From contig DATJLR010000002.1 in assembly GCA_035509435.1 (NCBI GenBank), positions 330,338 through 394,337 of the forward strand: a stretch of DNA of 64,000 bases, in the 5' to 3' direction. Below, piece after piece: positions 1 through 64,000 of the stretch (positions are counted from its first letter, which is position 1; every line of letters starts with the position of its first letter). This stretch comes from Minisyncoccota bacterium. GTDB lineage: Bacteria > Patescibacteriota > Minisyncoccia > UBA6257 > 2-01-FULL-56-20. Position numbers and translations under genes: made by a program. The notes under the pieces are model-generated. The model was not told the DNA's origin and made no database searches. It saw nothing but the letters and a program-made list of their open reading frames with translations.

Positions 1-61
1 TCAAAGATCACGTCGAACTACTGACTGCGTAGCTTTGTTGAGTACACAATTATTTACGCAA

Positions 62-89
62 GAGGCACCTTAGTGGGTGCCTCTTTTTT
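62..89 (+). terminator. Rho-independent terminator (GAGGCACC...GGUGCCUC stem plus U6) for a gene ending just left of or at the window start
   Basis: Perfect 8-bp inverted repeat followed by TTTTTT read directly from the sequence. Confidence 0.6.
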
Positions 90-220
90 GTGCGCCGGGC
101 AGGATGGGCTGATAAGAATCAGCCGAATTGGTTCGCTCGTCGAAAATAAATCTTTGCTTTATTTTCTCCTCGCTGCCAATTCCCGAACCCTAAAGGGTTC
201 TTATCCTGCCCAACATAGAC

Positions 221-255
221 AAACAAAAATGGCATCTTTGATGCCATTTTTGTTT
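221..255. terminator. Perfect 15-bp palindromic hairpin (AAACAAAAAUGGCAU-CUUUG-AUGCCAUUUUUGUUU), U-rich on both strands; bidirectional terminator-like
   Basis: Inverted repeat seen in sequence between the tRNA-Tyr region and the upstream gene. Confidence 0.45.
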
Positions 256-305
256 GCGGTGCGGGGTATCGGACCAGGTTCGAACCTATTTGGACAATTT
301 CTGAA

Positions 306-641
306 CTACCCCTGAAGGCCCATTAACATAAATCCTATTAAAGCGATAAGAAAATATATAAGGGAAAGAATTAAAAAAATAACGCCAACAATTCGAGATG
401 TTTTGGATTTCTTGCTGATAAGAATAAGCGAAAATATAAATGCCGCCGTATTTAGAGATAGAGCGATTACCCAAATTAAGCCTCCATAAGGAGTATTATT
501 AACAAGCCCATTCTGCATATTAACGTTGTTATAAACCCCGCCAACGATATATGGCGATATGACAAGAATTATTAAAACCAAAACATCCCACCAAGAAAAC
601 TTATATTCTTTTACCGAAGAAGTTTGCTTTTGTTCTTCCAT
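306..641 (-). CDS. Hypothetical small membrane protein (111 aa from MEEQKQ...), in a low-GC stretch
   Basis: ORF with two strongly hydrophobic segments; the upstream part of the ORF-track entry overlaps the tRNA and is discarded; AT-rich composition lowers confidence. Confidence 0.3.
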   Translation of the reverse strand: MEEQKQTSSVKEYKFSWWDVLVLIILVISPYIVGGVYNNVNMQNGLVNNTPYGGLIWVIALSLNTAAFIFSLILISKKSKTSRIVGVIFLILSLIYFLIALIGFMLMGLQG

Positions 642-671
642 AAGATTATTATAACACCTCAATAAAATTTG

Positions 672-755
672 TGCGCCGGGCAGGATTCGAACCTGCGTAG
701 CCCATAGGGCGACAGATTTACAGTCTGTTGCGATTGACCACTCCGCCACCGACGC
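672..755 (-). tRNA. tRNA-Tyr (anticodon GTA), class II with long variable arm
   Basis: Manual fold: acceptor GCGTCGG/CCGGCGC (one G-U), D arm, anticodon stem ACAGA/TCTGT with loop CT-GTA-AA, long variable arm, T arm GCAGG-TTCGAAT-CCTGC; CCA not encoded. Confidence 0.85.
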
Positions 756-761
756 ATTTAT

Positions 762-1094
762 TTAATTGTCTGATTCGCCGCCCTCCTTATTCTGCCCGCT
801 GATCTCTTTAAAATCAATGGCCGGGCGCTTGTCGGCTTCGGGCTTCACTTTTTGGAGGTGCTTGGAGAGCGAGTTGTCGAACTTGAGCACCATCACCTTC
901 AGCTTGCGCAGGAACTTGTTGAGGAAGCTGTTGAACGCCGCATCGATGCGCTCCGGCATCTCGGAGGTCGCCCAGCGTTCGAGAAACCCTTTCTCGTCGG
1001 TCGGAACCTCCTCGATGCGCGGCAATGCCTGGACCGTAAGATACAGCACGGTGCCCAGGCAGACCATCAGGATGATCGTGAAGATGAATTCCAT
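762..1094 (-). CDS. Hypothetical protein with N-terminal transmembrane anchor
   Basis: 110-aa ORF with hydrophobic N-terminus, immediately downstream of tsf (stop/start share 1094). Confidence 0.5.
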   Translation of the reverse strand: MEFIFTIILMVCLGTVLYLTVQALPRIEEVPTDEKGFLERWATSEMPERIDAAFNSFLNKFLRKLKVMVLKFDNSLSKHLQKVKPEADKRPAIDFKEISGQNKEGGESDN

Positions 1095-1564
1095 TATGCC
1101 TCGATGCGGGAGAATTCCTTTATCGTGACGTTCTCCCCCACTTTTGCGACCACTTCGCTTACCACGATCTTTATCGTTTTTGATTCATCTTTGATATACG
1201 GTTGGGCAAGCAGCTCATCCACATCTTTTGGCGCTGCCGCCGCGATGTGCATCGCAAGATCGTGCGCAAGTTCCTTGAACGGCTCCGAACGGACGACAAA
1301 GTCCGTTTCCGCGCTCAAATGGAGCAGCACGCCGATGCGGTCGTTGTGCACGTATGTCTCGACAAGGCCCGCGCCCGTTTCGCGGTCCGCGCGCTTCTCC
1401 ATCTTTGCGAGGCCCTTCTCGCGGATGATCTTTGCCGCCTCGTCCATGTCGCCGTTCGCCTCGATGAGCGCTTTCCTGCAGTCCATCACTCCCGCGCTCG
1501 TGATGTCGCGCAACTTTTGGACCGCCTCTGCCGTAACTCCAGTTTTCGTTTCCATAGTTTTCAA
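1094..1564 (-). CDS. tsf: Translation elongation factor Ts, short form (156 aa)
   Basis: N-terminal UBA-like motif AEAVQKLRDITSAGVMDCRKAL typical of EF-Ts; conserved rpsB-tsf order. Confidence 0.9.
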   Translation of the reverse strand: MKTMETKTGVTAEAVQKLRDITSAGVMDCRKALIEANGDMDEAAKIIREKGLAKMEKRADRETGAGLVETYVHNDRIGVLLHLSAETDFVVRSEPFKELAHDLAMHIAAAAPKDVDELLAQPYIKDESKTIKIVVSEVVAKVGENVTIKEFSRIEA

Positions 1565-1584
1565 TTATACACCCTTCGCTAAAT

Positions 1585-2364
1585 TTATTTTTCCGCTGTC
1601 GGCGCTTTCGCTTCCGGCGCCACCGCCGCGCGTGCCTTCACTCCATCTTCGTATGCGTTGCCCACGCGCTCCAGGAACCATTCGATGCTTTTCTTGGCCT
1701 TGTCGTTTCCTGGCACGACATAGTTGATCTTGTCGGGATCTGCGTCCACGTTCGCGAGCGCGACGACCGGGATCTTCTTGGTGTTTGCCTCGCTGACTGC
1801 CGTGTGGTGCAGCATCGGGTCTACGATCACGACGACATCGGGCTCTTTCGTCATATTCTCCAAGCCGCCCATCAATTCTTCGAGCCGCTTCATTTCGCGC
1901 TCCATTTCCAGCCGCTCCTTCTTGGTGTACTTGCTGACGAGCGCGCCGGAGGCGAGGTCAGTGCGGAGCTTTTTGAGGTGCTCAACGCGCTTGGCGATGA
2001 TCTTGAAGTTCGTGATCGCGCCGCCCACCCAGCGGGTCGTGACGTACGGCAAGCTGAATTTTGTGGCGAGGGCGCTCACGCTTGCTTCCGCCGCCGGTTC
2101 AGTGCCCACGAGGAGCACGAGACCGTTGTTGCGCGCGCGCTCTTTGATGAACGCCGCCGCGGCATCCATCATTTCTTCCGTCTTCTGGAGGTTGATGATC
2201 TCGATCCCGCCCCGATTGGCGAGCACAAAGGGGCGCATCTTGGGGTTGGTCTTGCTCTTTTTGCGGCCATAAAAAACGCCCGCATCCATCATTTCGCGGG
2301 ACCCTTCCGCCGGATATCCCGACGTCTGGTTGTTTTGCGTGGTCACTGCTGTGTTTTCTGGCAT
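1585..2364 (-). CDS. rpsB: 30S ribosomal protein S2 (true start may be the MM pair at 2292)
   Basis: Motifs GVFYG, NPKM, IINLQKT, VVIVDP match S2; genomic context with tsf. Confidence 0.9.
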   Translation of the reverse strand: MPENTAVTTQNNQTSGYPAEGSREMMDAGVFYGRKKSKTNPKMRPFVLANRGGIEIINLQKTEEMMDAAAAFIKERARNNGLVLLVGTEPAAEASVSALATKFSLPYVTTRWVGGAITNFKIIAKRVEHLKKLRTDLASGALVSKYTKKERLEMEREMKRLEELMGGLENMTKEPDVVVIVDPMLHHTAVSEANTKKIPVVALANVDADPDKINYVVPGNDKAKKSIEWFLERVGNAYEDGVKARAAVAPEAKAPTAEK

Positions 2365-2521
2365 AGGGAGAATTATAGCAAAGGCGCGGAGATAGTCAAA
2401 TCATACATAAAAAAGACCCATTGCCGGATCTTTTTTATAACTTGCGGTGAAAGGCACCGCGGCCCCCTCGACAGGTATTATTCATAATACGCGCGCCTTT
2501 ATGAATGTCAATTCGGATCAA

Positions 2522-2560
2522 TGGCGGACCACCGGGAAATCGAACCCCGAACTGCCGTCT
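2522..2560 (-). other. tRNA-like 3' fragment (T-arm CGGGG-TTCGATT-TCCCG plus acceptor 3' strand plus encoded CCA) with no matching 5' half
   Basis: Minus-strand reading ...cagttcggggttcgatttcccggtggtccgCCA; upstream 50 nt cannot be folded into acceptor, D or anticodon arms. Confidence 0.3.
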
Positions 2561-2654
2561 GTCGAGAGGGCCGTGATACCGTTTCACCAGTGGCCCCCAC
2601 TGACCAGCGAAATGTAGCACGCAGGCGATTAAAATCCTGTTAAACCTTTTCTGC

Positions 2655-3704
2655 TTAGTGGCTGAGGAAGAAGATCACCAAGCCGAGCGCGCAGAAGATG
2701 GCCGAGACGATCCAGAAGCGCATCGTCACCTGCGACTCGGGCCAGCCGAGCGCTTCGAAGTGGTGGTGGATCGGCGCGGAGCGGAACACTTTTTTGCCGT
2801 GGCGCAGTTTCTTTGACGTCACCTGGATGATCACTGAAAGCGATTCGAGCACGAGGATGATCGTGAAGAACGGGAGGATAAGCGTGGTGTTCGTGAGCAT
2901 CGCGATGACGCCGATCGTGACGCCGAGCGACATCGAGCCCGTGTCCCCCATCATGAACTTTGCCGGATAGATGTTGAACCACAGGAACGCGAGGAGCGCG
3001 CCGATCACGACGCCGCTGAACGCGGCGAGGTCATAGCGATGCAGGACGAACGCCACCGTGGCGAGCGAGACGAACGCGAAGAGCGCCACGCCGCCGAAAA
3101 GCCCGTCGAGCCCATCCGTCTCGTTCGCGCTGAACGCGCTCGCGAAGATGATGAAGAGGAATATCGGGATGTACCACGCGCCGATCGTCACGTTGCCCAC
3201 GAACGGGACCGCGAGGACGTCCCACTGGAGCCGGAAGTAGAACCACCACGCGCCGATGCACGCCATGATAAAGTACATGATCGCTTTTTGCCTGACCTTC
3301 AATCCCCCGCCGGAAGCGCCGCCGAGGCCGAGGGCTCCCAGCCAGTCGTCGAGCAGGCCAAGAAGCGCGGCGATCGCGAGCGCGGCGATCGGCAGATATG
3401 TTTCCGCACGATCCACAAAATTGAAGTACGTCCATACGCCCCCGAACAAATGATTAAAAAGATCGAAAATGAGCGCCATGCCGAGCACGGTGCTCCAGAT
3501 GATGATGCCCGCGCTCGTCGGCGTGCCCGCTTTGTTCTTATGGAGCTCGCTGAAAATAGGCGTATCCGTACGCAGCTGTTTGCCGAATTTATATTTTTTT
3601 AAGAACGCGAACCAGAGCGGCGTGATCACGAGCGCGATCACGAACGAGATCGTGGTCAATATCGTGACCCGTACCGCTTCGCTGAGGAGCATGGATTGCG
3701 TCAT
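2655..3704 (-). CDS. mraY: Phospho-N-acetylmuramoyl-pentapeptide transferase
   Basis: Ten-TM profile, motifs NETDGLDGL and PIHHHFE. Confidence 0.9.
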   Translation of the reverse strand: MTQSMLLSEAVRVTILTTISFVIALVITPLWFAFLKKYKFGKQLRTDTPIFSELHKNKAGTPTSAGIIIWSTVLGMALIFDLFNHLFGGVWTYFNFVDRAETYLPIAALAIAALLGLLDDWLGALGLGGASGGGLKVRQKAIMYFIMACIGAWWFYFRLQWDVLAVPFVGNVTIGAWYIPIFLFIIFASAFSANETDGLDGLFGGVALFAFVSLATVAFVLHRYDLAAFSGVVIGALLAFLWFNIYPAKFMMGDTGSMSLGVTIGVIAMLTNTTLILPFFTIILVLESLSVIIQVTSKKLRHGKKVFRSAPIHHHFEALGWPESQVTMRFWIVSAIFCALGLVIFFLSH

Positions 3705-3710
3705 TGATCG

Positions 3711-4721
3711 CTATTTATAATTTTGCCGGAACCAGGCAAAGAGGTTCGAGGTGTTCTGGAACGGCAGCGCCGGCGCGCCGAGCACGACGATCAGCACCGG
3801 ATGGCCGTCATAGTTGAATATGGAGAGCAGGTTGCCGCCTGCCTGCGGCGTGTTGCCCGTCTTTCCGCCCACGAATACCGATTCTCCAGCAAAAGCGTTG
3901 ATGCTTTTTACCTCGATCGTCCTTCCGGAATTGAGTTCGGTCATTGTCCATGTCGGCGTGTCGGTGAGCGTAAGGATCTCGGGATAGTTTTGATAGATAT
4001 GCTGGGCAAGGATCAAAAAGTCGCTTGCGCTTGATTCGTTCGCCGCGGAAATGCCCGATGTGTCCGCAAAGTAGGTGTCGGTCATCCCCCATTGCGCCGC
4101 ACGCGCGTTCATCTCGCTCATGAATTGCGCGTGGCCGATCGTGTCTGCCATCGCTTCCGCAGCGACGTTGCTGGACGGCATAAGCATGAGGTGGAGCAGG
4201 TCTTCCACGGTGTACGTACCGCCGATCGCGAGCGTATACTCGTCCGGATCGACGGAGAACATCTGCGGCGTGATCGTGATGCGCGTGTTTGTGGGCAGCT
4301 GGTCGAGGATGAGTGTTGCGGTCATGAGCTTGGTGAGCGATGCGGTCGGCCACCGCGCATTGACGTTCGAACCGGCGAGGACGGCGCCAGTCGTAAGATC
4401 GGCCACCATATATGCTTTATTGCTGAAGATCGGAAGCGGTGTGTCGCCGGTTCGCGTAAAAACAGTGTCGGTGGCGGCAGGCGGGACGCCATCGGTCGCT
4501 GCATTGCCGTCATTGTCATCCGGCGCGGTAGCACTGATCGTCGTCTGCGGCAGCACAAGCTTTGTTGGCTGGTTCGTGGACGATTGCGCGGCGGAGGCGG
4601 TCTGTCCCTGGTCGGCATCGGCACGCGAGGGTACGCCGGAGATGTTCGGATACACGTATCGCACGAACGCTATCGCGCCGATGATCACCAATAAAAAAAT
4701 GATTTTCTCTGATCGCTTCAT
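3711..4721 (-). CDS. D-alanyl-D-alanine carboxypeptidase (S11 family, PBP5/6-like) with N-terminal TM and low-complexity linker
   Basis: SxxK (SLTKLMT), SxN (SSN) and KTG motifs present in the canonical order. Confidence 0.85.
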   Translation of the reverse strand: MKRSEKIIFLLVIIGAIAFVRYVYPNISGVPSRADADQGQTASAAQSSTNQPTKLVLPQTTISATAPDDNDGNAATDGVPPAATDTVFTRTGDTPLPIFSNKAYMVADLTTGAVLAGSNVNARWPTASLTKLMTATLILDQLPTNTRITITPQMFSVDPDEYTLAIGGTYTVEDLLHLMLMPSSNVAAEAMADTIGHAQFMSEMNARAAQWGMTDTYFADTSGISAANESSASDFLILAQHIYQNYPEILTLTDTPTWTMTELNSGRTIEVKSINAFAGESVFVGGKTGNTPQAGGNLLSIFNYDGHPVLIVVLGAPALPFQNTSNLFAWFRQNYK

Positions 4722-4736
4722 ATATAAATAGGGCCG

Positions 4737-5318
4737 CTATTGCGCTTCTGCGGTTTCGGTGCCCGGCAGGGGCTCGGTTTGGGGCTGCGGCTGGTCGAAC
4801 ACTTTTAGCAGCTCCTGGAATTTTTCATAATCCGGCAGACCCTCCTTTTCTTTTATCCCGAGATGCTTCATGAGGTCAAATGTACCGCGGTAGAGGAAGC
4901 TCGCGGGGTGCTCCGGATCGGGAGAGCGGTCCACGAGGCCGCGGATCATCAAGCTGCGCAGGATGACGATGGAATTCACGCCGCGCAGATACTCAAGCCG
5001 CGCACGGGAGATCGGCCCAAGATACGCGATGATAGAGAGCGCCTCGAGCGACGCGGGCGTCAGATCCTCGGAGATCTCCTCCTTCATAAAGCTTTCCAGA
5101 ATATTGTTGAAGTCCGGCTTAGTGGCAAGCTGGACCTTTTCGCGATCGGAAACAAGCTGAAGGCCGCGGTCGGCGGATTCGAGATCGGTCGTTAATCCGG
5201 CGATGAGCGTTTCGAGCTCGTCTTTTTCTATTCCAAGAACGGACTGTATTTTTTTATACGTAAGGGGTTCGCCGTGGATAAAAAGCAATGCTTCAAGTGC
5301 TGCGCGTCCGTTTTTCAT
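4737..5318 (-). CDS. scpB: Segregation and condensation protein B
   Basis: N-terminal LEALLFIHGEPL winged-helix signature; adjacent to scpA. Confidence 0.85.
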   Translation of the reverse strand: MKNGRAALEALLFIHGEPLTYKKIQSVLGIEKDELETLIAGLTTDLESADRGLQLVSDREKVQLATKPDFNNILESFMKEEISEDLTPASLEALSIIAYLGPISRARLEYLRGVNSIVILRSLMIRGLVDRSPDPEHPASFLYRGTFDLMKHLGIKEKEGLPDYEKFQELLKVFDQPQPQTEPLPGTETAEAQ

Positions 5319-5328
5319 GATCTTTTAA

Positions 5329-6093
5329 TCACTTTTTCTTCACCATTATATCAGAAAAATTATCCATCTGCTCCAGGAGGACGAGCTGCTCGCGCGCGAG
5401 GTGGAGTATCGCGAGGAAGACCACGATCATCTCGCCCCGCGATTTTTCGCCGGACAGGTTGCCGAAGCGCATATCCCCTTCTTTTTGGATGCGGCCGAGC
5501 ACTTCGCTGATCTTTTCCTCGAGCGTGACAATCTTCTCCCGGATGGTCTCCGTCTCCAGATCATACGTTTTGATGGAGTCAAATATACTGCCCAATGCCG
5601 CGGCGAGCGCCTCGGTGTCCAGGTTGGCGCCGGGATAGAACATCGTCTGGCCCGGGATGTTGCCCGTGCCGCGGCCGAGGAAGTATGGCCGGCTGAACGA
5701 GTGGTGGCTCGTTTGCCAGAGCCGGTTGATCAGCTTGATCGCGGGTTTGAGCTGTTGATAGATATGCAGGCGCGCCTCGAGGTCTTTGATGTCTGCTTCC
5801 TCCTCTTCGGTCAGCGCGAGGCCCGGCAATAAATACTTCGACTTCAGAAATATCAATTTGCTCGCGACGGAAACAAAGTCCGCGAGAACGCGCAGGTCGC
5901 CCCGGAATTTGACCTCCGCCTCCGCAGCGGCATCGCCGCTCAGCCCGCTTTTGAACGTCTCCAGGTATTTCAAAAAATCGTCCGTGACCTTGGCCAAACT
6001 GACCTCGCTCACGTCCATCTTCTCCGCCTCTATGAGCTCCAGCAACTTCTCGAGCGGCCCGCTGAACTCCCCTACGCGCGTTTCATATTCCAT
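5329..6093 (-). CDS. scpA: Segregation and condensation protein A (kleisin)
   Basis: N-terminal FSGPLEKLLELIE motif typical of ScpA; scpA-scpB pair. Confidence 0.85.
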   Translation of the reverse strand: MEYETRVGEFSGPLEKLLELIEAEKMDVSEVSLAKVTDDFLKYLETFKSGLSGDAAAEAEVKFRGDLRVLADFVSVASKLIFLKSKYLLPGLALTEEEEADIKDLEARLHIYQQLKPAIKLINRLWQTSHHSFSRPYFLGRGTGNIPGQTMFYPGANLDTEALAAALGSIFDSIKTYDLETETIREKIVTLEEKISEVLGRIQKEGDMRFGNLSGEKSRGEMIVVFLAILHLAREQLVLLEQMDNFSDIMVKKK

Positions 6094-6165
6094 GGGATCA
6101 ATATTCTGATGATAGAAGAAACGGATAGAAGAATCAATTTAAGATGTTTTTAATGACGAGTATGT

Positions 6166-6558
6166 ATGCTGCTATGGATGCAAAAAGATTTCGACCGCTG
6201 GAATGCTCAAAAATCAAAACTGAACAACGAGATTACCACTCAGTTGTTTAAAGAACGCGAGATCTGGTTCTGTTACCTAGGATTGAATATCGGGCACGAG
6301 CAGGATGGAGGTGTAAAAACTTTTCTCCGGCCAGTGATCGTTTTAAAGAAAATTTCTAACGAAATGTTTTTTGGTATCCCTCTCACGCGTACGCCAAGAT
6401 TTGGAAAAGAATATTTTACGATAATCAACAATCACGGCGTTGGGTTTGCCATGCTCTCGCAGGGGCGCACATTGGACGCCCGACGTATTAAATATTGTTC
6501 GGCGATTATACCAGAAGATGAATTCGAATCACTCAAGCTTTGTTTCCTTTTATTTTAA
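6166..6558 (+). CDS. PemK/MazF-family toxin-like protein (mRNA interferase fold), no adjacent antitoxin
   Basis: Core REIWFCYLGLNIGHEQDGGVKTFLRPVIVLKK matches the MazF/PemK signature (GDIYxADLxPxxGSEQxGxRPVLV); low-GC segment. Confidence 0.7.
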   Translation: MLLWMQKDFDRWNAQKSKLNNEITTQLFKEREIWFCYLGLNIGHEQDGGVKTFLRPVIVLKKISNEMFFGIPLTRTPRFGKEYFTIINNHGVGFAMLSQGRTLDARRIKYCSAIIPEDEFESLKLCFLLF

Positions 6559-6699
6559 GTATTCTATAAAAACGTTACTCCCGCCCGGTCTGCGCGCCAG
6601 ACATCTATGGGACGGGAGAGCAATAGGACTTTTTCAGTCCTGCTATTAGAATAAATTTCTTGTGCGCAAAGTCAAATGAAATTTAATGATATTTTAATA

Positions 6700-7130
6700 A
6701 ATTTATTACCCTAAAATTAGAAAGGCCCGCTCACGGGTGAGACGGGCCGAAGGGCAACTGAGAACTGGACTCAGAAGGTGCATTTCAAATGCACTGATAC
6801 CCTGGGAAGAAAGCTCCCTCGACCGAATTATCGGCGCTCGGGAACTTACAATCGCGGTTTCCAGCAACCGCGAAGGATTACGTGCTCCTATGGGAGCGAA
6901 GGACCAATGGTCCGGTAAAAAAAGAACTGTTGTCGGGTCATGCAACCGCCTGCACGAACCCGACCATTATAACACGCATATTGCCAGCCGATGGCAGTCT
7001 CGACTGACGCACCCCTGTTCTTCCCCCGCAGACCGAGGAACGCCTTTTGGGAGTCCGGATTAGCTCAGCTACTGCGTTTCCACAGTAAGGTGTCAGGGTC
7101 AATCCGGATCAAGCACCCTAACTCAGGACA
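6700..7130 (-). ncRNA. Candidate structured ncRNA (~420 nt) with its own promoter and intrinsic terminator; class unresolved (SRP RNA, RNase P RNA or other)
   Basis: GC-rich, hairpin-dense, no protein-like ORF on either strand; minus-strand -35 TTGACA/16 nt/-10 TATACT at ~7157-7130; minus-strand terminator hairpin GGCCCGUCUCACCCGUGAGCGGGCC plus UUUCUAAUUUU at 6752-6705. Confidence 0.45.
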
Positions 7131-7190
7131 GTATAGCATATCCATAAATCCTGTCAAGCCCCTGTCAATGCCTAATTTCCAGCGTATAAT
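7130..7190. promoter_or_regulatory. Divergent overlapping sigma70-like promoters: minus-strand promoter for the ncRNA candidate and plus-strand CTGTCA/16 nt/TATAAT placing the TSS at or next to the dnaX ATG (leaderless dnaX)
   Basis: Hexamers read from sequence; TATAAT ends 8 nt before the dnaX ATG at 7199. Confidence 0.4.
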
Positions 7191-7198
7191 AGCAATAC

Positions 7199-8308
7199 AT
7201 GGCACAAGCGCTCTATCGAAAATACCGGCCGCAAAAATTGGACGATGTCCTCGGCCAGGAGACGAACGTCGAGATCCTTAAGAATGCCGCGAAGGCGGGG
7301 CGGCTGGGGCAGGCTTACATCTTTTATGGCGCGCGCGGGACAGGTAAGACGACGACGGCACGGTTGATCGCAAAATTGCTCAACTGCGAAAAACGTCGCA
7401 CCGATCCGAAGTTCGCCGCGCTCGGCGAGCCGTGCAACGAATGCCGCGAGTGCCTGGCGATCGACGCGCAGAACTCGTTCGATGTCGTGGAAATCGACGC
7501 TGCGTCCAATCGCGGCATCGACGAGATCCGCAACCTTAAGGAAAACATCCGCACGTCGCCCGCGAGCGCCGAGCACAAGGTCTACATTATAGACGAAGCA
7601 CACATGCTGACCGGCGCGGCGTTCAACGCCCTGCTCAAAACGCTCGAAGAACCGCCCAAGCACGCGGTGATCATTCTCGCGACGACGGAATTTGAAAAGT
7701 TGCCGCCGACGATTACTTCGCGCGCCCAGCGGTTCGTGTTCAAGAAACTGTCCAAGGCGACGATCATCGAAAAGCTCACCGACATCGCAAAGAAGGAAAA
7801 GATAAAGATCGATGACGCGGCGATCGAGCTCATCGCCGCCGCCGCGGAAGGAAGCTTCCGCGACGCGGAGTCGTTGCTCGACCAGATCTCATCGCTCGCG
7901 AGCGCGAAGGGCATCTCCCTTGCCGACGCCGAGCGCGTCACCGGCCGCACCGGCCTCAAGAAGGTCCACGAGATGGCGCAGTTCATCGTCGCGCGCGATG
8001 TAAAAGGGGCGCTTGGCTACCTGAACGAGCTGAACGAGGATGGCCACAACCTGGTGCAGTTCGCCAAAGACCTCATCCATTATCTGCGCAAAGTGCTGTC
8101 GCTCAAGATCAATCCGTCGCTCAAGGCGGTGATGGAACGCGACCTCACGCGTGACGAGGTCGCCGCCGCGATCGCGCTCGGCGCGGACGCCGATGCCGCC
8201 GCGCTTGTGAAGTTCGAGAAGGCGCTCATCCGCGCGTACGCGGAGATGCGCTACTCCCCTTTTGCCATCGTCCCGCTCGAAGTGGCGCTCGTGGAACAGC
8301 TCTCGTAG
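7199..8308 (+). CDS. dnaX: DNA polymerase III subunit gamma/tau, short gamma-only form (369 aa)
   Basis: YRPQKLDDVLGQE, Walker A GARGTGKTT, DEAH-like IIDEAHML and the clamp-loader box. Confidence 0.9.
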   Translation: MAQALYRKYRPQKLDDVLGQETNVEILKNAAKAGRLGQAYIFYGARGTGKTTTARLIAKLLNCEKRRTDPKFAALGEPCNECRECLAIDAQNSFDVVEIDAASNRGIDEIRNLKENIRTSPASAEHKVYIIDEAHMLTGAAFNALLKTLEEPPKHAVIILATTEFEKLPPTITSRAQRFVFKKLSKATIIEKLTDIAKKEKIKIDDAAIELIAAAAEGSFRDAESLLDQISSLASAKGISLADAERVTGRTGLKKVHEMAQFIVARDVKGALGYLNELNEDGHNLVQFAKDLIHYLRKVLSLKINPSLKAVMERDLTRDEVAAAIALGADADAAALVKFEKALIRAYAEMRYSPFAIVPLEVALVEQLS

Positions 8309-8354
8309 ACAAAAATCGCGCGGTGCGTATAATAAGAAACGTTCGCAATACCAT

Positions 8355-8426
8355 TGCCGGATCATCTAATGGTAGGATAGTGGACTCTGAATCCATTCAT
8401 CTTGGTTCGAATCCAAGTCCGGCAGC
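8355..8426 (+). tRNA. tRNA-Gln (anticodon CTG)
   Basis: Acceptor TGCCGGA/TCCGGCA, anticodon stem TGGA/TCCA with loop CT-CTG-AA, T-loop GGTTCGAATCC; CCA not encoded. Confidence 0.8.
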
Positions 8427-8618
8427 ATTGTCTCCAAATTGCAATAGTCTATATGAAGTGGTGGTCGCCGTCCTTAAGGATTCAAAAAATGAAGCACTTA
8501 AAAAGGACTTTCGTGAAAAGATTTTTGCCACTACAGGCGATCTAATAGCATTCGATTTTCCGAAAAAACCCGAACCCGAGGTGGATCGAGAAAATTTAGC
8601 GGCCGACCTTAAATAAGC

Positions 8619-8647
8619 TTGACGATGAATTTAATATATGCTATATT
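8619..8647 (+). promoter_or_regulatory. Sigma70-like promoter (TTGACG, 17-nt spacer, TGc-TATATT extended -10) for the downstream hypothetical gene
   Basis: Hexamers and spacing read from sequence in an AT-rich intergenic region. Confidence 0.4.
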
Positions 8648-8684
8648 ATGTGCTGTAGCACCTTGACTTTGAATGTGGGGGTTT

Positions 8685-9104
8685 ATGACAAAGCGCGGGC
8701 AAGAAATGAAAAACTTCCTTGATGAAGCAGTGGGCTTCGTCGAAATGTTTGACCGAATCATGGCAGAAGGTTTCATCGACGATCTGAACGTGAATGTTAC
8801 GGGATTCGAAGGAAAGGGAATAACATCCATCGTTATCAGAGGAACGGGATATCTGCCTGCTGACCGGCGGGCGATCCCTCTCGGCATCACGCCGTTCATC
8901 AATCCCGCAACGATCGTCGAAGGCATTCGTAAACAACTTCTCCATAATCGGTTTAGGATCGACAGCAGGCGATGCGAAATCAAAACCGACGATTGGGCCA
9001 AATGGGACCGCAGTGGCGAGAATGTCATCGGCAGCAGAGGCCTTCGCATCATCTTTGATTTCATGGTCTTTCTGAAGCCGAAGCAGTGGGAAGATAAAAA
9101 ATAG
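8685..9104 (+). CDS. Hypothetical protein (139 aa), low-GC, adjacent to tRNA-Gln(CUG)
   Basis: ORF with a GGGGG RBS 6 nt upstream of the ATG at 8685; no recognisable motif; GC visibly below the local average. Confidence 0.55.
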   Translation: MTKRGQEMKNFLDEAVGFVEMFDRIMAEGFIDDLNVNVTGFEGKGITSIVIRGTGYLPADRRAIPLGITPFINPATIVEGIRKQLLHNRFRIDSRRCEIKTDDWAKWDRSGENVIGSRGLRIIFDFMVFLKPKQWEDKK

Positions 9105-9205
9105 CACCTACGACGGCGACAGCAGCGGTAATTACCTTCTGGTAGTTGCCGCTTTTTCTTTTAATGCAGTTAAAACATCGTCCGACACTGCCAGCCTTAT
9201 ATCCC

Positions 9206-9682
9206 CTATCCCCTCCTCGCCGCATCGATCGCGGCCACGTCGATCTTTTTCATCTTCATCATCGCGGCGAAGGCGCGCTTTGTTTCATCGCCGCCTGCGG
9301 ACAGCGCTTCGGTGAGCGTGCGCGGCGTGATCTGCCAGGAAACTCCCCAGCGGTCCTTGCACCATCCGCACTGGCTCTCTGTGCCGCCGTTCCCGACGAT
9401 CGCGTTCCAGTAGCGGTCCGTTTCTTCTTGGTCTTCCGTCGCGATCGCGAATGAAAACGCCTCGCTCTGCTTGAAGGTGGGGCCGCCATCCAGTCCGAGG
9501 CATGGGATCCCGCAGACCGTGAACTGCACCGTCAGCACATCGCCTGCTTTGCCATCGGGATAATCGCCCGGCGCGCGGACGATCGCGCCCACCTTGCTGT
9601 CCGGAAACGTGGCGGCATAAAACGTTGCCGCGCTCTCCGCGTCCTTATCAAACCAGAGACAGATGGTATTTTTGGCCTGCAT
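9206..9682 (-). CDS. VOC/glyoxalase-fold protein of the PhnB / 3-demethylubiquinone-9 3-methyltransferase-like family
   Basis: N-terminal ICLWFDKDAESAATFYAATFPDSKV signature of PhnB-like proteins. Confidence 0.8.
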   Translation of the reverse strand: MQAKNTICLWFDKDAESAATFYAATFPDSKVGAIVRAPGDYPDGKAGDVLTVQFTVCGIPCLGLDGGPTFKQSEAFSFAIATEDQEETDRYWNAIVGNGGTESQCGWCKDRWGVSWQITPRTLTEALSAGGDETKRAFAAMMKMKKIDVAAIDAARRG

Positions 9683-9738
9683 GCTCTTATATACGATCAT
9701 TTTACCGCATCCGTTAATCTTGGTATAGTGAGCATATT

Positions 9739-10038
9739 ATGACCAAGAGTCCCTATCTTAATGCGCTCATAGCCGTGCTCTATATCGTCCTCATTGTTCT
9801 CCTCATCAACTACGGCCCGATCCTTGTGCGGCAAAAGCCCGACACTATTCTCGCGCCGATAGCGATGCTGAGCCTCCTTGTGCTTTCCGCCGGCTTCATG
9901 GCCTATGACTTTTTCTTTCAGCCCGTTCAAATGTACATAGAAGGGAAAAAGCGCGAAGCGGCGCAGTTTTTCATGAAGACGCTCGGTGTCTTTGCGGTCA
10001 TTACGGCTGTGATAGTCGCGATCGCCTTCATTGTTTAA
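9739..10038 (+). CDS. Hypothetical small membrane protein (3 TM)
   Basis: 99-aa ORF, hydrophobic throughout. Confidence 0.5.
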   Translation: MTKSPYLNALIAVLYIVLIVLLINYGPILVRQKPDTILAPIAMLSLLVLSAGFMAYDFFFQPVQMYIEGKKREAAQFFMKTLGVFAVITAVIVAIAFIV

Positions 10039-10107
10039 CGACAGGGTGATGCAGGTCCCGTCCGGGCCTGTTACTATTTGGCGCGGGAGTGCGTTATTAT
10101 AAGAGAT

Positions 10108-10653
10108 ATGAAAAAATCAACTATGTGGGTCATTGTCCTCGCAGTGGTCATCGTGCTCGGCGGATTTTTATATTGGCAGAGCATAAATCCTTCGTCTCCC
10201 TCCCCTTCCTCGACTACGTCAACTTCTACATCGGCATCAAGTTCGCCGGTAACCTACACCAACAGCACCTATGGCTTTACTTTTTCACTTCCCGCCGACT
10301 GGCAGGGATATGCGATCGTAACATCAACGTGGAGCGGAACCGGCGACGAGGCATGTCCGGCAAGCGGGTGTCCGAAAGTGACCGGCCCCGAGATCCTTAT
10401 TCGTAACCCGCAGTGGACGGCGGCGAACCCCTACCAAGATATTCCCATTATGGTCTTTACGCACAGCGAGTGGGATGCGGTCGCGACGACTTCGCCGACG
10501 CTCATCGTGAGCGCGGCACCGATCCCGCCATCCGAACTCGGCGAGAACGCAAACTATGTCTTTGCATTGCCGCCCCGCTACGATTATGCATATCCAAGCG
10601 GCTGGCAGGAGGTGGAATCGATCATCGCAAACAACCCGCTCCACGCGTTTTGA
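10108..10653 (+). CDS. Hypothetical secreted/membrane-anchored protein with Ser/Thr-rich linker
   Basis: MKKSTMWVIVLAVVIVLGG signal-anchor followed by low-complexity S/T/P tract and a globular C-terminal domain. Confidence 0.6.
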   Translation: MKKSTMWVIVLAVVIVLGGFLYWQSINPSSPSPSSTTSTSTSASSSPVTYTNSTYGFTFSLPADWQGYAIVTSTWSGTGDEACPASGCPKVTGPEILIRNPQWTAANPYQDIPIMVFTHSEWDAVATTSPTLIVSAAPIPPSELGENANYVFALPPRYDYAYPSGWQEVESIIANNPLHAF

Positions 10654-10673
10654 TCGCCGTGATCGGGCGACGG

Positions 10674-11897
10674 CTATTGCCGGAGCAATTCCTTGATGCC
10701 CACGCGGCGTCCGTACTCCATCGATCCGTAGCGGAACGCGCGCACGGCGAACCAGACCGCAAGCACGGCGCTTGCGACGATGACGGCAAGCGCCCCGAAC
10801 GATTCGCCGAGCGAAAGGCTGCCAAGGGTGTTGCGCAGGAGCGCGGTCGTGGGAGCGGTCAGCGGGAAGTACGTGAAGACCGTGACTGCAAGCGCGTGCG
10901 GTGAGCTGATGATGGTGCTGATGGCGTAGATCGGAATATAGTTCCAGATGATGGAAAGCCCGATGAACCGTCCGGCTTCGTTCGTGCTCGGGAAGAGCGC
11001 GCCGAGCCCGACCAGTATTCCGGTGAACATGAGGAATCCCGCAACGAAGAACAGTATGGCAAAGGTGACCGCCACCGGATCGATCGGAATATTGCTCAAT
11101 GATATATTGTTCAAAAACTGGAGCTGCCCGGGGAGCAATGCGTGCGCAACAAGAAGGACCGCCCCGATGACGATGATCTGTACGATGCCTAAAATGAATA
11201 TTGAAACGATCTTGCCGGTGATGAGCAGCCTCGTTTTGATTGAGGTAAGCAATATCTCGGCCGTGCGATTCGCCTTTTCTTCGGCGGTGCTCGAGATCAT
11301 GATATATGCGAGGAGGATGACGAGCACAAGAAAGAGGCCTGCAAATATTCCCGGCGCGATCATGCTTTCTATGTCCTGCGTCTCGACGCCGTTCTTATAA
11401 GTGATCGCCGTGACGGCTGGCGTCTTTTGTAAAACGTCCACGACCTCGGGGTTTCCCGTTGAGGAACTTACGTCAGCGATCGCACTCTGGGTCAGGATCG
11501 CCGTAGCAACGTCGTTATACGGCTGTATGAGGGCATTGCCCTGATCCTGGGCGTAGATCTCGATGCCGCTTGAGGCGACGTCCGCGGGATAGTAAAAGAA
11601 GGCATCCAGCGAGCCGCCCTTTACGGAATCGATGCCGGCGTTCTCGTTCGGTTCTGTCGCAATATGCTGTGCGCTCAACAATTGCTTGCTGATCAATCCG
11701 GAATCATCGAGGACGGCGATCTTCGCGGTTTGCGAGAACGACCGCGCCTGTTGCGCGGCGGTGTTCGCGGCGCTCTTGCTTGAAAGGTTTTCAACGCCGA
11801 TGACGGCAAGGATGAGGAGCGGCGGCGCGATCGCGGCGAACCAGAAGCTTCTCTTCTTGAGCGCGCGAAATACTTCAAAATGGACGATGTTCCACAT
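10674..11897 (-). CDS. ABC-2 type transporter permease
   Basis: N-terminal TM, large extracytoplasmic loop, then a block of 5 TM helices typical of ABC-2 permeases; adjacent ATPase. Confidence 0.8.
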   Translation of the reverse strand: MWNIVHFEVFRALKKRSFWFAAIAPPLLILAVIGVENLSSKSAANTAAQQARSFSQTAKIAVLDDSGLISKQLLSAQHIATEPNENAGIDSVKGGSLDAFFYYPADVASSGIEIYAQDQGNALIQPYNDVATAILTQSAIADVSSSTGNPEVVDVLQKTPAVTAITYKNGVETQDIESMIAPGIFAGLFLVLVILLAYIMISSTAEEKANRTAEILLTSIKTRLLITGKIVSIFILGIVQIIVIGAVLLVAHALLPGQLQFLNNISLSNIPIDPVAVTFAILFFVAGFLMFTGILVGLGALFPSTNEAGRFIGLSIIWNYIPIYAISTIISSPHALAVTVFTYFPLTAPTTALLRNTLGSLSLGESFGALAVIVASAVLAVWFAVRAFRYGSMEYGRRVGIKELLRQ

Positions 11898-11898
11898 G

Positions 11899-12807
11899 TT
11901 ATTGCTGGTAGAGTTTTAAAAATATCTCATTGAGGGTCGGGCGCCGGACATCAAATGTCGTCACGTGCAGGTCTTTGTTCGCCGCAAAGAACCGGAACAC
12001 GTCATCCACCGAGACGCCATCCTTCCACGAAAGCTCCGCGTAGTGCGGCAGCTGTTTTGTGATCGTATATAGTTTTTCGTTGGCCGGCAGGGTTCCATTG
12101 AATGCGACGGCGATGACCGTTGTACCGAATTGGTCCTTCACCTCATCAATAGTCCCGTATAATGCGCGTGTCCCGTCCTTGAGCAATACAATGCGGTCGC
12201 AGAGCTGCTCCACCTCCTCCATGCGGTGCGTGACGAGAACGACCGTCGCGCCTTTTTCGCGCCGCTCGTTGATGATGCTCATAAGAAGCGACCGGTTGAC
12301 GGGGTCGAGCGCTTCGGTCGGCTCGTCGAGGATCATGAGCGACGGGTCGTGCAATATGGTGACGCCGAGCTGGACCTTCTGCTGTTGGCCGTTCGAGAGG
12401 TTCGCAAGCTGTTCCTGTGCCTTGTCACCGATCCCGACGCGCTCAAGATATGCGAGTGCGCGCTGCTTCGCTTCGCTCCTGCCCAGTCCGTGCATTACGG
12501 CAAAATAGACCATGATATCGAGCACCGGTTCGTTACGATACAGACCGCGCTGCTCGGGCAGATAACCGAGCGTTGCGGCCATGTCGGAGCTGTACCGTTT
12601 GCCGTTTATAAAAAGCGTGCCGCTCGTCGGGTCCATCAGCGAAAGCAGCGTGCGGATGGTGGTCGTCTTCCCCGCGCCATTTGCGCCAAGAAGGCCGAAC
12701 ACTTCGCCCTGGCGCACCTCGAACGAGAGATCTTTGATGACCTCCTTCTCGTCGAAGCGCATTGCGAACGACCGGATATCGATGACAGGAGATGATTGTT
12801 GATCCAT
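11899..12807 (-). CDS. ABC transporter ATP-binding protein
   Basis: Walker A GANGAGKTT, signature LSNGQQQK, Walker B LMILDEPT, H-loop. Confidence 0.9.
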   Translation of the reverse strand: MDQQSSPVIDIRSFAMRFDEKEVIKDLSFEVRQGEVFGLLGANGAGKTTTIRTLLSLMDPTSGTLFINGKRYSSDMAATLGYLPEQRGLYRNEPVLDIMVYFAVMHGLGRSEAKQRALAYLERVGIGDKAQEQLANLSNGQQQKVQLGVTILHDPSLMILDEPTEALDPVNRSLLMSIINERREKGATVVLVTHRMEEVEQLCDRIVLLKDGTRALYGTIDEVKDQFGTTVIAVAFNGTLPANEKLYTITKQLPHYAELSWKDGVSVDDVFRFFAANKDLHVTTFDVRRPTLNEIFLKLYQQ

Positions 12808-12860
12808 GAGGAGAATTATACATCAATGTGATACGTTTTGCGGGAAACTGTGTTATTCTG

Positions 12861-14021
12861 ATGCTATCAATGCGCACAGTGTTCGGCCTATGGGCAGTAT
12901 TTTTGATCATCGTTGCGATCGCGATCGCGGGCATTTTTTTGTACGGCGCCGGACGGGTGGACACGCTGCTGGGCGATTATAAGATCGTGGCGCAGACCGC
13001 GACCTCCACAAAAGTGGTCGATGCGACGACCACGTCGCTTGCCGCGCTCACGCCGGTGAATGCCGCCGCGTACGACGCAAAATTGCTCGCCATCGCGAAC
13101 GTGCCGCCGCGCACGATCACGGTCGTCGTGACGTCAACGATCCCGGGTACGACGACCATCGCGCGCACGACCGTCACAAAGACCGTTTCCTCCACGAGCC
13201 CATGGCCGGTCAAGGGCGCTCCCCTGCCGGATGCCGGCGCGTTGCTCCCCTTCAACCGCATAGTCGCGTATTACGGCAACTTCTATTCCACCGCGATGGG
13301 CGTCCTCGGCGAATATCCGCCTGACCAGATGATGGCGATGCTCGCATCGACGACGGCCGAATGGGCGGCGGCCGATCCGTCGACTCCCGTGATCCCGGCG
13401 CTCGACTACATTGTGGTGACCGCGCAGGGTTCGCCGGGCGTCGATGGAAAATATCGGTTGCGGATGCCGGACAGCCAGGTGGAAAAAGCGATCTCGCTCG
13501 CGCAGCAGATGAACGGGCTTGTATTCCTCGACTTTCAGGTGGGATGGAGCAACGTAGAGACGGAAGTGCCGCTCTACGCGCAGTATCTCAAGCTTCCCAA
13601 CGTGGAACTGTCGCTTGACCCGGAATTCGATATGGAGCCGGGCGCCAAGCCGGACACGGAGATCGGAACGATGTCGGCCACCGACATCGATTGGGCGGCA
13701 AACTATCTTGCTACTATCGTGAAGGAAAATAATTTGCCGCCGAAGATTTTGGTGGTGCACCGCTTCACGCTTGATATGGTCACCAACTATCAGGACATCA
13801 CGCCGCTTCCCCAAGTGCAGGTGGTGATCGACATGGACGGATGGGGTTCGCAGGCAAAGAAGATCAATACGTACGAGACAGTGGAAGAAGCGGAGCCGGT
13901 GCAATTCACGGGGTTCAAGCTCTTTTATAAGAATGACCTGTTGCCGCCGAGCACCGGCATGATGACGCCGCAGCAAGTGCTTCAGCTTACCCCCCGGCCC
14001 AGTTATATCCAATATCAATAG
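12861..14021 (+). CDS. Membrane-anchored hypothetical protein, possibly a TIM-barrel glycoside-hydrolase-like (DUF4015/GH114-like) protein
   Basis: N-terminal TM anchor, Thr-rich linker, ~280-aa domain (RIVAYYGNF...DYIVVTAQG...ILVVHRF); functional call is weak. Confidence 0.6.
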   Translation: MLSMRTVFGLWAVFLIIVAIAIAGIFLYGAGRVDTLLGDYKIVAQTATSTKVVDATTTSLAALTPVNAAAYDAKLLAIANVPPRTITVVVTSTIPGTTTIARTTVTKTVSSTSPWPVKGAPLPDAGALLPFNRIVAYYGNFYSTAMGVLGEYPPDQMMAMLASTTAEWAAADPSTPVIPALDYIVVTAQGSPGVDGKYRLRMPDSQVEKAISLAQQMNGLVFLDFQVGWSNVETEVPLYAQYLKLPNVELSLDPEFDMEPGAKPDTEIGTMSATDIDWAANYLATIVKENNLPPKILVVHRFTLDMVTNYQDITPLPQVQVVIDMDGWGSQAKKINTYETVEEAEPVQFTGFKLFYKNDLLPPSTGMMTPQQVLQLTPRPSYIQYQ

Positions 14022-14036
14022 CGGTAATAGTCACCT

Positions 14037-15143
14037 ATGGAAGAAAAGCGATCGCGCTTCGCCCGGGTGCGGGGCTGGTATCAAAAATTCGAACGGCCGA
14101 TCTCGTCCCTTTCTCTCATTGGCGGATTCGTGTTCGACGCGCTCACGCTCACGCGCGTGGACATTTTTTGGGACAATTTCTGGGTAGGCGCGCACCTGCT
14201 CATCGTTGCGGTGAGCATCGTCCTGGCAAACGCCACGGAGGGCGGTGAGGTGGATGTGGAGGATCCCGGCAAGCTGCATTTCTGGCTTGTGAACGTGATG
14301 CAATTCTTCTTTGGCGGCCTTCTCAGTACGTACCTCGTTTTTTATTTCCGCAGCGGTACGATCGGCGTCAGCTGGCCATTCTTTGCCATCCTTGCGATCG
14401 CGTTCATCGCGAACGAGCGGCTGAAGCATCATTACGCGCGGCTCGCGTTCCAGATCAGCATCCTTTATCTATCGGTCTACCTTTTTTGCATCTATATCAT
14501 TCCCGTGATCGTTCACGCGATCGGAGCATGGGTATTTATTTTGAGCGGTGTTGCGAGCTTGGTCGTCATCGGCCTCTTTCTGCTCCTTCTCCGCGCAACG
14601 TCAAAAGAGCGGTTCGTGAACAAGGGCGGACGGCGGGTCATCCTTTTTGTCGTCGGGATCTTTGCGATGATGAACATCTTTTATTTCACGAATATATTGC
14701 CGCCGATCCCGCTTTCCGTTAAAGATGCCGGACTTTACGAAACGTTCACGGTCAATGCTCCGGGCAATTACACCGCCCAATACGAAGACCAGGGCTGGCT
14801 GGGATTTTTGGATCCGTCCGATACGATCCGACTTACGCCCGGCGCGGCCCTCTTTGCGTATAGCGCCGTTTTCTCCCCTACTTCGTTCAATGTGAATATC
14901 GTCCACGAATGGCAATATTATAACGCGAGCAGCAGCCAGTGGATCACGCGCGGCAAGATCACATTGCCGGTCACGGGCGGAGCGGATAGCGGCTATCGCA
15001 CCTTTTCGGAGGAAGAGGGGCTTGGCGCCGGCGCCTGGCGCGTGGACATCGAAACGACGCAGGGTCAGGTGATCGGCCGGATCGGGTTCAACGTCATCAT
15101 TGTGAGTTCAACGCCGACGCTTTCCACGCGCGAGATCGATTAA
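14037..15143 (+). CDS. Hypothetical polytopic membrane protein with C-terminal extracytoplasmic domain
   Basis: ~7 predicted TM helices followed by a ~150-aa soluble domain. Confidence 0.6.
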   Translation: MEEKRSRFARVRGWYQKFERPISSLSLIGGFVFDALTLTRVDIFWDNFWVGAHLLIVAVSIVLANATEGGEVDVEDPGKLHFWLVNVMQFFFGGLLSTYLVFYFRSGTIGVSWPFFAILAIAFIANERLKHHYARLAFQISILYLSVYLFCIYIIPVIVHAIGAWVFILSGVASLVVIGLFLLLLRATSKERFVNKGGRRVILFVVGIFAMMNIFYFTNILPPIPLSVKDAGLYETFTVNAPGNYTAQYEDQGWLGFLDPSDTIRLTPGAALFAYSAVFSPTSFNVNIVHEWQYYNASSSQWITRGKITLPVTGGADSGYRTFSEEEGLGAGAWRVDIETTQGQVIGRIGFNVIIVSSTPTLSTREID

Positions 15144-15160
15144 AGTTAAATAAAAATAAA

Positions 15161-15667
15161 ATGAACATCCCGCGACGCAGATGGAGCCAGCGGCCGCCGC
15201 CGAACAACGACCCAGTCTATCTGACGCCCGAAGGCGTGGAGCGATTGCGCGCGCGCCTTGAACGATTGAAAGCATCACTGCCCGCAGCCATCGACGAGGC
15301 CGCGCGCACAGGTGCCTTCGGCGATCGATCTGATAATGCAGAATATAAGGAGGCAAAAAGCATCCTTCGGCGGACAAAAGGGCAGATCCTAAACCTCGAA
15401 GATCAGTTGAAGCGCGTCGTGGAGATCCCCTCCGGCGCGGATATGACCGGCGCGGTCCGTCTCGGCACAACGGTCAGATTGCGCGCAACGAACGGCGCGG
15501 TTACAACGTACCGTATCGTCGGGCCATCCGAAACCGACCCCGGACACGGGCGCATTTCTCACATCTCCCCGCTCGGCGCGGCGCTGGTGGGACATCGCGT
15601 CGGAGACCCGATCGTTGTCAAAAGCCCGAAAGGAACACAGGAATATTCGATAATTGACGTCGCGTAA
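15161..15667 (+). CDS. greA: Transcription elongation factor GreA (with ~20-aa N-terminal extension)
   Basis: Coiled-coil N-domain with DNAEYKEAK acidic tip region and C-terminal FKBP-like domain (YRIVGPSE...SPLGAALVG). Confidence 0.85.
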   Translation: MNIPRRRWSQRPPPNNDPVYLTPEGVERLRARLERLKASLPAAIDEAARTGAFGDRSDNAEYKEAKSILRRTKGQILNLEDQLKRVVEIPSGADMTGAVRLGTTVRLRATNGAVTTYRIVGPSETDPGHGRISHISPLGAALVGHRVGDPIVVKSPKGTQEYSIIDVA

Positions 15668-15737
15668 GGGTAAAGAAATAAAAAAACCGGCACGATCCAA
15701 TGTGAACATTGATCGTGCCGACGTAACTCCACTCCTT

Positions 15738-16076
15738 TTACTTTCGCTGGCGGGCGCGGATGAGTTTCCGTTCGATACGCGCGCGCGTGACCACCTCCCT
15801 ATGCTGGATCTTTTGCACAATGTGCTCAATGGCCGCATACAGCCGTGCGTCCATTTCTTCCTCGCTCTGAATGCCATGATCGCGCCGCTGAACATGCTTG
15901 CGGCACGGCCGACATTCAAGGAGGTGCCGGAGAATGTCCGGATCGAGCCCGTTTTCCGCAAAGCGAACGATCTCGTCGAGGGTGGGTTTATCTTTCCGGT
16001 TGACGTAGATGATCGTACAGTCCTTTGTCGGAAACGTTCTCTTCGGGCGATATATCACCACAAGCGGCGCCGCCAT
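15738..16076 (-). CDS. Hypothetical protein with CxxC...DH motif (possible HNH-like/zinc-binding fold)
   Basis: 113-aa ORF between greA and tig on the opposite strand; motif ECRPCRKHVQRRDHG; no strong family match. Confidence 0.35.
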   Translation of the reverse strand: MAAPLVVIYRPKRTFPTKDCTIIYVNRKDKPTLDEIVRFAENGLDPDILRHLLECRPCRKHVQRRDHGIQSEEEMDARLYAAIEHIVQKIQHREVVTRARIERKLIRARQRK

Positions 16077-16185
16077 AATTCGATCTCCTAAGCGTAGTGT
16101 GAACCACCTATTACCGTACCCCTCCGCTATTTCTCTGTCAATACAATTTGGAAATATCGCACGCGTGCGGTACAATCAAGCGGCT

Positions 16186-17277
16186 ATGGAACGATCATAT
16201 ATAAAACTTAAAAAACTGGAAGAAAAGAACGGTGATATTGAGTTCCGGGCGGAGGTGCCGGTTGAACTGCTGGAGGAATACACCATGGCGGCGCTCGCTG
16301 AGCTTGCGGAAAATTTCAGCCTGCCTGGCTTCCGTAAGGGGAAGGTGCCACAGGAGAAGGTTCGGGAACATGTAAGCGAGATGGAGCTTTTGGAGGATGC
16401 GGCAAATGAGGCGCTTCGCGATGCCATGATGGAGATCGCCGAGGACGAGAAGCTGGACGTCATCGGGCGTCCGCAAGTGACGGTCACGAAGCTTGCGCCA
16501 AAGAACCCGTTGGAGTTCCGCGTGCGTTACGCGCTCTTTCCGGACGTGTCGCTTCCCGATTATAAGAAGATCGGCAAGGAGATCTTCGAGCGCAAGGATC
16601 CGACGGACGTGACCGAGAAGGAAGTTGACGAGGCGCTCGGGCGCATCCAAAAGATGATCGCATCGACGGCGAACGTCGGGCTCGCGCCGGACGCGGCAAA
16701 GGATATCCCCGCTCCCCCGCTTATCGACGAGACCGTCAAGCAATTTGGCAATTTTGCGACCATCGCCGATTTTCGCGCCGAACTCAAACGCCAATTGGAG
16801 CAGGAAAAGGTCTTGCACATGAAGGATGGCCGCCGCGAGGAGATCATCAAAGAGATCGTCAGCCGCTCCAAATTGAAAGTACCGCAGCTTCTGGTGGAAC
16901 AGGAGCTTTCCGAATTCTTGGCGGATCGCGATGAACAGCTCAAGGGCGCAAAGCTTTCGCTCGAGGAATATCTGAAACAGATCGGCAAGACCGCCGAGCA
17001 ATTGGAAAGGGATGAGCGAAAGCTCATTGAGGATGATCTGCGCATGAGCATGGTCGTGCAGGCCATCCGCAAAAAGGAGGATATCAATGCCGATGACCGG
17101 GATGTCCATATCCTGATCGCCCAGCTGAAGCTCCGTTATCCGGAACGCACAGAATCGGAGCTGCACCGGACGGCAGAGGCAATGATCGTCCAGAACAAGC
17201 TGTTCGCATTGTTTGAAGGCGCCGAGGCGAAAGAGTTGAAAGACGGAGGCGTGACAGATGTACTAAAGAGCGAATGA
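16186..17277 (+). CDS. tig: Trigger factor, short form (363 aa)
   Basis: Ribosome-binding signature LPGFRKGKVP near residue 45 from start MERSYIK; the ORF-track N-terminal extension is rejected. Confidence 0.85.
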   Translation: MERSYIKLKKLEEKNGDIEFRAEVPVELLEEYTMAALAELAENFSLPGFRKGKVPQEKVREHVSEMELLEDAANEALRDAMMEIAEDEKLDVIGRPQVTVTKLAPKNPLEFRVRYALFPDVSLPDYKKIGKEIFERKDPTDVTEKEVDEALGRIQKMIASTANVGLAPDAAKDIPAPPLIDETVKQFGNFATIADFRAELKRQLEQEKVLHMKDGRREEIIKEIVSRSKLKVPQLLVEQELSEFLADRDEQLKGAKLSLEEYLKQIGKTAEQLERDERKLIEDDLRMSMVVQAIRKKEDINADDRDVHILIAQLKLRYPERTESELHRTAEAMIVQNKLFALFEGAEAKELKDGGVTDVLKSE

Positions 17278-17300
17278 TGTTAATTAAATTAATATAAAAA

Positions 17301-18014
17301 ATGGAAATAAAGGGAAAGGTAATTATCGTAACGGGGGCCTCGGAAGGTATCGGTGAGGCGCTCGCAAAGAAGCTTGCCCGCGCAGGTGCGAAGGTGGTGC
17401 TCGCCGCGCGCAACGACGAAAAACTGGCAACGCTCGCCCATGAGCTTCCCGGCTCGGTTGCGGTGCATACCGATATGACCCAGCAGGCGGACATCCAGAA
17501 CCTGATCGACCGCACGATGGAGATCGACGGCCGCATCGACATCCTCGTGAACAACGCCGGCCAGGGAATGTACAGCCCGCTTGAACACACCGATATCGAC
17601 AAGTACAAGCACATCATGAACCTCAACGTCTACGGACCGCTCTATGCGATGCAGCTTGTGATCCCTAAAATGCGCGAACAGGGCGGAGGCATGATCCTCA
17701 ATATCAGCTCCCGCGTTTCCAAGAATTATTTCCCGAATCTGTCGGCGTACGCCTCAACAAAGTATGCGTTGAACGCGCTTTCGCTCACCGCGCGCGCGGA
17801 ACTCGAGAAAGACCATATCGTGGTAAGCGTGTTCCATCCAAAGATGACGTCAACAAATTTCAGCAAGAATGCGGCAGGGGCTCAGCATCCTGATTATGAA
17901 ACCCTCCGCCGATCGCGTCCGGCGAGCACGAACCTCGCAGTTGACACTGCAGAGCAGGTCGCGGAAAAGATCGTGGAGCAGATCGGATCGGAGGAACCGG
18001 AAGCGTCAATGTAG
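17301..18014 (+). CDS. SDR-family short-chain dehydrogenase/reductase
   Basis: TGASEGIG cofactor motif, NNAG, catalytic YASTK. Confidence 0.85.
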   Translation: MEIKGKVIIVTGASEGIGEALAKKLARAGAKVVLAARNDEKLATLAHELPGSVAVHTDMTQQADIQNLIDRTMEIDGRIDILVNNAGQGMYSPLEHTDIDKYKHIMNLNVYGPLYAMQLVIPKMREQGGGMILNISSRVSKNYFPNLSAYASTKYALNALSLTARAELEKDHIVVSVFHPKMTSTNFSKNAAGAQHPDYETLRRSRPASTNLAVDTAEQVAEKIVEQIGSEEPEASM

Positions 18015-18024
18015 GCGCGAGGAA

Positions 18025-19257
18025 CTATTTTTCCGAATTATACAGTGCCATGATCTCCGCCGGAGAGAGCGCCCGGTTGTAGATGCGGACGTCGTCGATG
18101 CTGCCGAGAAAATCTCGGGCATTGTCGGTGTTCCATGCTCCGATGGACATATTCGCCGTGGCAGATGGAATCGTGGAGGTGACCGCGTCGGTCTTCACGA
18201 GAGATCCGTTCTCATATAAAGACGTGCTACTCGCTGAGAAAAATGTGATGGTTATGAATGTCCATTGCCCGGTCGGCGGACTTCCTCCAAAGCCAAATGT
18301 AGCGCCGTTCATATATAAATCCATCCCCAGATCAACGCCATAACCATTTACGGCATAACCAGTTGTGCTTTTATCTATGATTCTTGCGGTAATAAGAGGG
18401 ATGCTCGGCGGATCGATCCATGCCGTTATTGTAAAATTAGATCCGGCCAACATAAGAGAATTTGTTCCGGAAATAGAACCGAGCGATACGCTGTTCGTGC
18501 TCCCATCGAACGTCCCCGCATAGGTTCCCACCTTGCCGCCCGTATAGTGGCTTCCATTGATAGAACTCCCGTTCCACGTCCCCGTGTTCCCGTTGCCGGA
18601 AGCATCGATCGTGCTTGATCCACTCCCCTCGCTCATCGGCCAGTAGCCCACAAGGCCTGTGGGGTTATAGAGGGCAGAGATGCCCTGGGTCCCTCCTGAT
18701 ATGACCTCAGGGAAATAGGTGGTCTGGAGGGAAGCCCCGTATTGTTGCTTGTATTTCTGCGATTCCAGATTGGCGGTCACCTGGAACTGGGTGCCGTTCG
18801 TATTGTAGGCATAGAAGAGGCCTGAACTCGTGGCATTCACGGGGTCCACCGGCAGGTTGCTCACGGGATTGCCTGAGGAAATGGAGGTCAGATTCACGGG
18901 GATCCAGCCTGCACTGTTGATGCTGCGGTAGGTGCTTGTGGCGCTGCATTGCCAGGAGCCGGAGGTGAAGGAAGGGAGGCCCAAGCTTCCGCATGCATTC
19001 GTGCTTGTGGCCGCAGGATCAGGGACAGAGATGCCGGTATTTGCCGTATTGCCAAGGGAGAAAGAGGATGCCCCTGCCTGGTCGGTCACATAGAGGTTCA
19101 AGGCGCTTTGGAGCGTTGCCATGTCGCTTACCCGGTTCGCGTCACGGCTCTGGCGGAGAAGCTCTGCGGGATTCAGGGTCAGAACCACCACCACCGCAAG
19201 GATGGCGATGATGGCGATCACGACCAGAAGCTCGATGAGGGTGAACGCGGAGCGGGG
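18025..19257 (-). CDS. Type IV pilin-like (prepilin N-terminal methylation motif) protein with C-terminal LamG/concanavalin-A-like lectin domain; start codon unresolved
   Basis: AFTLIELLVVIAIIAILAVV class-III signal-like segment; C-terminal GSIDDVRIYNRALSPAEI LamG signature; no in-frame ATG/GTG/TTG between the obg start and the FTLIE motif. Confidence 0.7.
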   Translation of the reverse strand, partial: PRSAFTLIELLVVIAIIAILAVVVVLTLNPAELLRQSRDANRVSDMATLQSALNLYVTDQAGASSFSLGNTANTGISVPDPAATSTNACGSLGLPSFTSGSWQCSATSTYRSINSAGWIPVNLTSISSGNPVSNLPVDPVNATSSGLFYAYNTNGTQFQVTANLESQKYKQQYGASLQTTYFPEVISGGTQGISALYNPTGLVGYWPMSEGSGSSTIDASGNGNTGTWNGSSINGSHYTGGKVGTYAGTFDGSTNSVSLGSISGTNSLMLAGSNFTITAWIDPPSIPLITARIIDKSTTGYAVNGYGVDLGMDLYMNGATFGFGGSPPTGQWTFITITFFSASSTSLYENGSLVKTDAVTSTIPSATANMSIGAWNTDNARDFLGSIDDVRIYNRALSPAEIMALYNSEK

Positions 19258-19317
19258 GGGAATTTCTCCGATAGGGAGGCATATGCTAATTGTAGCAAAT
19301 ACAGGTACAATGACATC

Positions 19318-20280
19318 ATGCTTATCGACGATGTGAACGTCCGCATTTCTGCGGGACACGGCGGCAAAGGCGCCGTGGCTTTTAATAAGAATATGATGAG
19401 CTTGGGGCCCGCCGGCGGGAGCGGCGGCCTGGGTGGCAGTGTCTATGCGGAAGGCGTATCCGACCTCTCCGCGCTTGGCCAGTTCCGCTTCAAAAAAGAA
19501 TTTGCGGCCGAGAATGGAGCCGACGGACGCGGCCAGTTCCGTGATGGACATGACGGCAAAGATCTCATCATTAAAGTTCCCGTCGGTACGATCGCGCACA
19601 ACCTGACTACCGGCGAAAATTTTGATATCGATCATAGCGGTCAGCGCGTGTTGCTGGCGAAAGGCGGTAACGGCGGTAAGGGAAATTTTCTCTTTCGCTC
19701 ATCGCGCAACACGACACCCAAACAATCCCAACCCGGACTCCCCGGTGAATCGTTCGATTTCCGCCTGGAGCTCAAGTTCATTGCCGATGTCGGATTCGTC
19801 GGTTTGCCAAATGTCGGCAAATCCAGTTTATTGAATGACTTGACCAATGCCAAAAGTAAGGTGGCAAACTATGCTTTTACCACCCTTGAGCCGAATCTCG
19901 GCACGTACTATGAGCTGATCCTGGCGGACATCCCCGGACTCATCGAGGGCTCCTCGTCAGGCAAAGGGCTCGGTACGCGTTTTCTGCGCCATATTGAGCG
20001 GACCCGGACACTATTCCATTTTATTTCCGCCGAATCCCCCACTCCCGTCGCCGATTATAAAACGATCCGTGCCGAGCTTGGCAAATATAACAAGGCGTTG
20101 CTCAAAAAGCCGGAACATCTTTTCCTCACCAAGTCTGACACGGTTGATGGAAAAGAATTAAAATCCACCCTTACCAAACTGAAAAAAATTAACCCGAAGG
20201 CCATTGCGATCTCGATCATCGACGAAGAGAGCATTAAGAAGGTACAAAAGCTTCTGAATACTATCAAGGCAAAAAAATAA
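19318..20280 (+). CDS. obg: GTPase Obg/CgtA
   Basis: N-terminal Obg fold (MLIDDVNVRISAGHGGKGAVAF, glycine-rich repeats), G1 GLPNVGKSS, G3 DIPG. Confidence 0.9.
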   Translation: MLIDDVNVRISAGHGGKGAVAFNKNMMSLGPAGGSGGLGGSVYAEGVSDLSALGQFRFKKEFAAENGADGRGQFRDGHDGKDLIIKVPVGTIAHNLTTGENFDIDHSGQRVLLAKGGNGGKGNFLFRSSRNTTPKQSQPGLPGESFDFRLELKFIADVGFVGLPNVGKSSLLNDLTNAKSKVANYAFTTLEPNLGTYYELILADIPGLIEGSSSGKGLGTRFLRHIERTRTLFHFISAESPTPVADYKTIRAELGKYNKALLKKPEHLFLTKSDTVDGKELKSTLTKLKKINPKAIAISIIDEESIKKVQKLLNTIKAKK

Positions 20281-20472
20281 AGAAGGGCGCCGTGACCACA
20301 GGCGCCCCTTGTCCCCTTTCGAAGACCCTACTTCTCTGGTTACGGCCCTTTCCATAGATCGGACCATCCTTCTATCGGGGGACCGTTGGAATTATATACA
20401 AATCATAAAAAATATCATATACTACGGACATGACGCGCAACAGCGCGTTCTTCTATTGTAACCATCACCTTT

Positions 20473-21924
20473 ATGGCAAACGAAGTAATTCTCAGGTTCA
20501 GCGACGTCACATTCGTGTACGGCAAGAAGCCCATTCTCAATGAGGCCGCTTTTTCGGTGCGCCGCGGGGCGAAGATCACGCTCATGGGGCAGAATGGCGC
20601 GGGCAAAAGCACGATATTCCGACTGATTGCGGGCGAATTGCATCCGGAAGAGGGCGATGTGATCGTCGAGAATGGTATGACAATGGCAATGGCGCGACAG
20701 GTCATCCCCCGCGATCAGTTGGATTCCACTGTTTTAGACTTCTTTAACACTGCGTTCCCGGGCAAGAAAGTGTATGATATCGAGCCGCGCGTCAAAAAAG
20801 CGCTGGATATCGTAAATCTCACCGCCCCGCTCGACCGCACGGTCGGCAGCTTTTCCGGCGGCCAGCAGGCGCGCCTGCTCCTTGCACACGCGCTCATCCA
20901 GGATCCCGATATGCTCCTGCTCGATGAGCCGACGAACAATCTCGATAAGGCCGGCATTGAACATCTCACGAACTTTATAAAAGAATCAAAGAAGACGTGC
21001 ATTGTGATCTCCCACGACGCGGACTTTTTGAACGCGTTCACTGAAGGTGTTCTTTACCTTGATAGCTTTACTAAAAAAGTGGAACAGTATGTGGGCAACT
21101 ACTTTGATGTAGTGAAGGAGATCACCGCGCGACTGGAGCGAGAGCGCATGAAGAAGGTCCGGCTTGAGAAAGAGATCCAGCACCGCAAGGACCAGGCGAA
21201 CTTCTTTGCGCAAAAAGGCGGCCACATGCGCGACGTTGCCAAAAAGATGTGGAACAAGATCGACGAGCTCGAGGAGGATATTCCTGAGTCGCGCCAGGAA
21301 GACCGCACGATCCGCCAGTTCGCCATTCCCTGCCAGGCGGATGTGAGCGGCCAGATACTTCAACTTACTTCAGTGAATGTCATCAAGAATCACAAACCGA
21401 CTGCCAAAAAAGTGAATGTCGTGCTTAAAAAGAACGAGCGCCTTCATCTTGCCGGACCGAATGGCATCGGAAAGACGACGCTCCTTGAAGCCCTTGCCAC
21501 CGGCCATGCCAAGGGCGAGATCGTAGAGCCGGGCGTCCGCATCGGCTATTATCGCCAGGATTTTTCCACGCTCGATTTTGACGCCACCGTCTGGGACACG
21601 CTTTCGCGTGCCATGCGCGAAGGCGACCATGAAAAGCTGCGCTCTCACGCGGCAGGATTTTTGATAGACGCGGAACTGCTTCGCGCAAAGATCGGCTCGC
21701 TTTCCGAAGGCCAAAAAGGTCTCGTCGCCTTCGCGAAGCTGTCCCTTGAGGCGCCGGGTCTTCTCATCCTCGACGAGCCGACGAATCACATCAATTTTCG
21801 CCACATTCCGATCATCGCAAAAGCGCTCGACCGCTACGAAGGCGCGATGATCCTTGTGAGCCACGTGCCGGACTTTGTGAAGCAGATCCGCATAGACCAG
21901 ACGCTGGATCTGGCGGCACTTTAA
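20473..21924 (+). CDS. ABC-F family ATPase (two tandem ABC domains, no TMD)
   Basis: Two Walker A (GQNGAGKST, GPNGIGKTT), two signature/Walker B sets, inter-domain linker. Confidence 0.85.
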   Translation: MANEVILRFSDVTFVYGKKPILNEAAFSVRRGAKITLMGQNGAGKSTIFRLIAGELHPEEGDVIVENGMTMAMARQVIPRDQLDSTVLDFFNTAFPGKKVYDIEPRVKKALDIVNLTAPLDRTVGSFSGGQQARLLLAHALIQDPDMLLLDEPTNNLDKAGIEHLTNFIKESKKTCIVISHDADFLNAFTEGVLYLDSFTKKVEQYVGNYFDVVKEITARLERERMKKVRLEKEIQHRKDQANFFAQKGGHMRDVAKKMWNKIDELEEDIPESRQEDRTIRQFAIPCQADVSGQILQLTSVNVIKNHKPTAKKVNVVLKKNERLHLAGPNGIGKTTLLEALATGHAKGEIVEPGVRIGYYRQDFSTLDFDATVWDTLSRAMREGDHEKLRSHAAGFLIDAELLRAKIGSLSEGQKGLVAFAKLSLEAPGLLILDEPTNHINFRHIPIIAKALDRYEGAMILVSHVPDFVKQIRIDQTLDLAAL

Positions 21925-22304
21925 TCTTTTTTCTCGAGATCCAGACAAACCGAATTGATGCAGTAACGCTTGCCGCCTTTGTCTTCAGGACCATCATCGA
22001 AGACGTGGCCAAGGTGGGCGCCGCAGGTCTTGCAGATAACTTCTGTGCGGTTCATGCCAAAGCTGCGATCGGTCTTCAGTTCAACCTTCTCCAGGTTGAC
22101 CGGTTCGGTGAAACTTGGCCAGCCGGATTTTGAATCAAATTTGGTGTCGGATGAAAAGAGTTCCGTGCCGCACACGGCGCATTTGTACATTCCCTTCGCG
22201 TGCTCGTTCCAATATTTCCCTTTGAACGCGCCTTCGGTGCCGCCTTCGCGGGCGACATGGTACAGCTCCGGATTTTCTTTTTTAAGTTCTTCGTCAGTTT
22301 TCAT
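21921..22304 (-). CDS. msrB: Peptide methionine sulfoxide reductase MsrB
   Basis: Two CxxC zinc motifs (CAVCGTELF, CKTCGAHLGHVFDDGP) and the RYCINS catalytic region. Confidence 0.85.
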   Translation of the reverse strand: MKTDEELKKENPELYHVAREGGTEGAFKGKYWNEHAKGMYKCAVCGTELFSSDTKFDSKSGWPSFTEPVNLEKVELKTDRSFGMNRTEVICKTCGAHLGHVFDDGPEDKGGKRYCINSVCLDLEKKD

Positions 22305-22852
22305 TTGGATTTTTCTTTTAATAGGTTTACAAACTGCTTTTGCAGTTTTTCGACCTTCGGTTCGATGATCACCTGGCAATAACCGGCGTTCGGATGGTTT
22401 TTGAAATAGTGCCGGTGATAATCCTCGGCGTCGTAGAATTCGCCGAGCGGAACCACTTCGGTGACGATCGGACGTCCTTTTGGATCGGATGCGGTAAGCT
22501 CCGCGATGAATTTCTCCGCCTCTGCCTCTTGTGCCGGCGTAGAATAGAAGATGGCCGAGCGATACTGCGTGCCCACATCATTTCCCTGCCGGTTGAGCGT
22601 TGTCGGGTCATGGGTGGCAAAGAATACCGTGAGCAGATCGCGATACGTGACCTGTAACGGATCGAACTCGATGCGCGTGGCTTCCGCGTGGCCGGTCTCG
22701 CCGGTGCAGACGGCGTCATATGATGGATTCGGCACCGTGCCGCCCGTATAGCCGGGCATCACGGAGATCACCCCGCGCAATTCCTCGAACACCGCTTCGG
22801 TGCACCAGAAACACCCTCCGCCGAATACCGCCACTTCAGTTTTTGTTCCCAT
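22301..22852 (-). CDS. msrA: Peptide methionine sulfoxide reductase MsrA
   Basis: Catalytic GGGCFWC motif at the N-terminus. Confidence 0.9.
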   Translation of the reverse strand: MGTKTEVAVFGGGCFWCTEAVFEELRGVISVMPGYTGGTVPNPSYDAVCTGETGHAEATRIEFDPLQVTYRDLLTVFFATHDPTTLNRQGNDVGTQYRSAIFYSTPAQEAEAEKFIAELTASDPKGRPIVTEVVPLGEFYDAEDYHRHYFKNHPNAGYCQVIIEPKVEKLQKQFVNLLKEKSK

Positions 22853-22862
22853 ATTCGTGTAA

Positions 22863-23480
22863 TTATGCCGTTAATGGATGTTTCTTGAGAAGGTTCGCGT
22901 AGTAGACCAGGTTCCGCGCCATCGTCTTCGCCATATGCGGTGTTGCCCCGTTCTTCAAGCGGCGCTCACGGTCGGTGGACGGCGGCATTCCCACCTCGCC
23001 GACCCAGTACGTGCAGCATTGCGGCGGAAGCGTGAAGTTCATGAACGTGAGCACCTCCATGATGCCCGCGAGCACCGCCTGCGCGCCGTCCTCGCTGCCC
23101 GTGATCACGACCCCCGCCACTTTATTGAGCAGCTCGGCGCGGCCGCCGGCAATGACCTCTTCATCGAACGCGTCCAGCCGCTCGATCACCCGCTGCATCA
23201 AACTGGAGCGTCCGCCCCACCATATTGGCGTCGCAAATATGACGATGTCCGCGATGCGGATCTTGTTTACGATCTCCGGCCATTCGTCGCCTTCACCCTC
23301 GCTGAATCCGAGCCCGACTGGAATGTTCCTGTCGGCAAGACGAACGATCTCCGAAGTGATCGTCGCCTGCTTCAGGTCATCCATCTCCTTGAGCACAAGC
23401 CGGACGACCTCTTCGGTATTCGATATGCCGCCATCCTGATGCTTGAGCGATGCATTCAAAACCAATACGTTCAATTTCAT
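22863..23480 (-). CDS. NAD(P)H-dependent FMN reductase / flavodoxin-like fold protein
   Basis: MKLNVLVLNASLK start and TPIWWGG motif typical of the NADPH-dependent FMN reductase family. Confidence 0.75.
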   Translation of the reverse strand: MKLNVLVLNASLKHQDGGISNTEEVVRLVLKEMDDLKQATITSEIVRLADRNIPVGLGFSEGEGDEWPEIVNKIRIADIVIFATPIWWGGRSSLMQRVIERLDAFDEEVIAGGRAELLNKVAGVVITGSEDGAQAVLAGIMEVLTFMNFTLPPQCCTYWVGEVGMPPSTDRERRLKNGATPHMAKTMARNLVYYANLLKKHPLTA

Positions 23481-23512
23481 TTTTCAATTATATTATTCCT
23501 TATGGCGGCGCG

Positions 23513-24760
23513 CTATCCAAAGGTAAACGTGTACGCCTGAAGCCCCGGTGTCTCAACGATAAGCTGCAGTGTATGCACTCCGCCGCCATTCGGGTCGCTC
23601 ACCAAATTGTAGAGGCGATTACCCGAGATGGTCACCTTTCCGTTGTGGACATCGCTGCCGGCGTCCGCGGCGCTGATCGGCGCCCCATCCTGCATTACGT
23701 CCACCACGGTGCCGTTCGGGGCTCCGGCGGCGACTATATATACATTGCCGGCATTGTACTCATAAGTGATCGTCGCGCCCGCGCTGATGTTTTGCGCATA
23801 TTGGTCCTCAAAGTCCCACGTGCCGCCGAGATAAAGCTGATTCAGCTGGATGGCGCTCGGCACCGGCGCCGTGAGCGTCTGGCTGCCGTTCACGAAGAAC
23901 GTGCCATTGGCAAGCAAACTGTTCCTTGCCGCGCCGAAGTATGTTTCCGGACTTTGGATCTCGTTCAGGTTGTCGGAGGTAAGGTCGACGGTCGACGTCG
24001 GGATATCCGTTGTGTTCTGTCCCAGAAGTTGCGCGCGCTGAACCAATAATTTCTGAATATCCGATTCGGTCGTCGCGTAATCCCCTTCGCCCACATGGTC
24101 GTGCACGATATAGCCGGCGATGTCGATGAGATATTCATGCGGCCAGTACAGGTTGTTATATGCATTCCATGTTCCATAGTTGCTGTCGAGAACGACCGGA
24201 TAATGGATGCCGTATTCGGCCACGGCGCTTTGCACATTGCTCAATTCCTTTTCAAAGTCGAATTCCGGAGTATGGATGCCGACGATCGTGAGCCCGTATG
24301 GCTCATATTTTTGATACCAGGCGTTGAGATACGGGATCGTTCGCACGCAGTTGATGCAGCTATAGGTCCAAAAATCGAGCAGGATCACGCGCTGTCCGAC
24401 GAGGCTTTTTAAGGTGAACGTGGATGACACATTGATAAAGCCGGTAGGATCGGTTATTTCGACCGCCGCCTGGTCGCCGGCGGCCTTATCCGATGCCGCG
24501 ATCTGTTGCAATGACGCCTTCTCTCCGCTCGTAAGGTCGGTGACCGGCGCCGGTGCGGGATTGCCCGTGCTGCTTCCCGCGGCCATCGAGCTGGTGCTTT
24601 CCATGCTTGTCGTGGCGTTCGCAAGGAGTGTATTCACGTCGATCGCCTGTCCCGCGCCGCCGGATGCCGCCGGATGGACCTTCATGTCCTCCAGATACCA
24701 GATGCTTCCGACCACTACGAGAATGATCGCGATGAACGCAATTTTTTTTGTGGTGCTCAT
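23513..24760 (-). CDS. Membrane-anchored thioredoxin-fold thiol-disulfide oxidoreductase (TlpA/ResA/DipZ-C-like) with extra C-terminal beta-rich domain
   Basis: N-terminal TM, linker, thioredoxin core with redox motif WTYSCINC. Confidence 0.8.
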   Translation of the reverse strand: MSTTKKIAFIAIILVVVGSIWYLEDMKVHPAASGGAGQAIDVNTLLANATTSMESTSSMAAGSSTGNPAPAPVTDLTSGEKASLQQIAASDKAAGDQAAVEITDPTGFINVSSTFTLKSLVGQRVILLDFWTYSCINCVRTIPYLNAWYQKYEPYGLTIVGIHTPEFDFEKELSNVQSAVAEYGIHYPVVLDSNYGTWNAYNNLYWPHEYLIDIAGYIVHDHVGEGDYATTESDIQKLLVQRAQLLGQNTTDIPTSTVDLTSDNLNEIQSPETYFGAARNSLLANGTFFVNGSQTLTAPVPSAIQLNQLYLGGTWDFEDQYAQNISAGATITYEYNAGNVYIVAAGAPNGTVVDVMQDGAPISAADAGSDVHNGKVTISGNRLYNLVSDPNGGGVHTLQLIVETPGLQAYTFTFG

Positions 24761-24775
24761 GATGAATGGTTATTT

Positions 24776-25498
24776 TTATACTTTTAACTTCAATAACAGA
24801 TCGTTCACAAACCCGAAGTTCGCGATAAGGGGCAGGTCCTGCGTGAAGACCAGGACGCCAAGCACGACCAGGATGGCGCCGAAAAACGGGTTCACATATT
24901 CCAGTTTCGCTGCATATTTGTTTATAAGCGCGGCACTTTGTGCGACGAACAGCCCAACGATAAGGAACGGGATGCCGAGGCCGATCGCGTATGAGAGCAG
25001 GAGCCAGAACGCCTCGCCTGGCGCGGATGCCGCAATGCCAAGAATGCCGCCGAGCACCGGCCCCACGCATGGCGTCCACCCGGCGGCGAACGCAAGCCCG
25101 AACAGGAGCGAGGTGAGGTAGCGGGACCTGAGCTTTGCGCCAAAGTTCAATTTATGGTCGCTCTCAAAGAAGCGGATCCGGAAAAATCCCATCAGATAAA
25201 GTCCGAAGAAGATCACGATCGTGCCGCCGATCCACGCAAGCCACGACTGCACTGCATAGGCAATGTGCGAAAGCACCCCGTTCAGCAGCACGCCCAGCAG
25301 GGCGAACACGATCGAGAACCCCAGCACAAAGAAAAAACTGTTCAGAAAAATGCTCCACCGCGAAGGCTTCGCCGCGGCATTCGATGACGATTCTCCTGCC
25401 AGATATGCCAAAAAGCCCGGGATGATCGGCAGAATGCATGGCGAAAGGAACGATACAATGCCGGCAAGGAACGCGACGAGAATAGGAATATCAGTCAT
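24776..25498 (-). CDS. ccdA: Cytochrome c-type biogenesis protein CcdA / DsbD-beta-like thiol-disulfide transporter
   Basis: Six TM helices with the two conserved cysteines (FLSPCILP, GWTPCVGP). Confidence 0.85.
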   Translation of the reverse strand: MTDIPILVAFLAGIVSFLSPCILPIIPGFLAYLAGESSSNAAAKPSRWSIFLNSFFFVLGFSIVFALLGVLLNGVLSHIAYAVQSWLAWIGGTIVIFFGLYLMGFFRIRFFESDHKLNFGAKLRSRYLTSLLFGLAFAAGWTPCVGPVLGGILGIAASAPGEAFWLLLSYAIGLGIPFLIVGLFVAQSAALINKYAAKLEYVNPFFGAILVVLGVLVFTQDLPLIANFGFVNDLLLKLKV

Positions 25499-25506
25499 GG
25501 GCAAAA

Positions 25507-25863
25507 TTATAACCTGCTTTTTCCGTAAATAAGGCCGCCGATCTTTGCGATCACCATAAGCGCAAGCGCGTAGATAAGCCATGGATCAAGTGCGTGCTGG
25601 AGCTCGCCGGTCACTATGCCTACCAGGAGCAGCGCCGAGCCGGCAAAGTATGCGATGCGATCGGCAAACAGGCGGTGGAATTGCTCGCGTTCGTCGCCGC
25701 GGCTCTCGCGCCAGAGGAATGTGGCAAAGAATATATAAAGTGCGACCGCGCCGATCAAAAGCCCCATCACCGCGTAGCCGGGCATGAATACGTTCCATGG
25801 ATTGAATATCACGAAAAGCAACACAAGCAGTCCCAACCCTACCAGCAGTTCTTTTTTTGCCAT
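25507..25863 (-). CDS. Small membrane protein (DUF2178-like partner of an XRE regulator)
   Basis: 119 aa, 4 TM; overlaps the stop of the upstream XRE gene, a recurrent XRE + membrane-protein pair. Confidence 0.55.
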   Translation of the reverse strand: MAKKELLVGLGLLVLLFVIFNPWNVFMPGYAVMGLLIGAVALYIFFATFLWRESRGDEREQFHRLFADRIAYFAGSALLLVGIVTGELQHALDPWLIYALALMVIAKIGGLIYGKSRL

Positions 25864-25873
25864 AGTAATGTAG

Positions 25874-26077
25874 TTATGAGAGATAAAATAATTCTTCGAC
25901 CGGCCGCTTAAAAAATTTTGCCAGGCGGAGCGCGAGCAAAACGGACGGGACATAGTTCCCTTTCTCGATCGCAATGATCGTCTGGCGGCTCACGCCGATC
26001 TTCTCCGAAAGCTTCTCCTGCGTGATGTCCGCAGCCGTCCGGATCTCGTAGATCGTATTTTTCACCGCTTCTTTCAT
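25874..26077 (-). CDS. XRE-family helix-turn-helix transcriptional regulator
   Basis: 67-aa Cro/C1-type HTH (ITQEKLSEKIGVSRQTIIAIEKG). Confidence 0.8.
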   Translation of the reverse strand: MKEAVKNTIYEIRTAADITQEKLSEKIGVSRQTIIAIEKGNYVPSVLLALRLAKFFKRPVEELFYLS

Positions 26078-26128
26078 GATCTCAGTATACGGCGCGCTCC
26101 ATGAATGTCAAGTACTCTTTACATTGCC

Positions 26129-27745
26129 CTACTGGGCAAGCGGGATCGTCGCCCTGAACGTGCTTCCCTTTCCCTCTCCCGGTGATTCCGCCACGAGCGT
26201 TCCGCCATGCGCCTCCACGATCTTGCGGGCTATATATAAGCCAAGGCCGGTGCCGCGAACCTCTTTTTTGATCCGCTCGTCACGGATGAACTCTTCGAAA
26301 AGGAACGGGATGAGCGCGGCCGGAATGCCATAGCCGGAATCGCTGACCACGATGCTCGCCTTGCCTTGTTCTGCCTTCAACTCCACTTTTACAAACCCGG
26401 CCGGCGTGTATTTGATCGCGTTGTCGATCAGGTTCTGGACCACCTGCTTGAACTTCTCCTTGTCGATGCTTACCGTTACGGGTGACGGCGGGAGCGCGGC
26501 GGTGAGGGAAAGCTTTTTCGTCTCGGCAAGCGGCATGATCGAATCCACGGTTCCGGCGACGATCGGCACCAGGTCCGCTTTTTCGAACGAATATTCCATC
26601 TTCCCCTCCTCCACCTTGCGCACGTCGAGAAGCGTGTTGATGAGCCCGATCAGCTCATCCGCCGATTGCTGGACCTTCCCGAGCGCTTCCTTGGCCTTAT
26701 CGCTCACCTCGCCATACGAACCGCCGATCACGAGCGTAATGAACCCCTTCATCGCCGCGAGCGGCGAACGGATCTGGTGCGACGCGAGCGACAACAATTC
26801 GCTCTTGAAGCGGCCGAGTTCCGCAAGTTGGGCGTTGCTGGCCTCGATCTTCTTATTGAGATGCTCAAGCTCTTCGCGCTGCTCTACTTCCCGCTGGACG
26901 CTTTGGATGAGGAGGATCCCGAATACCAGAACAAGAACGAACACCACGGTCTGGAATATGATCACCGCGGTTCCTTTGGACACCGTCACTTCCGCAAACG
27001 TGACGATCGCGAGAACAAAGGTCATGGCCTCTGCGGCAAAGACCTTTACCCGAAGCAAATGATGCCGGATGATCGCATATGCGGTAAGTCCCGCGAGCGG
27101 AAAGATGAATACCGCGCCCAGCTCCAGGAAGCGGGTTATATTGAAGAACGCGGGAAGGATATAGTTGAACACGATATGGCAAAGGAATGTGATCGTCGCG
27201 CCGGCAAGCACCAGCGCATAGGCCGCGCGTTCGGTTTTTTCAGCCCTCAATAATTTCTTTAAAAGAAGAACGAATGCGCTTATCACAAGCGATACGATGA
27301 GCATTCCGAATATTGCGATACCGAAGCCGGGCTGGGCGACCGGTGCCTGTCCGGCAGCTCCTATCGTCTGAATGCCTTTGAACGTGAATGGCGTGAGGGT
27401 GAAGAGGTCTACGAGGATGACGGCGGGAACCAATATCCTGGCATACCAACGCGGCCAATCCATTGTCTTTCCCGGAAACACATAAAAGAACTGGAAAAGA
27501 GCGAAGGTATACCATACGGCAAAAAACAGGACGAACCGGAACAGCCAAAGGATGACGGCGGGCGAAGAGAACTGATAGCTTAAATAATTCACGATGCTCC
27601 ACAGGGACGCGGCGACGGACAAAAACAGAAAGCTTTTATTGGTGACACTCGTACGGTCATTGAAAAATGCCACAAAGCCCAGGATGGTGATCGCCGCAAC
27701 CGTGACCGCGACGGATAAGAGATCGATGTTGTTAAGGGTGGTCAC
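26129..27745 (-). CDS. Sensor histidine kinase with ~8-TM N-terminal sensor region
   Basis: H-box LASHQIRSPLAAM; N, G1 (DSGYGI) and G2 (GTGLGL) boxes of HATPase_c. Confidence 0.85.
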   Translation of the reverse strand: MTTLNNIDLLSVAVTVAAITILGFVAFFNDRTSVTNKSFLFLSVAASLWSIVNYLSYQFSSPAVILWLFRFVLFFAVWYTFALFQFFYVFPGKTMDWPRWYARILVPAVILVDLFTLTPFTFKGIQTIGAAGQAPVAQPGFGIAIFGMLIVSLVISAFVLLLKKLLRAEKTERAAYALVLAGATITFLCHIVFNYILPAFFNITRFLELGAVFIFPLAGLTAYAIIRHHLLRVKVFAAEAMTFVLAIVTFAEVTVSKGTAVIIFQTVVFVLVLVFGILLIQSVQREVEQREELEHLNKKIEASNAQLAELGRFKSELLSLASHQIRSPLAAMKGFITLVIGGSYGEVSDKAKEALGKVQQSADELIGLINTLLDVRKVEEGKMEYSFEKADLVPIVAGTVDSIMPLAETKKLSLTAALPPSPVTVSIDKEKFKQVVQNLIDNAIKYTPAGFVKVELKAEQGKASIVVSDSGYGIPAALIPFLFEEFIRDERIKKEVRGTGLGLYIARKIVEAHGGTLVAESPGEGKGSTFRATIPLAQ

Positions 27746-27754
27746 GGAGAGGAG

Positions 27755-28828
27755 TTATGAATGATATTCGAAGATCGGATCAAGTCGCAGCGACCGATGC
27801 GGGAGCGCGCCGCCTTTTCCTATGCGAAACATGACAATGATCGTCTCGCCATCCGTCCCGAACTCCTTTGAGAGCGTTCCGTACGCCTGTTCGATGCCGT
27901 GAACCTGATTTACGGAAAAATCCGCCGCTTCGTTGCCCGCGATCCGCTGATGAAAGAAGGAGATCGCGGTCAGCAACTGGATGTCGTATCCCCGGGCTGT
28001 GGCTGCCAGCCATGTCCGTTCCATGAGCCGGCCGCCTTCGATGAAATCACGCGGGGAATTTCCCTTTGTGACGACCGCCCCCAGCGCGGAGGAATGTTCA
28101 TAGAGGGCGGCATTCTCTTTTGCGGCCATGGCCGACAGGCCTATTGTGGCAAAAAATCTGCGCATGGATTCCTTCTTGAGGAGTTTGAAGGTGAATTCTT
28201 GAGGTGGTTTCAATGCCAGCTCTTTGACATAAAAGCCGCTTTTCGTGTTCAATGCGTCGTTCAATGTCCAATAGATATGCTTGAAGAGAAAATCATGTAC
28301 CGCCCGATTTTCAAACAGGAGCCGATCGCCGTAGCTTAGGGCGCCCGCGATCATCCGTTTTTTTTCCGCATCACTGACAAAGATCAGCCGCGCCGGGATG
28401 GCGGTTTCGGCCGCCGATCCGGCGATACCGCTTTTTTCCTCTTCCTCTAGAATGTGCCCCGCTGCGTACGCGGTCCGGTTGCTTGCGCGAAGAGATATGC
28501 TTTCATACAAGCCATCCTTTTTGATGCTCGCATCTTGCGCAAATTTGAGCGCTGCCGTGCAGTCCGTTTCCGCAGGGAGCGGAAATAGCGTTACATCGAC
28601 CCGATAGCCGAGCACAGAAGCGGCGATAATGACATTTTCGATCGCCGCGCCGTGGGACACGAAAGATCCGAATTGATTGAAATTGTACGGTGACCGATCC
28701 CGGTCGGGAAGGTTGTATATAAAGAGCGTTTCATTCTTAAAAACAAACCGCCACGGTTGGCAGTTCTCTCCGGAAGGAGCCCGAACAGCCGCACCGACCA
28801 TCAGATCAAGATCTTCCTTTCTCATCAT
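27755..28828 (-). CDS. Tandem nitroreductase-fold flavoprotein (SagB/McbC-type dehydrogenase-like)
   Basis: N-terminal nitroreductase signature RAPSGENCQPWRFVF; length and second degenerate half match the two-lobed SagB/ThcOx architecture. Confidence 0.75.
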   Translation of the reverse strand: MMRKEDLDLMVGAAVRAPSGENCQPWRFVFKNETLFIYNLPDRDRSPYNFNQFGSFVSHGAAIENVIIAASVLGYRVDVTLFPLPAETDCTAALKFAQDASIKKDGLYESISLRASNRTAYAAGHILEEEEKSGIAGSAAETAIPARLIFVSDAEKKRMIAGALSYGDRLLFENRAVHDFLFKHIYWTLNDALNTKSGFYVKELALKPPQEFTFKLLKKESMRRFFATIGLSAMAAKENAALYEHSSALGAVVTKGNSPRDFIEGGRLMERTWLAATARGYDIQLLTAISFFHQRIAGNEAADFSVNQVHGIEQAYGTLSKEFGTDGETIIVMFRIGKGGALPHRSLRLDPIFEYHS

Positions 28829-28829
28829 T

Positions 28830-30041
28830 TTACAGGCCGAACATTTTTTTGAACGAATCGGCGATATTCTTTCGTTCCTGGACGGCCGCCGGCGAGTGAT
28901 AGTCCGGAATCAGCTGTTCGTCGAGTGAAACGAGCGCCCGGTCGCTTTCCAGGGGCTGGCCGTTGACGATCTTCCTGACACAATACGCCACGGCAGCGCC
29001 GTTGATCCATGCCGCGCCACCGAGCTGTGGCCAGGAGACGATCGTCTTCCCCATCTCAAGAAGGGACGCCTGCATGCGTGCCGTAATGTTCTCGGGGCCG
29101 ATATGTTTGGTGATCGTCTTCCCGATGCCAAACTTATCAAGCGACCGCAGCCCTTCATATGTCACATCCCCGAGCCGCCCGTGGAAGAACGCGAGATTCG
29201 GGTCCATGTCATATCGTTCCACATCGACCACCGCGTTATCGCCGTTATCCGCGGCCATGACGACCGGCAGCGAATATTTCCTGGCTTTTTCGCGGATGAG
29301 GTATTTGACGGCGATGGTATCAAGTTCATCGATGATCACATCCAACTTCTTCGATCCCGCCACGAACTGCTCAAGGTTTTCCGGCGTCAAGCCGTCGGGA
29401 AAAAGCTCGACGGTCGCGTAGGGATTGATCTCATATATCTGCCGCGCGGTCACCTCGACCTTGCGCACTCCCAGGTCCTGCACGCCCGCGCGAACCCGAT
29501 TGATGTTGGAAAGCGCCAGCCGGTCGAAGTCCGCAAGTTTGATATGCCTCCCTCCTCCCTGCAGAACGATCGCTAGGGCGACACTGTTGCCGACGCTCAA
29601 TCCACCGATCCCGATGACGGCATCATAGAATTTTTTTTGCTCATCGTCATTGATGAGGTTCCGGTTGCGGGCGGTGCGCACCTTTTGAAAATCCGCATCC
29701 TCAAGAATGTGCACGAGCGATGAAAGCCACGGATAAAAGACCCATCTGCCCTGCTGCCACAGCGGCGCCACTGCACGTGATCCGTCGATATGTTTTGCCA
29801 GCGCATCGGCGAACCCCGGCTGATATACCTGCGACGGGTTATTGACGGCAAAGAGCTCGCGGATCTGCTCTTCGTAGTCGTCCCCTACCGTGCTGATCCG
29901 GCCGTTTTGAAAAAGCGCCCCGACCGTTTCACGATCTGCCTGCTGTCCAAGGTCAAAAATAGCCGGCTCTGACGGTACCTCGCCCCCTTTCAATTTTTCC
30001 TCCAATGGAGATCCCATGCAATTTATTTTTTTACGACCCAC
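28830..30041 (-). CDS. E1-like ThiF/MoeB-family adenylyltransferase with ~130-aa N-terminal extension (MccB/PaaA/TOMM-C-like architecture); no CxxC zinc motifs
   Basis: Gly-rich nucleotide loop VIGIGGLSVGNSVALAIVLQGG and ATP-binding motif KLADFDRLALSNINR (cf. DxDxVExSNLNRQ). Confidence 0.8.
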   Translation of the reverse strand: MGRKKINCMGSPLEEKLKGGEVPSEPAIFDLGQQADRETVGALFQNGRISTVGDDYEEQIRELFAVNNPSQVYQPGFADALAKHIDGSRAVAPLWQQGRWVFYPWLSSLVHILEDADFQKVRTARNRNLINDDEQKKFYDAVIGIGGLSVGNSVALAIVLQGGGRHIKLADFDRLALSNINRVRAGVQDLGVRKVEVTARQIYEINPYATVELFPDGLTPENLEQFVAGSKKLDVIIDELDTIAVKYLIREKARKYSLPVVMAADNGDNAVVDVERYDMDPNLAFFHGRLGDVTYEGLRSLDKFGIGKTITKHIGPENITARMQASLLEMGKTIVSWPQLGGAAWINGAAVAYCVRKIVNGQPLESDRALVSLDEQLIPDYHSPAAVQERKNIADSFKKMFGL

Positions 30042-31516
30042 TTTTGCTTTATTCCCGGCTTGAAATAGACCGGATGCTCATATTCCCAAAAGACGATGCG
30101 CGGAGTGACCTTTCGCGGCATGGAATTATAATTGTTGTGGTATTCGGCATTGTGCTCCATAAGCGAACGCACAATGCTGCTTGATACCTGCCGTTTTAGC
30201 GTTGCGGTCTGCCTGACCCGCGGCCGCGTTTCGACGTTCACTTCAAGGTATTCGTCGTGGGAATCATCGAATTTCGTGGCCATGGTGAACCGCCCCGTGA
30301 CCGACCGCTGCAGTGAACGATGCTCCAATCCTTCTTTGATATGTTCGGGATAAATGATCGCGCCGTACAACTTGGTCGAAAAATCGCTCCTTTCAAAGAT
30401 ATAGACGAACGGAAGGTCGGAAAAGTCGGCTTTTATGGCACGCTCCTCTTTTTTTATGTCGATCGCATGGAGCGCAAGCGTCCTTCTTACCTGGTCGGCC
30501 GAAAAAACGCCGCCGTGGTCGCCGATCGCATATCGTATGAGCGGAATGGTGTTATCGCCGGTCAGGGCTATTTCTCCGTTGACTGCTTCGAAATTGATGA
30601 AGAGCGGGTTATATTGAGCAAGGGTCGGTGTCATTTCGATCTCCGAAAAAAGATCACTGAACAAGCGCGTGTCCGCGCTGGCGCGCTGGCGCGTAAAGAT
30701 GCTGAAAGGGCTTTCAAAGGCCATTGCCCCAAGGTCGGCGCTTCCATAGATGTTGAGTGTGTCGCGGCACAGGTCTTTTATTCCCGCCAATTCAGCCACA
30801 TGCCTCCGGAATGTCTCTGTAAACGCTTCCGCCGCAAAAAATAGCCTGAGATTCATTTTTTTTATATTGATACCGCGCGCAGCCGCCTCTTCGAGGACAT
30901 CCTTCACGAACGGAGGATATCCGATGAGAATGGTCTGTTTGAAGTGCGGCGCGAGCGATGTAAACGCGTTGAAGATCTCCTGCTTGTTGATGCCCGGCGT
31001 AAGTATTGAAATATGCTGTCCGAGCCGCTTGCCCGCGATCTCGAACGCCTTGTAAGTGATCAGTCCGCCGATCCAGACGCCCATGCCAAAACCGACGATC
31101 ACAAGAGTCGGACCGTCCCCGTAACTGCTATTTTGTAAGAACGTTTCCGCGATAACGGAATACTGCGCGTCGAGCGTTTCGGTACGGGGGAAATAAAACG
31201 GTTCCCCGGTGGAACCGGATGTGGATGTCCATACTGTCGCGCCGCTTTTGAACGTCCCGTTCCACAACAATCTTTCGAGCGGGTACTGGCGCAGGTAGTT
31301 CTTTTTATTGGTCAGCGGCACCTTTTGGAGGTTCGCGAAGGTCTTTATCGCCCCCGGCACGATACGGTTTTTTTTAAGGAAATCCTTGTATGCGGGTATC
31401 CCGCGCGCGGCGCGATGAAACAGCGCCAGCGTGCGGCGCTCCTGCTCTTTTTTCCAAAAAGCGGACCGTTTTATTTTAAGTATGTTCAATATCCGTCCGG
31501 CCTCTTTGTCATCCAT
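30023..31516 (-). CDS. Phenylacetate-CoA ligase / coenzyme F390 synthetase-like adenylate-forming enzyme (PaaK/CapK family)
   Basis: AMP-binding P-loop-like WTSTSGSTGEPFYFP and overall PaaK-like length (497 aa); overlaps the ThiF-like gene by 19 nt. Confidence 0.75.
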   Translation of the reverse strand: MDDKEAGRILNILKIKRSAFWKKEQERRTLALFHRAARGIPAYKDFLKKNRIVPGAIKTFANLQKVPLTNKKNYLRQYPLERLLWNGTFKSGATVWTSTSGSTGEPFYFPRTETLDAQYSVIAETFLQNSSYGDGPTLVIVGFGMGVWIGGLITYKAFEIAGKRLGQHISILTPGINKQEIFNAFTSLAPHFKQTILIGYPPFVKDVLEEAAARGINIKKMNLRLFFAAEAFTETFRRHVAELAGIKDLCRDTLNIYGSADLGAMAFESPFSIFTRQRASADTRLFSDLFSEIEMTPTLAQYNPLFINFEAVNGEIALTGDNTIPLIRYAIGDHGGVFSADQVRRTLALHAIDIKKEERAIKADFSDLPFVYIFERSDFSTKLYGAIIYPEHIKEGLEHRSLQRSVTGRFTMATKFDDSHDEYLEVNVETRPRVRQTATLKRQVSSSIVRSLMEHNAEYHNNYNSMPRKVTPRIVFWEYEHPVYFKPGIKQKWVVKK

Positions 31517-31532
31517 AATAGAAGTATATCAT

Positions 31533-32432
31533 TTAGCGTCGTACGGATGTGAGCCAGGAACGATAGCGACGCGCCGCTCCGTGCGTTGCCGACGCATAGG
31601 CTTCCTTGAGAGCGCCCGTGACCGGTCCCGTCCCGCCGGTTCCGATCCGGCGGCGTTCAATCTTCCCTATCGATGCCACCTCTACCGCAGTGCCGGAAAA
31701 GAACGCCTCGTCCGCGGCCATCAATTCTTTGACCGTGATGGGTTTCTGAACCGTCCGGATACCCATATCTTTTGCGATGGTCATAATGCTTTCCCGGGTG
31801 ATCCCCGGAAGGATAGAGGCGGAATCCGGAGTATATAAAATTTTATGTTTTATTAAAAAGATATTTTCCCCGGGACCTTCGGAAACATACCCCTTGGTGT
31901 CCAGGAGGACGCATTCATCGAATCCGCGCCGATGCGCTTCGATCGATGCGAGCACCGATGTGGCATAAAATCCGGATATTTTCGCCCCGGGGACGATGGA
32001 TCGCGGATCGAACCGCGCATAGTTTGAGATCCCGATGGAAAGCGGCGAATCTCCTCCAAGATATGCCCCCCAGGGCCATGCCGCGATGGCAACATGCAAC
32101 ACCGCATTTTTTACGGTAAGCCCCATTGATCCTTCTCCAAAAAATGCGATGGGGCGGATGTAGCACTCGCGCAGTTTATTTTTCAGAACCGCCTCCCGGA
32201 TCGCGTCTTTGATCTCTTTTTTCGTATACGGAAGCGCTACCCCGAATGCGCTAATGGACCGAAAGAACCGGTCGACATGTTCCGGCAGCCGGAAAACAGC
32301 GGATCCATTCGCGGTTTGATATGCGCGGATCCCTTCGAACACGCCGGTGCCGTAATGAAGCGCATGGCTTAAAATATTAGCAGTGGCCTTGCGCGAAGGC
32401 ACGAACTTTCCATCAAGCCAGATGACGCTCAT
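31533..32432 (-). CDS. ilvE: Branched-chain amino acid aminotransferase (PLP fold type IV)
   Basis: Near-collinear match to E. coli IlvE blocks (HALHYGTGVFEGIRAY, AYIRPIAFFGEGSMGL, AAWPWGAYLG, SEGPGENIFLIK, LPGITRESI). Confidence 0.85.
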   Translation of the reverse strand: MSVIWLDGKFVPSRKATANILSHALHYGTGVFEGIRAYQTANGSAVFRLPEHVDRFFRSISAFGVALPYTKKEIKDAIREAVLKNKLRECYIRPIAFFGEGSMGLTVKNAVLHVAIAAWPWGAYLGGDSPLSIGISNYARFDPRSIVPGAKISGFYATSVLASIEAHRRGFDECVLLDTKGYVSEGPGENIFLIKHKILYTPDSASILPGITRESIMTIAKDMGIRTVQKPITVKELMAADEAFFSGTAVEVASIGKIERRRIGTGGTGPVTGALKEAYASATHGAARRYRSWLTSVRR

Positions 32433-32441
32433 TGCGGTGAT

Positions 32442-32834
32442 CTATAATAACGCCTTCACTTTTTTATCCAATTTTTCCACATCATCCATCTTGCTGAATA
32501 CCGGGATCCCTTTCAGCTCTTCTTTCAGGTGTGCCCGGTCAGATCGCGCAATCTCCATCATGGGATCACGCAGGCTGCTAAAAAATGCGAACTTCACGTT
32601 CTGTAATTTTGGGTTCCGCTTCACGGCAAGCGCGAGCTCCCAACCGCTCGGTCCGGGTGGCATGAAAATATCGCTCAAAATAAGGTCCGGCTGCAGCTCC
32701 TCTGCCTTTGCAAGTGCTTCCGGAACGGTGTGCGCGATGACCGTCTCGCACCCTTCCGTCCGAAGCTTTACCGACGCGATCTCAAGAAATTCGTCCTCGT
32801 CATCGATAAGAAGGATTAATGGATGATCTCTCAT
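32442..32834 (-). CDS. Single-domain response regulator (REC only, CheY-like)
   Basis: ILLIDDEDEF acidic pocket, phospho-acceptor D in LILSDIFMP, conserved downstream S/T and K; no output domain. Confidence 0.85.
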   Translation of the reverse strand: MRDHPLILLIDDEDEFLEIASVKLRTEGCETVIAHTVPEALAKAEELQPDLILSDIFMPPGPSGWELALAVKRNPKLQNVKFAFFSSLRDPMMEIARSDRAHLKEELKGIPVFSKMDDVEKLDKKVKALL

Positions 32835-32890
32835 GGGTATGCATTAATCATACACTATCCCCGTATCGGCCACAGCTCCGCTGTGGATTC

Positions 32891-34699
32891 TTATCCGTTC
32901 CGCGCCTTCTTGCGATCGTTGTCGTTCAGATACTTTTTTCGGATGCGCACGTTTTGCGGCGTGATCTCAACGAGCTCGTCGTCGCTTATATAGTCGAGCG
33001 CGTCCTCAAGCCCCATGATCACCGGAACCTCAAGCTGGTCGGCCAGGCCTTCGTTTTTTGCGCGGAAATTGGTAAGCTCTTTTTCGCGTGCCACGTGGAC
33101 CAGGATATCGCCTTCTTTGGCGTTTTCCCCGACGACCATGCCTTCATAGACCGCGACGCCGGCGCTGATAAAGAGCGTTCCCCTGCCCTGTGCCGTCACG
33201 AGGCCGTAGTTGTTGGACATTCCATTCTGCGTCGCCACGATCGAACCATGCGGGATCGCGGTAATATCGCCTTTGTACGGCTCATAGCCAAGGAAGATCG
33301 TGTTCATGATCCCCGTCCCTTTCGTGGAGGTCAAAAACTTATTGCGGATGCCGATCAGGCCCCGGGTCGGGACGTCAAAGTCCATGAATGCGTTGCCTTT
33401 ATCGTCCACGCGCATGTTCTTCATGACGCCAAGCCGTTTGCCGAACATTTCGATCACTGTGCCGGAATACATTTCTGGAACCTCGATCGAAACAAGCTCG
33501 ATCGGTTCGGTGCGCGTGCCACCCTCTTCTTTAAAAATGACCTGCGGCTTTGAGACCTCGAGTTCAAACCCTTCGCGACGCATTTTTTCTATAAGGATGG
33601 CCAAGTGAAGCTCGCCGCGTCCGGCCACCACCCAGCGGTCGCTTGCCTCTGTCGGCGTTACCGCAAGGGCAACATCGGTCTCTAATTCTTTCTCCAGGCG
33701 ATCCTTGAGATTGCGCGAGGTCGTGAATTTTCCCTCCTTGCCGCGGAACGGCGAGGTGTTCACGGAGAACGTCATTTTGATGGTCGGCTCGTCGATATGG
33801 ATCGTGGGGAGCGCGACCGGATGGTCCGGATCCGTGATCGTTTCGCCGATAGAGACATCCGGAATTCCTGCAATGGCAACGATGTCCCCTGCCTCGGCCG
33901 CTTCCACTTCGGCTTTGCCAAGTCCGTCGAACAGCATCACCGACGTGAGCTGCGCCTTCTTTACCTCTCCTGAGCGATTGATGTGCGCGACATTCATGTT
34001 TTTGCGCAGCGTGCCGGAATACAGGCGCCCGATGGCGATCTTGCCTTTGTAATTGTCGTAGGCGAGGTTGACGGTCAACATCTGAAGCGTTTCGATCTCC
34101 CCTTTCTGCGGCGGGGGAAGATGTTTGATGATGGTTTCAAACACCGGAATGATGTCCGTCATCTTGGAAAGGTCATTTTCCATTCCGGCCTTGCCTTCGC
34201 GCGCGGCGGCATAGATGATCGGGAAATCGATCTGTTCCTCCGTCGCGTCGAGTTCGAAGAACAGGTCATAGGTTGCGTTCAGCGCCCATTCGGCGCGCGC
34301 GTCCGGCTTGTCGATCTTATTGATCACAACGACCACTTTATGGCCGGCCTGGATCGCTTTGCGCAAGACGAACTTTGTCTGCGGCATCGGGCCTTCTTTG
34401 GCATCCACAAGCAGCAGCACGCCATCCACCATGCGCATGATGCGCTCCACCTCGCCGCCGAAATCCGCGTGGCCAGGAGTATCTACGATGTTGATCTTCG
34501 TATCTTTATAGAGCACCGATGCGTTCTTGGAAAAGATCGTGATACCGCGCTCTCTTTCAAGTTCATTGGAATCCATGATGAGGTCGCCGTTCTCGGCGGT
34601 CTTTTGCTTGAAACTCGCGGACTGCTTCAATAAAGCATCGACGAGGGTCGTCTTGCCGTGGTCAACGTGAGCGATGATGGCGATATTGCGGAGGTCCAT
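32891..34699 (-). CDS. typA: Ribosome-associated translational GTPase TypA/BipA
   Basis: [17 protein letters not shown]1, DTPGHADF G3, NKID G4; overall length 602 aa. Confidence 0.9.
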
Positions 34700-34829
34700 G
34701 AATGGTATTAAACAAACAGAAGCCGTGCCCTATGGCACGGTATTCGGCCTGATGGGAAGATTATAATGGAAATTTAAGGAAGTTGCAACCAAACGTTCAA
34801 TTTGTGCTATTATAACTGTAATAGATCCC

Positions 34830-35303
34830 ATGGAGCCGCTCGCGATAGACAAGCTGGCGCCGGATTTCACCCTTCCTGACCAGGACGGCCGGGAGCAGAC
34901 GCTGTCAAATTATCGGGGGCAATGGGTGCTTCTCTATTTTTATCCCAAGGACGACACGGCGGGATGCACAAAAGAAGCGTGTTCCATCCGCGACTCGTTC
35001 CCGAAATTCCAGAGCTTGAACATAAAAGTGTTCGGCGTGAGCATCGATCCGCCGGAAAGCCACCGGGCATTCATCAAAAAATATAAACTGCCGTTCGCTC
35101 TCCTTTCTGACGAGCACAAAAAAGTGGTAACGCGCTATGGTGTGTGGGGTGAAAAAAAATTCATGGGGCGCGAACACGAGGGCGTCAATCGGACATCATT
35201 TCTGATCGATCCGACGGGCACAATCGAAAGGATCTACGTCGACGTGCGGCCGGAAAAACACGCGGAAGAGGTGCTGCGGGATCTCAAACGTTTGGAGGGG
35301 TAA
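34830..35303 (+). CDS. bcp: Peroxiredoxin Bcp (thiol peroxidase)
   Basis: Catalytic PKDDTAGCTKEAC motif. Confidence 0.85.
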   Translation: MEPLAIDKLAPDFTLPDQDGREQTLSNYRGQWVLLYFYPKDDTAGCTKEACSIRDSFPKFQSLNIKVFGVSIDPPESHRAFIKKYKLPFALLSDEHKKVVTRYGVWGEKKFMGREHEGVNRTSFLIDPTGTIERIYVDVRPEKHAEEVLRDLKRLEG

Positions 35304-35346
35304 AAAATACCGACCCTGCGTCATGGCAGGGTCGAAATTATTTGCT

Positions 35347-35892
35347 TTACCGCGAAGCGAGCAGCTTCGTGGCCTGAGAGATCTCAAGGATGATCGCTCC
35401 CTGTTTTGAATCTACCGTGTGCGGAGTTATGCCCTGCAGATAACGGGGAACATCGGCTTGAACGATCGCCAACAACTGGATCGTCGTCGACTGGGACAAG
35501 GCGGCAGATGGTTCCATCCCCGATCGGCACAGGACATCGCGTTTCCGGCATATCCCCTTCATCGCTTTCCAGATATTCCGAACGTGCTTACGGAATTTTT
35601 TCCGATCCTTTCTTTCCAAGGACGAAATACCTTCGCCTGCTTCCTTCCGTATCCTTCCAAATGCGCGGAATTCCTGGATGGCGGGATCGTTCTCGATCTG
35701 TTGGCGATATGCGAGGAACTCGCGAGCTCCCCAATTCGCCCCGGAAAGACAGATCATCACATTCCCTTCTGCATTGATCGCATCTTTGCAGGGGTGTTCG
35801 GGTTGTGAAGGTTGTTGGGCAAACGTTGCCCCGGCGGTCAGGAACAAAACGCACGACAGGGTGCGGCGAACGATGTTTGGGCTGAAAAACAT
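35347..35892 (-). CDS. Hypothetical secreted protein (signal peptide, AQ-Q cleavage)
   Basis: Only coherent ORF in this interval; N-terminal signal peptide MFFSPNIVRRTLSCVLFLTAGATFAQQ; no family match. Confidence 0.4.
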   Translation of the reverse strand: MFFSPNIVRRTLSCVLFLTAGATFAQQPSQPEHPCKDAINAEGNVMICLSGANWGAREFLAYRQQIENDPAIQEFRAFGRIRKEAGEGISSLERKDRKKFRKHVRNIWKAMKGICRKRDVLCRSGMEPSAALSQSTTIQLLAIVQADVPRYLQGITPHTVDSKQGAIILEISQATKLLASR

Positions 35893-36093
35893 AATTCGTC
35901 TCCCGGGATCCGGAGTGTGAAACGCAGTTCTGCCTCCAGCGTATCATACCCTCGGCAACTTGCAAATATTTCGGGGTTATGGTTTATAATACAACCAGAA
36001 ACTTAAAAGATCCCTCTGCTCTTTGACAGCCTTATATTTATCCAAAAGGCCGTCATTATTGCACTAAAATCGATTAAATTAACTAAATTACCT

Positions 36094-37053
36094 ATGAAAC
36101 GATTACTGTATTTAGCAGTATTGGTAGTGGCAATAGGGAGCATTGGAGGGCATATGGGCGTGGCACACGCCCAAACCGCGACGATGACCCCGGCGGAGAC
36201 CGCCGCGCTTCAGCAACAGCTGGATGTCGCGAAGGCAACGCTCGCAAACCTTGAAATGCAGGCAGGTGCTGTTCCGCCGGCTGACGCGGGAACACCGAGC
36301 GTGATCCCTCCGTCGATCGCGGGAACGGGCGGCTCGTCCTCGGTCGCAACGACCGCGCCGGGCACATCCGCAACGGCATCCGCAGGACTTTCCTCAAGCC
36401 AGGTCAGTGAGTTCAGCCAGACGTTGAGCACTCTCGCGGCGACGCTTTCCCAGTTGAACACGTCGCTCGCATCGAACTCCACGCTTACCCCGTCACAGGA
36501 CGCGGCAGTGCAGACCACATTGAACGGCATGCAGGGAACGCTCGTCGCAATGGCAAATACGATTGCCACAGCGAATACGGGCTCTGCGGGCAGCGCATCA
36601 GCGGGAGCACCGGTAGCAGCCACACAGCCGACAACCGGATCGCCGGTTGCGGTAAATACCGCTCCGACGACCGCGCCAGGCACGGGTGCGACAGCGCCCA
36701 CCACGGCAACGACGCCAACCGTGGCCGCAGAGACCACGCCGACGTCACAGTCAGTGCCCCAGACCGCACAGGTATCATCCTTGTGGTCGTTCACGAAAGC
36801 GCACTGGCCGACGATCGTGATCATTCTGCTCGTCATCGCGATACTCGCGATCCTGTTCTGGCCGGAAAAAGAAGCAGTGAGGACCGTCTCTACGGGGACA
36901 TCGGGATCGGGAACGCCAAAATCGGCTCCGACCTCGACGGTAACAATGTCCCATCAGACCAACTCCGCTCCTTCCAAACCGGCGCAAAGCACGAGCGTTT
37001 CCTCGCCGGCAACTCCGGTGGCAAACGCAGTGGCAGCTCCATCACAAAAATAG
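36094..37053 (+). CDS. Ala/Thr/Ser-rich low-complexity surface protein with signal peptide and C-terminal TM anchor
   Basis: Signal peptide, ~230-aa A/T/S/P-rich region, C-terminal hydrophobic segment WPTIVIILLVIAILAILF. Confidence 0.6.
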   Translation: MKRLLYLAVLVVAIGSIGGHMGVAHAQTATMTPAETAALQQQLDVAKATLANLEMQAGAVPPADAGTPSVIPPSIAGTGGSSSVATTAPGTSATASAGLSSSQVSEFSQTLSTLAATLSQLNTSLASNSTLTPSQDAAVQTTLNGMQGTLVAMANTIATANTGSAGSASAGAPVAATQPTTGSPVAVNTAPTTAPGTGATAPTTATTPTVAAETTPTSQSVPQTAQVSSLWSFTKAHWPTIVIILLVIAILAILFWPEKEAVRTVSTGTSGSGTPKSAPTSTVTMSHQTNSAPSKPAQSTSVSSPATPVANAVAAPSQK

Positions 37054-37076
37054 TGGATCCATCTGGATCAGAAAAG

Positions 37077-37100
37077 ACCGTCCGAAAGGGCGGTTTTTTC
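37077..37100. terminator. Rho-independent terminator (ACCGUCC-GAAA-GGGCGGU plus U6), shared by convergent genes
   Basis: 7-bp stem, GNRA-like loop, T-run; sits between the + strand surface-protein gene and the - strand small ORF. Confidence 0.6.
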
Positions 37101-37101
37101 G

Positions 37102-37260
37102 TTACATGCCCGCGCACTTTTCAATGATGATCGGCGCATGATCGAATTGCCGGTTTGCGGTATAGCCAAGCGCGAAGCTGAGCGATGCCGCAAAGAACAG
37201 GATCGCACCGAATATAACTTCCCTCACATGGAGCGCAATATACTTTTTTATTTTTTTCAT
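37102..37260 (-). CDS. Unlisted small ORF: 52-aa membrane peptide (MKKIKKYIALHVREVIFGAILFFAASLSFALGYTANRQFDHAPIIIEKCAGM)
   Basis: ATG..TAA ORF below the 60-aa track cutoff, single TM helix; translation done by hand. Confidence 0.25.
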   Translation of the reverse strand: MKKIKKYIALHVREVIFGAILFFAASLSFALGYTANRQFDHAPIIIEKCAGM

Positions 37261-37309
37261 CAAACCACCCTACCACACCGCGATTAAAAGATCGTTAACC
37301 TGTTAAGCG

Positions 37310-38038
37310 TTAAAATTGCAGATATTGCTCCCATTTTGTGTACAGGTCCCTCGTGGCGCGAATGTCACGCACATTATATTTTGCGATGTCCAAAAACTTC
37401 TTCTTTTTGAAGAGAGGGCCCACATCATCACCGGTGACGCCGCTGGCCTTGGGACTTGGAATGCCGAACGCGCGCGACCACAGGTGCAGGCTCCCCTTCC
37501 GCCGCGTGGCGCCATAGAACGAAAGCTGTTCGGCGAGATCAATATGAAGCGCCTCCGGATTGTTTTGGTAGAGATAGCGGCCGCGCATCAGATCCTTCGT
37601 GGGCCTGATGCCGTGCACGGCAGAACGGATCATGATGAACGGCATATCGAACGCGCGGCCGTTAAATGTGATGAATACTTGATACCGTTCCGCGAGCTCC
37701 CAAAACTTTGCGAGCATTTCCTTCTCGGTCATCTGCTTGAAACTGATGCCGTCCTCTTTCACTTCCCCATTCTTCTGTCCGGGGGCCTGATAGTACACCG
37801 CGCCCTCGTTCTTATGATAATCAAGCAAACCGATCGCGACGACCTCGCCGGTGAGCGGCGAGAAGCCGAGGCCGTTTTTGAGGTCCTCAAGCGCGAGCTT
37901 GTATTCCTCCTCGCTCCCCGATTCCCGCTTGATCCACCGAGTGATGTTTTCCTGCGTGGCTTTATCGAGAGCGTCGAAATCCTCGCCGATGGTCTCTATG
38001 TCGATGACGAGCTTGTTGGTTGTTGACATTACCTGCAT
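37310..38038 (-). CDS. DEDD-family 3'-5' exonuclease (RNase H-like fold, PolB-exonuclease-like)
   Basis: Exo I LVIDIETIG, Exo II FNGRAFDMPF, Exo III YNVRDIRATRDLY. Confidence 0.75.
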   Translation of the reverse strand: MQVMSTTNKLVIDIETIGEDFDALDKATQENITRWIKRESGSEEEYKLALEDLKNGLGFSPLTGEVVAIGLLDYHKNEGAVYYQAPGQKNGEVKEDGISFKQMTEKEMLAKFWELAERYQVFITFNGRAFDMPFIMIRSAVHGIRPTKDLMRGRYLYQNNPEALHIDLAEQLSFYGATRRKGSLHLWSRAFGIPSPKASGVTGDDVGPLFKKKKFLDIAKYNVRDIRATRDLYTKWEQYLQF

Positions 38039-38095
38039 TCTAGCATAAAATGGAATGACGTTTGAAACAGCATTTAACGCTTATTTAATCATTCT

Positions 38096-38374
38096 ATGGC
38101 ACATACCAAAGCTATCGGTTCAACCAAATTAGGGCGCGATTCCGTCGCAAAGCGGCTCGGGGTCAAGCTTCAGGACGGCCAGAAAGTGATGGTCGGCCAG
38201 ATCATCATCCGCCAGCGCGGTACCAAGTACACTCCGGGCGCGAATGTCATCCGCGCGGACGATGACACGCTCTTTGCCGGCAAGAACGGCACGGTCAAAT
38301 TCTCCACGAAAATGAAGGGGCACTTTGACGGCTCCCGCCGCAAAGCGACAGTGGTGCAAGTGGTTGCGGCATAA
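38096..38374 (+). CDS. rpmA: 50S ribosomal protein L27
   Basis: [24 protein letters not shown]...[10 protein letters not shown] matches the L27 consensus. Confidence 0.9.
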
Positions 38375-38467
38375 TATAGTGCCCCTATCAGGCTTACTTG
38401 ACAAAGTATCATTTTAAGTTGATGATAGGATCAGCGCGACGTTCAGATTTCCTTCCCGGAGGATCAC

Positions 38468-38953
38468 GTGCAGATCAAAGCAGGAACTACCCGAATTGTG
38501 GTGCTTTTTGGTGAAAGCGCCATCAAGTTCCCAAGATTCTCTTTGCTTCAGATACTTTTCAACACCATAAAGATCACCCGCTCCCGAGAGGAACGAGGAG
38601 CTTTTATGGGGAGGCATAACGGGAATCCGTTTTCGGCGTTGTGGAAGCGTCTCTCTGTCGGCATCGTGGCGAACCGCAACGAGTATCGCTACTACAACCT
38701 TCACAAAGACCCGCGGGTCATGCCCGTGATCCATCAATGGCTTGGAGGGTTCGTCGTCATCCAGCAAAAAGGTGACCCGGTCTCGTACGATGAGGTCATG
38801 TCAGAAGTTCCGAAGGAACTTCTGACGGACGAATACGACCTTCAAGCGGCCCGCCAGTTTTGCCGGAGCCGTTCCGACCGCCGGGTCGTATTGGTGGATT
38901 TTGGGCAAGAAACCACGACCAATTTTTTGCAGACAACGAGTGTGCAGTCGTAA
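38468..38953 (+). CDS. Hypothetical protein (161 aa), no confident family assignment
   Basis: Coherent ORF ending at a strong bidirectional terminator; motifs GIVANRNEYRYY / WLGGFVVIQQKGD not assignable. Confidence 0.5.
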   Translation: MQIKAGTTRIVVLFGESAIKFPRFSLLQILFNTIKITRSREERGAFMGRHNGNPFSALWKRLSVGIVANRNEYRYYNLHKDPRVMPVIHQWLGGFVVIQQKGDPVSYDEVMSEVPKELLTDEYDLQAARQFCRSRSDRRVVLVDFGQETTTNFLQTTSVQS

Positions 38954-38957
38954 AACA

Positions 38958-38991
38958 AACCGGTGCTTCCCCAGCACCGGTTCTATTTTTT
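38958..38991. terminator. Bidirectional rho-independent terminator (AACCGGUGCUUCCCCAGCACCGGUU, U-runs on both sides)
   Basis: Perfect 9-bp stem between convergent genes (hypothetical + strand gene and rplI). Confidence 0.65.
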
Positions 38992-39000
38992 CGCATCATA

Positions 39001-39450
39001 CTATTCCGCTTTTGCCACCACTATCCCAAGCTTTGCCGTCACGCCTTTCTTGAGGTCGATCGGCACGGAATGTTCGCCAAGTTCCTTGATGGGATATTTG
39101 AGATCGATGTCGATGCGTTCGGCGCCGATCAGTTTGTGTTCCCGAAGCGCCTTTAAGATCGTCTCCTTATTGACCGAGCCAAAGACCGCGCCGGTCTTGT
39201 CGGTCTTGATATCGAACTGGATCTTGGTCTCGTTGATCCTGCGGGCGATGCCCTCCAAATGCGCCATTAATTCCTTATCCTCCTTTTCGTGGGCGGCCTT
39301 TGCAAATTCCACCTTTTTTACCGCGTCGGCCGTGGCCGCCTCGGCGAATTTATTTGGCAAGAGAAAGTTCCGGGCATACCCGTCGCTTACTTCTTTTATT
39401 TCATATTTTTTGCCGACGTTACGCACGTCGCTCAGAAATATAACTTTCAT
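39001..39450 (-). CDS. rplI: 50S ribosomal protein L9
   Basis: MKVIFLSDVRNVGKKYEIKEVSDGYARNFLLP matches the L9 N-domain; the ORF-track N-extension is rejected. Confidence 0.85.
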   Translation of the reverse strand: MKVIFLSDVRNVGKKYEIKEVSDGYARNFLLPNKFAEAATADAVKKVEFAKAAHEKEDKELMAHLEGIARRINETKIQFDIKTDKTGAVFGSVNKETILKALREHKLIGAERIDIDLKYPIKELGEHSVPIDLKKGVTAKLGIVVAKAE

Positions 39451-39469
39451 ACGATCATTATGGAACAGT

Positions 39470-40789
39470 TTATTGGCCGCTCGTGCTGCTCGCCATTGCT
39501 GCCGTGCTTGTCGGGCTCGTGTCCGCCGATGGCGGCAGCGGCGTGCCATCGATCTCGTCAGTCACGATCTGCAACGCTTTGTCGAGTTGCGGATCCTTGC
39601 CGGCCGCAATGTCCGCATCGGTGATCGCCACCGGATAGTTCGGCAGAAGGCCGTCATGGTCGAGGATCCTGCCGTTCGGTAGCACCCAGTGTGCCACGGT
39701 GATCTTGAGCGATGAGCCGTCCGGAAGGTTCTCCAATTGCTGGACCGTCCCCTTGCCGAACGTGCGCGCGCCAACGAGCGGCACGCCGCGATCGTCGTTC
39801 AATGCTCCCGAAAGGATCTCCGCCGCGGACGCGGTGCCGCCGTCGGCCAGGATAGCCATGGGCATAGTGTCCAACGCTCCGCTGCCCGTTGCCGTGTAAT
39901 CCTGTTCAGGCACCGTACGGCCGACCTCCTTTACCACCGGCGATCCCGGCTTGAGGAAATATCCAGCGAGGTCGACTGCCACCTCAAGGTAACCGCCCGG
40001 ATCACCCCGCAAATCTAATACGATCCCCTTTGCATTATCATTCACCGCGCTCTGGAGCGCGTTATAGAACAAGCTGTCGGAGTCCTGTGTGAATTCATTC
40101 AGTTGGATATCGGCGATGCTCCCTTTCATTGAAAATTCCACGGTCGGCACTTGGATATTTGCGCGGGTGATCGTAAAGTTCTTCGGCGCGCTCCATCCGC
40201 TGCGCAGGATGCCGAGCGTCACTTTTGTGCCGACGTCGCCGCGGATCAGGTTCACCGCATCGTCCACATTCATGTCCGCCGTCGAGGTGCCATTGATGGA
40301 CGTGATGATGTCCTGCGGCTCCAATCCCGCCGCGAATGCCGGCGTGCTGCTGATCGCCTCGATGATGACGATCTGCGTGCTGCTGTTCTCGCCGAGCTCA
40401 GCACCGATCCCGCCGAAATTGCCGGTGATATCCTGCTGGAACTGGTTACTGTCCGCCGGCGTGAAAAATTCCGTATACGGATCGCCGAGCGACGAGACCA
40501 TGCCGTTGATCGCGCCGTACATCATATCCTGCGGCGTCGTGCTGGGGATCCAGAGCGATTCGTTCTGCAAGTCCTGCCATGCCGCCCAGAACGTGTCGAA
40601 GTCCGCCGCGCTCGCCGTCGACGTCCCCGGATTGATGTTCGCCGCCTCCGTCACGACGATGTCCTTTGGATAGTTTCGCCCTGCCGTCCATCCGATCCAC
40701 ACCCCGCTCCCTAATATCACTGCCGCCAAAACGACGATCGCAACGATCTCGAGGATTCGTTTTTTGGTCTCGCGGGTCATGGGGTTCAT
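39470..40789 (-). CDS. ctpA: Carboxyl-terminal processing protease (S41 family) with N-terminal TM anchor and PDZ domain
   Basis: S41 motifs LDLRGDPGG and GGTASAAEI, GARTFGKG. Confidence 0.85.
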   Translation of the reverse strand: MNPMTRETKKRILEIVAIVVLAAVILGSGVWIGWTAGRNYPKDIVVTEAANINPGTSTASAADFDTFWAAWQDLQNESLWIPSTTPQDMMYGAINGMVSSLGDPYTEFFTPADSNQFQQDITGNFGGIGAELGENSSTQIVIIEAISSTPAFAAGLEPQDIITSINGTSTADMNVDDAVNLIRGDVGTKVTLGILRSGWSAPKNFTITRANIQVPTVEFSMKGSIADIQLNEFTQDSDSLFYNALQSAVNDNAKGIVLDLRGDPGGYLEVAVDLAGYFLKPGSPVVKEVGRTVPEQDYTATGSGALDTMPMAILADGGTASAAEILSGALNDDRGVPLVGARTFGKGTVQQLENLPDGSSLKITVAHWVLPNGRILDHDGLLPNYPVAITDADIAAGKDPQLDKALQIVTDEIDGTPLPPSADTSPTSTAAMASSTSGQ

Positions 40790-40861
40790 TTTACCATGGA
40801 GTGCAATAAAAGAAAGGGTCCCGCGCGAAACGCACGGGACCCGTGTTATCAAAACGTTATT

Positions 40862-41089
40862 TCAACTCCCACCGAACTCAGCAGCTTCCGGAACGATGAA
40901 AAGAAAAGCCATCGCGAACAATTCCGCGACAACCCAGCCCATCAGAGCGAAGACAACCCAGTGATTCCTCCCTTGCTGCTCCCATCGGTCAAGGAAACCC
41001 CCCAACAACACCACGCCCATTGAGGTCAGCAACAGAGTGTGGGAAATCGCAGTTGCGATCTGGACCCGCCTAATTCCTGACTTCGTCAT
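40862..41089 (-). CDS. Hypothetical small membrane protein (75 aa, 2 TM)
   Basis: Short hydrophobic ORF; no other support. Confidence 0.4.
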   Translation of the reverse strand: MTKSGIRRVQIATAISHTLLLTSMGVVLLGGFLDRWEQQGRNHWVVFALMGWVVAELFAMAFLFIVPEAAEFGGS

Positions 41090-41167
41090 ATCGATACCCT
41101 CCTAGCAAACATTATAATATTAATAAAATCATTTGTCAATTATCTTCAAATGCGTTAGAATGGTTCC

Positions 41168-41467
41168 ATGGCACGGATGCGCGGGAAATACGTTGCCGAG
41201 CTCAAGCGCCGTGGCAAGGAGTCGCATGTTTACAAGAAATACCAGCTCATCGGCCTTGAGATCGCGCAAATATTGGGCGACGAAAAGCATAAAGCGCTCT
41301 ATATCAAGCTCGCCAAGGAGCATGATGCGGACACGCTGATGCGCCTCGCAAAGGACGTCGCCGATCGCACGAACGTAAAGAACAAAGGCGCATACTTCAT
41401 GACCGTACTTAAGGAGGAGGTCACGGCACAGTACCGCGTCACGAAAAAACAGACCAAAACGAAATAA
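41168..41467 (+). CDS. Hypothetical small basic protein (99 aa)
   Basis: Lys/Arg-rich ORF immediately upstream of def with a 1-nt gap; possible nucleic-acid-binding. Confidence 0.5.
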   Translation: MARMRGKYVAELKRRGKESHVYKKYQLIGLEIAQILGDEKHKALYIKLAKEHDADTLMRLAKDVADRTNVKNKGAYFMTVLKEEVTAQYRVTKKQTKTK

Positions 41468-41468
41468 C

Positions 41469-41972
41469 ATGGCACCCGAGATCGTCACTATCGCGCAGAA
41501 GAGAGACGAGAAATTTCTGCGGAAAAAGACCGTTCCGTTCGATTTCAAAAAATTCACCCGAAAAGAGATCAATGACCTGATCATGCGCATGCAACGCGCC
41601 ATGCACGCGGCGAACGGCATCGGCCTTTCCGCGAACCAGATCGGGCTCACGTTCTCGGTGTTCGTGGCCGAAGTGCCCGACGCGCAGGGCGGCACGAAGT
41701 TCTATGCCGTGTTCAACCCTAAAATAGAGAAGTCCAGCAAGGAGCTGATCACGTTCGAGGAAGGATGCCTGAGCGTGCCGGGCAAATGGGGCGATGTCAC
41801 GCGCTCGGAGCAGATCATCGTGAGCGGTTACAACAAGATGGGCAAGCCGGTGAAGGTAAAGGCATGGGGATTGCTCTCGCGCGTCTTCCAGCACGAGATC
41901 GACCATCTGAACGGAAAGCTTTTCATCGACCGCGCCAAAAGTGTGCACGAATCGGAACAAACTTCCGAATGA
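41469..41972 (+). CDS. def: Peptide deformylase
   Basis: Motif 1 GIGLSANQIG, motif 2 EGCLSVPG, motif 3 HEIDHLNG. Confidence 0.9.
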   Translation: MAPEIVTIAQKRDEKFLRKKTVPFDFKKFTRKEINDLIMRMQRAMHAANGIGLSANQIGLTFSVFVAEVPDAQGGTKFYAVFNPKIEKSSKELITFEEGCLSVPGKWGDVTRSEQIIVSGYNKMGKPVKVKAWGLLSRVFQHEIDHLNGKLFIDRAKSVHESEQTSE

Positions 41973-41989
41973 TATTGGATTAAATAACG

Positions 41990-42838
41990 ATGAAATACGT
42001 TTTCTTTGGAACGCCGAGATTTGCGGAGATCGTGCTCGGCGGCCTGATAGACGCGGGTATGGTGCCTACAGCGATCGTGTGCAATCCCGACCGGCCGCTC
42101 GGCCGGAAAAAGGTCATAACTCCCCCACCGACAAAACTCCTGGCCCTTAAAGCTTCGCCGGACATCGACATCATCCAGCCGGAAGCGCTTGATGAAATAT
42201 TCATAAAACGGCTTCGTGCGCTCGAACCGGATTTTTTCGTCGTTGCGGCATATGCGAAGATAATTCCCCAGGCGGTGCTTGATATCCCCCGTCTCGGCAC
42301 GCTTGGCACGCATCCTTCGCTTCTGCCTGCGTATCGGGGCGCGTCGCCCATCCAGTCCGTGATCCTTGCCGGCGAGACGAAAACCGGCGTGACCATTTAC
42401 CAGATGGATGCCAAAATGGACCACGGCCCGATCCTCGCGCAGGAGGAGATCCCGCTTGATCCGCTTATCACGAATTATCTTGCGCTTGAAGAGCGTCTTG
42501 CCGTCCTGTCGGGAAAATTGTTGGTAAAAACCATTCCCGCGCTTCTTGATGGCAATGTCGCACCGCGCGTCCAGGACGAGTCGCGCGCGACATTCACAAA
42601 AAAATTCACGACCGATAACGGCTTCGTGGAACAGTCAGAGCTCGATCCCGCGATCGCGGGCAATAGCGACAAAGCGGAACTGATCGTGCGAACGATCAAT
42701 GCGCTCAATCCGGAGCCGGGGGCGTGGACGCTGCAGAACGGCAAGCGCGTGAAACTGCTTGAAGCGCGGATGGACGGCGGCGCACTGAAACTGATGGCCA
42801 TCCAGGAGGACGGCCAGAAGCCAAGACGGCTTCTCTAA
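41990..42838 (+). CDS. fmt: Methionyl-tRNA formyltransferase
   Basis: N-terminal formyltransferase domain with [10 protein letters not shown] motif; def-fmt operon. Confidence 0.9.
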
Positions 42839-43452
42839 TTTGCCACAGCGAACTTTTGTCCCACCGCTTCCCAATCCACTACGTTCCACCACGCGTCGAT
42901 ATAATCCGGCCGCTTGTTCTGGTATTTCAGATAATAAGCGTGCTCCCAAACATCGAGGCCGAGCACCGGCACTTGCTTCTTCATGAGCGGACTATCCTGG
43001 TTTGGCGTTGAGGTGACGGCCAGCTTTCCGCCTTCCTCGCGAACAAGCCATGCCCACCCCGAGCCAAAGACCCCGCCGACGGCCTTCGTAAAATCTTCTT
43101 TGAACCTCTCAAATCCGCCCAGATCGGTCTCTATCGCGGCAGCCAGCGTGGCGCCCGGCTTGCCGTTCTTGTCCGCCGGTCCCATGATCGTCCAAAAGAA
43201 CGAATGATTGCTGTGGCCGCCGCCATGATTGCGCACTGCAGTACGGATATCTTCCGGCACGATCGTGTCAATGCCCGCGAGCAGCTCCTCGAGCGGCCGC
43301 TCGGCGATCTCCGGATGTTTCTCGAGCGCCTCGTTCAATTTGTTGATGTACGCCTGATGATGTTTTGTATAATGGATCTCCATCGTCTTCGCGTCGATGT
43401 ACGGCTCCAATGCATCATATCCGTACGGCAATTTTGGCAATTCATATTTCAT
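42835..43452 (-). CDS. sodA: Fe/Mn superoxide dismutase
   Basis: [23 protein letters not shown], metal ligands and DVWEHAYY motif. Confidence 0.9.
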
Positions 43453-43566
43453 GATTTTTTAAATTGATTAAATTTTTGTTAAAAATTGTTTGCAATTCTG
43501 ACCTGACACGACCATGATTCATTATACAATCTATTGCCGTGAAAAATAACCTAGAGAGAACTGCCG

Positions 43567-43596
43567 TTGCCGGGTGGACACAGGGCGTGGTAGAAT
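43567..43596 (+). promoter_or_regulatory. Sigma70-like promoter for tRNA-Gln(UUG) (TTGCCG, 18-nt spacer, TAGAAT)
   Basis: Hexamers 12 nt upstream of the tRNA 5' end. Confidence 0.35.
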
Positions 43597-43608
43597 CCTT
43601 TCGTTAAT

Positions 43609-43681
43609 TGGGGGGTGGTGTAATTGGTAACACGTCTGCCTTTGGAGCAGAAGACTTCAGGTTCGAGCCCTGGCCCCCCAG
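43609..43681 (+). tRNA. tRNA-Gln (anticodon TTG)
   Basis: Acceptor TGGGGGG/CCCCCCA, anticodon stem TCTGC/GCAGA with loop CT-TTG-GA, T-arm TCAGG-TTCGAGC-CCTGG; CCA not encoded. Confidence 0.8.
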
Positions 43682-43816
43682 CCTCTTAGGACGCAGTATC
43701 GTGCGTCCAGGGAGCGTCAAACTCCCTTATATTTCAGCGGATCAATTTTTGATTTTTTGACCCTTTCCGGACGCGGTATCGGTGGAAAAAATGTAGTACG
43801 GGTCGTGGACCCAGAA
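43679..43816 (+). repeat. Repeat copy A (attL-like): core CAGCCTCTTAGGACGCAGTATCGTGCGTCCAGGGAGCGTC starting at the tRNA-Gln 3' end, plus ~100-nt right arm shared with copy B
   Basis: Direct comparison of the three copies in sequence; core contains a perfect 7-bp inverted repeat GGACGCA/TGCGTCC. Confidence 0.7.
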
Positions 43817-43841
43817 CCAAGTATCAATAATTCTCCTTTTT

Positions 43842-44366
43842 CTAATCGCTTTTTATTATCTCAATAATTTTTCCTACTACGCCATCAAGGTCCCCTTCGG
43901 TGTTAACCGGGATCGCCCCCAGTGAGAGAAGCAACGGATCGTATTCTTTTTGCCACTCGATATTATCCTCCTGTTCCGCCTCCGTCTTCCCATAGCCGGA
44001 CTTGTTGACCCTCGTCCGCATCCGATGAACGAGCGTCTCGGGATTGCTTTGGAGTAGTATTATTTTGTCGAAGAGCGAGAAGAATTCATTTTGGTTGCTG
44101 CCGCTCGTGCTGCCAACCATGACGACTGCCGGGTTTTGCTCGAGCATCTCTTTCACTTTCCCAATATCGCAAAGCCGATCCACCGTATCGAACCAATCCT
44201 TTGAATGGACGGGTGCGTACTCAACCGCCATCTTGGTTTTCTTGTCTTGCCAGAAAAATACGCCGGGTACGTCATGGAGGTCGATGGCCTGGATCCCTTT
44301 TCCATTCAGCGCTTTCGCGATCGTGGATTTTCCGGTTCCGGCTATGCCCGTGATCAGGACTTTCAT
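43842..44366 (-). CDS. P-loop NTPase / nucleoside-nucleotide kinase-like protein (islet 1)
   Basis: Walker A ITGIAGTGKST at N-terminus, adenylate-kinase-like size (174 aa). Confidence 0.65.
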   Translation of the reverse strand: MKVLITGIAGTGKSTIAKALNGKGIQAIDLHDVPGVFFWQDKKTKMAVEYAPVHSKDWFDTVDRLCDIGKVKEMLEQNPAVVMVGSTSGSNQNEFFSLFDKIILLQSNPETLVHRMRTRVNKSGYGKTEAEQEDNIEWQKEYDPLLLSLGAIPVNTEGDLDGVVGKIIEIIKSD

Positions 44367-44368
44367 GT

Positions 44369-44917
44369 TCAGTCGACCAGTTTAGCTATTAAAGGGAATT
44401 CCTTATACGGCTGCTTGAACGTTCCCGACCCCATATGCCCTTCGCCGTGAAGAATGATCTGCGTCCCTCCGAGATGGTCGAACATGATCTTTCCTTGAAC
44501 GTCGCTGCATTTCCAGGGGTCGTTGTCCGAGTTGATGAAAATAATATCCTTTACGTGGGACTTTATGACGTCCCATTTCAGTTCGTCCTTCGCGTCGCTT
44601 GCTGCAGTTTTCGGCAGCGCCTCGGCGTATCCAGCGACGAGGATCGCCTGTTTTACCCGGACATCAACCTTTTCAAGGATATGCAGGATGAGCGCGGATC
44701 CTTTCGAGTGGCCGACGAGCACGGTGTCTTCAGAAATCGTGCCGTTCTTGAGGGCGAAAGGAAGCCACTCTTCGACGTTCGGTTTGTCCGCATTGGGGAG
44801 CTGAGGAAGCCATACGGAATACCCGCGAGCTTCCAGCTTCTCTTTTAAATAAGGAAACCAAAACTCGTCAGGGCGTGTTCCCATGCCATGAAAGATAATT
44901 GCGTTCTTTGTCGGCAT
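44369..44917 (-). CDS. Alpha/beta-fold serine hydrolase of the YdeN/RBBP9-like family (islet 1)
   Basis: Nucleophile elbow GHSKG, 182 aa, IIFHGMG N-terminal strand. Confidence 0.7.
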   Translation of the reverse strand: MPTKNAIIFHGMGTRPDEFWFPYLKEKLEARGYSVWLPQLPNADKPNVEEWLPFALKNGTISEDTVLVGHSKGSALILHILEKVDVRVKQAILVAGYAEALPKTAASDAKDELKWDVIKSHVKDIIFINSDNDPWKCSDVQGKIMFDHLGGTQIILHGEGHMGSGTFKQPYKEFPLIAKLVD

Positions 44918-44923
44918 AACGAT

Positions 44924-45673
44924 TTATTGATATCCCCCATCCACCTTGAGCGTCTGCCCGGTGATGTTGTTCGCGTCCTCGGAGGCGAAGAAAAGCACCG
45001 GCCGCGCGATCTCCTCCGGCGTGGCGAATTTTTTGCGGGCGATGCGCGCGGTCTCTTCGGCGATGAATTCCGGCGGGAGCAGTGCATTCATATCGGTATC
45101 CACCCATCCCGGCGCAACGGAGTTTACAAGGATATCCGGGGCAAGTTCTTCCGCTAGATTTCTTGTCATGCTTATAAGGCCTGCTTTCGCCGCGTCGTAA
45201 TCGATCGATTCGGGCGACGTGGTATCAACCCCGTTGGTCGAGGAGATATTGATGATCCTTCCCCACTTCTGCTTCTTCATGATGGGGATGACCGCCTTGG
45301 CGCAGATGAACGGACCGATGAGATCGACCGCCAGCATCTTCTGCCAATCCTCGACGGTCTTCTCGGAAAACCGCTTGTCGACGACGATCCCGGCGTTGTT
45401 GACGAGAATATCAACCCGGCCGAATTTCTCCATCCCCGCCGCGACCATTTTCCCCACTTCTTCTTCCAACGAGACGTCCGCCTGATAGATCAGGGCATGA
45501 CCGCCCGATGACTCGATCTGGCCCGCAACCTCCTCGGCCTTCCCCTTTTCCTTGAAAAAGTTAACGACGACGTTGGCACCCTCCTTACCGAATTCGAGGG
45601 CAATGGCCCTGCCGATCCCACGGCTCCCGCCGGTCACGATCACCGTCTTTCCTTCGAATCGCTTGGCATTCAT
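44924..45673 (-). CDS. SDR-family oxidoreductase, FabG-like (islet 1)
   Basis: TGGSRGIG, NNAG, catalytic YDAAK; 249 aa. Confidence 0.85.
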   Translation of the reverse strand: MNAKRFEGKTVIVTGGSRGIGRAIALEFGKEGANVVVNFFKEKGKAEEVAGQIESSGGHALIYQADVSLEEEVGKMVAAGMEKFGRVDILVNNAGIVVDKRFSEKTVEDWQKMLAVDLIGPFICAKAVIPIMKKQKWGRIINISSTNGVDTTSPESIDYDAAKAGLISMTRNLAEELAPDILVNSVAPGWVDTDMNALLPPEFIAEETARIARKKFATPEEIARPVLFFASEDANNITGQTLKVDGGYQ

Positions 45674-45717
45674 GGGTTTATAATAGCATCAGAGAAGCTT
45701 CTTGAATATACGGGCGG

Positions 45718-45874
45718 TTGCGAATCGTTGCCGGGCAGCCTCTTAGGACGCAGTATCGTGCGTCCAGGGAGCGTCATTTGCTCCCAGGTTTCATCGAATC
45801 AATTTTCGATTTTTTGACCCATCGTGAACGCGGTATCGGTGGAAAAAACGTAGTACGGGTCGTGGACCCAGAAC
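45718..45874 (+). repeat. Repeat copy B (attP-like hybrid): left arm TTGCGAATCGTTGCCGGG shared with copy C, core, right arm shared with copy A
   Basis: Sequence comparison; the shared right arm runs from ATCAATTTTcGATTTTTTGACCC through GTAGTACGGGTCGTGGACCCAGAAC. Confidence 0.7.
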
Positions 45875-45996
45875 TGAAAACAAATTTTCTTGGGAAAGGT
45901 AACCAGTTCCCAGTTCTGAGCGCTTTATAAAAATAGGAAAGGCCTGACGCAAAGAATCTTTCGATTCTCCATGTCAGGCCAGTTGTATAAGTGTAT

Positions 45997-46602
45997 CTAT
46001 GATGCGCGCTCTGCGATGAGCGAGTTCGGCTTGCGTAGCGCAAGGAGTCCGATTGCCGCATGCTGCACGAAGCACATGATCGGGTTCGCCAGATCTGCCG
46101 GATGTCCTTCCCACCGCAGTATCACTACCACGATGCTGAGAACAAATGCGAAGGCCCAGATCAGCCACGGTGCGGCCGGCTCGTTGCGAGAATCCTTCAT
46201 GACATTCCGATAGGTCGGGAGAAATCCGAGGATGTAGCATCCCTGAAGGATCAGGTTTGCGTACATGGCGGAATGGAACATCCACCACGCGCCCAAGGAC
46301 AAGGCTCCGACGACCAGGATCAGCTTGTCGGGAAGGTCGAGCTTCGATCCCCTGCCCTTGCGGAGCAAGAGGATGGTGAGGGTTACGAGACAGATGAAGC
46401 AGTCGGTAAACGCCACGACCGTCTTCACCCAATCGCCGCTCATCACGAGATAACTCGAGGAGTTGATCACCGTGATGAAGCTGAACAATGCCCAACTGAC
46501 GATGCTCGGGCTGGTCTTTCCAGCGAGCATGTCCTTGTTGTACATCACGAACGCGATCAAGAAGATCACGCTTGCTACCAACGTCAGGACCGTAGCCATC
46601 AT
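45997..46602 (-). CDS. Polytopic membrane protein, paralog family 1 of 2 (islet 2)
   Basis: Start at MMATV with RBS AAGGAGGGAG 6 nt upstream; clearly homologous to the + strand membrane protein at 47525-48136 (shared GK..P...SW.L.SFI ... AWW blocks). Confidence 0.65.
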   Translation of the reverse strand: MMATVLTLVASVIFLIAFVMYNKDMLAGKTSPSIVSWALFSFITVINSSSYLVMSGDWVKTVVAFTDCFICLVTLTILLLRKGRGSKLDLPDKLILVVGALSLGAWWMFHSAMYANLILQGCYILGFLPTYRNVMKDSRNEPAAPWLIWAFAFVLSIVVVILRWEGHPADLANPIMCFVQHAAIGLLALRKPNSLIAERAS

Positions 46603-46730
46603 GGCGACTCCCTCCTTTTCTGTGAATTTTGAAATGTACTGCCACTCCGTCAGAGGCCGCAAATTTCATTCGTGGACTCTGGTGAGTGGGCGATGCGACG
46701 GGGTTTATCCCATAGCATCGCCCGAACGGT

Positions 46731-47381
46731 TCAGAATGCGGAGATCCGCAGTCCGAACCCAACTGATACTTTTTTTGAACTGTCATTCAGGACGAAGAGT
46801 CCCGGCAAGAAATGCGGCGTCCGTTTGGGATGGACGAGAACCCAATTCTCGTTGTAGTACGAGCCGCCGGGGAAGATCCTGATGTACGACTCGATGTGCC
46901 ATCCGAGGTTTTTGCTCAGCGCGAAGGTATTGGTCCCTCCGGCGACGAGCAGATTATTCGGGCGTACGCCTTCGAAGCGGGGAAGCGCGGTGACGAACAT
47001 GAATGCCATCGGCTTCTTCAGCTGCGGGGCGATCGCAATCGGATTGATGCGCGGCCCGATCTGCACGAAGTGAGTGCCCTTGTTCGGTGCGCCACCGACT
47101 TCGGTATGCACCGAAAACCATGATGCCTCGCTTGGCGTGTAGATGATGAGATGATTCGTGAAGAACGGCTCGTAGGGAGCCACTTCTCCAAAACCATATC
47201 CGCTCATCCTCCCTGTCGGGATCTTCAAGCTCCATCCATACTGCGGATAGAACACCGCTCCGTCACTGCCCCCGAATTGATCGCTATACAGATGCAGCGA
47301 TGCCTTCGGGGTCTCTTGGGCATGCAGGCCCGTGGCTGCTACTGCAAGGGTTAAGGCGATCGTAAGGACAATGCGTTTCAC
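46731..47381 (-). CDS. Secreted beta-rich protein with signal peptide and C-terminal ...RISAF (aromatic terminal residue; beta-barrel-like) (islet 2)
   Basis: GTG start with GGAG RBS gives MKRIVLTIALTLAVAATGLHAQ signal peptide; alternating hydrophobic pattern; terminal Phe. Confidence 0.55.
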   Translation of the reverse strand: MKRIVLTIALTLAVAATGLHAQETPKASLHLYSDQFGGSDGAVFYPQYGWSLKIPTGRMSGYGFGEVAPYEPFFTNHLIIYTPSEASWFSVHTEVGGAPNKGTHFVQIGPRINPIAIAPQLKKPMAFMFVTALPRFEGVRPNNLLVAGGTNTFALSKNLGWHIESYIRIFPGGSYYNENWVLVHPKRTPHFLPGLFVLNDSSKKVSVGFGLRISAF

Positions 47382-47524
47382 GGCTGATCTCCATTTCTGA
47401 CAGTCTTCAATTGTTCCCAGACTGCTGGGAATATTATAGCATGTATATATTGACATTGTCAAGCCTGTGTGGTATGCTAAACCCAGCTCGTCACAACGAG
47501 TTATTTCAGCAAAGGAGGTGCGGC

Positions 47525-48136
47525 TTGAGCGCACAAGTGATAGGTCTCGTCTCGGGCGGCTTGGTAATCGCAAGCATCGTTCCCTACGCCATCCGAGTGC
47601 ATCAGGGCAAGATCCATCCGGTTCCCACGAGCTGGTTGCTCTGGTCTTTCATCGGCCTCGCGCTCTTGCTCACTTACCGGAGCGCGGGCGCAACCGAAAA
47701 CGTATGGCCAGCAGTGTTCGGGTTTAGCAATCCGACGATCATCGCAATCATGGCCATCTCAAAACGCGAGCGATGGAAAAAGCCGGAACTGCACGAATGG
47801 TTCTGTCTCATCCTTGGCGTTGTAACCCTCATCGCTTGGTGGTTCGTCCGCCAGAGTCAGGAGCTTTCGCAGTGGGCATTACTCCTTGCGATCGTGGCTG
47901 ATCTCTTTGCGTGGGGTCCGACGGCGTTGTTCTTCTGGCGTCACCCCGAAGAGGATCGTCCGGCTGCGTGGTTCATCTTCGCAGTCGGTTACTTCATCAC
48001 GATCTTCGCCATCACAGAGCACACTCTTTCGAATTACATCCTGCCGCTCTACATGGCAGCGGGATCGTTCACGAGCACATTGCTCCTGTCGGTGCCTCGC
48101 CTCAAACGCAGGATACCGCTCAAGGAATGGATTTGA
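47525..48136 (+). CDS. Polytopic membrane protein, paralog family 2 of 2 (islet 2)
   Basis: TTG start 7 nt after RBS AAGGAGG; homologous to the membrane protein at 45997-46602. Confidence 0.6.
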   Translation: MSAQVIGLVSGGLVIASIVPYAIRVHQGKIHPVPTSWLLWSFIGLALLLTYRSAGATENVWPAVFGFSNPTIIAIMAISKRERWKKPELHEWFCLILGVVTLIAWWFVRQSQELSQWALLLAIVADLFAWGPTALFFWRHPEEDRPAAWFIFAVGYFITIFAITEHTLSNYILPLYMAAGSFTSTLLLSVPRLKRRIPLKEWI

Positions 48137-48286
48137 CTCAAACTCAACATGGCCCGGGCAGCGAAAGCACCCGGGCTGTTTTATTATCGTGTCGTGGTAT
48201 GCGGATGATGGACTCAGAACTAAAAAAGATAAGAAAATGCCCCAGCTTTTAGCCGAGGCATTAAACGTTAGCGTGTCTTGCAATTC

Positions 48287-49102
48287 TCACGCTACTTCCA
48301 AGATGTCGCCAATCTCCAATCCTCCATGGTGAAGGCAGGCGAAGTTCTTGCCGAACACGACGCCCTTCACGGGAATGCCGGGAAGTGCGGGCAGGCGGCG
48401 ATACTTGCTCAAAGCGAGAAGAGGTTCTTTCCCATTCAGACCCGTCTCCTGATCTATTGTGGGAATGGGACAGCGGACGCAGAGCTTGCCCCCTTTGAGA
48501 GTTGCTTCGGTCGTATCAATCACGTCCCACCCATCTTCGGCATACGGATCACAGTCGGTCACCACGATGTTTGGCCGAAACCGATTCATCGGAATGGGAA
48601 CCGTTGTCCGTGAGTTAAGGTCATCCAGCGATGCTTGGGAGATGAGAAGCAGAGGATATCCATCCGCAAAGCTGAGCGGAATATCGTTACCGCCCCTCGG
48701 ATCTTCGCGCTTCCGCTGGAAAGTTGGATCGTACTGAAGCAAGCGACAAGGAACGCCAAGGTTCTTTTCAAACCACCTGGAAGGCCTGTCACCCATGTCG
48801 ATGCCACGTCCGACGCGACCCCAGATGTCCACTTCCACCTTCTCGCCCTCGCCATCCGAAAGCGGAATTATCAATCTGTCGTCGTAATCCGCAGTCATCA
48901 CCTCAAGCCACTCATTGCAGATGGACGTGCGAATGAGGCACATCTTAGGCACTTTCCTTTGCGAGAGGAATGCCCCGTTGGAATCGATCAGGACAAATTC
49001 CCGATCGTGTTCAAAGCCGGATGGCGTGAGGACGGCCCGATCAACCGGGATGCCCCCGCAGGATTTGATGGGGTAAATGTACAGTTCCGCTATTTTTGGC
49101 AC
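48287..49102 (-). CDS. MOSC domain-containing protein (YcbX/mARC-like molybdenum-cofactor sulfurase C-terminal domain family) (islet 2)
   Basis: N-terminal beta-barrel MPKIAELYIYPIKSCGG with conserved Cys, MOSC core, 271 aa. Confidence 0.8.
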   Translation of the reverse strand: MPKIAELYIYPIKSCGGIPVDRAVLTPSGFEHDREFVLIDSNGAFLSQRKVPKMCLIRTSICNEWLEVMTADYDDRLIIPLSDGEGEKVEVDIWGRVGRGIDMGDRPSRWFEKNLGVPCRLLQYDPTFQRKREDPRGGNDIPLSFADGYPLLLISQASLDDLNSRTTVPIPMNRFRPNIVVTDCDPYAEDGWDVIDTTEATLKGGKLCVRCPIPTIDQETGLNGKEPLLALSKYRRLPALPGIPVKGVVFGKNFACLHHGGLEIGDILEVA

Positions 49103-49175
49103 GGAGGCCTCCTTTGGAAAAACTAGCCGTAGAATATCACTTCCCTAAAGAAGTGGCAATTCAAAATTGACGGCG

Positions 49176-49233
49176 TTGCGAATCGTTGCCGGGCAGCCTC
49201 TTAGGACGCAGTATCGTGCGTCCAGGGAGCGTC
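49176..49233 (+). repeat. Repeat copy C (attR-like): left arm shared with copy B, core, unique right flank
   Basis: Sequence comparison; similarity ends after GAGCGTC. Confidence 0.7.
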
Positions 49234-49332
49234 GAGGCCTCCCGAAAATGTGTGACCCGCAAGCCACGTCCTGCCTGCGTCGAAAAAGTTCTGGACCGGG
49301 GTGTCCAGCTATCTGCAAGGTATTAGGTTGAT

Positions 49333-50865
49333 CTATTGCGGCACGGGGACACGCCCTACCGGTTCCTTTTCGATCTCCCCGCTACGCTTGAGCCGGCGGC
49401 CGAGCGCGATATATTTGCGCGCGGAATTCTTCCAGGAAAAATCCTGCGCCATGGCCCGCTCGATAAGATGCTCCCATTCGCCCTTGTTGCGGTAACTTTC
49501 GTGGGCACGGACGATCGTGATGAGCAGCGCGTTCGGATCGAACGGCGCAAATACAAATCCGGTCCCCTTCCCGTGGTGCGGATCAAAATCCTCCACAGTA
49601 TCCGCAAGACCACCCGTCCTCCGGACGATCGGGATGCATCCGTAACGCATCGCCTCCAGCTGTACAAGGCCTGACGGCTCGAACCGCGACGGGATCAGGA
49701 TCGCATCCGCGCCGGCATAGATCATGCGCGGGATCTTGTCATCATATTCCAAATGGACGCTCACCCGATCCGGATATTTTTCGGAAAGCTCTTTGAAGAA
49801 TTTTTTATATTTTGAATCGCCGTCGCCGAGGAGAACGAACTGGAACGCCAGGTTGTCGAGGAGCGGCTGCATCGTGGATTCAAGCAGCGCGAACCCTTTT
49901 TGCTCGCTCAAACGCCCGTTCATCGCGATCAGCATCGTGTTCTCGTCCTCCTTGAGGCCGAACAGGCGCTGAAGAGCCGCTTTGTTCTTGGCGCGCCCGG
50001 CAAGATGGCGGCCGCTGTAGCGGGAAGTGATCTGCGTGTCGGTCGCAGGATCGAACCGCTCGGCATCGATGCCGTTCATGATGCCCACAAGGTTCTCGCG
50101 GCGCTCCTGCAATATCCCCTCCAGCCCTTCGCCGTATTCTTCCGTGGTGATCTCCTGCGCGTACGTGGGCGAGACCGTGACGACCTCATCCGCGTACAGG
50201 ATCCCGCGGCGCATGCCGTTCAAAAAATTCATATCGGTGAAGAACGGCGGGATCGGTTTTCTGCCGAAATCCGCGTCCATTTCCGGGACGAATGACGGAT
50301 CGAATGTTCCCTGATAGCGAAGGTTATGGATGCAGAAAATACTGCTGATGCCGTTGAGGTCTTCGTCCTCCGCGTATTCGGTCTTTAAAAGATCCGGAAT
50401 GAACCCTGTCTGCCAATCGCTTGCAATGATGAAGTCCGGCTTCCACTTTGATCGCTTTACGAATTCGATAGCGCATCGCGAAAGAAGCACCCATCGCATT
50501 GTATCGTCCGCGTAGCCGTAGACGTTCGCGCGTTTTTCAAAACATTCCATATTTTCCAAAAAATAGGTGATGCCTTTTTCGTCCCCGGTGTGGATCATGA
50601 TGTTGGAAACCAGGAGACCATTCGGATCTTCCTCTTTTGGCGCGACGCGCAGCCGCTCCATATGCAATTTTACCGGGAACTTTTCCTGGTCCATGCTGGC
50701 ATATTTAGGGACAAAAACACGGGCGTCGCAGCCAAGCTCTCGCATCGCGCGGGGCAATGCCCGCAATACCTCTCCAAGCCCTCCTACTTTTGCAAATGGC
50801 GCTGCCTCAGAACCGACAAAAAGCACCTTAAGCGGCTTTTCCGAAGCCGGAAGTTTTAATTTCAT
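49333..50865 (-). CDS. glgA: Glycogen/starch synthase (GT5, ADP-glucose type)
   Basis: KVGGLGEV, VSPTYAQEI, RFEPSGL, VRRTGGLADTV blocks collinear with GlgA. Confidence 0.9.
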   Translation of the reverse strand: MKLKLPASEKPLKVLFVGSEAAPFAKVGGLGEVLRALPRAMRELGCDARVFVPKYASMDQEKFPVKLHMERLRVAPKEEDPNGLLVSNIMIHTGDEKGITYFLENMECFEKRANVYGYADDTMRWVLLSRCAIEFVKRSKWKPDFIIASDWQTGFIPDLLKTEYAEDEDLNGISSIFCIHNLRYQGTFDPSFVPEMDADFGRKPIPPFFTDMNFLNGMRRGILYADEVVTVSPTYAQEITTEEYGEGLEGILQERRENLVGIMNGIDAERFDPATDTQITSRYSGRHLAGRAKNKAALQRLFGLKEDENTMLIAMNGRLSEQKGFALLESTMQPLLDNLAFQFVLLGDGDSKYKKFFKELSEKYPDRVSVHLEYDDKIPRMIYAGADAILIPSRFEPSGLVQLEAMRYGCIPIVRRTGGLADTVEDFDPHHGKGTGFVFAPFDPNALLITIVRAHESYRNKGEWEHLIERAMAQDFSWKNSARKYIALGRRLKRSGEIEKEPVGRVPVPQ

Positions 50866-50923
50866 GCATATTCATTATACCACGGAGCCTCATTGCGCCG
50901 CACATGCGCGCGAAGAAGGTGCG

Positions 50924-51661
50924 CTATGATGCCATGTTCGCTTTAAAGAACGCGAGCACTTTCTTCCACGCATCATCCGCGGCTTCGCGGTTATACATGC
51001 GGGGATTTGTGTCGTTGAAGAACGCATGTCCCGCGCCCGGATATACGATGGGGTCGAAAACCTTCCCGTTCTTTTTCATATCTTCTTTTAATGCTGGCAG
51101 GGATTCCATAAGATTGGCATCCTGGTCGCCATAGAAGGCAAGAATAGGGCACGTGATGTCCGCGATCTCCCCTTCTGCGGGCGGATGGCCGTAGAACGGC
51201 GCGGCGGCCTTCACGCGAGGATCATGCGCGGCGAGATGAAAGCTATACGTGCCGCCAAAACAAAAACCCACCACGCCGATGGCGCCGTTCACGCGCTCAT
51301 CAGCCATCAGATGGTCCACGCACGCCTTCAGGGTCGCTATCGTATGCTCCGCGTATTCCGGCTGCTGCGTCGGCGCCATTGCGGCGCGCAGTTTCGGCTG
51401 GACCTCGTTGCGCTTTTCCGGATCAAAAAGATCCTGCTGCAGCTGCGGGGTGAGGATCGCAAGCAGCCCTTCCGGCAAAAGTTCAGGTGAGATCACATTG
51501 TATCCTTCCGCGGCAAACCGGTCCACGACCGAACGGATGTGGCCGTTCACGCCCCAGATCTCTTCTATAAGGACCAGTCCGGGGTATTTTTTGCCGTCAT
51601 CGGGATACGCCTGATATGCCGCCGCGCCGTTGATCGTCAGATCCTTTTTTATGATGTTCAT
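50924..51661 (-). CDS. Dienelactone hydrolase family protein
   Basis: GLVLIEEIWG N-terminal block, nucleophile GFCFGG, catalytic His in GAGHAF. Confidence 0.8.
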   Translation of the reverse strand: MNIIKKDLTINGAAAYQAYPDDGKKYPGLVLIEEIWGVNGHIRSVVDRFAAEGYNVISPELLPEGLLAILTPQLQQDLFDPEKRNEVQPKLRAAMAPTQQPEYAEHTIATLKACVDHLMADERVNGAIGVVGFCFGGTYSFHLAAHDPRVKAAAPFYGHPPAEGEIADITCPILAFYGDQDANLMESLPALKEDMKKNGKVFDPIVYPGAGHAFFNDTNPRMYNREAADDAWKKVLAFFKANMAS

Positions 51662-51709
51662 ATTCCTATGATACCACGCGCCCGGCGATTTTATTACCGT
51701 GCGCGGCGA

Positions 51710-53161
51710 TCAGAGCGCGGTTGCCGTGATCTTCGTTACGCGGATCTGGCTGTTCCCCGCTTGGGGATCCCACGTGATGAAGCCGATGCCGCCGCGCGGC
51801 AACACATCGCCGTTCATCACGGCGGAAATCGTCTGATTGTCCACGCCGCATTGCACATTCGCTCCATTTACCGTCATGGAAACGGGAAAACCGATGCCGA
51901 ACATGTGGGCCGCGCTTGTCGTAAGCGTTTCGCCCGGACTCAACTGGATCGTCTGGCCGTTCTGGATCATATTGATGCTCACATTCGTGTCAGCCGCGTC
52001 CACATCGGAAAAAATGCACTCCAGTAAATTCCCGCCATCCATGCGGCGGGCGACGAGGTCGAACGTCTGCCCGCTTACCCATCCCACATAAGCGGTATAC
52101 GTATAGTTGATCCAGCCGCCGGAACCGTTCAGGAATATTCCGGCGCTTGTACCCGTAATGTCCGTACCGAGGTTCAATGCCCCGCCGGTCGTGGAAAAAA
52201 CGCCCCAACCGCTACCCCAATCGGCCGCGCTGAAGGTGGATGTTGAATACGGAAGCGGGATGATAGATGCGGCAGGCGGCGCGGGCGTGGGATTGGATGC
52301 CGGCGCGGCGGACTGGGCGGCCGCCTGGGAGGGCGTGGCGACGGGAAATGGGACGCTGATGGTCTCGTTCGAAAGCGGCATCACGGAAACCTCGCTCACC
52401 GCCACCCCTTTTTGCGACGCCGGCTGGCCGAACGTCACGAATCCGATCCCGCCGACCGGCGATTCATTCGCCGCAACGTGCGTGGCAACCGCCTCGTGGC
52501 CGTTCATCATGCAGCCGATGTCATTGCCATATACTTCCATGCCGAAATTCTCGGACGCGCCCTGCGCTGCCGTCGTTGATGCGGCCGCGTATGCGATCTG
52601 CGTATCGGCGGTGTTCACGCGCTCGATCACCTCCGTACCGTTGGGACCAAACTCGCAATAGACAAAATCCTGCTGGTTGTTGGAAACACGGGCCACGATA
52701 TCGAACCATCCGCCTTCAAGCGGCGAGGCGTCCGCATTCACGGCGTAGTTCGTCCAGGAAGATGCGCCGGCCAAAAAGCTGTTCGCGCCGTGCGTTGCCG
52801 GATCGGGAATGAGCGTCAGCATATTGTTCTCATAGGAAAGCGCCCCCCATGCTTTTGGCCAATAGGTGGATGTCGCGGTTGCGGGACCGAATGAATACGG
52901 CAACGGAAGTGACGCGGCCGCTTTTACCGAAGACGGGACAGAAATGATAACGGTGCTCGTAGGGATCGTCTCAACATTCTGTTGCGGATTTTCCGGCAGC
53001 GACGGCGCTGAGGCCGAGGACGACGCAACCGCGGAAACGGACGGCGGAACCGGATTCGCAGTATTTTTTTGCGCTTTGATATAGAAAAGACCGCCTGCGA
53101 TCGCGCCGCCGATCACAATGAGCGATGCGAAGAATATGCCAAGTTCGGTCTTCCGGTTCAT
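51710..53161 (-). CDS. Secreted/membrane-anchored protein with two tandem ~170-aa repeated domains
   Basis: N-terminal TM; both repeats start LPLPYS/IPLPYS and end GGIGF(V/I)T(F/W). Confidence 0.6.
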   Translation of the reverse strand: MNRKTELGIFFASLIVIGGAIAGGLFYIKAQKNTANPVPPSVSAVASSSASAPSLPENPQQNVETIPTSTVIISVPSSVKAAASLPLPYSFGPATATSTYWPKAWGALSYENNMLTLIPDPATHGANSFLAGASSWTNYAVNADASPLEGGWFDIVARVSNNQQDFVYCEFGPNGTEVIERVNTADTQIAYAAASTTAAQGASENFGMEVYGNDIGCMMNGHEAVATHVAANESPVGGIGFVTFGQPASQKGVAVSEVSVMPLSNETISVPFPVATPSQAAAQSAAPASNPTPAPPAASIIPLPYSTSTFSAADWGSGWGVFSTTGGALNLGTDITGTSAGIFLNGSGGWINYTYTAYVGWVSGQTFDLVARRMDGGNLLECIFSDVDAADTNVSINMIQNGQTIQLSPGETLTTSAAHMFGIGFPVSMTVNGANVQCGVDNQTISAVMNGDVLPRGGIGFITWDPQAGNSQIRVTKITATAL

Positions 53162-53180
53162 CGGAAATGCGACAATAGGG

Positions 53181-53912
53181 CTAGTGCACGAGCCCTTCTT
53201 TTTTGCCGTAGGCCGTGAGTGCGTCCATGATATCGCTCATGGTATCCACTATAAAATATTTCTTGTGATATTCGTAGGTGCGTCCGGAGGTCGCAATGAC
53301 CGTTTTAAGGTCGAACGGGACCACCTTCCCTTTTTTGATCATGTTCATCGCGTGTTTGGATTCTCCATATGACGAAAGCAATCCGGCGCCGAGAAATTTT
53401 ATTTTTCCTTTCTCTTTGATCATGCCGAACTCAACGCCGAGCGACCAGATGCGCGAGATATGGAGCAGCTGGCGCTTGTTCGCGCGGCTGCACATATCGC
53501 CGAACTTCTGCGCCATCGCCGCGAATTTCTTATCGGTAAGGAACGGCAGGTGGCCGAAATATTCATGGAACAGGTCCGGCGTCGCGGAATAATCGAAATG
53601 TTCCGGCTTGCGGATATAATCGGTGACCGGGAACGAACGCTTCTTCATCGCCACAAACCAATCTTCCATGGACATCGTGATGTTGCCGGCGCTGGAAAGT
53701 TTCCATCCGGTCATGCGGTTGATCCGCGCGCTCACGCGGCGCTGGTCGGGAACATGCTTGGAATCGAGCGCGAGTTTCTTTGAACCGGCGAGAAATTCCT
53801 TGCAGGCGTAATCTGCCACAAGCGCTTTCTGGCGCGCAAAAAGTCGCGCCCAGGTGGCGTGGTCTTCGACCGAATACTTCGTGCGGAGTTTCACTTGCGT
53901 CGCGGTAGCCAT
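53181..53912 (-). CDS. phhA: Phenylalanine-4-hydroxylase (biopterin-dependent aromatic amino acid hydroxylase)
   Basis: Iron-ligand motif PDLFHEYFGHLPFL (2-His) and downstream Glu region; length 243 aa. Confidence 0.85.
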   Translation of the reverse strand: MATATQVKLRTKYSVEDHATWARLFARQKALVADYACKEFLAGSKKLALDSKHVPDQRRVSARINRMTGWKLSSAGNITMSMEDWFVAMKKRSFPVTDYIRKPEHFDYSATPDLFHEYFGHLPFLTDKKFAAMAQKFGDMCSRANKRQLLHISRIWSLGVEFGMIKEKGKIKFLGAGLLSSYGESKHAMNMIKKGKVVPFDLKTVIATSGRTYEYHKKYFIVDTMSDIMDALTAYGKKEGLVH

Positions 53913-53985
53913 GGGAAATACTGGGGTAATATAGCATAGAGAATATCATTTGTCAACTTTCACATAATTGTGTATTCTTTATGCC

Positions 53986-54891
53986 ATGAAACGGTTCATG
54001 CAATGGCTCGACGACCGCACGTTCCAGCGCCGCACGATCATCCGGTATACATTCCTGTACCTGAAGGCGCGGTGGAAGAACGGTTTCAAAGGTCCCACGA
54101 TCCTCTTTTACCCGGACGTGCCCCGGGTGTGGAACGTCATCTATCTCGTATGCAAGGTGCTCGGGTATCGCATCACGAACGATCCCGACGCGCATTTTGA
54201 CATGGCGATGGCGTTCCAGGACATCACGGTGCGTCCAGAAAATAAGACGCTCGCCGAACTTTCAAAAAGGCGCGAAGTGCTCAACGGTCGCTGCGGCGAC
54301 ATCAGCAAGGCGCGCGTGGATCGGATATTCCTTGAAACATTCGGGTACGGGCTCACGATCGATCCGCGCACCCATCGCGGGAGTTATGTCAAAAAAACGG
54401 ACACGAACGCCCTCCATATTGCGACAATAGAGGCCGCACCGGCCGAACCGGAGAACGGATTCGTCTATCAGAAACTGATAGACAACAAGGGTGACAGCGA
54501 CACCACTACCGATATCCGGACCTTTATTTTTGACGACACGATTCCTTTTACGCTTTATAGAAATCACGACATCAATGACCGCTTCGGCGATGAAACGATC
54601 GTCGCCGCACGGGTGGATGCGAATAAGGCGTTCAGCAAAGAAGAACAGGCACAGATCATCCGCTTCTGCAAGAACTTCGGCCTCGACTATGGCGAGCTCG
54701 ATATCCTCCGCGACAAAAATGACGGACGGATCTATATCGTGGACGTGAACAATACACCGTCGGGACCGCATCCCGGCGTGCATATGTCAAAAGCGGATTA
54801 CGGCCGCTTTGTGGCAGAGCTGGCTGCGGCGTTCGAAAAAATGGTACGCAACGCCATCGATAAGAACTCAAGCCACATTCCGGCCGTATAG
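53986..54891 (+). CDS. ATP-grasp-like protein (start of glycan locus); possibly leaderless
   Basis: C-terminal GELDILRDKNDGRIYIVDVNNTP resembles the ATP-grasp Mg/ATP-binding loop; TTGTCA/17/TATTCT promoter ends 7 nt before the ATG. Confidence 0.6.
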   Translation: MKRFMQWLDDRTFQRRTIIRYTFLYLKARWKNGFKGPTILFYPDVPRVWNVIYLVCKVLGYRITNDPDAHFDMAMAFQDITVRPENKTLAELSKRREVLNGRCGDISKARVDRIFLETFGYGLTIDPRTHRGSYVKKTDTNALHIATIEAAPAEPENGFVYQKLIDNKGDSDTTTDIRTFIFDDTIPFTLYRNHDINDRFGDETIVAARVDANKAFSKEEQAQIIRFCKNFGLDYGELDILRDKNDGRIYIVDVNNTPSGPHPGVHMSKADYGRFVAELAAAFEKMVRNAIDKNSSHIPAV

Positions 54892-55730
54892 ATCATGTTC
54901 ATAAGCACCGTTTTGAACGGATGGTTCCCGATATTTTTCATGCAGGCGAGAACGATGATGAATGGATACCACCAGATATAGAACGTAAGCGGCAGGCCAA
55001 AAAAATACATCGTATAGACGGTGATGTAAAGGTTTCCGCCCAGTAATTCGCGGGAAAGTTCTGGATGCTTTACAAGGATCCTCGCGCGCGCCTTTCCGTA
55101 CCGGAATGAACGGTGGATCTCTTCGCTGAACGTCCCCCAATCATGGGTAACGACTGCCGCGCGATGGAACAGGATCCGATTTCCCGCTTTTGTGCAACGC
55201 CAGGTAAAATCAGCGTCCGATCCGTATAAAAACGATTCATCGAACTTCCCCACAGTTTCCCAAAGCGCCTTTTTGAACGCAAGATTGCTCGTGGCGGTCG
55301 TCGTGACATATCCGTCGTTCCGATCGTGCTCGGGATTTATATTCACGTACACATTCGGATCGGTGGCGCGGACAACGCCCGCGACCATTGTCTCTTTCCC
55401 TTCGAGGATCGGCCGGGTGAGCTCCACCAGCCAATCACCCACGGGAACACAATTCGCGTCGATAAAGACGATGATATCCCCTTGTGCAAGCGCGACGGCT
55501 GCGTTGCGTTGTTCGGGGATGGAGGTCTTATTGGCCACCGCGGGCACAAATTGATGCCAGCGGACAGCCGGATGCGCGGCGCGGATATCGGCAAGCCGGG
55601 AAGGATCTGACGCATCGACCACGATGACCTCCGTGGCGGCGGGCTTTTTTTGCGCTTCGAGCGCGGTAAGTGTGTTTGCAATGCCGCGATCGTTCTTTAC
55701 TATCGTAATGACGGATATCTCGGGCTTCAT
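54798..55730 (-). CDS. Family 2 glycosyltransferase (GT-A) with C-terminal TM helices
   Basis: ISVITIVKND start block, DxD-type VFIDANC region; 3' end overlaps the convergent ATP-grasp gene by 94 nt. Confidence 0.8.
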   Translation of the reverse strand: MKPEISVITIVKNDRGIANTLTALEAQKKPAATEVIVVDASDPSRLADIRAAHPAVRWHQFVPAVANKTSIPEQRNAAVALAQGDIIVFIDANCVPVGDWLVELTRPILEGKETMVAGVVRATDPNVYVNINPEHDRNDGYVTTTATSNLAFKKALWETVGKFDESFLYGSDADFTWRCTKAGNRILFHRAAVVTHDWGTFSEEIHRSFRYGKARARILVKHPELSRELLGGNLYITVYTMYFFGLPLTFYIWWYPFIIVLACMKNIGNHPFKTVLMNMIYTAGMWLEFLSMALRTIFSNAAASSATKRP

Positions 55731-55761
55731 GATGGAATAAATATATATTTTTTTTGGCATA

Positions 55762-55790
55762 TTGTCAAATTTCACGTTCTTCTATATACT
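55762..55790 (+). promoter_or_regulatory. Sigma70-like promoter (TTGTCA, 17-nt spacer, TATACT) for the flippase gene, divergent from the GT2 gene
   Basis: Hexamers read from sequence. Confidence 0.35.
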
Positions 55791-55797
55791 GGAGCGC

Positions 55798-57078
55798 ATG
55801 ACCGGATACGCGCAACGCCTGTGGAACCATTTTTTGACCGACACGCTTTTCCGCAACTCAATTTACCTGATGCTGTCCACGGGGTTCATGGGCGCGTTCG
55901 GGTTCTTTTTCTGGCTCATTTGCGCCCATCTCTTCACTTCCGACCAGATCGGGATCGGCACCGCGCTCATTTCGGCAATGGCGCTCATCTCCGCGATCAG
56001 CACGCTCGGCTTCAACAGCACATTCATCCGGGTGCTTCCCACTTCCACCAACCGGAACGATGAGATCAATACCGGCTCCATCTTGGTGGTTGCCGCCTCC
56101 GCGATCATCGCGACCGCGTATGTGTTCGGCGTATCGTTCATCGCGCCAAAGCTCGGCATCATCCATCAGAACTTCTGGTACGCCGCGGGATTTGTGATCA
56201 CGGTCGCGCTCGCGTCGATCAACTCGCTGAGTGACAGCGTCTTTATCGCCTATCGTGCGGCACATTACGCGCTCATCACCGACGGATTGGTGACGAGCAT
56301 CGCCAAACTGCTCCTGCCGCTCGTATTCGTCGTCCTCGGAGCGTACGGGGTGTTCGCCGCGGCAAGCTTTGCGGCATCGATCGGCATGGTCGCGAGCATC
56401 TTCTACATGGTCCGGAAGTTCAATTATCATCCGCGCTTTACGGTCAGCGTTCCCGTGATCAAACAAGTGTTCCATTACTCGTTCACGAATTACATCGCCG
56501 ACCTTTTTAACATGGTTCCCACGCTTGTCCTTCCCATCATCGTGCTTGACGTGCTGGGCGCCGCGCCGACGGGCTATTTCTTTCTGGCATTCATGATCGT
56601 CAATTTGATCTACGCCGTTCCGGCTGCCGTTTCCGGATCGCTTTTTGCAGAAGGGTCGTACGGCGTCACCGCGCTGCGTACATTGCTGAAACGTTCAGCG
56701 GTCCTGTTGACCGCGATCATGGTCCCCGCGGCGATCCTATTCGCGGCGATCGGCCCGTTCGTCCTTGGATTTTTCGGAAAGGAATACAGCACCGGCGGCG
56801 CGGGCGTAATCATCGTCCTCGCGCTCAGCGCGCCGGCGGTCGCCTGCTTTGACATCGGAAGCTCGCTCCTCCGGATAACGAAGCAAGTATATTCGCTGGT
56901 GGTCGTGAATATTTTTTACGCGGCAGTGGTGTGCGCGTGCGCGCTGCTATGGGCATCACGCGGCATCGATTGGGTGGCGGCGGCGTGGCTTGCCGGCAAT
57001 GTGGTGGCGGCAATAATGGCATTTCTTTTTGTTTTTCAGGGTCATCAGCGCCACCTGCGGATGCAAGCGGCCAAATAA
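55798..57078 (+). CDS. Polysaccharide biosynthesis flippase (Wzx-like, MOP superfamily)
   Basis: ~12 TM helices, 426 aa, typical Wzx hydropathy and context. Confidence 0.8.
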   Translation: MTGYAQRLWNHFLTDTLFRNSIYLMLSTGFMGAFGFFFWLICAHLFTSDQIGIGTALISAMALISAISTLGFNSTFIRVLPTSTNRNDEINTGSILVVAASAIIATAYVFGVSFIAPKLGIIHQNFWYAAGFVITVALASINSLSDSVFIAYRAAHYALITDGLVTSIAKLLLPLVFVVLGAYGVFAAASFAASIGMVASIFYMVRKFNYHPRFTVSVPVIKQVFHYSFTNYIADLFNMVPTLVLPIIVLDVLGAAPTGYFFLAFMIVNLIYAVPAAVSGSLFAEGSYGVTALRTLLKRSAVLLTAIMVPAAILFAAIGPFVLGFFGKEYSTGGAGVIIVLALSAPAVACFDIGSSLLRITKQVYSLVVVNIFYAAVVCACALLWASRGIDWVAAAWLAGNVVAAIMAFLFVFQGHQRHLRMQAAK

Positions 57079-57167
57079 GGCTTATTTTTGCTGTATTTCC
57101 GGCGGACTGGACAAAATTAAATAAATATGCTACAAATAGGCATATTAAATAAACATTAAAGGCGTCT

Positions 57168-57623
57168 ATGGAACCCCATTCCAAGTCCCGGTTGATCATC
57201 CTTCTTTTGCTGGCCGTGGTCCTCGTCGGGATCCTCGCGAGCATCTATTACAAAGCCGATCCTGTCTATGGCCTTCTTCAGCGCATGAACCTGATCCCGA
57301 TGCCGGAACGGTTCACCGAGCTCTATTTCCAGAATGCGGACGCGCTTTCCTCTTCTGTCGCGAAAGGGCAGACCCTTTCGTTCGCGTTCACGATCCACAA
57401 TGAGCGCGGCGCGACGACCACGTATCCGTATATCGCATATTTCCAGAAGAGCGACGGCACGAAGATCGTCCTGCAGAACGGCGAGCTTCCGCTCGCGAGC
57501 GATGCAAGCACGACCATCACGGTCTCCTATCCGTTCACCGAGGCCGCAGGGACCGGAACCGTCGTCGTCGACCTCCCGTCGTTCGACCAGCAGATCGATT
57601 TCCTTCTGGCCAACGCCCAATAA
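57168..57623 (+). CDS. Membrane-anchored small beta-sandwich protein (DUF1616-like) in glycan locus
   Basis: N-terminal TM then ~110-aa soluble domain; directly precedes the GT2 gene. Confidence 0.5.
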   Translation: MEPHSKSRLIILLLLAVVLVGILASIYYKADPVYGLLQRMNLIPMPERFTELYFQNADALSSSVAKGQTLSFAFTIHNERGATTTYPYIAYFQKSDGTKIVLQNGELPLASDASTTITVSYPFTEAAGTGTVVVDLPSFDQQIDFLLANAQ

Positions 57624-57625
57624 CA

Positions 57626-58404
57626 TGCCCACGAACGAGCTCAAAAAAATAACGGTCCTCGTCCCCTGCCACAACGAAGAGGTGGGGATCGCCCACGTCA
57701 TGGAAGAGATGCCGTTCGACGACCTCAAGCGCCTGGGCTTCCGGGTGGAGGTGATCGTCATCGACAACAATTCGACCGATAAGACCGCGCTCGTTGCCCG
57801 CGCCCACGGCGCCACCGTCATCCACGAACCTAAGAAAGGGAAAGGCAATGCGCTTTCCACCGGTTTCCGCGCCGTGACGGAAGATACCGACTTCGTGGTC
57901 ATGATCGACGGAGACAACACTTACAAGCCGAAGGAGATCGCGCGCCTCGTGGAACCGCTCGCCTGCGGATTTTGCGACGTCGTCGTCGGATCGCGCCTGG
58001 GCGGCAAGATAAAGAAGGGCTCGCTCCACTTCCGCAACCGCGTCGTCAACTGGGGATTCGCGTTCCTCGTGCGCCAGTTCTATAAAGTGAACGTCACGGA
58101 CGTATTGAGCGGGTTCTTCGCGTGGAAGAAAGACGCGATCGACATCATCAGCGCCCATCTGCGGTCGGAAGGATTTTCGCTTGAGATGGAGCTCATCACG
58201 AAGACCGCCAAGCTCGGGCTCGAAATGTACTCCGTCCCGATCACCTACGACGTGCGCGACGGGAAAACGAAGATCAGCCCGGTCCGCGACGGCATCAGCA
58301 TCCTCGCGATGCTCGCCAAGAACCTTTTCTGGAAATCGACGATGGCCATCAAGGACGGCGCAACCGCGATCGCGGAACATAAAAAGCGGCTGCAGGACAT
58401 TTAA
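57626..58404 (+). CDS. Family 2 glycosyltransferase (Dpm1/GtrB-like polyprenyl-phosphate sugar transferase)
   Basis: ITVLVPCHNEE, DxD motif MIDGDNTY; 259 aa. Confidence 0.85.
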
Positions 58405-58411
58405 CATCATC

Positions 58412-59548
58412 ATGGCTGACGCAAAGAAGATCGCGATCGTCTCCGATACGGTCTATCCCTATTTCAAGGGCGGAAAGGAAAAGCGGATCCACGAGATCAC
58501 GACGCGCCTTGCCGCGCAGGGCCACGACGTGACCATCTACACGATGAAATGGTGGAGTGGCGGAAACACGATAAAAGAAAATGGCGTGACGCTCCGGGCG
58601 ATCAGCCCGCTGTATGCCGTCTATTACGGAAAGCGGCGCTCCACAAAGGAAGCGATCTTTTTTGCGCTGTACTGCTTGCGCCTGTTGTGGGCGGATTTTG
58701 ACGTGATGGAGGCCGACCACATGCCGCACCCGGTACTTTTCCCGTTGAAGATCGTATGTATGCTCAAGCGCAAAAAAATGATCGTCACCTGGCATGAGGT
58801 ATGGGGGCGGGAATACTGGGATGAATATCTGTCCCATGGCCTGCAAAGCTGGATCGCCTGGAACATCGAAAAAATGAGTGCGCACCTTCCCGACCTTGTA
58901 GTGTCAGTTTCCCGGCACACCACCCGCGAGGTCCGCGGGATCTTAAAACGAAAGAGGCCCGTCGTCACCGTTGAGAACGGCCTCGATATGGCAACGATCT
59001 TGAAGAATCCTCCGGCGCCCCGCGGAGCGAACATCCTTTTTGCGGGACGCCTGCTTTCCCATAAAAACGTCGATGTCCTCGTGCGGGCGACCGCGCGCGT
59101 CCTGAAAAAATATCCCGACGTGGTGCTGTGGATCATCGGCGAAGGTCCCGCGCGCGCATCGCTCGAATCGCTTGCGAAAGAATTGGGCATCGAGAAAAAT
59201 GTTGCGTTCCTGGGCTTCCTTAAAGATGAGGACGAACTGTACCGCGTGATGCAGGCCTCGCAGATATTCGCGCTCCCTTCCACGCGCGAAGGGTTCGGCA
59301 TCGCCGCGATCGAAGCCAACGCCTGCGGCATGCCCGTGATCACGATCGACCACGAACACAATGCCGCGCGGGACCTTATCATCAACGGCGAAAATGGCAC
59401 GCTCATCAAATTGGACGAGGCGCAGATGGCGGCCGCGATCGAATCATATCTCTTTTCGAAAAAAGACCGCGCCCAATACCGCACCTACGCCGAAAAATAC
59501 GACTGGAACCGCGCCGTATCCGAACTCCAGAAAATTTACGCATCATGA
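58412..59548 (+). CDS. Family 4 glycosyltransferase (GT-B)
   Basis: C-terminal E-x7-E region FALPSTREGFGIAAIEANACGMPVI. Confidence 0.85.
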   Translation: MADAKKIAIVSDTVYPYFKGGKEKRIHEITTRLAAQGHDVTIYTMKWWSGGNTIKENGVTLRAISPLYAVYYGKRRSTKEAIFFALYCLRLLWADFDVMEADHMPHPVLFPLKIVCMLKRKKMIVTWHEVWGREYWDEYLSHGLQSWIAWNIEKMSAHLPDLVVSVSRHTTREVRGILKRKRPVVTVENGLDMATILKNPPAPRGANILFAGRLLSHKNVDVLVRATARVLKKYPDVVLWIIGEGPARASLESLAKELGIEKNVAFLGFLKDEDELYRVMQASQIFALPSTREGFGIAAIEANACGMPVITIDHEHNAARDLIINGENGTLIKLDEAQMAAAIESYLFSKKDRAQYRTYAEKYDWNRAVSELQKIYAS

Positions 59549-60240
59549 CCGACACTATCGTCACAACCAGTTGGGACGACGGCCATATCCTCGATATGAA
59601 ACTGTCGGATCTCCTTTCCCGGTACGGCCTGCCGGCGACTTTTTATATTGCCCCCGAGAACCGCGAGATCGCCGCAAGCGAGCGGCTCTCGAAGGCGGCC
59701 GTGCGGTCGCTTTCCGAGCGGTTCGAGATCGGCGCGCACACCATGACCCATCCGCGCCTTTCCAGGATCGACGATGCATCGGCAAACGCGGAGATCGCCA
59801 CATCAAAATCCGTTCTGGAAGATTGGACCGGCAAGCCGGTGTCGGCATTCTGCTATCCCGGCGGCGATTTTACTCCGGCGCACGAGGCGATGGTAAAAGA
59901 CGCCGGATTCGCCGTTGCGCGCACCGTAAAGCGATTTTCATTCGGCGGCGGCGATCGTTTTGCGATGCCGACGACCGTCCATGCTTACCGGCACTGGTCG
60001 GATGTTTCCGCGATCGCCGCATTTTCCGGAATAAAGAATTTTTTGCGAAACTATCTCCATTGGGACGACCTTGCTATCGCTCTTTTTGAGCATGCGCGGA
60101 AAAACGGCGGCACCTTCCACCTATGGGGCCATTCGTGGGAGATAGAAAAGAACGGCGACTGGAACCGGCTGGAGCGCGTGTTCCGGCACATCGGCCGCCA
60201 AAATGGGATAACATATAAGACAAACAGCCAACTCGCATGA
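59545..60240 (+). CDS. Polysaccharide deacetylase (CE4 / NodB homology domain)
   Basis: TSWDDG motif 1, HTMTHPRL motif 2, CYPGG. Confidence 0.85.
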   Translation: MTDTIVTTSWDDGHILDMKLSDLLSRYGLPATFYIAPENREIAASERLSKAAVRSLSERFEIGAHTMTHPRLSRIDDASANAEIATSKSVLEDWTGKPVSAFCYPGGDFTPAHEAMVKDAGFAVARTVKRFSFGGGDRFAMPTTVHAYRHWSDVSAIAAFSGIKNFLRNYLHWDDLAIALFEHARKNGGTFHLWGHSWEIEKNGDWNRLERVFRHIGRQNGITYKTNSQLA

Positions 60241-62516
60241 AATCCCAAAAGACCGCAATCGTATTCGCGCCCTATTTTCCTCCGCAAGGCGGCGGCTTGG
60301 AGCGCTACGCCCGGCACATCAGCGCAAGTCTGGCGAACGAGTACCACTGGCGCGTGGTGGTCGTCACATCGGGCGACCGCGGCGGCGCGGACCGCATCGA
60401 GGAATACGACGGCCTCCGCGTCCATCGCCTCGCCTACCGTCACAAGATATCCAACACGCCGTTCTCGTTCGGATGGTTCCGCAAGATCCGAGCCATTCTG
60501 AACACCGAGAAACCGGATCTCATCAACGTGCACATGCCGGTGCCGGGCATCGGCGATGTCGCATGGCTGCTCTCCGGCAAGACGCCGCTCGTCGTCACGT
60601 ATCACGCCGGCAGCATGCACAAGAACAAGTTCCGCGACGATGTTCTGATCTGGCTCTACGAACACGGCCCGCTCCAATTCCTGCTGCGCCGCGCCGACCG
60701 CATCATCTGCTCGTCGGATTTCATCCGCTTCAATCTCCTCAAAAAATACCTCTATAAGAGCGTCACCATCATGCCGGGCGTGGACGCGGATTTCTTCACG
60801 CCGGATGCGAGCAAACGTTCGCCTATGCCGACGGTGCTTTTTGTGGCTGCGCTCAACCGCGCGCAGGAACAAAAAGGGTTGAAAACCCTGCTTGCGGCCG
60901 CAAAGATCGCGCGTGCGACGATCCCGAACCTGGGCGTCACCGTGGTGGGGACCGGCGATATGGAAGATGAATACAAAGCTTATGCGCGCGAGCTCGGCAT
61001 TGATGCGCATGTCGCGTTCATGGGCGGACTGGAGGGCAAAGACCTTCGTGATGCCTATCAGAGCGCGCACGTCTTTGCGCTCCCCAGCGCCAACGAAGCG
61101 CTCGGCATGGTCATTCTTGAAGCAATGGCATGTGAAGTTCCGGTCATCGGGGCGAATTCCGGAGGGATCCCGCTCATCATCGACGAGAACAAAACAGGGT
61201 TGCTCGTCCAGCCGAAGGATCCGGATGGATTGGCACGCGAGATCGTCACCCTCTTGAAGGATCCGGCAAAAAGCGCGGAATTTGGAAAGACCGCGCGCGA
61301 GATGATCATCAAAGATTTTAACTGGAAAGGACGCACCGATCTCTACGACGAGGTCCTCACGCAAATGCTCGGCAAAAAAGCGGAACACATTACGCGGATC
61401 ACCGTGGTCGCGTCGTATTTCTATCCGAAGATCGGCGGCCTTGAGAACTATGCCTATCTTCTCGCAAAGAACCTGAACGCGAGCGGTAAATATAAAATGA
61501 GCGTCATCACCAGCAACTATGACGGAAAAGGATACCGGCAGGATGTGATCGACGGCATGACGGTGCACCGGCTGCCGATCATGTTCCGGATCTCGAACAC
61601 CCCGATAAATCCGTTTTGGCCTGGCATGATAAAAAAGATCTACGATGCGGAACAGCCGGATATCGTGCATGTTCACTCTCCTGTCCCCTACATGGCGGAT
61701 GTGGCCGAATATGAAGCGCAAGATCGCGCCGTGGTGCTGACCTATCATTCGGGAAGCATGCTTAAAGGGCGGTGGCCTATCGATATCGTCATCGGTTTCT
61801 ATGAAAAGATATTCCTGCCGATGCTTTTTAAGCGCGCAAATATAGTGGTAGCGGTTTCACAGGAATTTGCCCGCCGTACATTCCCGCAATTCAATGAAAA
61901 AATCCATTTCATCCCTACCGGCGTAGATCTTTCCCGATTTAAAAAAACGCCGTTGCCGGATGGCACAAAAACCGTGACCTACGTGGGGCGCATCGAACAT
62001 AGTTCCAGCTGGAAGGGCATCGAACCGCTCTTACAGGCAATGGCGCTTGTCATAAAAGACCATCCTGATGTCCGGCTTGAGCTCGTTGGCGGCGGCGATG
62101 CGATCGGACATTATCGCGAGCGGGCCGATGCCCTTGGTATCGGAGCGTGCGCCACCCTGACGGGGCCGTTGCTTGGCAATGCCCTTGTGGATGCGTATAA
62201 ACGCGCAACCGTCGTGGTGTTGCCTTCGACCTCGGATTCGGAAGCTTTCAGTATTGCGCTTATCGAGGCGATGGCATCGGGTCGTCCGATCATCGGGACC
62301 GCTATTGGCGGCACGCCCCAGGTGATAGAAAACGGCAAAAACGGTTTGCTCGTTCCTCCGAAAGATCCGCGCGCCCTTGCCGACGCGATAGAAAAAGTGG
62401 TCATGGACAAAGCGCTCGCGACACACTTGGCGGATCATGGCGCCACGCGGGCACAAAATTTTTCCTGGGACGCGCAAGCGATGAAATATTCGGATCTTTT
62501 TGCAACCCTCTCATGA
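60237..62516 (+). CDS. Tandem-duplicated GT4 glycosyltransferase fusion (two complete GT-B units, 759 aa)
   Basis: Two EX7E regions (FALPSANEALGMVILEAMACEVPVIG and VVLPSTSDSEAFSIALIEAMASGRPIIG) ~380 aa apart; both halves start with an Rossmann-like IVFAPYFPP / ITVVASYFYP block. Confidence 0.85.
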   Translation: MKSQKTAIVFAPYFPPQGGGLERYARHISASLANEYHWRVVVVTSGDRGGADRIEEYDGLRVHRLAYRHKISNTPFSFGWFRKIRAILNTEKPDLINVHMPVPGIGDVAWLLSGKTPLVVTYHAGSMHKNKFRDDVLIWLYEHGPLQFLLRRADRIICSSDFIRFNLLKKYLYKSVTIMPGVDADFFTPDASKRSPMPTVLFVAALNRAQEQKGLKTLLAAAKIARATIPNLGVTVVGTGDMEDEYKAYARELGIDAHVAFMGGLEGKDLRDAYQSAHVFALPSANEALGMVILEAMACEVPVIGANSGGIPLIIDENKTGLLVQPKDPDGLAREIVTLLKDPAKSAEFGKTAREMIIKDFNWKGRTDLYDEVLTQMLGKKAEHITRITVVASYFYPKIGGLENYAYLLAKNLNASGKYKMSVITSNYDGKGYRQDVIDGMTVHRLPIMFRISNTPINPFWPGMIKKIYDAEQPDIVHVHSPVPYMADVAEYEAQDRAVVLTYHSGSMLKGRWPIDIVIGFYEKIFLPMLFKRANIVVAVSQEFARRTFPQFNEKIHFIPTGVDLSRFKKTPLPDGTKTVTYVGRIEHSSSWKGIEPLLQAMALVIKDHPDVRLELVGGGDAIGHYRERADALGIGACATLTGPLLGNALVDAYKRATVVVLPSTSDSEAFSIALIEAMASGRPIIGTAIGGTPQVIENGKNGLLVPPKDPRALADAIEKVVMDKALATHLADHGATRAQNFSWDAQAMKYSDLFATLS

Positions 62517-64000
62517 AAATAACCTTTTTTGTTTCCGGAAGCATCCTCAGTAATTTCAGCTATCGCACGCTCGCGCTCGCGCGTTCTTTGCATAAACTGG
62601 GACACGATGTTTCTATCGTTGCCCCGAGGGCAGACAAATACAACAACTTTACGCCGGAGATGATCAAGGAGGTCGATGGCGTACGGATAATCCAACCCTT
62701 TCAATTCGCCACACGGCGCTTGGAGATCAATCTAATTCCGTATCTGTTCGGCGCCGTCCGAGCGCTTTTCCGTGAACGGCCGGACCTTATCTACATATAT
62801 AAAGCCACGCCAATTTCCATCGTCGGCCTTCTTGGAAAGCTTTTCTGGAAAACGCCTGTCGTCACCGACTTCGATGATCTCGGAAGCGAGGTCATGAAGA
62901 TCGAAGGTCATCCTTTTCATCAGCGGAAGCTCGTGGAGTGGTCCGAACGAATAGCTGGCAGCTATGCGGATCGTCTTGTCGCCGCCTCGCGCTATCTTTT
63001 TGACTACTATCATCGTAAATATCCCGAAACGCCGATATATCTTATGCAAAATGGCGTGGATAAAGAGTGGTTTGCCGGACCGCTCGTTCCGTCCACACAA
63101 AGGACGATAGTCTTTTTTGGGGCGATCAATCGGACGAGCATTCTTGAGCCGCTGTTTGACGTCCTACCGAACGTGGCAAGGGAGGTTCCTGGTATAAAAG
63201 CGGTGATCATCGGCGACGGAAAATTCCTTCCGTATTTCAAAGAAAAAACGATTGCAGCAAATCTTGGGAATATCGTCACGTTCACGGGATGGCTTGATTT
63301 TGCCGCCGCGCGGACGTATTTACAGGCAGGAAGTATCGGCTACAGCTATATGCCGCGTGAAAACACCGCAATTGCAGCCAGCAGCATGAAGATCTCACAA
63401 TACATGTCCCGTGGTGTGATCCCGCTTGTGAGCGATATAAACGATATGGCAAATGATGAAGAATTCCTTTCGGCTGCCTATGTCGTCCCCACGGGAGATC
63501 GCATAGCATTAGAATCCTCAATAAAAAATCTATTTAAAAATGATGATATCCACGCCCGTTCCAAAAACGCACGCCAGTTTTCCGCGACCCACTTTGATTG
63601 GGACGCTCTTGCCTCTGGATTTTCGCAATGGATCTATCCGACCCACACACACACTTCTCCAAAGGTTTACATTGTAACTACAAAAATACCCGGCGATGTT
63701 GGAGGATCGGAAATCCGGAACTATAACCTCATCCGCCAGCTTCTGAAAAGCGCGAACGTCCATATTGAGGTTTTTTGTATTGCGCAAAATGATCCACAAT
63801 CTGAATGCGATGCTTTTGAATCACGGATAGGCGCACAATGTCACGCTGTTCACAATACACACCCGTCTATAGAGTCAACAATACGCGGACTATTGTGGGG
63901 TCGCGTTCCTCCGTTTATGGAAAATTTCAAAGCAAGCGGCATCGGCGATATATTTCGCAAAGCCTGCGAAAGATCGCTCCCCGATTTTGTACAAGTTGAA
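62513..64000 (+). CDS. GT4 glycosyltransferase, 5'-partial in window (continues past the right edge; second GT4 unit appears to begin near 63660)
   Basis: ATG at 62513 overlaps previous stop (ATGA); hand translation gives GT-B N-domain and ...PTGDRIALESSIKNLF; no stop before 64000. Confidence 0.75.
   Translation, partial: MKITFFVSGSILSNFSYRTLALARSLHKLGHDVSIVAPRADKYNNFTPEMIKEVDGVRIIQPFQFATRRLEINLIPYLFGAVRALFRERPDLIYIYKATPISIVGLLGKLFWKTPVVTDFDDLGSEVMKIEGHPFHQRKLVEWSERIAGSYADRLVAASRYLFDYYHRKYPETPIYLMQNGVDKEWFAGPLVPSTQRTIVFFGAINRTSILEPLFDVLPNVAREVPGIKAVIIGDGKFLPYFKEKTIAANLGNIVTFTGWLDFAAARTYLQAGSIGYSYMPRENTAIAASSMKISQYMSRGVIPLVSDINDMANDEEFLSAAYVVPTGDRIALESSIKNLFKNDDIHARSKNARQFSATHFDWDALASGFSQWIYPTHTHTSPKVYIVTTKIPGDVGGSEIRNYNLIRQLLKSANVHIEVFCIAQNDPQSECDAFESRIGAQCHAVHNTHPSIESTIRGLLWGRVPPFMENFKASGIGDIFRKACERSLPDFVQVE

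Follow-up and report, generated by a model that had tools for sequence, protein, structure and literature searches.

A MazF-fold toxin gene of Patescibacteria faces a predicted structured small RNA, its candidate RNA antitoxin

The window, i.e. the whole stretch of 64 000 nt of DNA analyzed here, contains a single copy of a MazF/PemK-fold toxin gene. The longest open reading frame in the ORF listing at this locus spans 6166..6558 on the plus strand and encodes 130 aa. Both the family consensus (MQKDF) and the NCBI call place the start at its M5, which results in a gene of 126 aa at 6178..6558 (+) with the stop codon TAA at 6556-6558. In the Pfam profile search PemK_toxin (PF02452) was the sole match of the ORF, with an E-value of 4e-5 and 24.2 bits, a narrow margin over the gathering score of 23.1. 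PHROG 9567 ('MazF-like growth inhibitor') matched with an E-value of 5.5e-14 and B. subtilis MazF was found by the profile of the toxin family (E 1e-4), while NCBIfam and PADLOC searches gave no match at the toxin locus. The AF2 model (pLDDT 83) predicts a basic N-terminal helix (residues 2-20) followed by a MazF SH3-like barrel, and the top 50 Foldseek matches of this model in the PDB are all MazF (TM 0.55-0.79). As catalytic residues of MazF we take the Arg at position 25 in the B. subtilis and 29 in the E. coli protein and the Thr/Ser at positions 48 and 52, respectively. Both are kept in the toxin: R55 and T74 (130-aa numbering) align with the motifs 'VRPVLV' and 'AAITAQ' of B. subtilis MazF (4MDX). 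R55, P56, E45 and Q99 are invariant in the family alignment and T74 is near-invariant (at least 90% conserved), R55 and T74 being scored in 27 sequences. The protein is therefore MazF/PemK-like, as a preliminary description of the locus had stated, and a pseudo-toxin with lost catalytic residues, against which that description asked to check, is not what the alignment contains. In all members the barrel is preceded by an additional helix, in which D, F and W residues are conserved and the mean charge is +2.8 over 22 aa. The presence of this helix throughout the family could mean that it acts as a built-in antitoxin similar to the C-terminus of MazE, which would make a separate antitoxin unnecessary. 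However, the helix is net basic compared to the acidic MazE tails, and the co-inherited RNA described below would be left unexplained; we consider this reading extremely improbable.

The base composition of the gene differs from its surroundings, with 40.9% GC in the toxin ORF compared to 56.7% in the left flank, 60.5% in dnaX and 54.5% in the whole window. The preliminary description was correct in calling the gene AT-richer than its neighbours, but took this as a sign of acquisition. We observed that the ORF is AT-richer than its own flanks in every relative examined. Moreover, the gene order mraY-PBP-scpB-scpA, toxin gene, dnaX is kept in relatives, and those sharing the scpA/dnaX placement are only 67-82% identical, with saturated synonymous sites. 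The dN/dS of the toxin gene is about 0.1 (0.06-0.13), which indicates strong purifying selection. From this synteny, the low dN/dS and the family-wide low GC we can rule out a recent horizontal acquisition; the module in the window is vertically inherited between scpA and dnaX within its Paceibacterota clade. An origin from phages in CPR was rejected as well, as no relatives of the toxin were found in IMG/VR viral contigs. Such a history would suit a domesticated protein, a housekeeping RNase or RNA-binding protein for which the small RNA described below is a substrate, a cofactor or an unrelated neighbour, and the single copy in the window and the lack of IMG/VR relatives point in the same direction. 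Elsewhere, however, the module is found in many contexts, tandem paralogous modules exist, and copies are located on plasmids and in prophages of Campylobacterota. These features are typical of toxin-antitoxin (TA) or defence modules, and domestication seems quite unlikely to us. The stable synteny in the clade of the window is nevertheless unusual for a selfish TA module and counts against a reading with an RNA antitoxin.

MazF is the classic example of a type II toxin, which is neutralized by a protein, and every database label for the protein in the window reads 'type II PemK/MazF family toxin'. The preliminary description had noticed no antitoxin ORF in the flanks, and our searches bear this out. 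In the 72-84 nt upstream of the gene (scpA-to-toxin intergenic region, 6094..6177) and in the downstream flank all ORFs of at least 20 aa were spurious, unconserved and without Pfam match, and no conservation of the upstream regions is seen in the family as a whole. Clustering 1472 flanking ORFs of 165 related loci revealed no conserved protein neighbour: the largest family of neighbouring ORFs was common to at most 16 of the 165 loci, and nothing was shared beyond the clade synteny. Two individual candidates were discarded, namely a 110-aa ORF upstream of P0031, which according to Pfam is a DUF4190-type membrane protein, and a 131-aa ORF in locus L001, which has no Pfam match. No protein antitoxin emerged from inspection of the loci without the RNA motif either. 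The adjacent, co-transcribed gene of MazE/PemI, AbrB or RHH fold that defines type II MazEF/PemIK systems is thus missing at the locus. With MazEF and PemIK (Kis-Kid) the family has in common the fold of the toxin, its catalytic Arg and Thr and a C-terminal helix. It differs from them in the extra basic N-terminal helix, in 5 residues inserted into the loop that follows GxEQ and in that no MazE/PemI gene is present here or beside the relatives, where an RNA partner appears to replace the protein partner.

This candidate partner is a predicted small RNA of ~78 nt on the minus strand (6566..6644), convergent with the toxin gene, with a transcription start site (TSS) at ~6641-6644 and a 3′ end at ~6566, 8 nt from the toxin stop. 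Its putative promoter consists of a -35 hexamer TTGACT (6670..6675, minus strand), of which TTGAC is invariant in the clade alignment and agrees with the family-wide logo, a 16-nt spacer and a -10 hexamer TATTCT (6648..6653, minus strand; TATCCT in relatives). Upstream of the -35 hexamer an AT-rich tract AAATTTAATGATnTTTTAATAAA (6676..6712) is made up of invariant alignment columns and resembles an UP element; TRF detected an 11-nt periodicity in this tract (11-mer, 6675-6705) and no other tandem repeats. The transcript would start with hairpin P0 (AGGACU-GAAAA-AGUCCU, 6625..6641, minus strand), in which 3 pairs show compensatory changes in the clade. It would continue with hairpin P2 (6578..6618, minus strand), a stem of 9 bp (6618-6610 with 6586-6578) that encloses an internal loop CAUAGAU (6609-6603) and, after it, the inner stem of a nested hairpin P2a (6602-6598 with 6592-6588). 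The 3′ tail UAACGUUUUUAU (6566..6577, minus strand), in which GUAAC-U(3-7) is conserved, is the probable termination site. P2 and P0 are the 'nested GC hairpin' and the 'second hairpin' of the preliminary description, and both are indeed present. Its remark that neither has a canonical U-tail holds for the plus strand but not for the minus strand, where UAACGUUUUUAU follows the nested hairpin. Folding energies of the hairpins are -30 to -31 kcal/mol (z-scores -2.8 and -3.7). A simple terminator scan of positions 5900-7400 reported no terminator, and the hairpin shared with the end of the ORF was likewise not flagged. The RNA region and its promoter are 94-96% identical to loci L003 and L095, while dS of the adjacent ORF is ~1; these identities are based on alignment, as a stop codon shifted by 6 nt makes fixed offsets uninformative. 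Judged from the sequence, the hairpins likely form a minus-strand small RNA gene with its own promoter. A search at the E-value threshold, which covered the region of the locus and the complete window as well as 10 loci from CPR and 5 from Campylobacterota, placed no Rfam family over either RNA, and ARAGORN found no tmRNA. For a neighbouring RNA of 410 nt, assignments as SRP RNA, RNase P RNA, tmRNA or a pseudogene of the L001 ORF were considered and none was supported.

The toxin family is large, with 2827 clusters (50% identity) at E ≤ 1e-3; at E ≤ 1e-10 it still comprises 1800 or more sequence clusters. Relatives were found in 176 species genomes, nearly all of them Patescibacteria. Past the stop codon, at a distance of 23-73 nt, GGCCGAAGCC is present in 127 of 146 unique loci compared to 4 of 145 control windows. 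It belongs to an RNA with an extended -10 promoter, a UUCG hairpin (P1), a GNRA hairpin (P2) and a third hairpin that it shares with the end of the ORF, and the extended -10 and the -35 lie at a fixed distance across the family. The linkage of toxin and RNA is one to one and nearly universal: second paralogues each have their own RNA copy, also where paralogous modules occur in tandem. The covariance model matches the minus strand immediately behind the ORF, scoring up to 101 bits, and 89 of the matches have E < 1e-7. Of the cells in the RNA alignment 97.4% are paired, and double changes occur in 20 of the 23 pairs. Covariation is strong, with a score of 0.466, whereas shuffles gave 0.168 and slid partners did not exceed 0.112. 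Of 89 sequences, 85 have UUCG as the loop of P1 and 70 have a GNRA loop in P2.

It would also be conceivable to read the hairpins on the plus strand, as 3′-UTR or terminator elements in the transcript of a truly orphan toxin, which is how the preliminary description had treated them. In the window both strands fold about equally well, and the toxin mRNA probably traverses the region, as no terminator was detected. However, one P2 pair of the window is A.C on the plus strand and becomes U.G on the minus strand, and across the family the minus strand has 109 G.U pairs compared to 11 A.C pairs. Only the minus strand contains the UUCG and GNRA loops, the conserved promoter faces the opposite way, and the homologous position on the C. 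jejuni plasmid pVir yields a minus-strand RNA of 77 nt (see below). Because of the promoter position, the loops and the family-wide G.U/A.C asymmetry we assign the functional RNA to the minus strand; a plus-strand element is very improbable. With such an RNA beside the toxin as its likely partner, the terms 'solitary' and 'orphan' used so far are misnomers, whereas the suggestion made along with them, of a possible pairing with an RNA antitoxin, is strongly supported by the sequence comparison. Our literature searches brought up no MazF-linked sRNA of CPR. The members of this subfamily, mostly in Patescibacteria, are almost always without a protein antitoxin and have instead a conserved, promoter-equipped, structured small RNA absent from Rfam. 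As the partner appears to be an RNA and not a protein, naming the proteins of this clade 'type II toxin-antitoxin system PemK/MazF family toxin', as is standard, misleads systematically, and calls of 'orphan toxins' in CPR deserve re-examination.

The copy in the window deviates from the common form. It has neither the 5′ ACAAAU nor the P1 hairpin GGC-UUCG-GCC of the RNA class described by the CPR covariance model (R1), and R1 has no match in the window at E ≤ 1. ACAAAU is absent throughout the clade of the window; P1 is deleted in the window and in loci L003, L092 and L095, and is present in L004, L013 and L094-L101. Intermediate loci (L004, L012 and L013) score 23-24 bits with R1, so that the clade forms a series which connects the window RNA to the family RNA. 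What the window RNA has in common with the R1 class is the P2 hairpin, which is the counterpart of the family-wide P2, the G/UAA(C) tail, the minus-strand promoter and the position right after the ORF. By its sequence the window copy is a derived member, in which the UUCG hairpin appears to have been lost and the 5′ hairpin and the P2 insert gained.

Relatives of the toxin were also found in Campylobacter. pVir0047 of C. jejuni (CJJ81176_pVir0047, WP_011117588.1) is homologous to the toxin of the window (BLASTP E 9e-17, 32% identity over 114 aa) over the full length, including the N-terminal FD-x-WN-x-x-K, RPV and PL(T/S) motifs, and has no annotated antitoxin. With tblastn we obtained matches in 33 Campylobacterota plasmids and 7 prophages. 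According to papers citing Shen et al. 2016, these authors reportedly described a type I TA system, cjrA/cjpT, on plasmid pVir of C. jejuni 81-176. Two publications name CjrA, an antisense sRNA, as the antitoxin in a type I TA system on 81-176 pVir (PMC10470494, PMC7826846). Transcriptome data (Dugar et al. 2013, PMC3656092, Tables S5 and S12) contain a minus-strand TSS at pVir position 31119 with a step height of 16164, compared to 28 for the mRNA TSS, and CJpv3, a Northern-positive sRNA of 77 nt at 31119-31043 on the minus strand. We infer that CjpT corresponds to pVir0047 and cjrA to CJpv3. Both CJpv3 and the window RNA are convergent with a toxin gene that has no protein antitoxin, are ~77-78 nt long with their own strong promoter and 2-3 hairpins, and their last hairpin CCCCG...CGGGG is followed by AUAA or UAAC, with the 3′ end 5-8 nt from the stop. 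However, CJpv3 was measured, while the small RNA of the window is a prediction from the promoter (6675..6648) and the hairpins. Protein identity between pVir0047 and the CPR toxins is only 32-37%, the hosts differ (Campylobacterota plasmids and prophages versus a CPR chromosome), and the RNAs have no detectable sequence homology. Since R1 matches neither the pVir nor the window RNA, the case for their homology is built on position, orientation and architecture. The comparison ties a little-noticed experimental system to a large uncultivated radiation.

Taken together, we favour the explanation that the locus probably encodes a TA module, composed of a MazF-fold endoribonuclease with a family-specific basic N-terminal helix and a highly structured convergent RNA of ~78 nt, which would be transcribed from a sigma-70-type promoter, end a few bases from the toxin stop and stand in for the missing protein antitoxin. 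Toxicity in CPR, antitoxin activity and the mode of neutralization are inferred. The small RNA, expected in large excess, may neutralize the toxin by pairing, as an antisense RNA, with the toxin mRNA at its 3′ end or in its 3′ UTR, in a type I-like manner as reported for cjrA/cjpT; alternatively or additionally, it may bind the toxin protein. Convergent toxin mRNAs and small RNAs with a 3′ overlap are also found in the type I systems par Fst/RNA II (pAD1) and txpA/RatA and bsrG/SR4 of B. subtilis. In our case the overlap is predicted from the geometry, and in most CPR members a single hairpin between A- and U-tracts seems to end both the toxin mRNA and the small RNA. In contrast to those systems, the toxin is a soluble MazF-fold nuclease of 126 aa and not a small membrane peptide, and the RNA has a conserved structured domain that is non-complementary. 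Cognate-specific pairing was detected neither with the start region (duplex energy -14.95 compared to -15.30 for non-cognate pairs, p = 0.14) nor with the ORF body (p = 0.17 against non-cognate pairs). As the duplex energies of cognate and non-cognate pairs are indistinguishable, pairing in the style of Fst/RNA II was rejected. The most conserved part of the RNA, the 5′ ACAAAU-P1-P2, lacks complementarity to the toxin mRNA, and a purely antisense mechanism would leave its conservation unexplained.

Toxins of the ToxN type, known from type III systems, share the Kid/MazF-like fold. In type III TA systems (ToxIN, CptIN, TenpIN) such an endoribonuclease is countered by a structured RNA, and a comparable mode, compatible with the RNA antitoxin favoured above, can be envisaged for our family. 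The structured 5′ domain would bind the MazF-like protein directly and form an inactive ribonucleoprotein, perhaps through contacts with the N-terminal helix and the active-site groove, the single-stranded ACAAAU mimicking a substrate and the 3′ overlap being secondary. The basic charge of the family-specific helix, the missing complementarity of the 5′ domain to the mRNA and the lack of cognate pairing are in line with this, as are P1 and its flanks, near-invariant across lineages whose proteins are only ~40% identical. On the other hand, the toxin lies outside the ToxN family (PemK is its only Pfam match and PADLOC gave none), and the RNA is single-copy, convergent and equipped with its own promoter, not an upstream co-transcribed tandem-repeat array as in ToxIN. 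Furthermore, ACAAAU is lacking in the window clade and P1 in the window, yet the protein is under purifying selection, and the Campylobacter relative is described as type I in the literature. A type III-like mode thus seems somewhat unlikely. That the domain with the UUCG and GNRA hairpins is a dedicated protein-binding antitoxin for a MazF-family nuclease, which would make the system a hybrid type I/III class, is a tentative idea to which we give a real, though lesser, chance. If it is true, thousands of annotated 'type II MazF toxins' would be RNA-controlled. The ~90 covarying RNA sequences form a resource for direct tests of type I versus type III action on a MazF enzyme.

Between scpA (5329-6093, minus strand) and dnaX (7199-8308, plus strand) the window carries a MazF-like ORF of 130 aa (6166-6558, plus strand). 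Its true start is MQKDF at 6178, as shown by relatives that lack the upstream ATG; in the NCBI annotation of a Candidatus Paceibacterota MAG the protein appears in a 126-aa version under the name 'type II toxin-antitoxin system PemK/MazF family toxin'. The Pfam PemK_toxin match is narrow (E 4e-5, 24.2 bits, threshold 23.1), and the 50 best PDB matches of an AlphaFold model from 27 relatives (pLDDT 83) were all MazF proteins (S. aureus, B. subtilis, M. tuberculosis and E. coli; TM up to 0.79). Both results support the MazF/PemK assignment in the preliminary description. The model shows an extra N-terminal helix (residues 2-20), which is basic and peculiar to the family. By the family profile, the invariant R55 aligns to the Arg of 'VRPVLV' and the near-invariant T74 to the Thr of 'AAITAQ' in B. 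subtilis MazF, which are the catalytic residues of MazF. As both are kept, rather than lost as had been considered, the protein does not look like an obvious pseudo-toxin. Among the ORFs of at least 20 aa in both flanks none looks antitoxin-like or conserved, as previously described.

The AT-richness of the gene was evident as well (40.9% GC in the ORF compared to 57-60% in its neighbours), but the acquisition suggested on this basis was not borne out. Relatives with 67-82% protein identity occupy the same site in other metagenome contigs, in the order mraY, S11 peptidase, scpB, scpA, MazF-like gene and dnaX, and comparison of the ORF with these syntenic relatives gave dN/dS values of 0.06-0.13, with dS about 1 or saturated. 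In every relative checked, also in distant ones from AT-rich genomes, the GC content of the ORF is lower than that of its flanks by 6-19 points. On the shared site, dN/dS and family-wide low GC we reject recent acquisition; low GC is a family property and no sign of recent transfer.

Among 1.8 billion representative proteins the profile matched 2827 clusters at E<=1e-3, 1798 of them at E<=1e-10; most are about 130 aa long and match over their full length. The encoding stretches numbered 176 (one genome per species) and more than 388 (JGI metagenomes), and nearly all named records of the family come from lineages of Patescibacteria (CPR). Clustering of 1472 flanking ORFs from 165 loci revealed no shared neighbouring protein family beyond the scpA synteny of the window's clade (16 loci). 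Two of the 'ORF' clusters were translations of conserved non-coding sequence just 3' of the stop codon. Two family loci bearing the small RNA described below, L026 and L059, lie in MAGs labelled Gammaproteobacteria and Alphaproteobacteria, which could reflect mis-binning or transfer outside the CPR.

We compared the 140 nt 3' of each stop codon across the family loci. On the plus strand the element consists of a hairpin from the last ORF codons with the stop included, a T-tract, a variable hairpin, (T/A)CGGGCCGAAGCC, ATTTGTA, some bases on TATAGCA, and further on GTCAA. Of 146 distinct loci, 127 carry the decamer GGCCGAAGCC 23-73 nt 3' of the stop when at most 2 substitutions are allowed (110 of the 127 exactly), compared to 4 of 145 control windows; several of the 19 'misses' are variants or have an ORF call running through the element. 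In most CPR loci the last ~7 ORF codons (...LK-x-LLP*) and the stop codon form the hairpin stem (for example 426-508 in family locus L146 and 3363-3440 in L020). With an A-tract on one side and a T-tract on the other, this hairpin is shaped like a bidirectional terminator, at which both the mRNA and a convergent small RNA appear to end. A simple terminator scan left it unflagged in the CPR loci, probably due to the two tracts pairing with each other.

We interpret the post-stop element as a small RNA gene on the strand opposite the toxin. Read on the minus strand it comprises TTGAC(T/A), a spacer of ~17 nt, TGnTAnnnT, ~6 nt, 5'-ACAAAU, hairpin P1 (GGC-UUCG-GCC), C(GA/U)C, hairpin P2 (4-8 bp, GNRA-closed), G(U/A)AAAA with an A-rich linker, P3, which is the hairpin at the ORF end, and a U-tract. 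In a P1-anchored position logo the -10 T/A/T frequencies are 0.81, 0.83 and 0.86 with TG two bases upstream, and the start was therefore placed at the A of ACAAAU; in L146 and L020 a promoter scanner found the promoter independently. A covariance model built from 31 of the small-RNA sequences scored up to 101 bits; its 89 minus-strand matches at E<1e-7, from 100 loci, all lie directly next to the ORF. Of 80 species genomes taken as an unbiased set, about 60 gave matches at E<1e-6, and weaker variants were seen in about a dozen others. No Rfam family matches the RNA. When the alignment was fitted to the model, 97.4% of its cells paired, changes on both sides were seen in 20 of the 23 pairs, and the covariation score was 0.466 compared to 0.168 for shuffles (0 of 500 reached 0.466) and at most 0.112 with slid partners; such an alignment leans towards structure, but the margin is large. 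Free of this bias is the strand test: the minus-strand reading contains 109 G.U against 11 A.C cells, and the loops of P1 (UUCG in 85 of 89) and P2 (GNRA in 70 of 89) are stable tetraloops on this strand only.

In about 10 loci (L022, L030, L045, L051, L162, L125, L137, L154, L165 and L073) a second MazF-like gene lies within 3 kb of the first, and a small RNA of its own follows each of them. Extra strong matches always occurred after the second paralogue of the same locus (L045, L022, L030, L051), and protein and RNA therefore form a 1:1 pair. Multiple copies of this kind are typical of toxin-antitoxin or defence modules. An extra P1-P2 unit was seen in family loci L107 (3339-3480) and L083 (3466-3530). 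The toxin had been called solitary, which holds for a protein antitoxin but not for the locus, where a predicted convergent small RNA gene accompanies the toxin gene.

In the window's clade the small RNA takes a modified form, in which a promoter (TTGAC(T), 16-17 nt, TAT(C/T)CT) is followed by a 5' hairpin P0, three pairs of which show compensatory changes, by P1 with UUCG, by P2, which contains a nested hairpin and the conserved internal loop C(A/G)(U/C)AGAU, and by GUAAC before a U-run. Loci L100, L101 and L015 bridge this form and the general one, and P1 was lost through an 11-nt deletion in the window as well as in the three relatives closest to it (L003, L092/093, L095). The predicted window RNA runs on the minus strand from ~6644-6641 to ~6566, with P0 at 6641-6625, P2 pairing 6618-6610 with 6586-6578, the nested P2a pairing 6602-6598 with 6592-6588, and the tail UAACGUUUUUAU. 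The two hairpins reported earlier (6578-6618 with inner stem 6588-6602, and 6625-6641, the latter being P0) do exist, but promoter, tetraloops and the excess of G.U over A.C across the family assign them to this minus-strand RNA. Its sole imperfect pair reads U.G on the minus strand but A.C on the plus strand. Between the -35 and the U-tail, identity of the window to L003 and L095 is 94-96%, although synonymous sites of the adjacent ORF are saturated, so that strong constraint acts on this non-coding stretch. The CPR covariance model gives the window no score, so that the assignment of its RNA rests on the graded series within the clade.

Using tblastn in annotated collections, we found full-length relatives (33-37% identity) confined to Campylobacterota plasmids, with Campylobacter, Helicobacter and Nitratiruptor as hosts, and to Campylobacter CJIE4-type prophages. 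The homologue on pVir of C. jejuni 81-176, pVir0047, is a 405-nt gene (30634-31038), the only toxin-like gene annotated on this plasmid, and the annotation places no antitoxin gene next to it; the BLASTP alignment (E 9e-17) spans the N-terminal FD-x-WN motif as well as RPV and PL(T/S). Downstream of this and other Campylobacterota genes the minus strand carries an extended -10 promoter and then two or three hairpins, the last of which (CCC(C/U)G...C(G/A)GGG, then (A/G)AUA) abuts the stop. By dRNA-seq, a minus-strand TSS at 31119, antisense to CJJ81176_pVir0047 (gene length 405), has a step height of 16164 compared to 28 for the gene's own TSS at 30608; the sequence upstream of TSS 31119 ends ...TGATATAATAATTCCG, and the sRNA CJpv3 (31119 to 31043, 77 nt) was detected by Northern blot (Dugar et al. 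2013, PMC3656092). The convergent RNA of the homologue is therefore real, abundant and of the same size, with its end 5 nt from the pVir0047 stop. The P2 internal loop of the window (6609-6603, CCCGUCCCAUAGAUG) resembles the last-hairpin loop of CJpv3 (CCCCGUCAUAGAG; 2899-2906 in L171, the pVir locus), which could be common descent or chance. CjrA is described (PMC10470494, PMC7826846) as an antisense sRNA that serves as antitoxin in the type I system cjrA/cjpT of 81-176 pVir; cjpT is probably pVir0047, and cjrA CJpv3.

The best-supported reading is a toxin-antitoxin pair with the small RNA in place of MazE, in which the RNA would neutralise the MazF-like toxin. An RNA antitoxin had been one of the options named earlier; the paired RNA was found 1:1 at most family loci, and the antitoxin role is predicted. 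The RNA may act by antisense control of the toxin mRNA: in most CPR members the terminal hairpin with its A- and U-tracts belongs to both transcripts, in the window's clade the mRNA would read through the whole RNA gene (no terminator was detected at 5900-7400 of the window), and the Campylobacter system is labelled type I in the literature cited. However, the most conserved part of the RNA is not complementary to the mRNA, and neither the start region nor the ORF body showed detectable cognate-specific pairing with the RNA. These two observations, together with the basic, family-specific N-terminal helix, would suit direct binding of the protein by the RNA, which is also possible. A domesticated role in the window's clade is possible too, which has long kept the pair at one chromosomal site; this counts against a simple selfish-module view. 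The window gene is best filed as a derived member of a MazF-like-toxin/convergent-sRNA kind, whose experimental representatives are pVir0047/CJpv3 and, probably, cjpT/cjrA. As far as the literature searched shows, four points are new: how large the family is and how widely it is spread across the CPR, the well-defined class of covarying RNAs with UUCG and GNRA hairpins, the stop codon inside a shared hairpin and the annotation of all family proteins as type II toxins. They concern toxin-antitoxin and small-RNA specialists, more so if the RNA binds the protein.

Between the small-RNA gene and dnaX we observed a candidate structured RNA of ~410 nt (6713-7123, minus strand). It has a near-consensus promoter (7157-7130, minus strand; TTGACA-16-TG-n-TATACT, 11/12 matches) divergent from that of dnaX, a terminator hairpin with U-tail (6748-6724, minus strand) and an MFE z-score of -5.2. 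In relatives L005 and L097 the promoter and several blocks are conserved and the terminator shows compensatory changes; the candidate gave no Rfam match, tmRNA call or coding potential. In loci L001 (4578-4973) and L004 (4583-4966) the slot holds an unrelated minus-strand ORF of 127-131 aa with no Pfam match or similarity to the window, and the segment from the module to dnaX is therefore a variable region. After dnaX the window has tRNA-Gln(CTG) (8355-8426), L004 a LAGLIDADG-type ORF (6386-6997) and L001 a serine recombinase (7220-8260), so this is another variable spot.

Follow-up and report, generated by a model that had tools for sequence, protein, structure and literature searches.

In bacteria, SRP RNA is the classical neighbour of dnaX. 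GOLLD and ROOL are RNAs that associate with variable or mobile regions, and in type III toxin-antitoxin systems the antitoxin is a structured RNA that neutralises a Kid/MazF-like RNase; the toxin ToxN is structurally related to Kid/MazF. The genomes of Patescibacteria are tiny and contain very little non-coding DNA, and to our knowledge almost nothing is known about their regulatory RNAs. Our search of the literature, which asked for structured RNAs in Patescibacteria, Parcubacteria or the candidate phyla radiation and for RNAs close to dnaX, returned nothing relevant. The window analysed here, which is the whole stretch of 64,000 nt, comes from a member of the Paceibacteria (Patescibacteria, candidate phyla radiation) and carries an RNA in the gap before dnaX. 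This is very probably a real, novel and accessory structured RNA gene. The best explanation of the locus as a whole, to which we assign a probability of about 0.6, is a new accessory structured RNA family, probably a trans-acting folded RNA in a strain-variable recombining locus.

The gap before dnaX measures about 640 nt. An earlier note on this DNA had read it as one ORF-free structured RNA on the minus strand; such an RNA is present, but the gap holds two minus-strand units rather than one, namely the RNA of 413 nt and, at about 6644-6567, a small RNA (Table 1). The promoter proposed for the long RNA, TTGACA and TATACT with a 16-nt spacer, was found again with an extended -10 element besides, so that it shows 11 of 12 consensus matches plus the extension, and the RNA is predicted to start at about 7124/7123. 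The promoter region (GGGGCTTGACAGGATTnnTGGATATGCTATACT) is near-invariant across all five RNA variants, whereas the dnaX four-fold sites are merely 51-67% identical. The intrinsic terminator is also real, but the 11-bp stem at 6752-6705 described earlier was slightly generous: the hairpin, GGCCCG(U)CUCA-CCCG-UGAGCGGGCC, has 10 bp with one bulge, because of which a simple terminator scan missed it, and is followed by the U-tract UUUCUAAUUUUA. In the related loci L086, L095 and L105 the terminator has another sequence (GGCCUCUUCG-loop-CGAAGAGGCC) with the pairing kept by compensatory changes, and in L091/L092 it is deleted. The RNA region of an independent assembly (L081, Logan SRR8879132) is 100% identical to the window. 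Promoter, terminator and compensatory pairing on one strand together describe a sigma-70 unit that encodes a structured RNA, with transcription as predicted, and from these signals we infer a genuine non-coding RNA gene with transcription of its own at 7124->6712 on the minus strand.

Table 1. Coordinates of the features in and around the gap before dnaX (positions of the window; minus-strand elements are given in their own reading direction where start and end are joined by a hyphen)
Feature	Position	Strand	Remarks
dnaX promoter and ATG	7162..7201	+	CTGTCA 7162-7167, 17 nt, TATAAT 7185-7190, ATG 7199
RNA promoter	7130..7157	-	-35 TTGACA 7157-7152; 16-nt spacer; TG-extended -10 TGcTATACT 7138-7130 (TG 7138-7137, TATACT 7135-7130)
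Structured non-coding RNA gene	6712..7124	-	about 413 nt, predicted start to end of U-tract
5' domain	6898..7122	-	helix arms checked; P3, P6 and P7 changed on both sides among homologues
P1	7122-7115 with 7099-7092	-	5' domain
P2	7108-7101 with 7061-7054	-	overlaps P1 loop
P3 hairpin	7087-7070	-	both-side changes
Invariant core block	7062-7010	-	5' domain
P6 hairpin	7008-6983	-	both-side changes
P7 hairpin	6964-6932	-	both-side changes
U-rich linker	6927-6914	-	5' domain
P8 hairpin	6913-6901	-	5' domain
Conserved 3' domain	6752..6897	-	in window, L086, L095 and L105; first part in L091
H1	6897-6884	-	3' domain
H2	6873-6852	-	3' domain; loop (G)AUGACUGGAAA
H3	6847-6811	-	3' domain
Pyrimidine tract UUCUUCCC	6811-6804	-	3' domain
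Three-way junction P10	6802-6752	-	encloses H4 6794-6778 and H5 6774-6758
RNA intrinsic terminator	6712..6748	-	hairpin 6748-6724, U-tract 6723-6712
Small RNA (sRNA) unit	6567..6675	-	sRNA of about 75-90 nt; own promoter, two hairpins, U-tail
sRNA promoter	TTGACT 6675-6670, TATTCT 6653-6648	-	
sRNA hairpins and U-tail	hairpin A 6642-6625, hairpin B 6618-6578, U-tail 6577-6566	-	
MazF-fold toxin-like gene	6166..6558	+	130 aa; convergent with both RNAs

On the minus strand a mechanical ORF of 79 aa occurs in the window, and on the plus strand one of 108 aa; the RNA region might on that account be taken for a protein gene or pseudogene, or else for a long plus-strand 5' UTR of dnaX; we regard this as hardly credible. 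No conserved ORF exists in any of the six frames of the five homologues compared, no frame is open in all of them, and their indels of 1, 2, 3, 4 and 5 nt are not restricted to multiples of three. The gene callers of public assemblies called nothing at the RNA region. By tblastn it has no similarity to the proteins that relatives encode in the same slot; a protein-coding gene was rejected on these grounds, and a decayed copy of the slot protein genes by the tblastn result. On the plus strand, the TATAAT of dnaX is followed by 8 nt (AGCAATAC) and then by the ATG with no Shine-Dalgarno, and this TATAAT-8(9) nt-ATG arrangement is kept in all 15 related loci inspected and in L001, empty-slot loci included, which speaks against a long 5' UTR and agrees with the leaderless, divergent dnaX with a CTGTCA -35 element described in the earlier note. 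The RNA alignment has 51 G-U cells versus 8 A-C cells, and the RNA strand is therefore the minus strand.

The minus strand folds with -177.6 kcal/mol (z = -4.95; none of 100 shuffles was as good), and the fold of the plus strand is weaker (-148.3 kcal/mol, z = -3.0). About 14 helices form two domains, with a row of short hairpins and junctions, and internal or tandem direct repeats are absent from the RNA. P2 shares positions with the loop of P1, so that the two would either form a pseudoknot or be alternative pairings. The helices were registered by hand in Python because MAFFT mis-registers the variable hairpins, and in the resulting table of 14 helices both-side changes occur in 19 of 89 pairs, with 5 of 346 cells unpaired. 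In alignment A5, 91.9% of 346 cells are paired and 18 pairs changed on both sides, as against 6.1 +/- 2.0 in shuffles (0 of 500 reach 18) and 2-6 in a control with the partners slid; since five distinct variants of one clade were compared on a structure derived from the same sequences, this covariation is suggestive and differs from a formal R-scape-type test. P10 (GGGAU x GUCCC) keeps its pairing through changes on both sides and was preferred to the long-range helix GCGCGUAGUCCU x GGGAUUACAGCGC given by RNAalifold, which is broken in the window copy. Two further contacts are candidates: the H2 loop (GACUGG) may kiss the H5 loop (CCAGUC), and the purine segment GGGAAGAA (7025-7018) may pair with the pyrimidine tract. 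The tract has degenerated only in L095, where its proposed purine partner is deleted, which argues that this contact has mattered.

A full-length homologue is present in L086 (nhmmer E = 1e-42), and further homologues occur at the same position and strand in L091/92, L095-97/103 and L105. These represent four other lineages of one narrow Paceibacteria clade and make five distinct sequence variants together with the window. With homologues found in relatives, stems that keep pairing by compensatory changes, the G-U/A-C asymmetry and the conserved promoter geometry, the ORF-free structured RNA of the earlier note is well supported. None of the 80 DnaX-synteny loci L001-L080 contains a credible RNA homologue or sRNA (a lone sRNA match had E=0.24), the exact pattern of the RNA core has no match in viral contigs or in a metagenome collection that evidently lacks the L086/L091 samples, and the whole gap had no BLAST match in collections of phages and plasmids. 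As far as could be searched, the RNA family appears previously undescribed and restricted to one narrow Paceibacteria clade.

The window, L086 and L091 have the same promoter and the same 38-nt block (UAAUCCGGACUCCCAAAAGnnGUUCCUCGGUCUGCGGG), and L095 keeps the block up to its deletion point. Identity in the 3' domain is 0.76-0.90 among L086, L091, L095 and L105, versus 0.51-0.65 at dnaX four-fold sites. The window copy is 0.62-0.70 identical to the other RNAs overall and the corresponding four-fold sites are at 0.59-0.67, no less similar in effect, so constraint on the RNA may be weak or lineage-specific. About 128 nt are deleted at a CCTCG microhomology in L095-97, leaving the 5' domain half-deleted, about 72 nt including the terminator are deleted in L091/92, and the 5' half of L105 is strongly diverged. 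A decaying or functionless relic, or a transcribed spacer, persisting by inertia in a recombination hot spot and lost piecemeal, could leave such a record: two lineages suffered large deletions independently, one of them at a microhomology typical of slippage, the RNA is sporadic among near relatives and replaced by unrelated cassettes, and the window copy is about as similar to the others as dnaX four-fold sites are. We consider a relic unlikely, given that compensatory changes keep the stems with 92% of cells paired, that long invariant blocks and an invariant promoter spacer survive while neutral sites are 33-49% diverged, and that the 3' domain in four lineages, the fold z-score of the window copy and the tract of L095 all speak against it. 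The history of the RNA locus is mosaic: the RNAs of L086 and L091 are 88% identical and those of the window and L086 about 65% at equal dnaX divergence, and in L105 an sRNA of the window type stands beside a 3' domain of the L086 type.

The slot that holds the RNA lies between the leaderless dnaX promoter and the sRNA of about 75-90 nt. L001, with a DnaX 93% identical, is without the RNA, and in L082/85, L084, L088, L089, L098/106, L100, L101 and L104 the slot contains unrelated ORFan proteins or is empty. The slot proteins had no matches in Pfam and PADLOC. Every cassette, the protein-coding ones included, uses the same -35 element. Judged by these loci, the RNA is an optional, swappable accessory gene, and RNA, ORFan proteins or nothing are mutually exclusive cassettes in one recombining slot. 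Since it is absent, replaced or partly deleted in close relatives, it is not a housekeeping gene. The -35 element and TTTTATTAAAAA are putative recombination breakpoints of the slot.

The neighbourhood of dnaX raises the question whether this is a housekeeping RNA (SRP, RNase P, tmRNA or 6S) that has diverged too far for the Rfam models, and superficial motifs can be cited for this as well: GGGGGAAGAACAGGGG (CCGGGAAGGAAUCACAG in L105) recalls SRP domain IV, and GGGUGCUUGAUCCGGAUUGACCC recalls the tmRNA 5' end. We judge this very improbable. Rfam at gathering score returned only tRNAs from the whole window and 18 loci, and Rfam 15 (4227 models, E<=10) returned no family from the window at 6550-7300, L105 and L086, with random sub-threshold scores of 10-19 bits that differed between homologues, so the class stays outside Rfam, with SRP, RNase P, tmRNA and 6S all negative. 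The weak resemblances mentioned in the earlier note did not hold up. Bacteria_small_SRP and Bacteria_large_SRP were negative both at gathering score and at E<=10 in three homologues, and the look-alike of SRP helix-8/domain IV, GGGGGAAGAAC, is an 11-nt purine-rich loop closed by CUG/CAG, whose sequence differs among homologues (CGGGUGAUUAA in L086, an insertion in L105). No Rfam tmRNA model scored at E<=10 and ARAGORN found no tmRNA in the window; neither a tRNA-like acceptor and T-arm nor a tag-peptide reading frame is evident, and the RNA ends in a terminator hairpin, not in a T-arm with CCA. An SRP RNA should be intact everywhere, yet at this locus the RNA is absent from L001-L008, absent or replaced by protein genes in many genomes of the same clade, and shortened by 72-128 nt in L091 and L095, losses that an essential RNA would not tolerate, which contradicts the earlier hint of a dnaX-linked SRP RNA. 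For RNase P RNA of type A or B there was no model match at E<=10, and the P4 strands (AGGAAAGUCCGG / ACAGAA-CCGGCUUA), which could not be placed earlier, were not seen on reading the sequence again. For 6S RNA the models were likewise negative and the fold lacks a long irregular hairpin with a central bubble. OLE, GOLLD, ROOL, HEARO, raiA and the other large Rfam ncRNAs gave no covariance-model match.

The sRNA begins 35-70 nt past the RNA terminator on the same strand. All 28 loci L081-L108 have it where it was expected (nhmmer E 1e-19 to 1e-32), its UP-like element and promoter are fully conserved, and it occurs also without the 413-nt RNA. A scan for its exact pattern gave 9 loci in metagenomes and no match in viral contigs. 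The toxin-like protein encoded beyond it has a weak match to Pfam PemK_toxin (24.2 bits, cut-off 23.1), and its AlphaFold model (pLDDT 79), which shows an extra N-terminal helix, matches MazF/Kid in Foldseek with probability 1.00 and TM 0.6-0.7; because searches against NCBIfam, PADLOC and PDB sequences gave no matches, the identification comes from the Pfam and fold matches only. The MazF-fold gene has no protein antitoxin as a neighbour, evolves fast (67-82% amino acid identity where DnaX has 87-98%) and lies within 150-200 nt in all five RNA-bearing loci. The locus, moreover, is mosaic and variable, as in conflict loci. By analogy with type III systems, the adjacent MazF-fold endoribonuclease could then have the RNA as its partner, be it antitoxin, inhibitor or decoy substrate. 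We find this improbable, as at least eight distinct loci (L082/85, L084, L088, L089, L093, L098, L101 and L104) have the toxin gene but not the 413-nt RNA, and the RNA has no tandem repeats and does not lie upstream on the toxin strand. The sRNA, which is found in every toxin-gene locus and also in another genomic context and is kept where the toxin was lost, would be a far better antitoxin candidate. A ToxI-like type III antitoxin RNA was rejected for the want of direct repeats and of obligate co-occurrence with the toxin, and because the RNA lies on the other strand and beyond the downstream end of the toxin gene. When the RNA was paired in RNAduplex with the sRNA, with the mazF-like mRNA and with the 5' end of dnaX, the duplexes were no better than shuffles, by a method that is crude for long RNAs. 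The annotated genes, about half of the 64-kb window, are ordinary housekeeping genes and show no link to the RNA as a partner protein.

The promoters of dnaX and the RNA stand back-to-back with -35 elements 4 bp apart and starts about 75 bp apart. With this geometry, and with the sRNA so close behind the terminator, the RNA might act in cis, its divergent transcription tuning the dnaX promoter or the RNA serving as a leader or precursor that reads into the downstream sRNA; in L091/92, where the terminator is deleted, read-through into the sRNA is to be expected. Such a role is quite unlikely. The same -35 serves all cassettes, so a promoter effect would not be specific to the RNA, the sRNA has a fully conserved UP-like element and promoter of its own and exists without the RNA, and promoter interference needs no 400-nt covarying fold. 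A riboswitch or cis leader was rejected, for no regulated ORF follows on the same strand: after the terminator come only the sRNA, driven by a promoter of its own, and the mazF-like gene, which is convergent.

We therefore return to the accessory, probably trans-acting RNA as the preferred reading. Transcription of the RNA would start from an invariant, strong promoter of the TG-extended sigma-70 type, set back-to-back with that of the leaderless dnaX, and would end at the intrinsic terminator. It is predicted to fold into a fast-evolving, partly dispensable 5' domain (P1-P8) and a better conserved 3' domain (H1-H3, pyrimidine tract, H4/H5 three-way junction) with candidate long-range contacts. 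Action via a peptide, antisense pairing or a cis leader does not appear to take place, and the folded, abundant RNA would most likely act in trans, for example by binding proteins as a scaffold or decoy, in a locus that varies between strains and probably has to do with conflict; a scaffold or decoy mechanism in particular is put forward tentatively. A bolder and rather doubtful proposal is that the RNA founds a new class of large structured RNAs, which would serve episymbiotic CPR bacteria as exchangeable cargo of an islet for conflict or immunity. It would then be functionally equivalent to the small ORFan proteins that take its slot in sister strains, and would work with the sRNA and the MazF-fold RNase, for example as a decoy, sensor or inhibitor on which the specificity of an RNase defence depends. 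A strongly promoted, covarying RNA of about 400 nt outside Rfam would be a new structured-RNA family from a poorly studied group. The locus allows one to ask how RNA genes and ORFan proteins exchange among strains, and with a MazF-fold RNase whose sole plausible antitoxin is an RNA neighbour, it permits a test of RNA control of a MazF-family toxin. The impact is limited by a distribution that is narrow so far and by a function that is inferred.

As compared with known systems, the RNA shares with SRP RNA (4.5S/scRNA) its place adjoining dnaX and a purine-rich GGAAG-type motif. Unlike SRP RNA, it is about 413 nt long, divergently oriented, not conserved among close relatives and negative with both SRP models, and its motif sits in a variable loop and not in a helix-8-like stem with a GNRA tetraloop. 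ToxI/ToxN, CptIN and TenpIN similarly pair an RNA gene with a neighbouring gene for a Kid/MazF-fold endoribonuclease that has no protein antitoxin, but here the RNA is non-repetitive, on the opposite strand and downstream of the toxin gene, the toxin is often alone, and the antitoxin role would be better filled by the neighbouring sRNA of about 75-90 nt than by the 413-nt RNA. With OLE, GOLLD, ROOL, HEARO and raiA it has in common a length of several hundred nt, a multi-helix covarying fold, no ORF and a patchy distribution. It differs from them in being known from one Paceibacteria clade with no model match at E<=10, in forming an exchangeable cassette with a -35 element in common with protein cassettes, and in the lineage-specific loss of whole subdomains. 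Although it has neither the central bubble of 6S nor the GGA-rich hairpin loops of CsrB, and matches no model, it resembles the 6S/Ms1/CsrB-type sponges in being a stand-alone gene with a strong promoter, a terminator and many hairpins, and their sequestering mechanism is of the kind proposed here.

Two RNA units lie on the minus strand in the gap between the mazF-like gene and dnaX, a 413-nt structured RNA candidate and a second, much smaller RNA (sRNA). The earlier note had described this gap correctly but as a single unit. Its ORF-free minus-strand RNA with its own promoter and terminator was confirmed by promoter, terminator and fold. The promoter matches 11 of 12 consensus positions and has an extended -10, the terminator hairpin follows the predicted start at a distance of about 375 nt, and these positions therefore give a predicted RNA from ~7124 to ~6712, roughly 413 nt. 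The minus strand folds at -177.6 kcal/mol (z = -4.95 against dinucleotide shuffles) and the plus strand at -148.3 kcal/mol (z = -3.0). The leaderless dnaX of the same note also stood: the TATAAT-8 (once 9) nt-ATG geometry, without Shine-Dalgarno, was kept in 15 related loci and in L001, the locus of a relative with 93% DnaX identity. dnaX thus appears leaderless throughout the clade, as a conserved trait.

Features of the locus, in window positions
Feature	Position	Strand	Remarks
scpB + scpA	4737-6093	minus
PemK/MazF-like gene	6166-6558	plus	130 aa
Stretch without credible ORF			640 nt, between mazF-like gene and dnaX
sRNA unit	6566-6675	minus	between 413-nt RNA terminator and mazF-like stop codon
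sRNA promoter	6675-6648	minus	TTGACT-16 nt-TATTCT, after an AT-rich UP-like element
sRNA hairpins A and B		minus	A covarying; B long, GC
sRNA U-tail UAACGUUUUUAU	6577-6566	minus	end 8 nt from mazF-like stop codon
413-nt RNA promoter	7157-7152, 7138-7137, 7135-7130	minus	TTGACA, TG, TATACT; 16-nt spacer
P1	7122-7115 with 7099-7092	minus	5' domain
P2	7108-7101 with 7061-7054	minus	5' domain
P3 hairpin	7087-7070	minus	5' domain
Invariant core	7062-7010	minus	3' end a purine-rich loop closed by CUG/CAG
P6	7008-6983	minus	5' domain; conserved loop GACUGYCA
P7	6964-6932	minus	5' domain
U-rich linker	between P7 and P8		5' domain
P8	6913-6901	minus	5' domain
H1	6897-6884	minus	3' domain
H2	6873-6852	minus	3' domain; invariant stem, conserved loop (G)AUGACUGGAAA
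H3	6847-6811	minus	3' domain; length variable
Pyrimidine tract UUCUUCCC	6811-6804	minus	3' domain
Three-way junction P10	6802-6752	minus	3' domain; H4 and H5 inside; terminator follows
Terminator hairpin	6748-6724	minus	GGCCCG(U)CUCA-CCCG-UGAGCGGGCC
Tract after hairpin	6723-6712	minus	UUUCUAAUUUUA
dnaX TATAAT	7185-7190	plus	8 nt upstream of ATG, no Shine-Dalgarno
dnaX	7199-8308	plus
tRNA-Gln	8355

The earlier note had left the RNA without a class, and this held, as nothing matched among the 4227 families of Rfam 15. At gathering thresholds, cmscan found three tRNAs in the window and nothing else, and tRNAs only in 18 related loci. The cmscan comparison with permissive filters (E ≤ 10) gave no family above chance: region 6550-7300 had chance matches of 10-15 bits, and two homologues had chance matches differing from those of the window. 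The motif previously likened to SRP RNA is the CUG/CAG-closed purine-rich loop of the invariant core. ARAGORN found no tmRNA in the window, and no match to the RNA was found in phage and plasmid collections by BLAST or in viral contigs by pattern scans. A diverged housekeeping RNA is very improbable, being contradicted by the Rfam and ARAGORN negatives, the homologue distribution, the structure evidence and the variability of the slot. Every membership test spoke against SRP RNA, RNase P RNA, tmRNA, 6S RNA, the antitoxins of type III systems and the large families of Rfam. ARAGORN also called a tRNA at 2522-2596 on the minus strand, with a four-base anticodon (cgac) and no assigned type; the Rfam tRNA model did not report it at gathering threshold, and it may be spurious, a pseudo-tRNA or an unusual tRNA.

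Judging by its DnaX relatives, the window belongs in Patescibacteria, with metagenome-assembled genomes of Paceibacteria-like type. The 413-nt RNA was absent from all 80 loci fetched via DnaX, including L001, in which only a 400-nt spacer separates scpA from dnaX. Homologues were reached via the neighbouring MazF-like protein, which had 39 relatives in a library of 5.8 billion protein clusters. In inspected contigs these lie between scpA and dnaX, except P0017 (L093/L094), and, at 87-98% DnaX identity to the window, their genomes form a narrow clade. Five forms of the RNA were found, all at the same position and strand. The window form is full length and 100% identical across the RNA region in an independent Logan assembly (L081); that of L086/L087, recovered by nhmmer at E = 1e-42 with the window sequence alone as query, is also full length. 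L091/L092 lack the last ~72 nt, terminator hairpin included, and L095, L096, L097 and L103 lack ~128 central nt, with a CCTCG microhomology at the junction in all four assemblies. L105 conserves the promoter and the 3' half; its strongly diverged 5' half recalls the other type only by the motif UCCCCAAGCCGUUUCUGCGGG..GGGAAGGAAUCACAG and the hairpin layout.

Three stretches are almost invariant across the variants, namely the promoter region GGGGCTTGACAGGATTnnTGGATATGCTATACT, the block UAAUCCGGACUCCCAAAAGnnGUUCCUCGGUCUGCGGG and the segment GUAGUCCUUCGCGG...CUGGAAnCCGCGAUUGUAGGG; four-fold degenerate sites of dnaX in the same genomes are only 51-67% identical. Between these blocks the hairpin sequences differ and the pairing is kept, with compensatory changes in P6 (GUCAGUCGA/UCGGCUGGC versus GUCAACCAA/UUGGUUGAC), P3 (UACUGUG/CGCAGUA versus UAUCGCUC/GAGCGGUA), the inner stem of P7 (UGCA/UGCA versus UACA/UGUA), H1 (GCUCC/GGAGC versus ACUCC/GGAGU) and the terminator (GGCCCG.CUCA/UGAGCGGGCC versus GGCCUCUUCG/CGAAGAGGCC). 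In the MAFFT alignment A5 with its RNAalifold structure, 91.9% of 346 cells were paired and 18 of 81 pairs had changed on both sides, counts resting on five related sequences from which the structure itself was derived; column shuffles gave 6.1 +/- 2.0 (0/500 reached 18) and slid partners 2-6. A hand-registered table of 14 helices had both-side changes in 19 of 89 pairs, one-sided (wobble) changes in 10 and 5/346 unpaired cells. G-U cells exceeded A-C cells (51 versus 8) and a plus-strand reading would lower pairing to 79.5%, so the RNA is the minus strand. No reading frame was open in all variants, and indels between them were 1-5 nt. A coding gene or a dnaX UTR is hardly credible in the face of this covariation, strand and frame evidence, the family searches, the homologues and the slot setting. 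Identity of the 3' domain among four lineages (0.76-0.90, versus 0.51-0.65 at neutral sites) points to at least partial purifying selection. A decaying relic would fit with the deletions, the sporadic occurrence and an overall divergence of the window copy that is close to neutral, but is unlikely given the compensatory changes, invariant blocks and conserved promoter.

P2 overlaps the P1 loop and is therefore a pseudoknot or an alternative pairing. Two tertiary contacts are candidates: pairing between the H2 loop GACUGG and the H5 loop CCAGUC (GCUGG with CCAGU in the window copy), and pairing between the core-loop GGGAAGAA and the pyrimidine tract UUCUUCCC. L095 has lost the purine partner GGGAAGAA, and its tract has degenerated to AUUAUUCA, which fits a real contact. 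RNAalifold also proposed a long-range helix (columns 254-265 with 343-355), which the window copy disrupts; P10 was preferred because its pairing survives changes on both sides.

The slot between the dnaX promoter and the sRNA (window ~6700-7160, and the same stretch in L082-L106) is hypervariable. It is occupied by one of the five RNA forms, by unrelated ORFan proteins, namely ones of 127-131 aa (L082/L085), 148 aa (L106; L098 has a frameshifted version of this intact gene at ~2950-3400), 134 aa (L100) and 56 aa (L101), a membrane protein of 185 aa (L089) and a hydrophobic fragment (L088), or by nothing (L084, L104). The slot proteins matched nothing in Pfam or PADLOC and do not resemble the RNA region. 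Most cassettes share the backbone CATTGACAGGGGnTTGAC, in which the -35 elements of both dnaX and the cassette lie; they part ways inside the promoter spacer and rejoin at TTTTATTAAAAA. The RNAs of L086 and L091 are 88% identical, versus ~65% for window and L086 at equal dnaX divergence; in L105 an sRNA of the window type (lacking the CUUCGGGC insertion) is combined with a 3' domain of the L086 type; and the slot proteins of L082 and L085 are 96% identical, their MazF-like proteins 72%. From these mosaic combinations, the slot behaves as a recombination hot spot with the 413-nt RNA as one allele. A frameshifted transposase-like remnant (IS30-like, judged by eye only) adjoins the cassette at L106 1-620 and, like the frameshifted L098 copy, is a sign of ongoing turnover in the slot. 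Just 3' of dnaX, a LAGLIDADG_3-like gene (weak Pfam match) was seen in L085 (5386-5997), L089 (5108-5387) and L091 (4688-5344), and the window has there tRNA-Gln, then ORFan frames at 8609-9107. The back-to-back promoters of the RNA and dnaX could suggest that the RNA acts in cis on dnaX or the sRNA, but this arrangement is common to every cassette and we consider such an effect quite improbable.

The sRNA (~75-90 nt) was found in 28 of 28 loci L081-L108 (nhmmer, E 1e-19 to 1e-32), with one marginal match among L001-L080 (E = 0.24) and no match in Rfam. G+C is 0.37-0.43 over the mazF-like gene and sRNA (6100-6700) versus 0.55-0.66 in flanking genes, consistent with foreign or fast-evolving DNA. 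The MazF-fold gene has an extra N-terminal helix and no adjacent protein antitoxin gene, and was never without the sRNA in the loci examined. The sRNA is present where the MazF-like gene has a different neighbourhood (L093, L094, L102) or is missing (L100, L106). A toxin gene always with the sRNA, and an sRNA outlasting it, is the pattern expected of toxin and antitoxin. This suggests a MazF-family toxin under RNA control, with the sRNA (6566-6644) possibly antisense to the toxin 3' UTR or protein-binding. The 413-nt RNA itself is an improbable antitoxin: the toxin gene occurs in all loci with this RNA, but also without it in at least eight loci, the RNA has no repeats, and the sRNA is far better suited to the role. 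The apical loop of sRNA hairpin B (6593-6603, alignment A3/A6) contains a six-base palindrome, GCGCGC, GCCGGC or GCUAGC, variable yet always palindromic; it is reminiscent of kissing-loop dimerisation sites but could instead be a DNA-level palindrome.

Our results demonstrate a new RNA family that is accessory and modular and on which purifying selection acts at least in part, and by sequence criteria the 413-nt RNA qualifies as a bona fide RNA gene. We put the probability of a real, novel, accessory structured RNA gene at about 0.85. Tentatively, the RNA would act in trans as an abundant folded RNA, e.g. a protein-binding scaffold or decoy. Four points favour this: a promoter that is both very strong and invariant, together with a dedicated terminator; numerous short hairpins whose loops and junctions are conserved; the lack of a peptide and of a target ORF in cis; and complementarity to its neighbours that was no better than random in a crude test. 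The fast-recombining slot beside a fast-evolving MazF-fold RNase suggests a role in strain-level conflict. For a group in which few ncRNAs are known, the family is a clean addition, and the locus is testable; its interest is limited by a narrow known distribution and by some lineages eroding the RNA. The 413-nt RNA belongs to the general kind of stand-alone structured bacterial ncRNAs. In how it works it resembles the large orphan structured RNAs already known from bacteria; what is unusual is that it behaves as a cassette in the genome.

Follow-up and report, generated by a model that had tools for sequence, protein, structure and literature searches.

A conserved patescibacterial gene cassette combining putative TrzS/Rv1355c-like cyclase and flavin oxidase halves with a PaaK-fold ligase and a sensor kinase: a possible oxazolone-type pathway

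Introduction

The closest described relatives of the locus analyzed here are the oxazolone synthetases of Actinomycetota or Proteobacteria, in which a ThiF-like, ATP-dependent cyclase is combined with a nitroreductase-superfamily flavin-dependent oxidase (FDO). OxzB of Pseudoalteromonas rubra (2021; bioRxiv 10.1101/2020.06.11.147165) and, in Mycobacterium tuberculosis and its relatives, TyzB/TyzC (2023; PMC10404671) and TrzS/Rv1355c (2025; PMC12856293) cyclize and desaturate N-acyl amino acids to yield oxazolones, which in M. tuberculosis are lipids. Oxazolones do not last long in water, their half-life at pH 8 being a matter of hours (bioRxiv 10.1101/2020.06.11.147165), and the authors of the TrzS study likened them to acyl-homoserine lactones (PMC12856293).

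Results

The window, a stretch of 64,000 nucleotides from a Minisyncoccota bacterium, had been described in an earlier note as containing six closely packed minus-strand genes that form a candidate biosynthetic or modification module. All six coordinates were borne out, and the domain identities of the six proteins held in Pfam and NCBIfam profile searches. The features are as follows.

32442..32834, minus strand: REC-only response regulator, 130 aa, Pfam Response_reg only; first gene of the packed block
31533..32432, minus strand: IlvE (branched-chain amino-acid aminotransferase), NCBIfam NF005146; accessory gene
30023..31516, minus strand: divergent PaaK-fold adenylate-forming ligase; proposed N-acylating enzyme
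28830..30041, minus strand: ThiF-like adenylating cyclase, counterpart of the Rv1355c/TrzS N-terminal half; alternative start at 30017
27755..28828, minus strand: nitroreductase-superfamily FDO, NCBIfam PRK14851, NF005901 and Acg family
26129..27745, minus strand: HisKA_7TM sensor histidine kinase, Pfam HisKA_7TM, HisKA and HATPase_c; last gene of the cassette
26084..26111, minus strand: promoter-like site, 11/12 match to the sigma-70 consensus, directly upstream of an HTH_3 ORF (25874-26077)

The tight packing was likewise confirmed, with intergenic gaps of 1 to 16 nt, and the 19-nt overlap reported between the ligase and ThiF genes exists only if ThiF translation is taken to begin at the GTG at 30041; in public gene calls the ORF (395 aa) opens with the ATG at 30017 and lies 5 nt from the ligase gene. 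The unit probably ends, on its downstream side, at the promoter-like site, which is a consensus match only, from a scan that overall showed no enrichment over shuffles. All ORFs of at least 20 aa within 26129-32834 overlap one of the six genes, so that there is no room for a precursor-peptide or ThiS/MoaD gene, and hence no alternative peptide or carrier-protein substrate is encoded in the operon. No YcaO was found in the operon or flanking genes, nor was any small-ORF cluster conserved across 80 genomic loci.

Among NCBIfam models, the ThiF-like protein matched the Rv1355c family (NF005901) with 347 bits, compared with 75 bits for the next family, and ThiF, MoeB and TcdA were detectable homologs (40-64 bits against cut-offs of 266-376). 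The FDO (357 aa), which carries APSGENCQPWRF, scored 195 bits against PRK14851 (profile positions 326-670) and 172 bits against NF005901 (positions 375-712), whereas the Acg family, at 135 bits, fell below both of these ThiF-fused FDO models. Because the two proteins match the two halves of NF005901 (347 and 172 bits, neither half alone reaching the cut-off of 476 bits) and align, in the same order, along an annotated fusion protein of Rhodococcus, their homology identifies them as an Rv1355c-family protein (TrzS) divided between two genes, an arrangement like that of TyzB/TyzC. The FDO is only 25% identical to its counterpart in that actinobacterial fusion (residues 381-649), which weighs against an oxazolone product.

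The Pfam ThiF domain begins at residue 125, and the N-terminal extension before it, which the earlier note had compared to a peptide clamp, appears from sequence comparison to be, rather than such a clamp, a trait of the TrzS/Rv1355c family, whose members act on small molecules. Its predicted topology is beta-alpha-beta-alpha-alpha-beta-beta-alpha, in contrast to the beta3-alpha3 of RRE domains. The DxDxxxxSNxNR motif is present as claimed (D171-R182) and CxxC is indeed absent, but in place of the canonical GxGxxG the nucleotide loop reads G-I-G-G-L-S-V-G, a variant of the family. The best PDB neighbor of the protein was AclA (9EGB), a structure solved 'in complex with substrate', and PaaA was a weak sequence match. 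As for the flavoprotein, the SagB/McbC azoline dehydrogenase identity gave way to an FDO-type (Acg/TyzC/Rv1355c-like) oxidase. Its conserved features include the APSxxNxQPW motif and the residues R114 and R118, and the only solved structure matched by sequence was that of Acg (PDB 2YMV). With the FMN-binding Acg-family proteins (Rv2032, Rv3131, Rv3127), the FDO shares this motif and a single-chain tandem nitroreductase fold, but those proteins lack a ThiF or ligase partner. A further point against an oxazolone is the use of O2 by known FDOs, given that anoxic groundwater is home to many CPR bacteria.

The ligase gave no Pfam match and matched NCBIfam PaaK weakly (E 3e-13). By fold, its nearest neighbors belong to the PaaK family, the non-CoA ligases NatL2 and ClxA among them, and it is ~60 residues longer than PaaK. 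The ThiF homolog adjoins the ligase in 79/80 genomic loci, and both ligase-ThiF (P0261) and ThiF-ligase (P0362) fusions were found, so the ligase is a near-universal partner of the ThiF gene. The OxzA/TyzA/TrzA-type N-acyltransferase that defines known clusters is absent, which also counts against the oxazolone reading; neither a GNAT/FeeM-type enzyme nor a conserved GNAT-like cluster was found in the neighborhoods of genomic loci, and the ligase takes the place of conserved third enzyme. Another possibility that speaks against that reading is that it is a standard CoA ligase working with a transferase from some other locus. NatL2 and ClxA, from benzoxazole pathways, form ester or amide bonds straight from the adenylate, without CoA (PMC7204872; PMC12519233). 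The likeness lies in acyl-adenylate chemistry that feeds the heterocycle-forming step of a small-molecule pathway, but the ligase here is only 17-21% identical to these enzymes, their substrates are aminohydroxybenzoates, and its CoA independence is proposed by analogy only.

The gene set occurs in 160 independent loci, its order conserved, or permuted with the genes still together, and this recurrence indicates that the grouping exceeds chance. The cassette is conserved in hundreds of CPR species, the relatives examined all being Patescibacteria. The view of the six genes as one functional unit, with the kinase and REC-only regulator belonging with the enzymes, stood, and a biosynthetic or modification module is a supported reading. 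Some variant loci carry an Acg-type FDO (180-189 bits against NF047509) and an alpha/beta-hydrolase, with the FDO no longer adjacent to the kinase, suggesting that the end product may differ from the oxazolone itself. In the genome, the cassette lies amid genes for MsrA, MsrB, an FMN reductase, a thioredoxin-like protein, DsbD/CcdA and a Bcp peroxiredoxin, a neighborhood kept only in close relatives.

IlvE is securely assigned (366 bits against the NF005146 equivalog cut-off of 279) and yet accessory: it occurs in ~5/80 genomic loci and 1/44 evaluable metagenomic loci, its presence in this slot being confined to close relatives (L018, L032, L037, L069, L083), and so is not the conserved member that the earlier grouping implied. 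Most other loci have an ELFV-type Leu/Phe/Trp dehydrogenase in this position. This enzyme, absent from the window, immediately precedes the ligase in at least 40/80 loci (median gap of 22 nt, n = 56 loci) and is fused to it in P0253, a sequence identical in four deposited MAGs, on 9 contigs. These data indicated that an amino-acid/2-oxo-acid enzyme belongs to the pathway, and a supply of amino or keto acid by IlvE is plausible.

The kinase comes after the enzymes in 35/42 evaluable genomic loci, is the last gene in 87/87 four-gene loci, and a kinase of the same type also ends the distant variant loci (L165-L168). Conservation of its sensor region (40% identity) comes close to that of the kinase core (46%). 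A reciprocal search with the sensor domain alone placed an FDO upstream of the kinase in 44/44 evaluable loci and the three enzymes together in 37/44; they were together in 30/42 evaluable loci. The REC-only protein retains D11/D12, D55, S85/S86 and K114, and its gene is upstream of the ligase in ~30/80 genomic loci (11/42 evaluable loci), whereas in L168 it comes after the kinase. The FDO-kinase linkage is the tightest of the cassette, and since 6-7 loci have an FDO and a kinase without ligase or ThiF inside 7 kb, a sensory role for the flavoprotein accounts for the pattern no less well than a biosynthetic role would.

Discussion

As our best explanation, held at roughly even probability, we propose that the ligase makes an N-acyl amino acid, the ThiF-like enzyme converts it into an oxazolone and the FDO desaturates it, in a pathway coupled to the two-component system. 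IlvE, or mostly the Leu/Phe/Trp-type dehydrogenase elsewhere, would feed the pathway by interconverting a hydrophobic amino acid and a 2-oxo acid; its coupling is evident from gene position and gene fusion, and we infer the direction and substrate. The ligase would then adenylate a carboxylic acid and couple it to the amino group of an amino acid, standing in for the acyl-CoA-dependent acyltransferase of known pathways, as suggested by the missing acyltransferase, the obligate ThiF adjacency or fusion, and the structural neighbors NatL2 and ClxA. By homology with TrzS/TyzB, the ThiF-like enzyme would adenylate the N-acyl amino acid at its carboxylate, which the amide oxygen would then attack to close the 5(4H)-oxazolone ring; the FDO, likewise by family homology, would desaturate the C-alpha/C-beta bond. 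The 7TM kinase and the REC-only regulator, which are genetically linked to these enzymes, may sense the product as a labile, autoinducer-like signal, or may adjust the pathway to a cue that is external or redox in nature.

CqsA/CqsS and LuxM/LuxN are pairs of genes for a signal synthase and a membrane sensor kinase. The cassette resembles them in coupling small-molecule biosynthetic genes to a polytopic membrane histidine kinase, but it shows no homology to their synthases or receptors, its sole regulator has no DNA-binding output domain, and product binding by the kinase would be an analogy only.

Acg-family proteins are members of the mycobacterial DosR hypoxia regulon, and on that model the FDO might instead serve the kinase chiefly as a partner that responds to redox state, oxygen or flavin. 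The ligase and ThiF would then make or recycle a ligand or cofactor of the FDO, or else a compound that protects against stress, instead of a signal for secretion. We consider this unlikely. It is consistent with the tight FDO-kinase linkage, the loci lacking ligase or ThiF, the redox neighbors, the Acg-type FDOs of variant loci and the link between the M. tuberculosis tyz locus and resistance against oxidative stress (PMC10404671), but that neighborhood is limited to close relatives, and the FDO leaves the side of the kinase in the alpha/beta-hydrolase variants. The presence of all three enzymes in most loci, the fusions that link ligase, ThiF and dehydrogenase into one pathway, and the higher FDO scores with ThiF-fused models also argue against it.

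Quite improbable is a different heterocycle: cyclic dipeptide oxidase AlbA dehydrogenates the diketopiperazine ring in albonoursin biosynthesis, and here the ligase could couple two units derived from amino acids into a dipeptide or N-(2-oxoacyl) amino acid, which ThiF would cyclize through the terminal amine into a diketopiperazine-like ring for the oxidase to dehydrogenate. ThiF chemistry needs only a nucleophile attacking an acyl-adenylate, and the dehydrogenase-ligase fusion and adjacency suggest an amino-acid-derived acid as the ligase substrate; nevertheless, the ThiF protein is specifically Rv1355c-like, the characterized members of that family all make oxazolones, and a ThiF review holds no precedent for ThiF-made diketopiperazines. 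Nitroreductase-family enzymes do desaturate diketopiperazines (bioRxiv 10.1101/2020.06.11.147165).

Modification of a peptide or protein C terminus, with the ThiF N-terminal domain binding a ribosomal peptide or protein as in MccB, PaaA and TOMM C-proteins and with a SagB-type flavoprotein, is very improbable, for the PaaA match and the substrate-bound AclA structure are set against the missing small ORFs and YcaO, and against an N-terminal region of TrzS-like homology and non-RRE topology. Least probable of all is sulfur-carrier, thiocarboxylate or cofactor chemistry of the ThiF/MoeB/TcdA or PDTC type, or amino-acid catabolism or salvage with an ordinary acyl-CoA ligase: the homology to ThiF, MoeB and TcdA, the classical role of the PaaK fold as CoA ligase and the possible service of a dehydrogenase or IlvE with an acid-CoA ligase in amino-acid fermentation speak for it, but the scores lie far below cut-offs, the ThiS/MoaD carrier gene, rhodanese-type sulfurtransferase and CxxC are all absent (so that the PDTC analogy drawn earlier fails), and catabolism leaves the obligate ThiF and FDO partners, the fusions and the kinase unexplained.

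The oxazolone-type reading bears on the earlier statement that no described pathway accounts for the combination, and on the remark that a match to a characterized pathway would speak against novelty. For the ThiF and flavoprotein pair that statement is outdated and such a match exists (OxzB, TyzBC, TrzS), which covers half of the case; for the full gene set no description was found in the literature searched. The novelty is thus the company of a known pair: a PaaK-fold ligase, an amino-acid dehydrogenase or IlvE, and a 7TM sensor kinase, all additions to the known synthetases. The cassette may be a small-molecule production-and-sensing system in CPR/Patescibacteria, whose genomes are tiny and in which very few such systems are known.

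Gene block in the window

The window sequence confirmed the six ORFs on the minus strand at 26129-32834, which the earlier note had called from sequence alone and taken as a candidate uncharacterised modification or biosynthetic module.

Genes of the cassette (coordinates in the window, strand, product and basis of assignment)
32834-32442, minus: REC-only response regulator (Pfam and NCBIfam scans; D55 in the receiver)
32432-31533, minus: IlvE (NCBIfam equivalog cut-off exceeded)
31516-30023, minus: PaaK-like ligase (weak PaaK match in the NCBIfam scan; no Pfam match)
30041-28830 (GTG start) or from ATG 30017, minus: ThiF-like protein (Pfam ThiF domain begins at residue 125)
28828-27755, minus: nitroreductase-like flavin-dependent oxidase (FDO), 357 aa (Pfam and NCBIfam scans; motif APSGENCQPWRF)
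27745-26129, minus: sensor kinase (HisKA_7TM + HisKA + HATPase_c)

The intergenic gaps are 9 nt between REC and IlvE, 16 nt between IlvE and the ligase, 1 nt between ThiF and FDO, and 9 nt between FDO and the kinase, while the ligase/ThiF junction is a 19-nt overlap with the GTG at 30041 or a 5-nt gap with the ATG at 30017, the latter being the ThiF start chosen by public gene calls. Within the block, no ORF of at least 20 aa is free of overlap with the six genes, which leaves no place for a hidden gene encoding a peptide or carrier protein. Matches in the promoter and terminator scan were not enriched relative to shuffles and were used merely to suggest boundaries.

Directly after the kinase (window 25507-26077, minus strand) lie the genes for a 67-aa XRE-type HTH_3 protein, preceded by an 11/12 promoter-like site, and for a ~120-155-aa membrane protein; among the compared loci, the two are conserved in L001 and L018 only. 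Elsewhere in the window, ARAGORN placed a tRNA with a 4-base anticodon (cgac), its type undetermined, at 2522-2596 (minus strand), which is probably a false positive because the Rfam gathering-threshold scan gave it no support.

The ThiF-like protein and the FDO as a split Rv1355c-type protein

In NCBIfam scans, residues 25-390 of the ThiF-like protein matched the model NF005901 ('Rv1355c family protein', 722 positions) over positions 12-351 with 347 bits, the second-best family reaching 75 bits, and residues 5-349 of the FDO matched positions 375-712 of the same model with 172 bits. The cut-off of NF005901, a model built on fused proteins, is 476 bits, and each half scores lower, with a simple sum of 519. 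The FDO also gave 195 bits against PRK14851 (profile positions 326-670) and 135 bits against the Acg family of FMN-binding tandem nitroreductase-fold proteins. By BLASTP against a Rhodococcus Rv1355c-family fusion, residues 28-385 of the ThiF-like protein aligned with residues 11-344 (37% identity, E 8e-63), sharing a W-x-x-Y-P-W ... R-x-x-R-N-R-N motif, and residues 18-292 of the FDO aligned with residues 381-649 (25% identity, E 8e-19). The nucleotide-binding residues of the adenylating domain are intact, the N-terminal region before the ThiF domain is collinear with Rv1355c, and the adjoining gene, starting 1 nt past the ThiF stop, encodes an FDO of the nitroreductase superfamily.

Because both proteins are collinear with NF005901 and with the Rhodococcus fusion, the pair is best read as a split Rv1355c-type protein. 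On the same alignments, the ~125-aa 'N-terminal extension' of the ThiF-like protein, in which the earlier note had seen a possible RRE or peptide-clamp domain, is recognised as an inherited family feature. AclA (PDB 9EGB/9EGC), which the ThiF review does not mention, ranked closest to the ThiF core in both sequence and structure.

Several Rv1355c-family enzymes have been characterised as oxazolone synthetases. OxzB is the founding member (bioRxiv 10.1101/2020.06.11.147165), the split pair TyzB + TyzC yields C12-tyrazolone (PMC10404671), and TrzS turns N-acyl-tryptophan into N-acyl tryptazolone, first closing the ring in an ATP-dependent step and then desaturating it in an O2-dependent one, with D217, R540 and Q651 (M. 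smegmatis numbering) being residues that matter (PMC12856293). Oxazolones are destroyed by acid and by methanol (PMC12856293). The discovery of these natural products and of their ThiF-flavoprotein synthetases dates only from 2021-2025, and the earlier view that the ThiF and FDO pair fits no described pathway is outdated because this chemistry is now published. The catalytic core of the cassette recognisably belongs to the oxazolone-synthetase family; its new features are the enzyme at the pathway entry, an accessory dehydrogenase, an obligate sensor kinase and the clade of its hosts.

A divergent PaaK-fold ligase in the acyltransferase position

The ligase has the PaaK-type ANL fold, with the P-loop and the C-terminal catalytic lysine present. 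Its score of 49 bits against TIGR02155 (cut-off 646), together with no Pfam AMP-binding match, falls short of equivalog-level similarity to PaaK. Among 1.84 billion cluster representatives, 493 clusters (50% identity) matched at E ≤ 1e-30, and the ligase stands as a subfamily of its own. CoA ligases as well as non-CoA ligases are among its structural neighbours, with GH3 amido synthetases ranking much lower. NatL2, a PaaK-family enzyme, makes an ester straight from the acyl-adenylate without CoA (PMC7204872), and ClxA has been described as an amide ligase (PMC12519233), so there is precedent for direct N-acylation by a PaaK-fold enzyme. By analogy, we infer that the window ligase may catalyse such an N-acylation. 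Its roughly 60 extra residues might obstruct the conformation that binds CoA, as in NatL2.

In the OxzB, TyzB/TyzC and TrzS systems, the N-acyl amino acid is provided from acyl-CoA by an acyltransferase of FeeM/AHL-synthase-like fold (OxzA/TyzA/TrzA). The operon holds no N-acyl amino acid synthase of the GNAT/FeeM type, nor did the 80 genomic neighbourhoods compared share a conserved cluster of acyltransferases; here, in contrast to those systems, the ligase holds the partner position of the acyltransferase. The network analysis in the TrzS paper emphasises Actinomycetota and acyltransferase neighbours, without ligases or CPR (PMC12856293), and full-text searches returned nothing tying Patescibacteria/CPR to oxazolones, ThiF-nitroreductase systems or the HisKA_7TM kinase type.

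A partnership of the ligase with a ThiF-FDO protein outside CPR was unsupported, as the sole non-CPR ligase homolog in the plasmid collection, from Nonomuraea gerenzanensis (35% identity), is followed downstream by a 734-aa ORF that does not encode a ThiF-FDO fusion. The Rv1355c family shows a further architecture on a plasmid of Streptomyces sp. NBC_01471 (L081, 5917-7715), where the gene for a stand-alone Rv1355c-like ThiF, 40% identical to the window protein over a stretch that takes in the N-terminal region, overlaps a GNAT-family gene at its start and no FDO is annotated nearby.

Distribution and gene neighbourhoods

The ligase and the ThiF protein have more than 1,000 homologs each; for the top 120 of each, identity to the window proteins is 53-83% and the source names are all Patescibacteria lineages or generic. 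When one genome per GTDB species was scanned, 377 genomes had a ligase relative, and 80 loci were fetched from these, with titles including Liptonbacteria, Harrisonbacteria, Wolfebacteria, Adlerbacteria, Magasanikbacteria, Wildermuthbacteria, Brennerbacteria, Roizmanbacteria and Microgenomates. A ThiF homolog stood beside the ligase in 79 of the 80. The other components were counted in the genomic loci with enough flanking DNA, as summarized below.

Components near the ligase in 42 genomic loci with enough flanking DNA
ThiF: 39/42
FDO: 36/42
7TM kinase: 35/42
ThiF, FDO and kinase together: 30/42
Amino-acid dehydrogenase or IlvE: 24/42
REC: 11/42

Across the genomic and metagenomic sets, all four genes were present in 87 loci, 71 of which had the order ligase-ThiF-FDO-kinase; in the remaining 16, the order was permuted, with the genes contiguous and the kinase always last. 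Median intergenic gaps in this comparison were ~35 nt or less.

Relative to the window protein, the ThiF partners in loci L001-L162 fell into two identity classes, ~55-77% (48 loci) and ~33-48% (80 loci), the latter aligning only from about residue 49, whereas ligase identity was ~35-60% throughout. This difference suggests that two ThiF subtypes may pair with one ligase family. A fused TMD-NBD ABC protein of ~590-625 aa (cluster c1), possibly an exporter, adjoins the cassette in ~12 of the 80 loci (7 of the 42 evaluable), including L012, L026, L033, L035, L037 and L039, and is not in the window.

The amino-acid enzyme slot and gene fusions

IlvE scored 366 bits against NF005146 (cut-off 279) and 344 against TIGR01122 (cut-off 246), and matched Pfam Aminotran_4 with an E value of 1e-53, giving an equivalog-level score together with the class IV aminotransferase fold. 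IlvE holds this slot in just a handful of the window's close relatives, and at least 40 of the 80 loci have a ~350-aa protein with ELFV_dehydrog_N and ELFV_dehydrog domains directly upstream of the ligase, its best NCBIfam match being the tryptophan dehydrogenase ScyB (252-259 bits, under the 600 cut-off). Thus, two unrelated enzymes, each interconverting a hydrophobic amino acid with its 2-oxo acid, occupy one slot. IlvE is a stand-in for the amino-acid dehydrogenase and was rejected as a core member of the cassette, the slot being filled by the ELFV dehydrogenase in most relatives.

Three double-length proteins were present among the representatives listed from the 493 ligase clusters. P0253, a dehydrogenase-ligase fusion, has an identical sequence in four deposited Parcubacteria MAGs and on 9 contigs; the ligase-ThiF-like fusion P0261 and the ThiF-like-ligase fusion P0362 each occur on one contig only and are therefore less secure. 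A HisKA_7TM kinase closes all three fusion loci, with an alpha/beta-hydrolase directly upstream of it in each, and an Acg-type FDO lies nearby in two of the three.

This hydrolase (~290 aa; L165 10839-11711, L167 7681-8556 and L168 3767-4648 in the variant loci) takes the position of the FDO in the main cassette type. The L165 protein shows NCBIfam similarity to meta-cleavage-product hydrolases and enol-lactonases, and the enzyme could open or perceive a lactone-like ring.

The sensor kinase and receiver

The kinase contains Pfam PF16927, PF00512 and PF02518 with intact H-box and N/G boxes (H323 in SLASHQIRSPL; DNAIKY, DSGYGI and GTGLGL), and the phospho-acceptor of the receiver is D55. In 45 orthologs, mean identity to the window kinase was 40% for the 7TM sensor region versus 46% for the catalytic core, with W49, N53, Y54, R70, P91, P119 and Y223 near-invariant in the sensor.

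A metagenome scan with the sensor domain alone (6-sequence alignment) yielded 80 loci, 44 of which had at least 4.5 kb upstream. In these, the FDO was found upstream of the kinase in 44/44, the ligase in 38/44, ThiF in 37/44 and all three in 37/44, so that reciprocal searches agreed on a conserved genetic linkage of the candidate synthase genes and receptor kinase. Six or seven loci had the FDO and kinase without ligase or ThiF, and several small multi-pass membrane proteins upstream instead.

Runs of such small (~90-240 aa) multi-pass membrane proteins surround the FDO gene in L088 (2686-5302 and 6604-6942) and L125 (1463-3569). A conserved protein of ~303-318 aa with no Pfam match adjoins FDO/kinase in L046, L057, L062 and L074 (cluster c17) and at L125 4697-5647, sitting between the two genes in L046, L057 and L125.

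Proposed pathway and alternatives

As the best-supported reading, we propose that the amino-acid/2-oxo-acid enzyme would supply the ligase, which would produce an N-acyl amino acid, perhaps independently of CoA; the ThiF-like protein would then cyclise this to an oxazolone, and the FDO would desaturate the C-alpha/C-beta bond. The whole pathway would be coupled to the 7TM kinase and the REC-only regulator, with the kinase serving as a product sensor or as a pathway controller. Homologies, gene linkage and fusions are observed here, and from them we infer the substrates, the independence from CoA, the end product and the part played by the kinase.

The main rival reading is that the FDO and kinase are primarily a redox or flavin sensor. 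Theirs is the tightest linkage in the cassette, loci with only these two components exist, and thiol/oxidative-stress genes flank the cassette in this genome. Downstream (window 21921-25582, minus strand) are MsrB, MsrA, an NADPH-dependent FMN reductase, an AhpC/TSA + Thioredoxin_10 protein and DsbD_TM/CcdA, a set also present in the close relatives L001, L010 and L018; upstream, beyond TypA/BipA, lies a Bcp-type peroxiredoxin (34830-35303, plus strand). The Mtb tyz locus, which makes an oxazolone, has itself been tied to oxidative-stress resistance (PMC10404671).

Weaker candidates are a product of the diketopiperazine type, modification of a peptide, and chemistry of a sulfur-carrier or catabolic kind. 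A TOMM/SagB system was rejected, since the RiPP-type features sought, namely a precursor peptide gene in the operon, an RRE/peptide-clamp domain and a YcaO partner in the operon or its flanking genes, were all missing. Orthology to ThiF/MoeB/TcdA fails at 40-64 bits versus cut-offs of 266-376, and a PDTC-like thiocarboxylate pathway was likewise rejected, as the block has no ThiS/MoaD-type carrier gene and the only cysteines of the ThiF-like protein, C8 and C354, form no CxxC.

The proposed oxazolone pathway could be extended to a self-contained chemical signalling system widespread in CPR, an idea that we consider rather unlikely. The ligase, ThiF-like protein and FDO would make a short-lived azlactone signal from an amino acid without acyl-CoA, the co-inherited 7TM kinase would be its receptor, acting via the REC-only regulator, and the alpha/beta-hydrolase of the variant loci would process or perceive the ring, much like butenolide-hydrolysing receptor hydrolases.

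Wide retention of a related cassette in minimal genomes, at least 377 species-level very small genomes as scanned by ligase relatives, argues that this chemistry matters there and has an important role. CPR organisms are thought to be poor in lipid and CoA metabolism, and a ligase in place of an acyl-CoA transferase, being a different pathway entry, may suit such hosts. Hundreds of CPR annotations, such as 'hypothetical', 'phenylacetate-CoA ligase' and 'molybdopterin/thiamine adenylyltransferase', could be corrected. The near-obligate link to a 7TM kinase offers a starting point on the function of oxazolones and on how CPR bacteria sense their partners or surroundings and, if true, the signalling reading would give these ultra-small bacteria their first candidate chemistry for signalling between cells or between symbiont and host.
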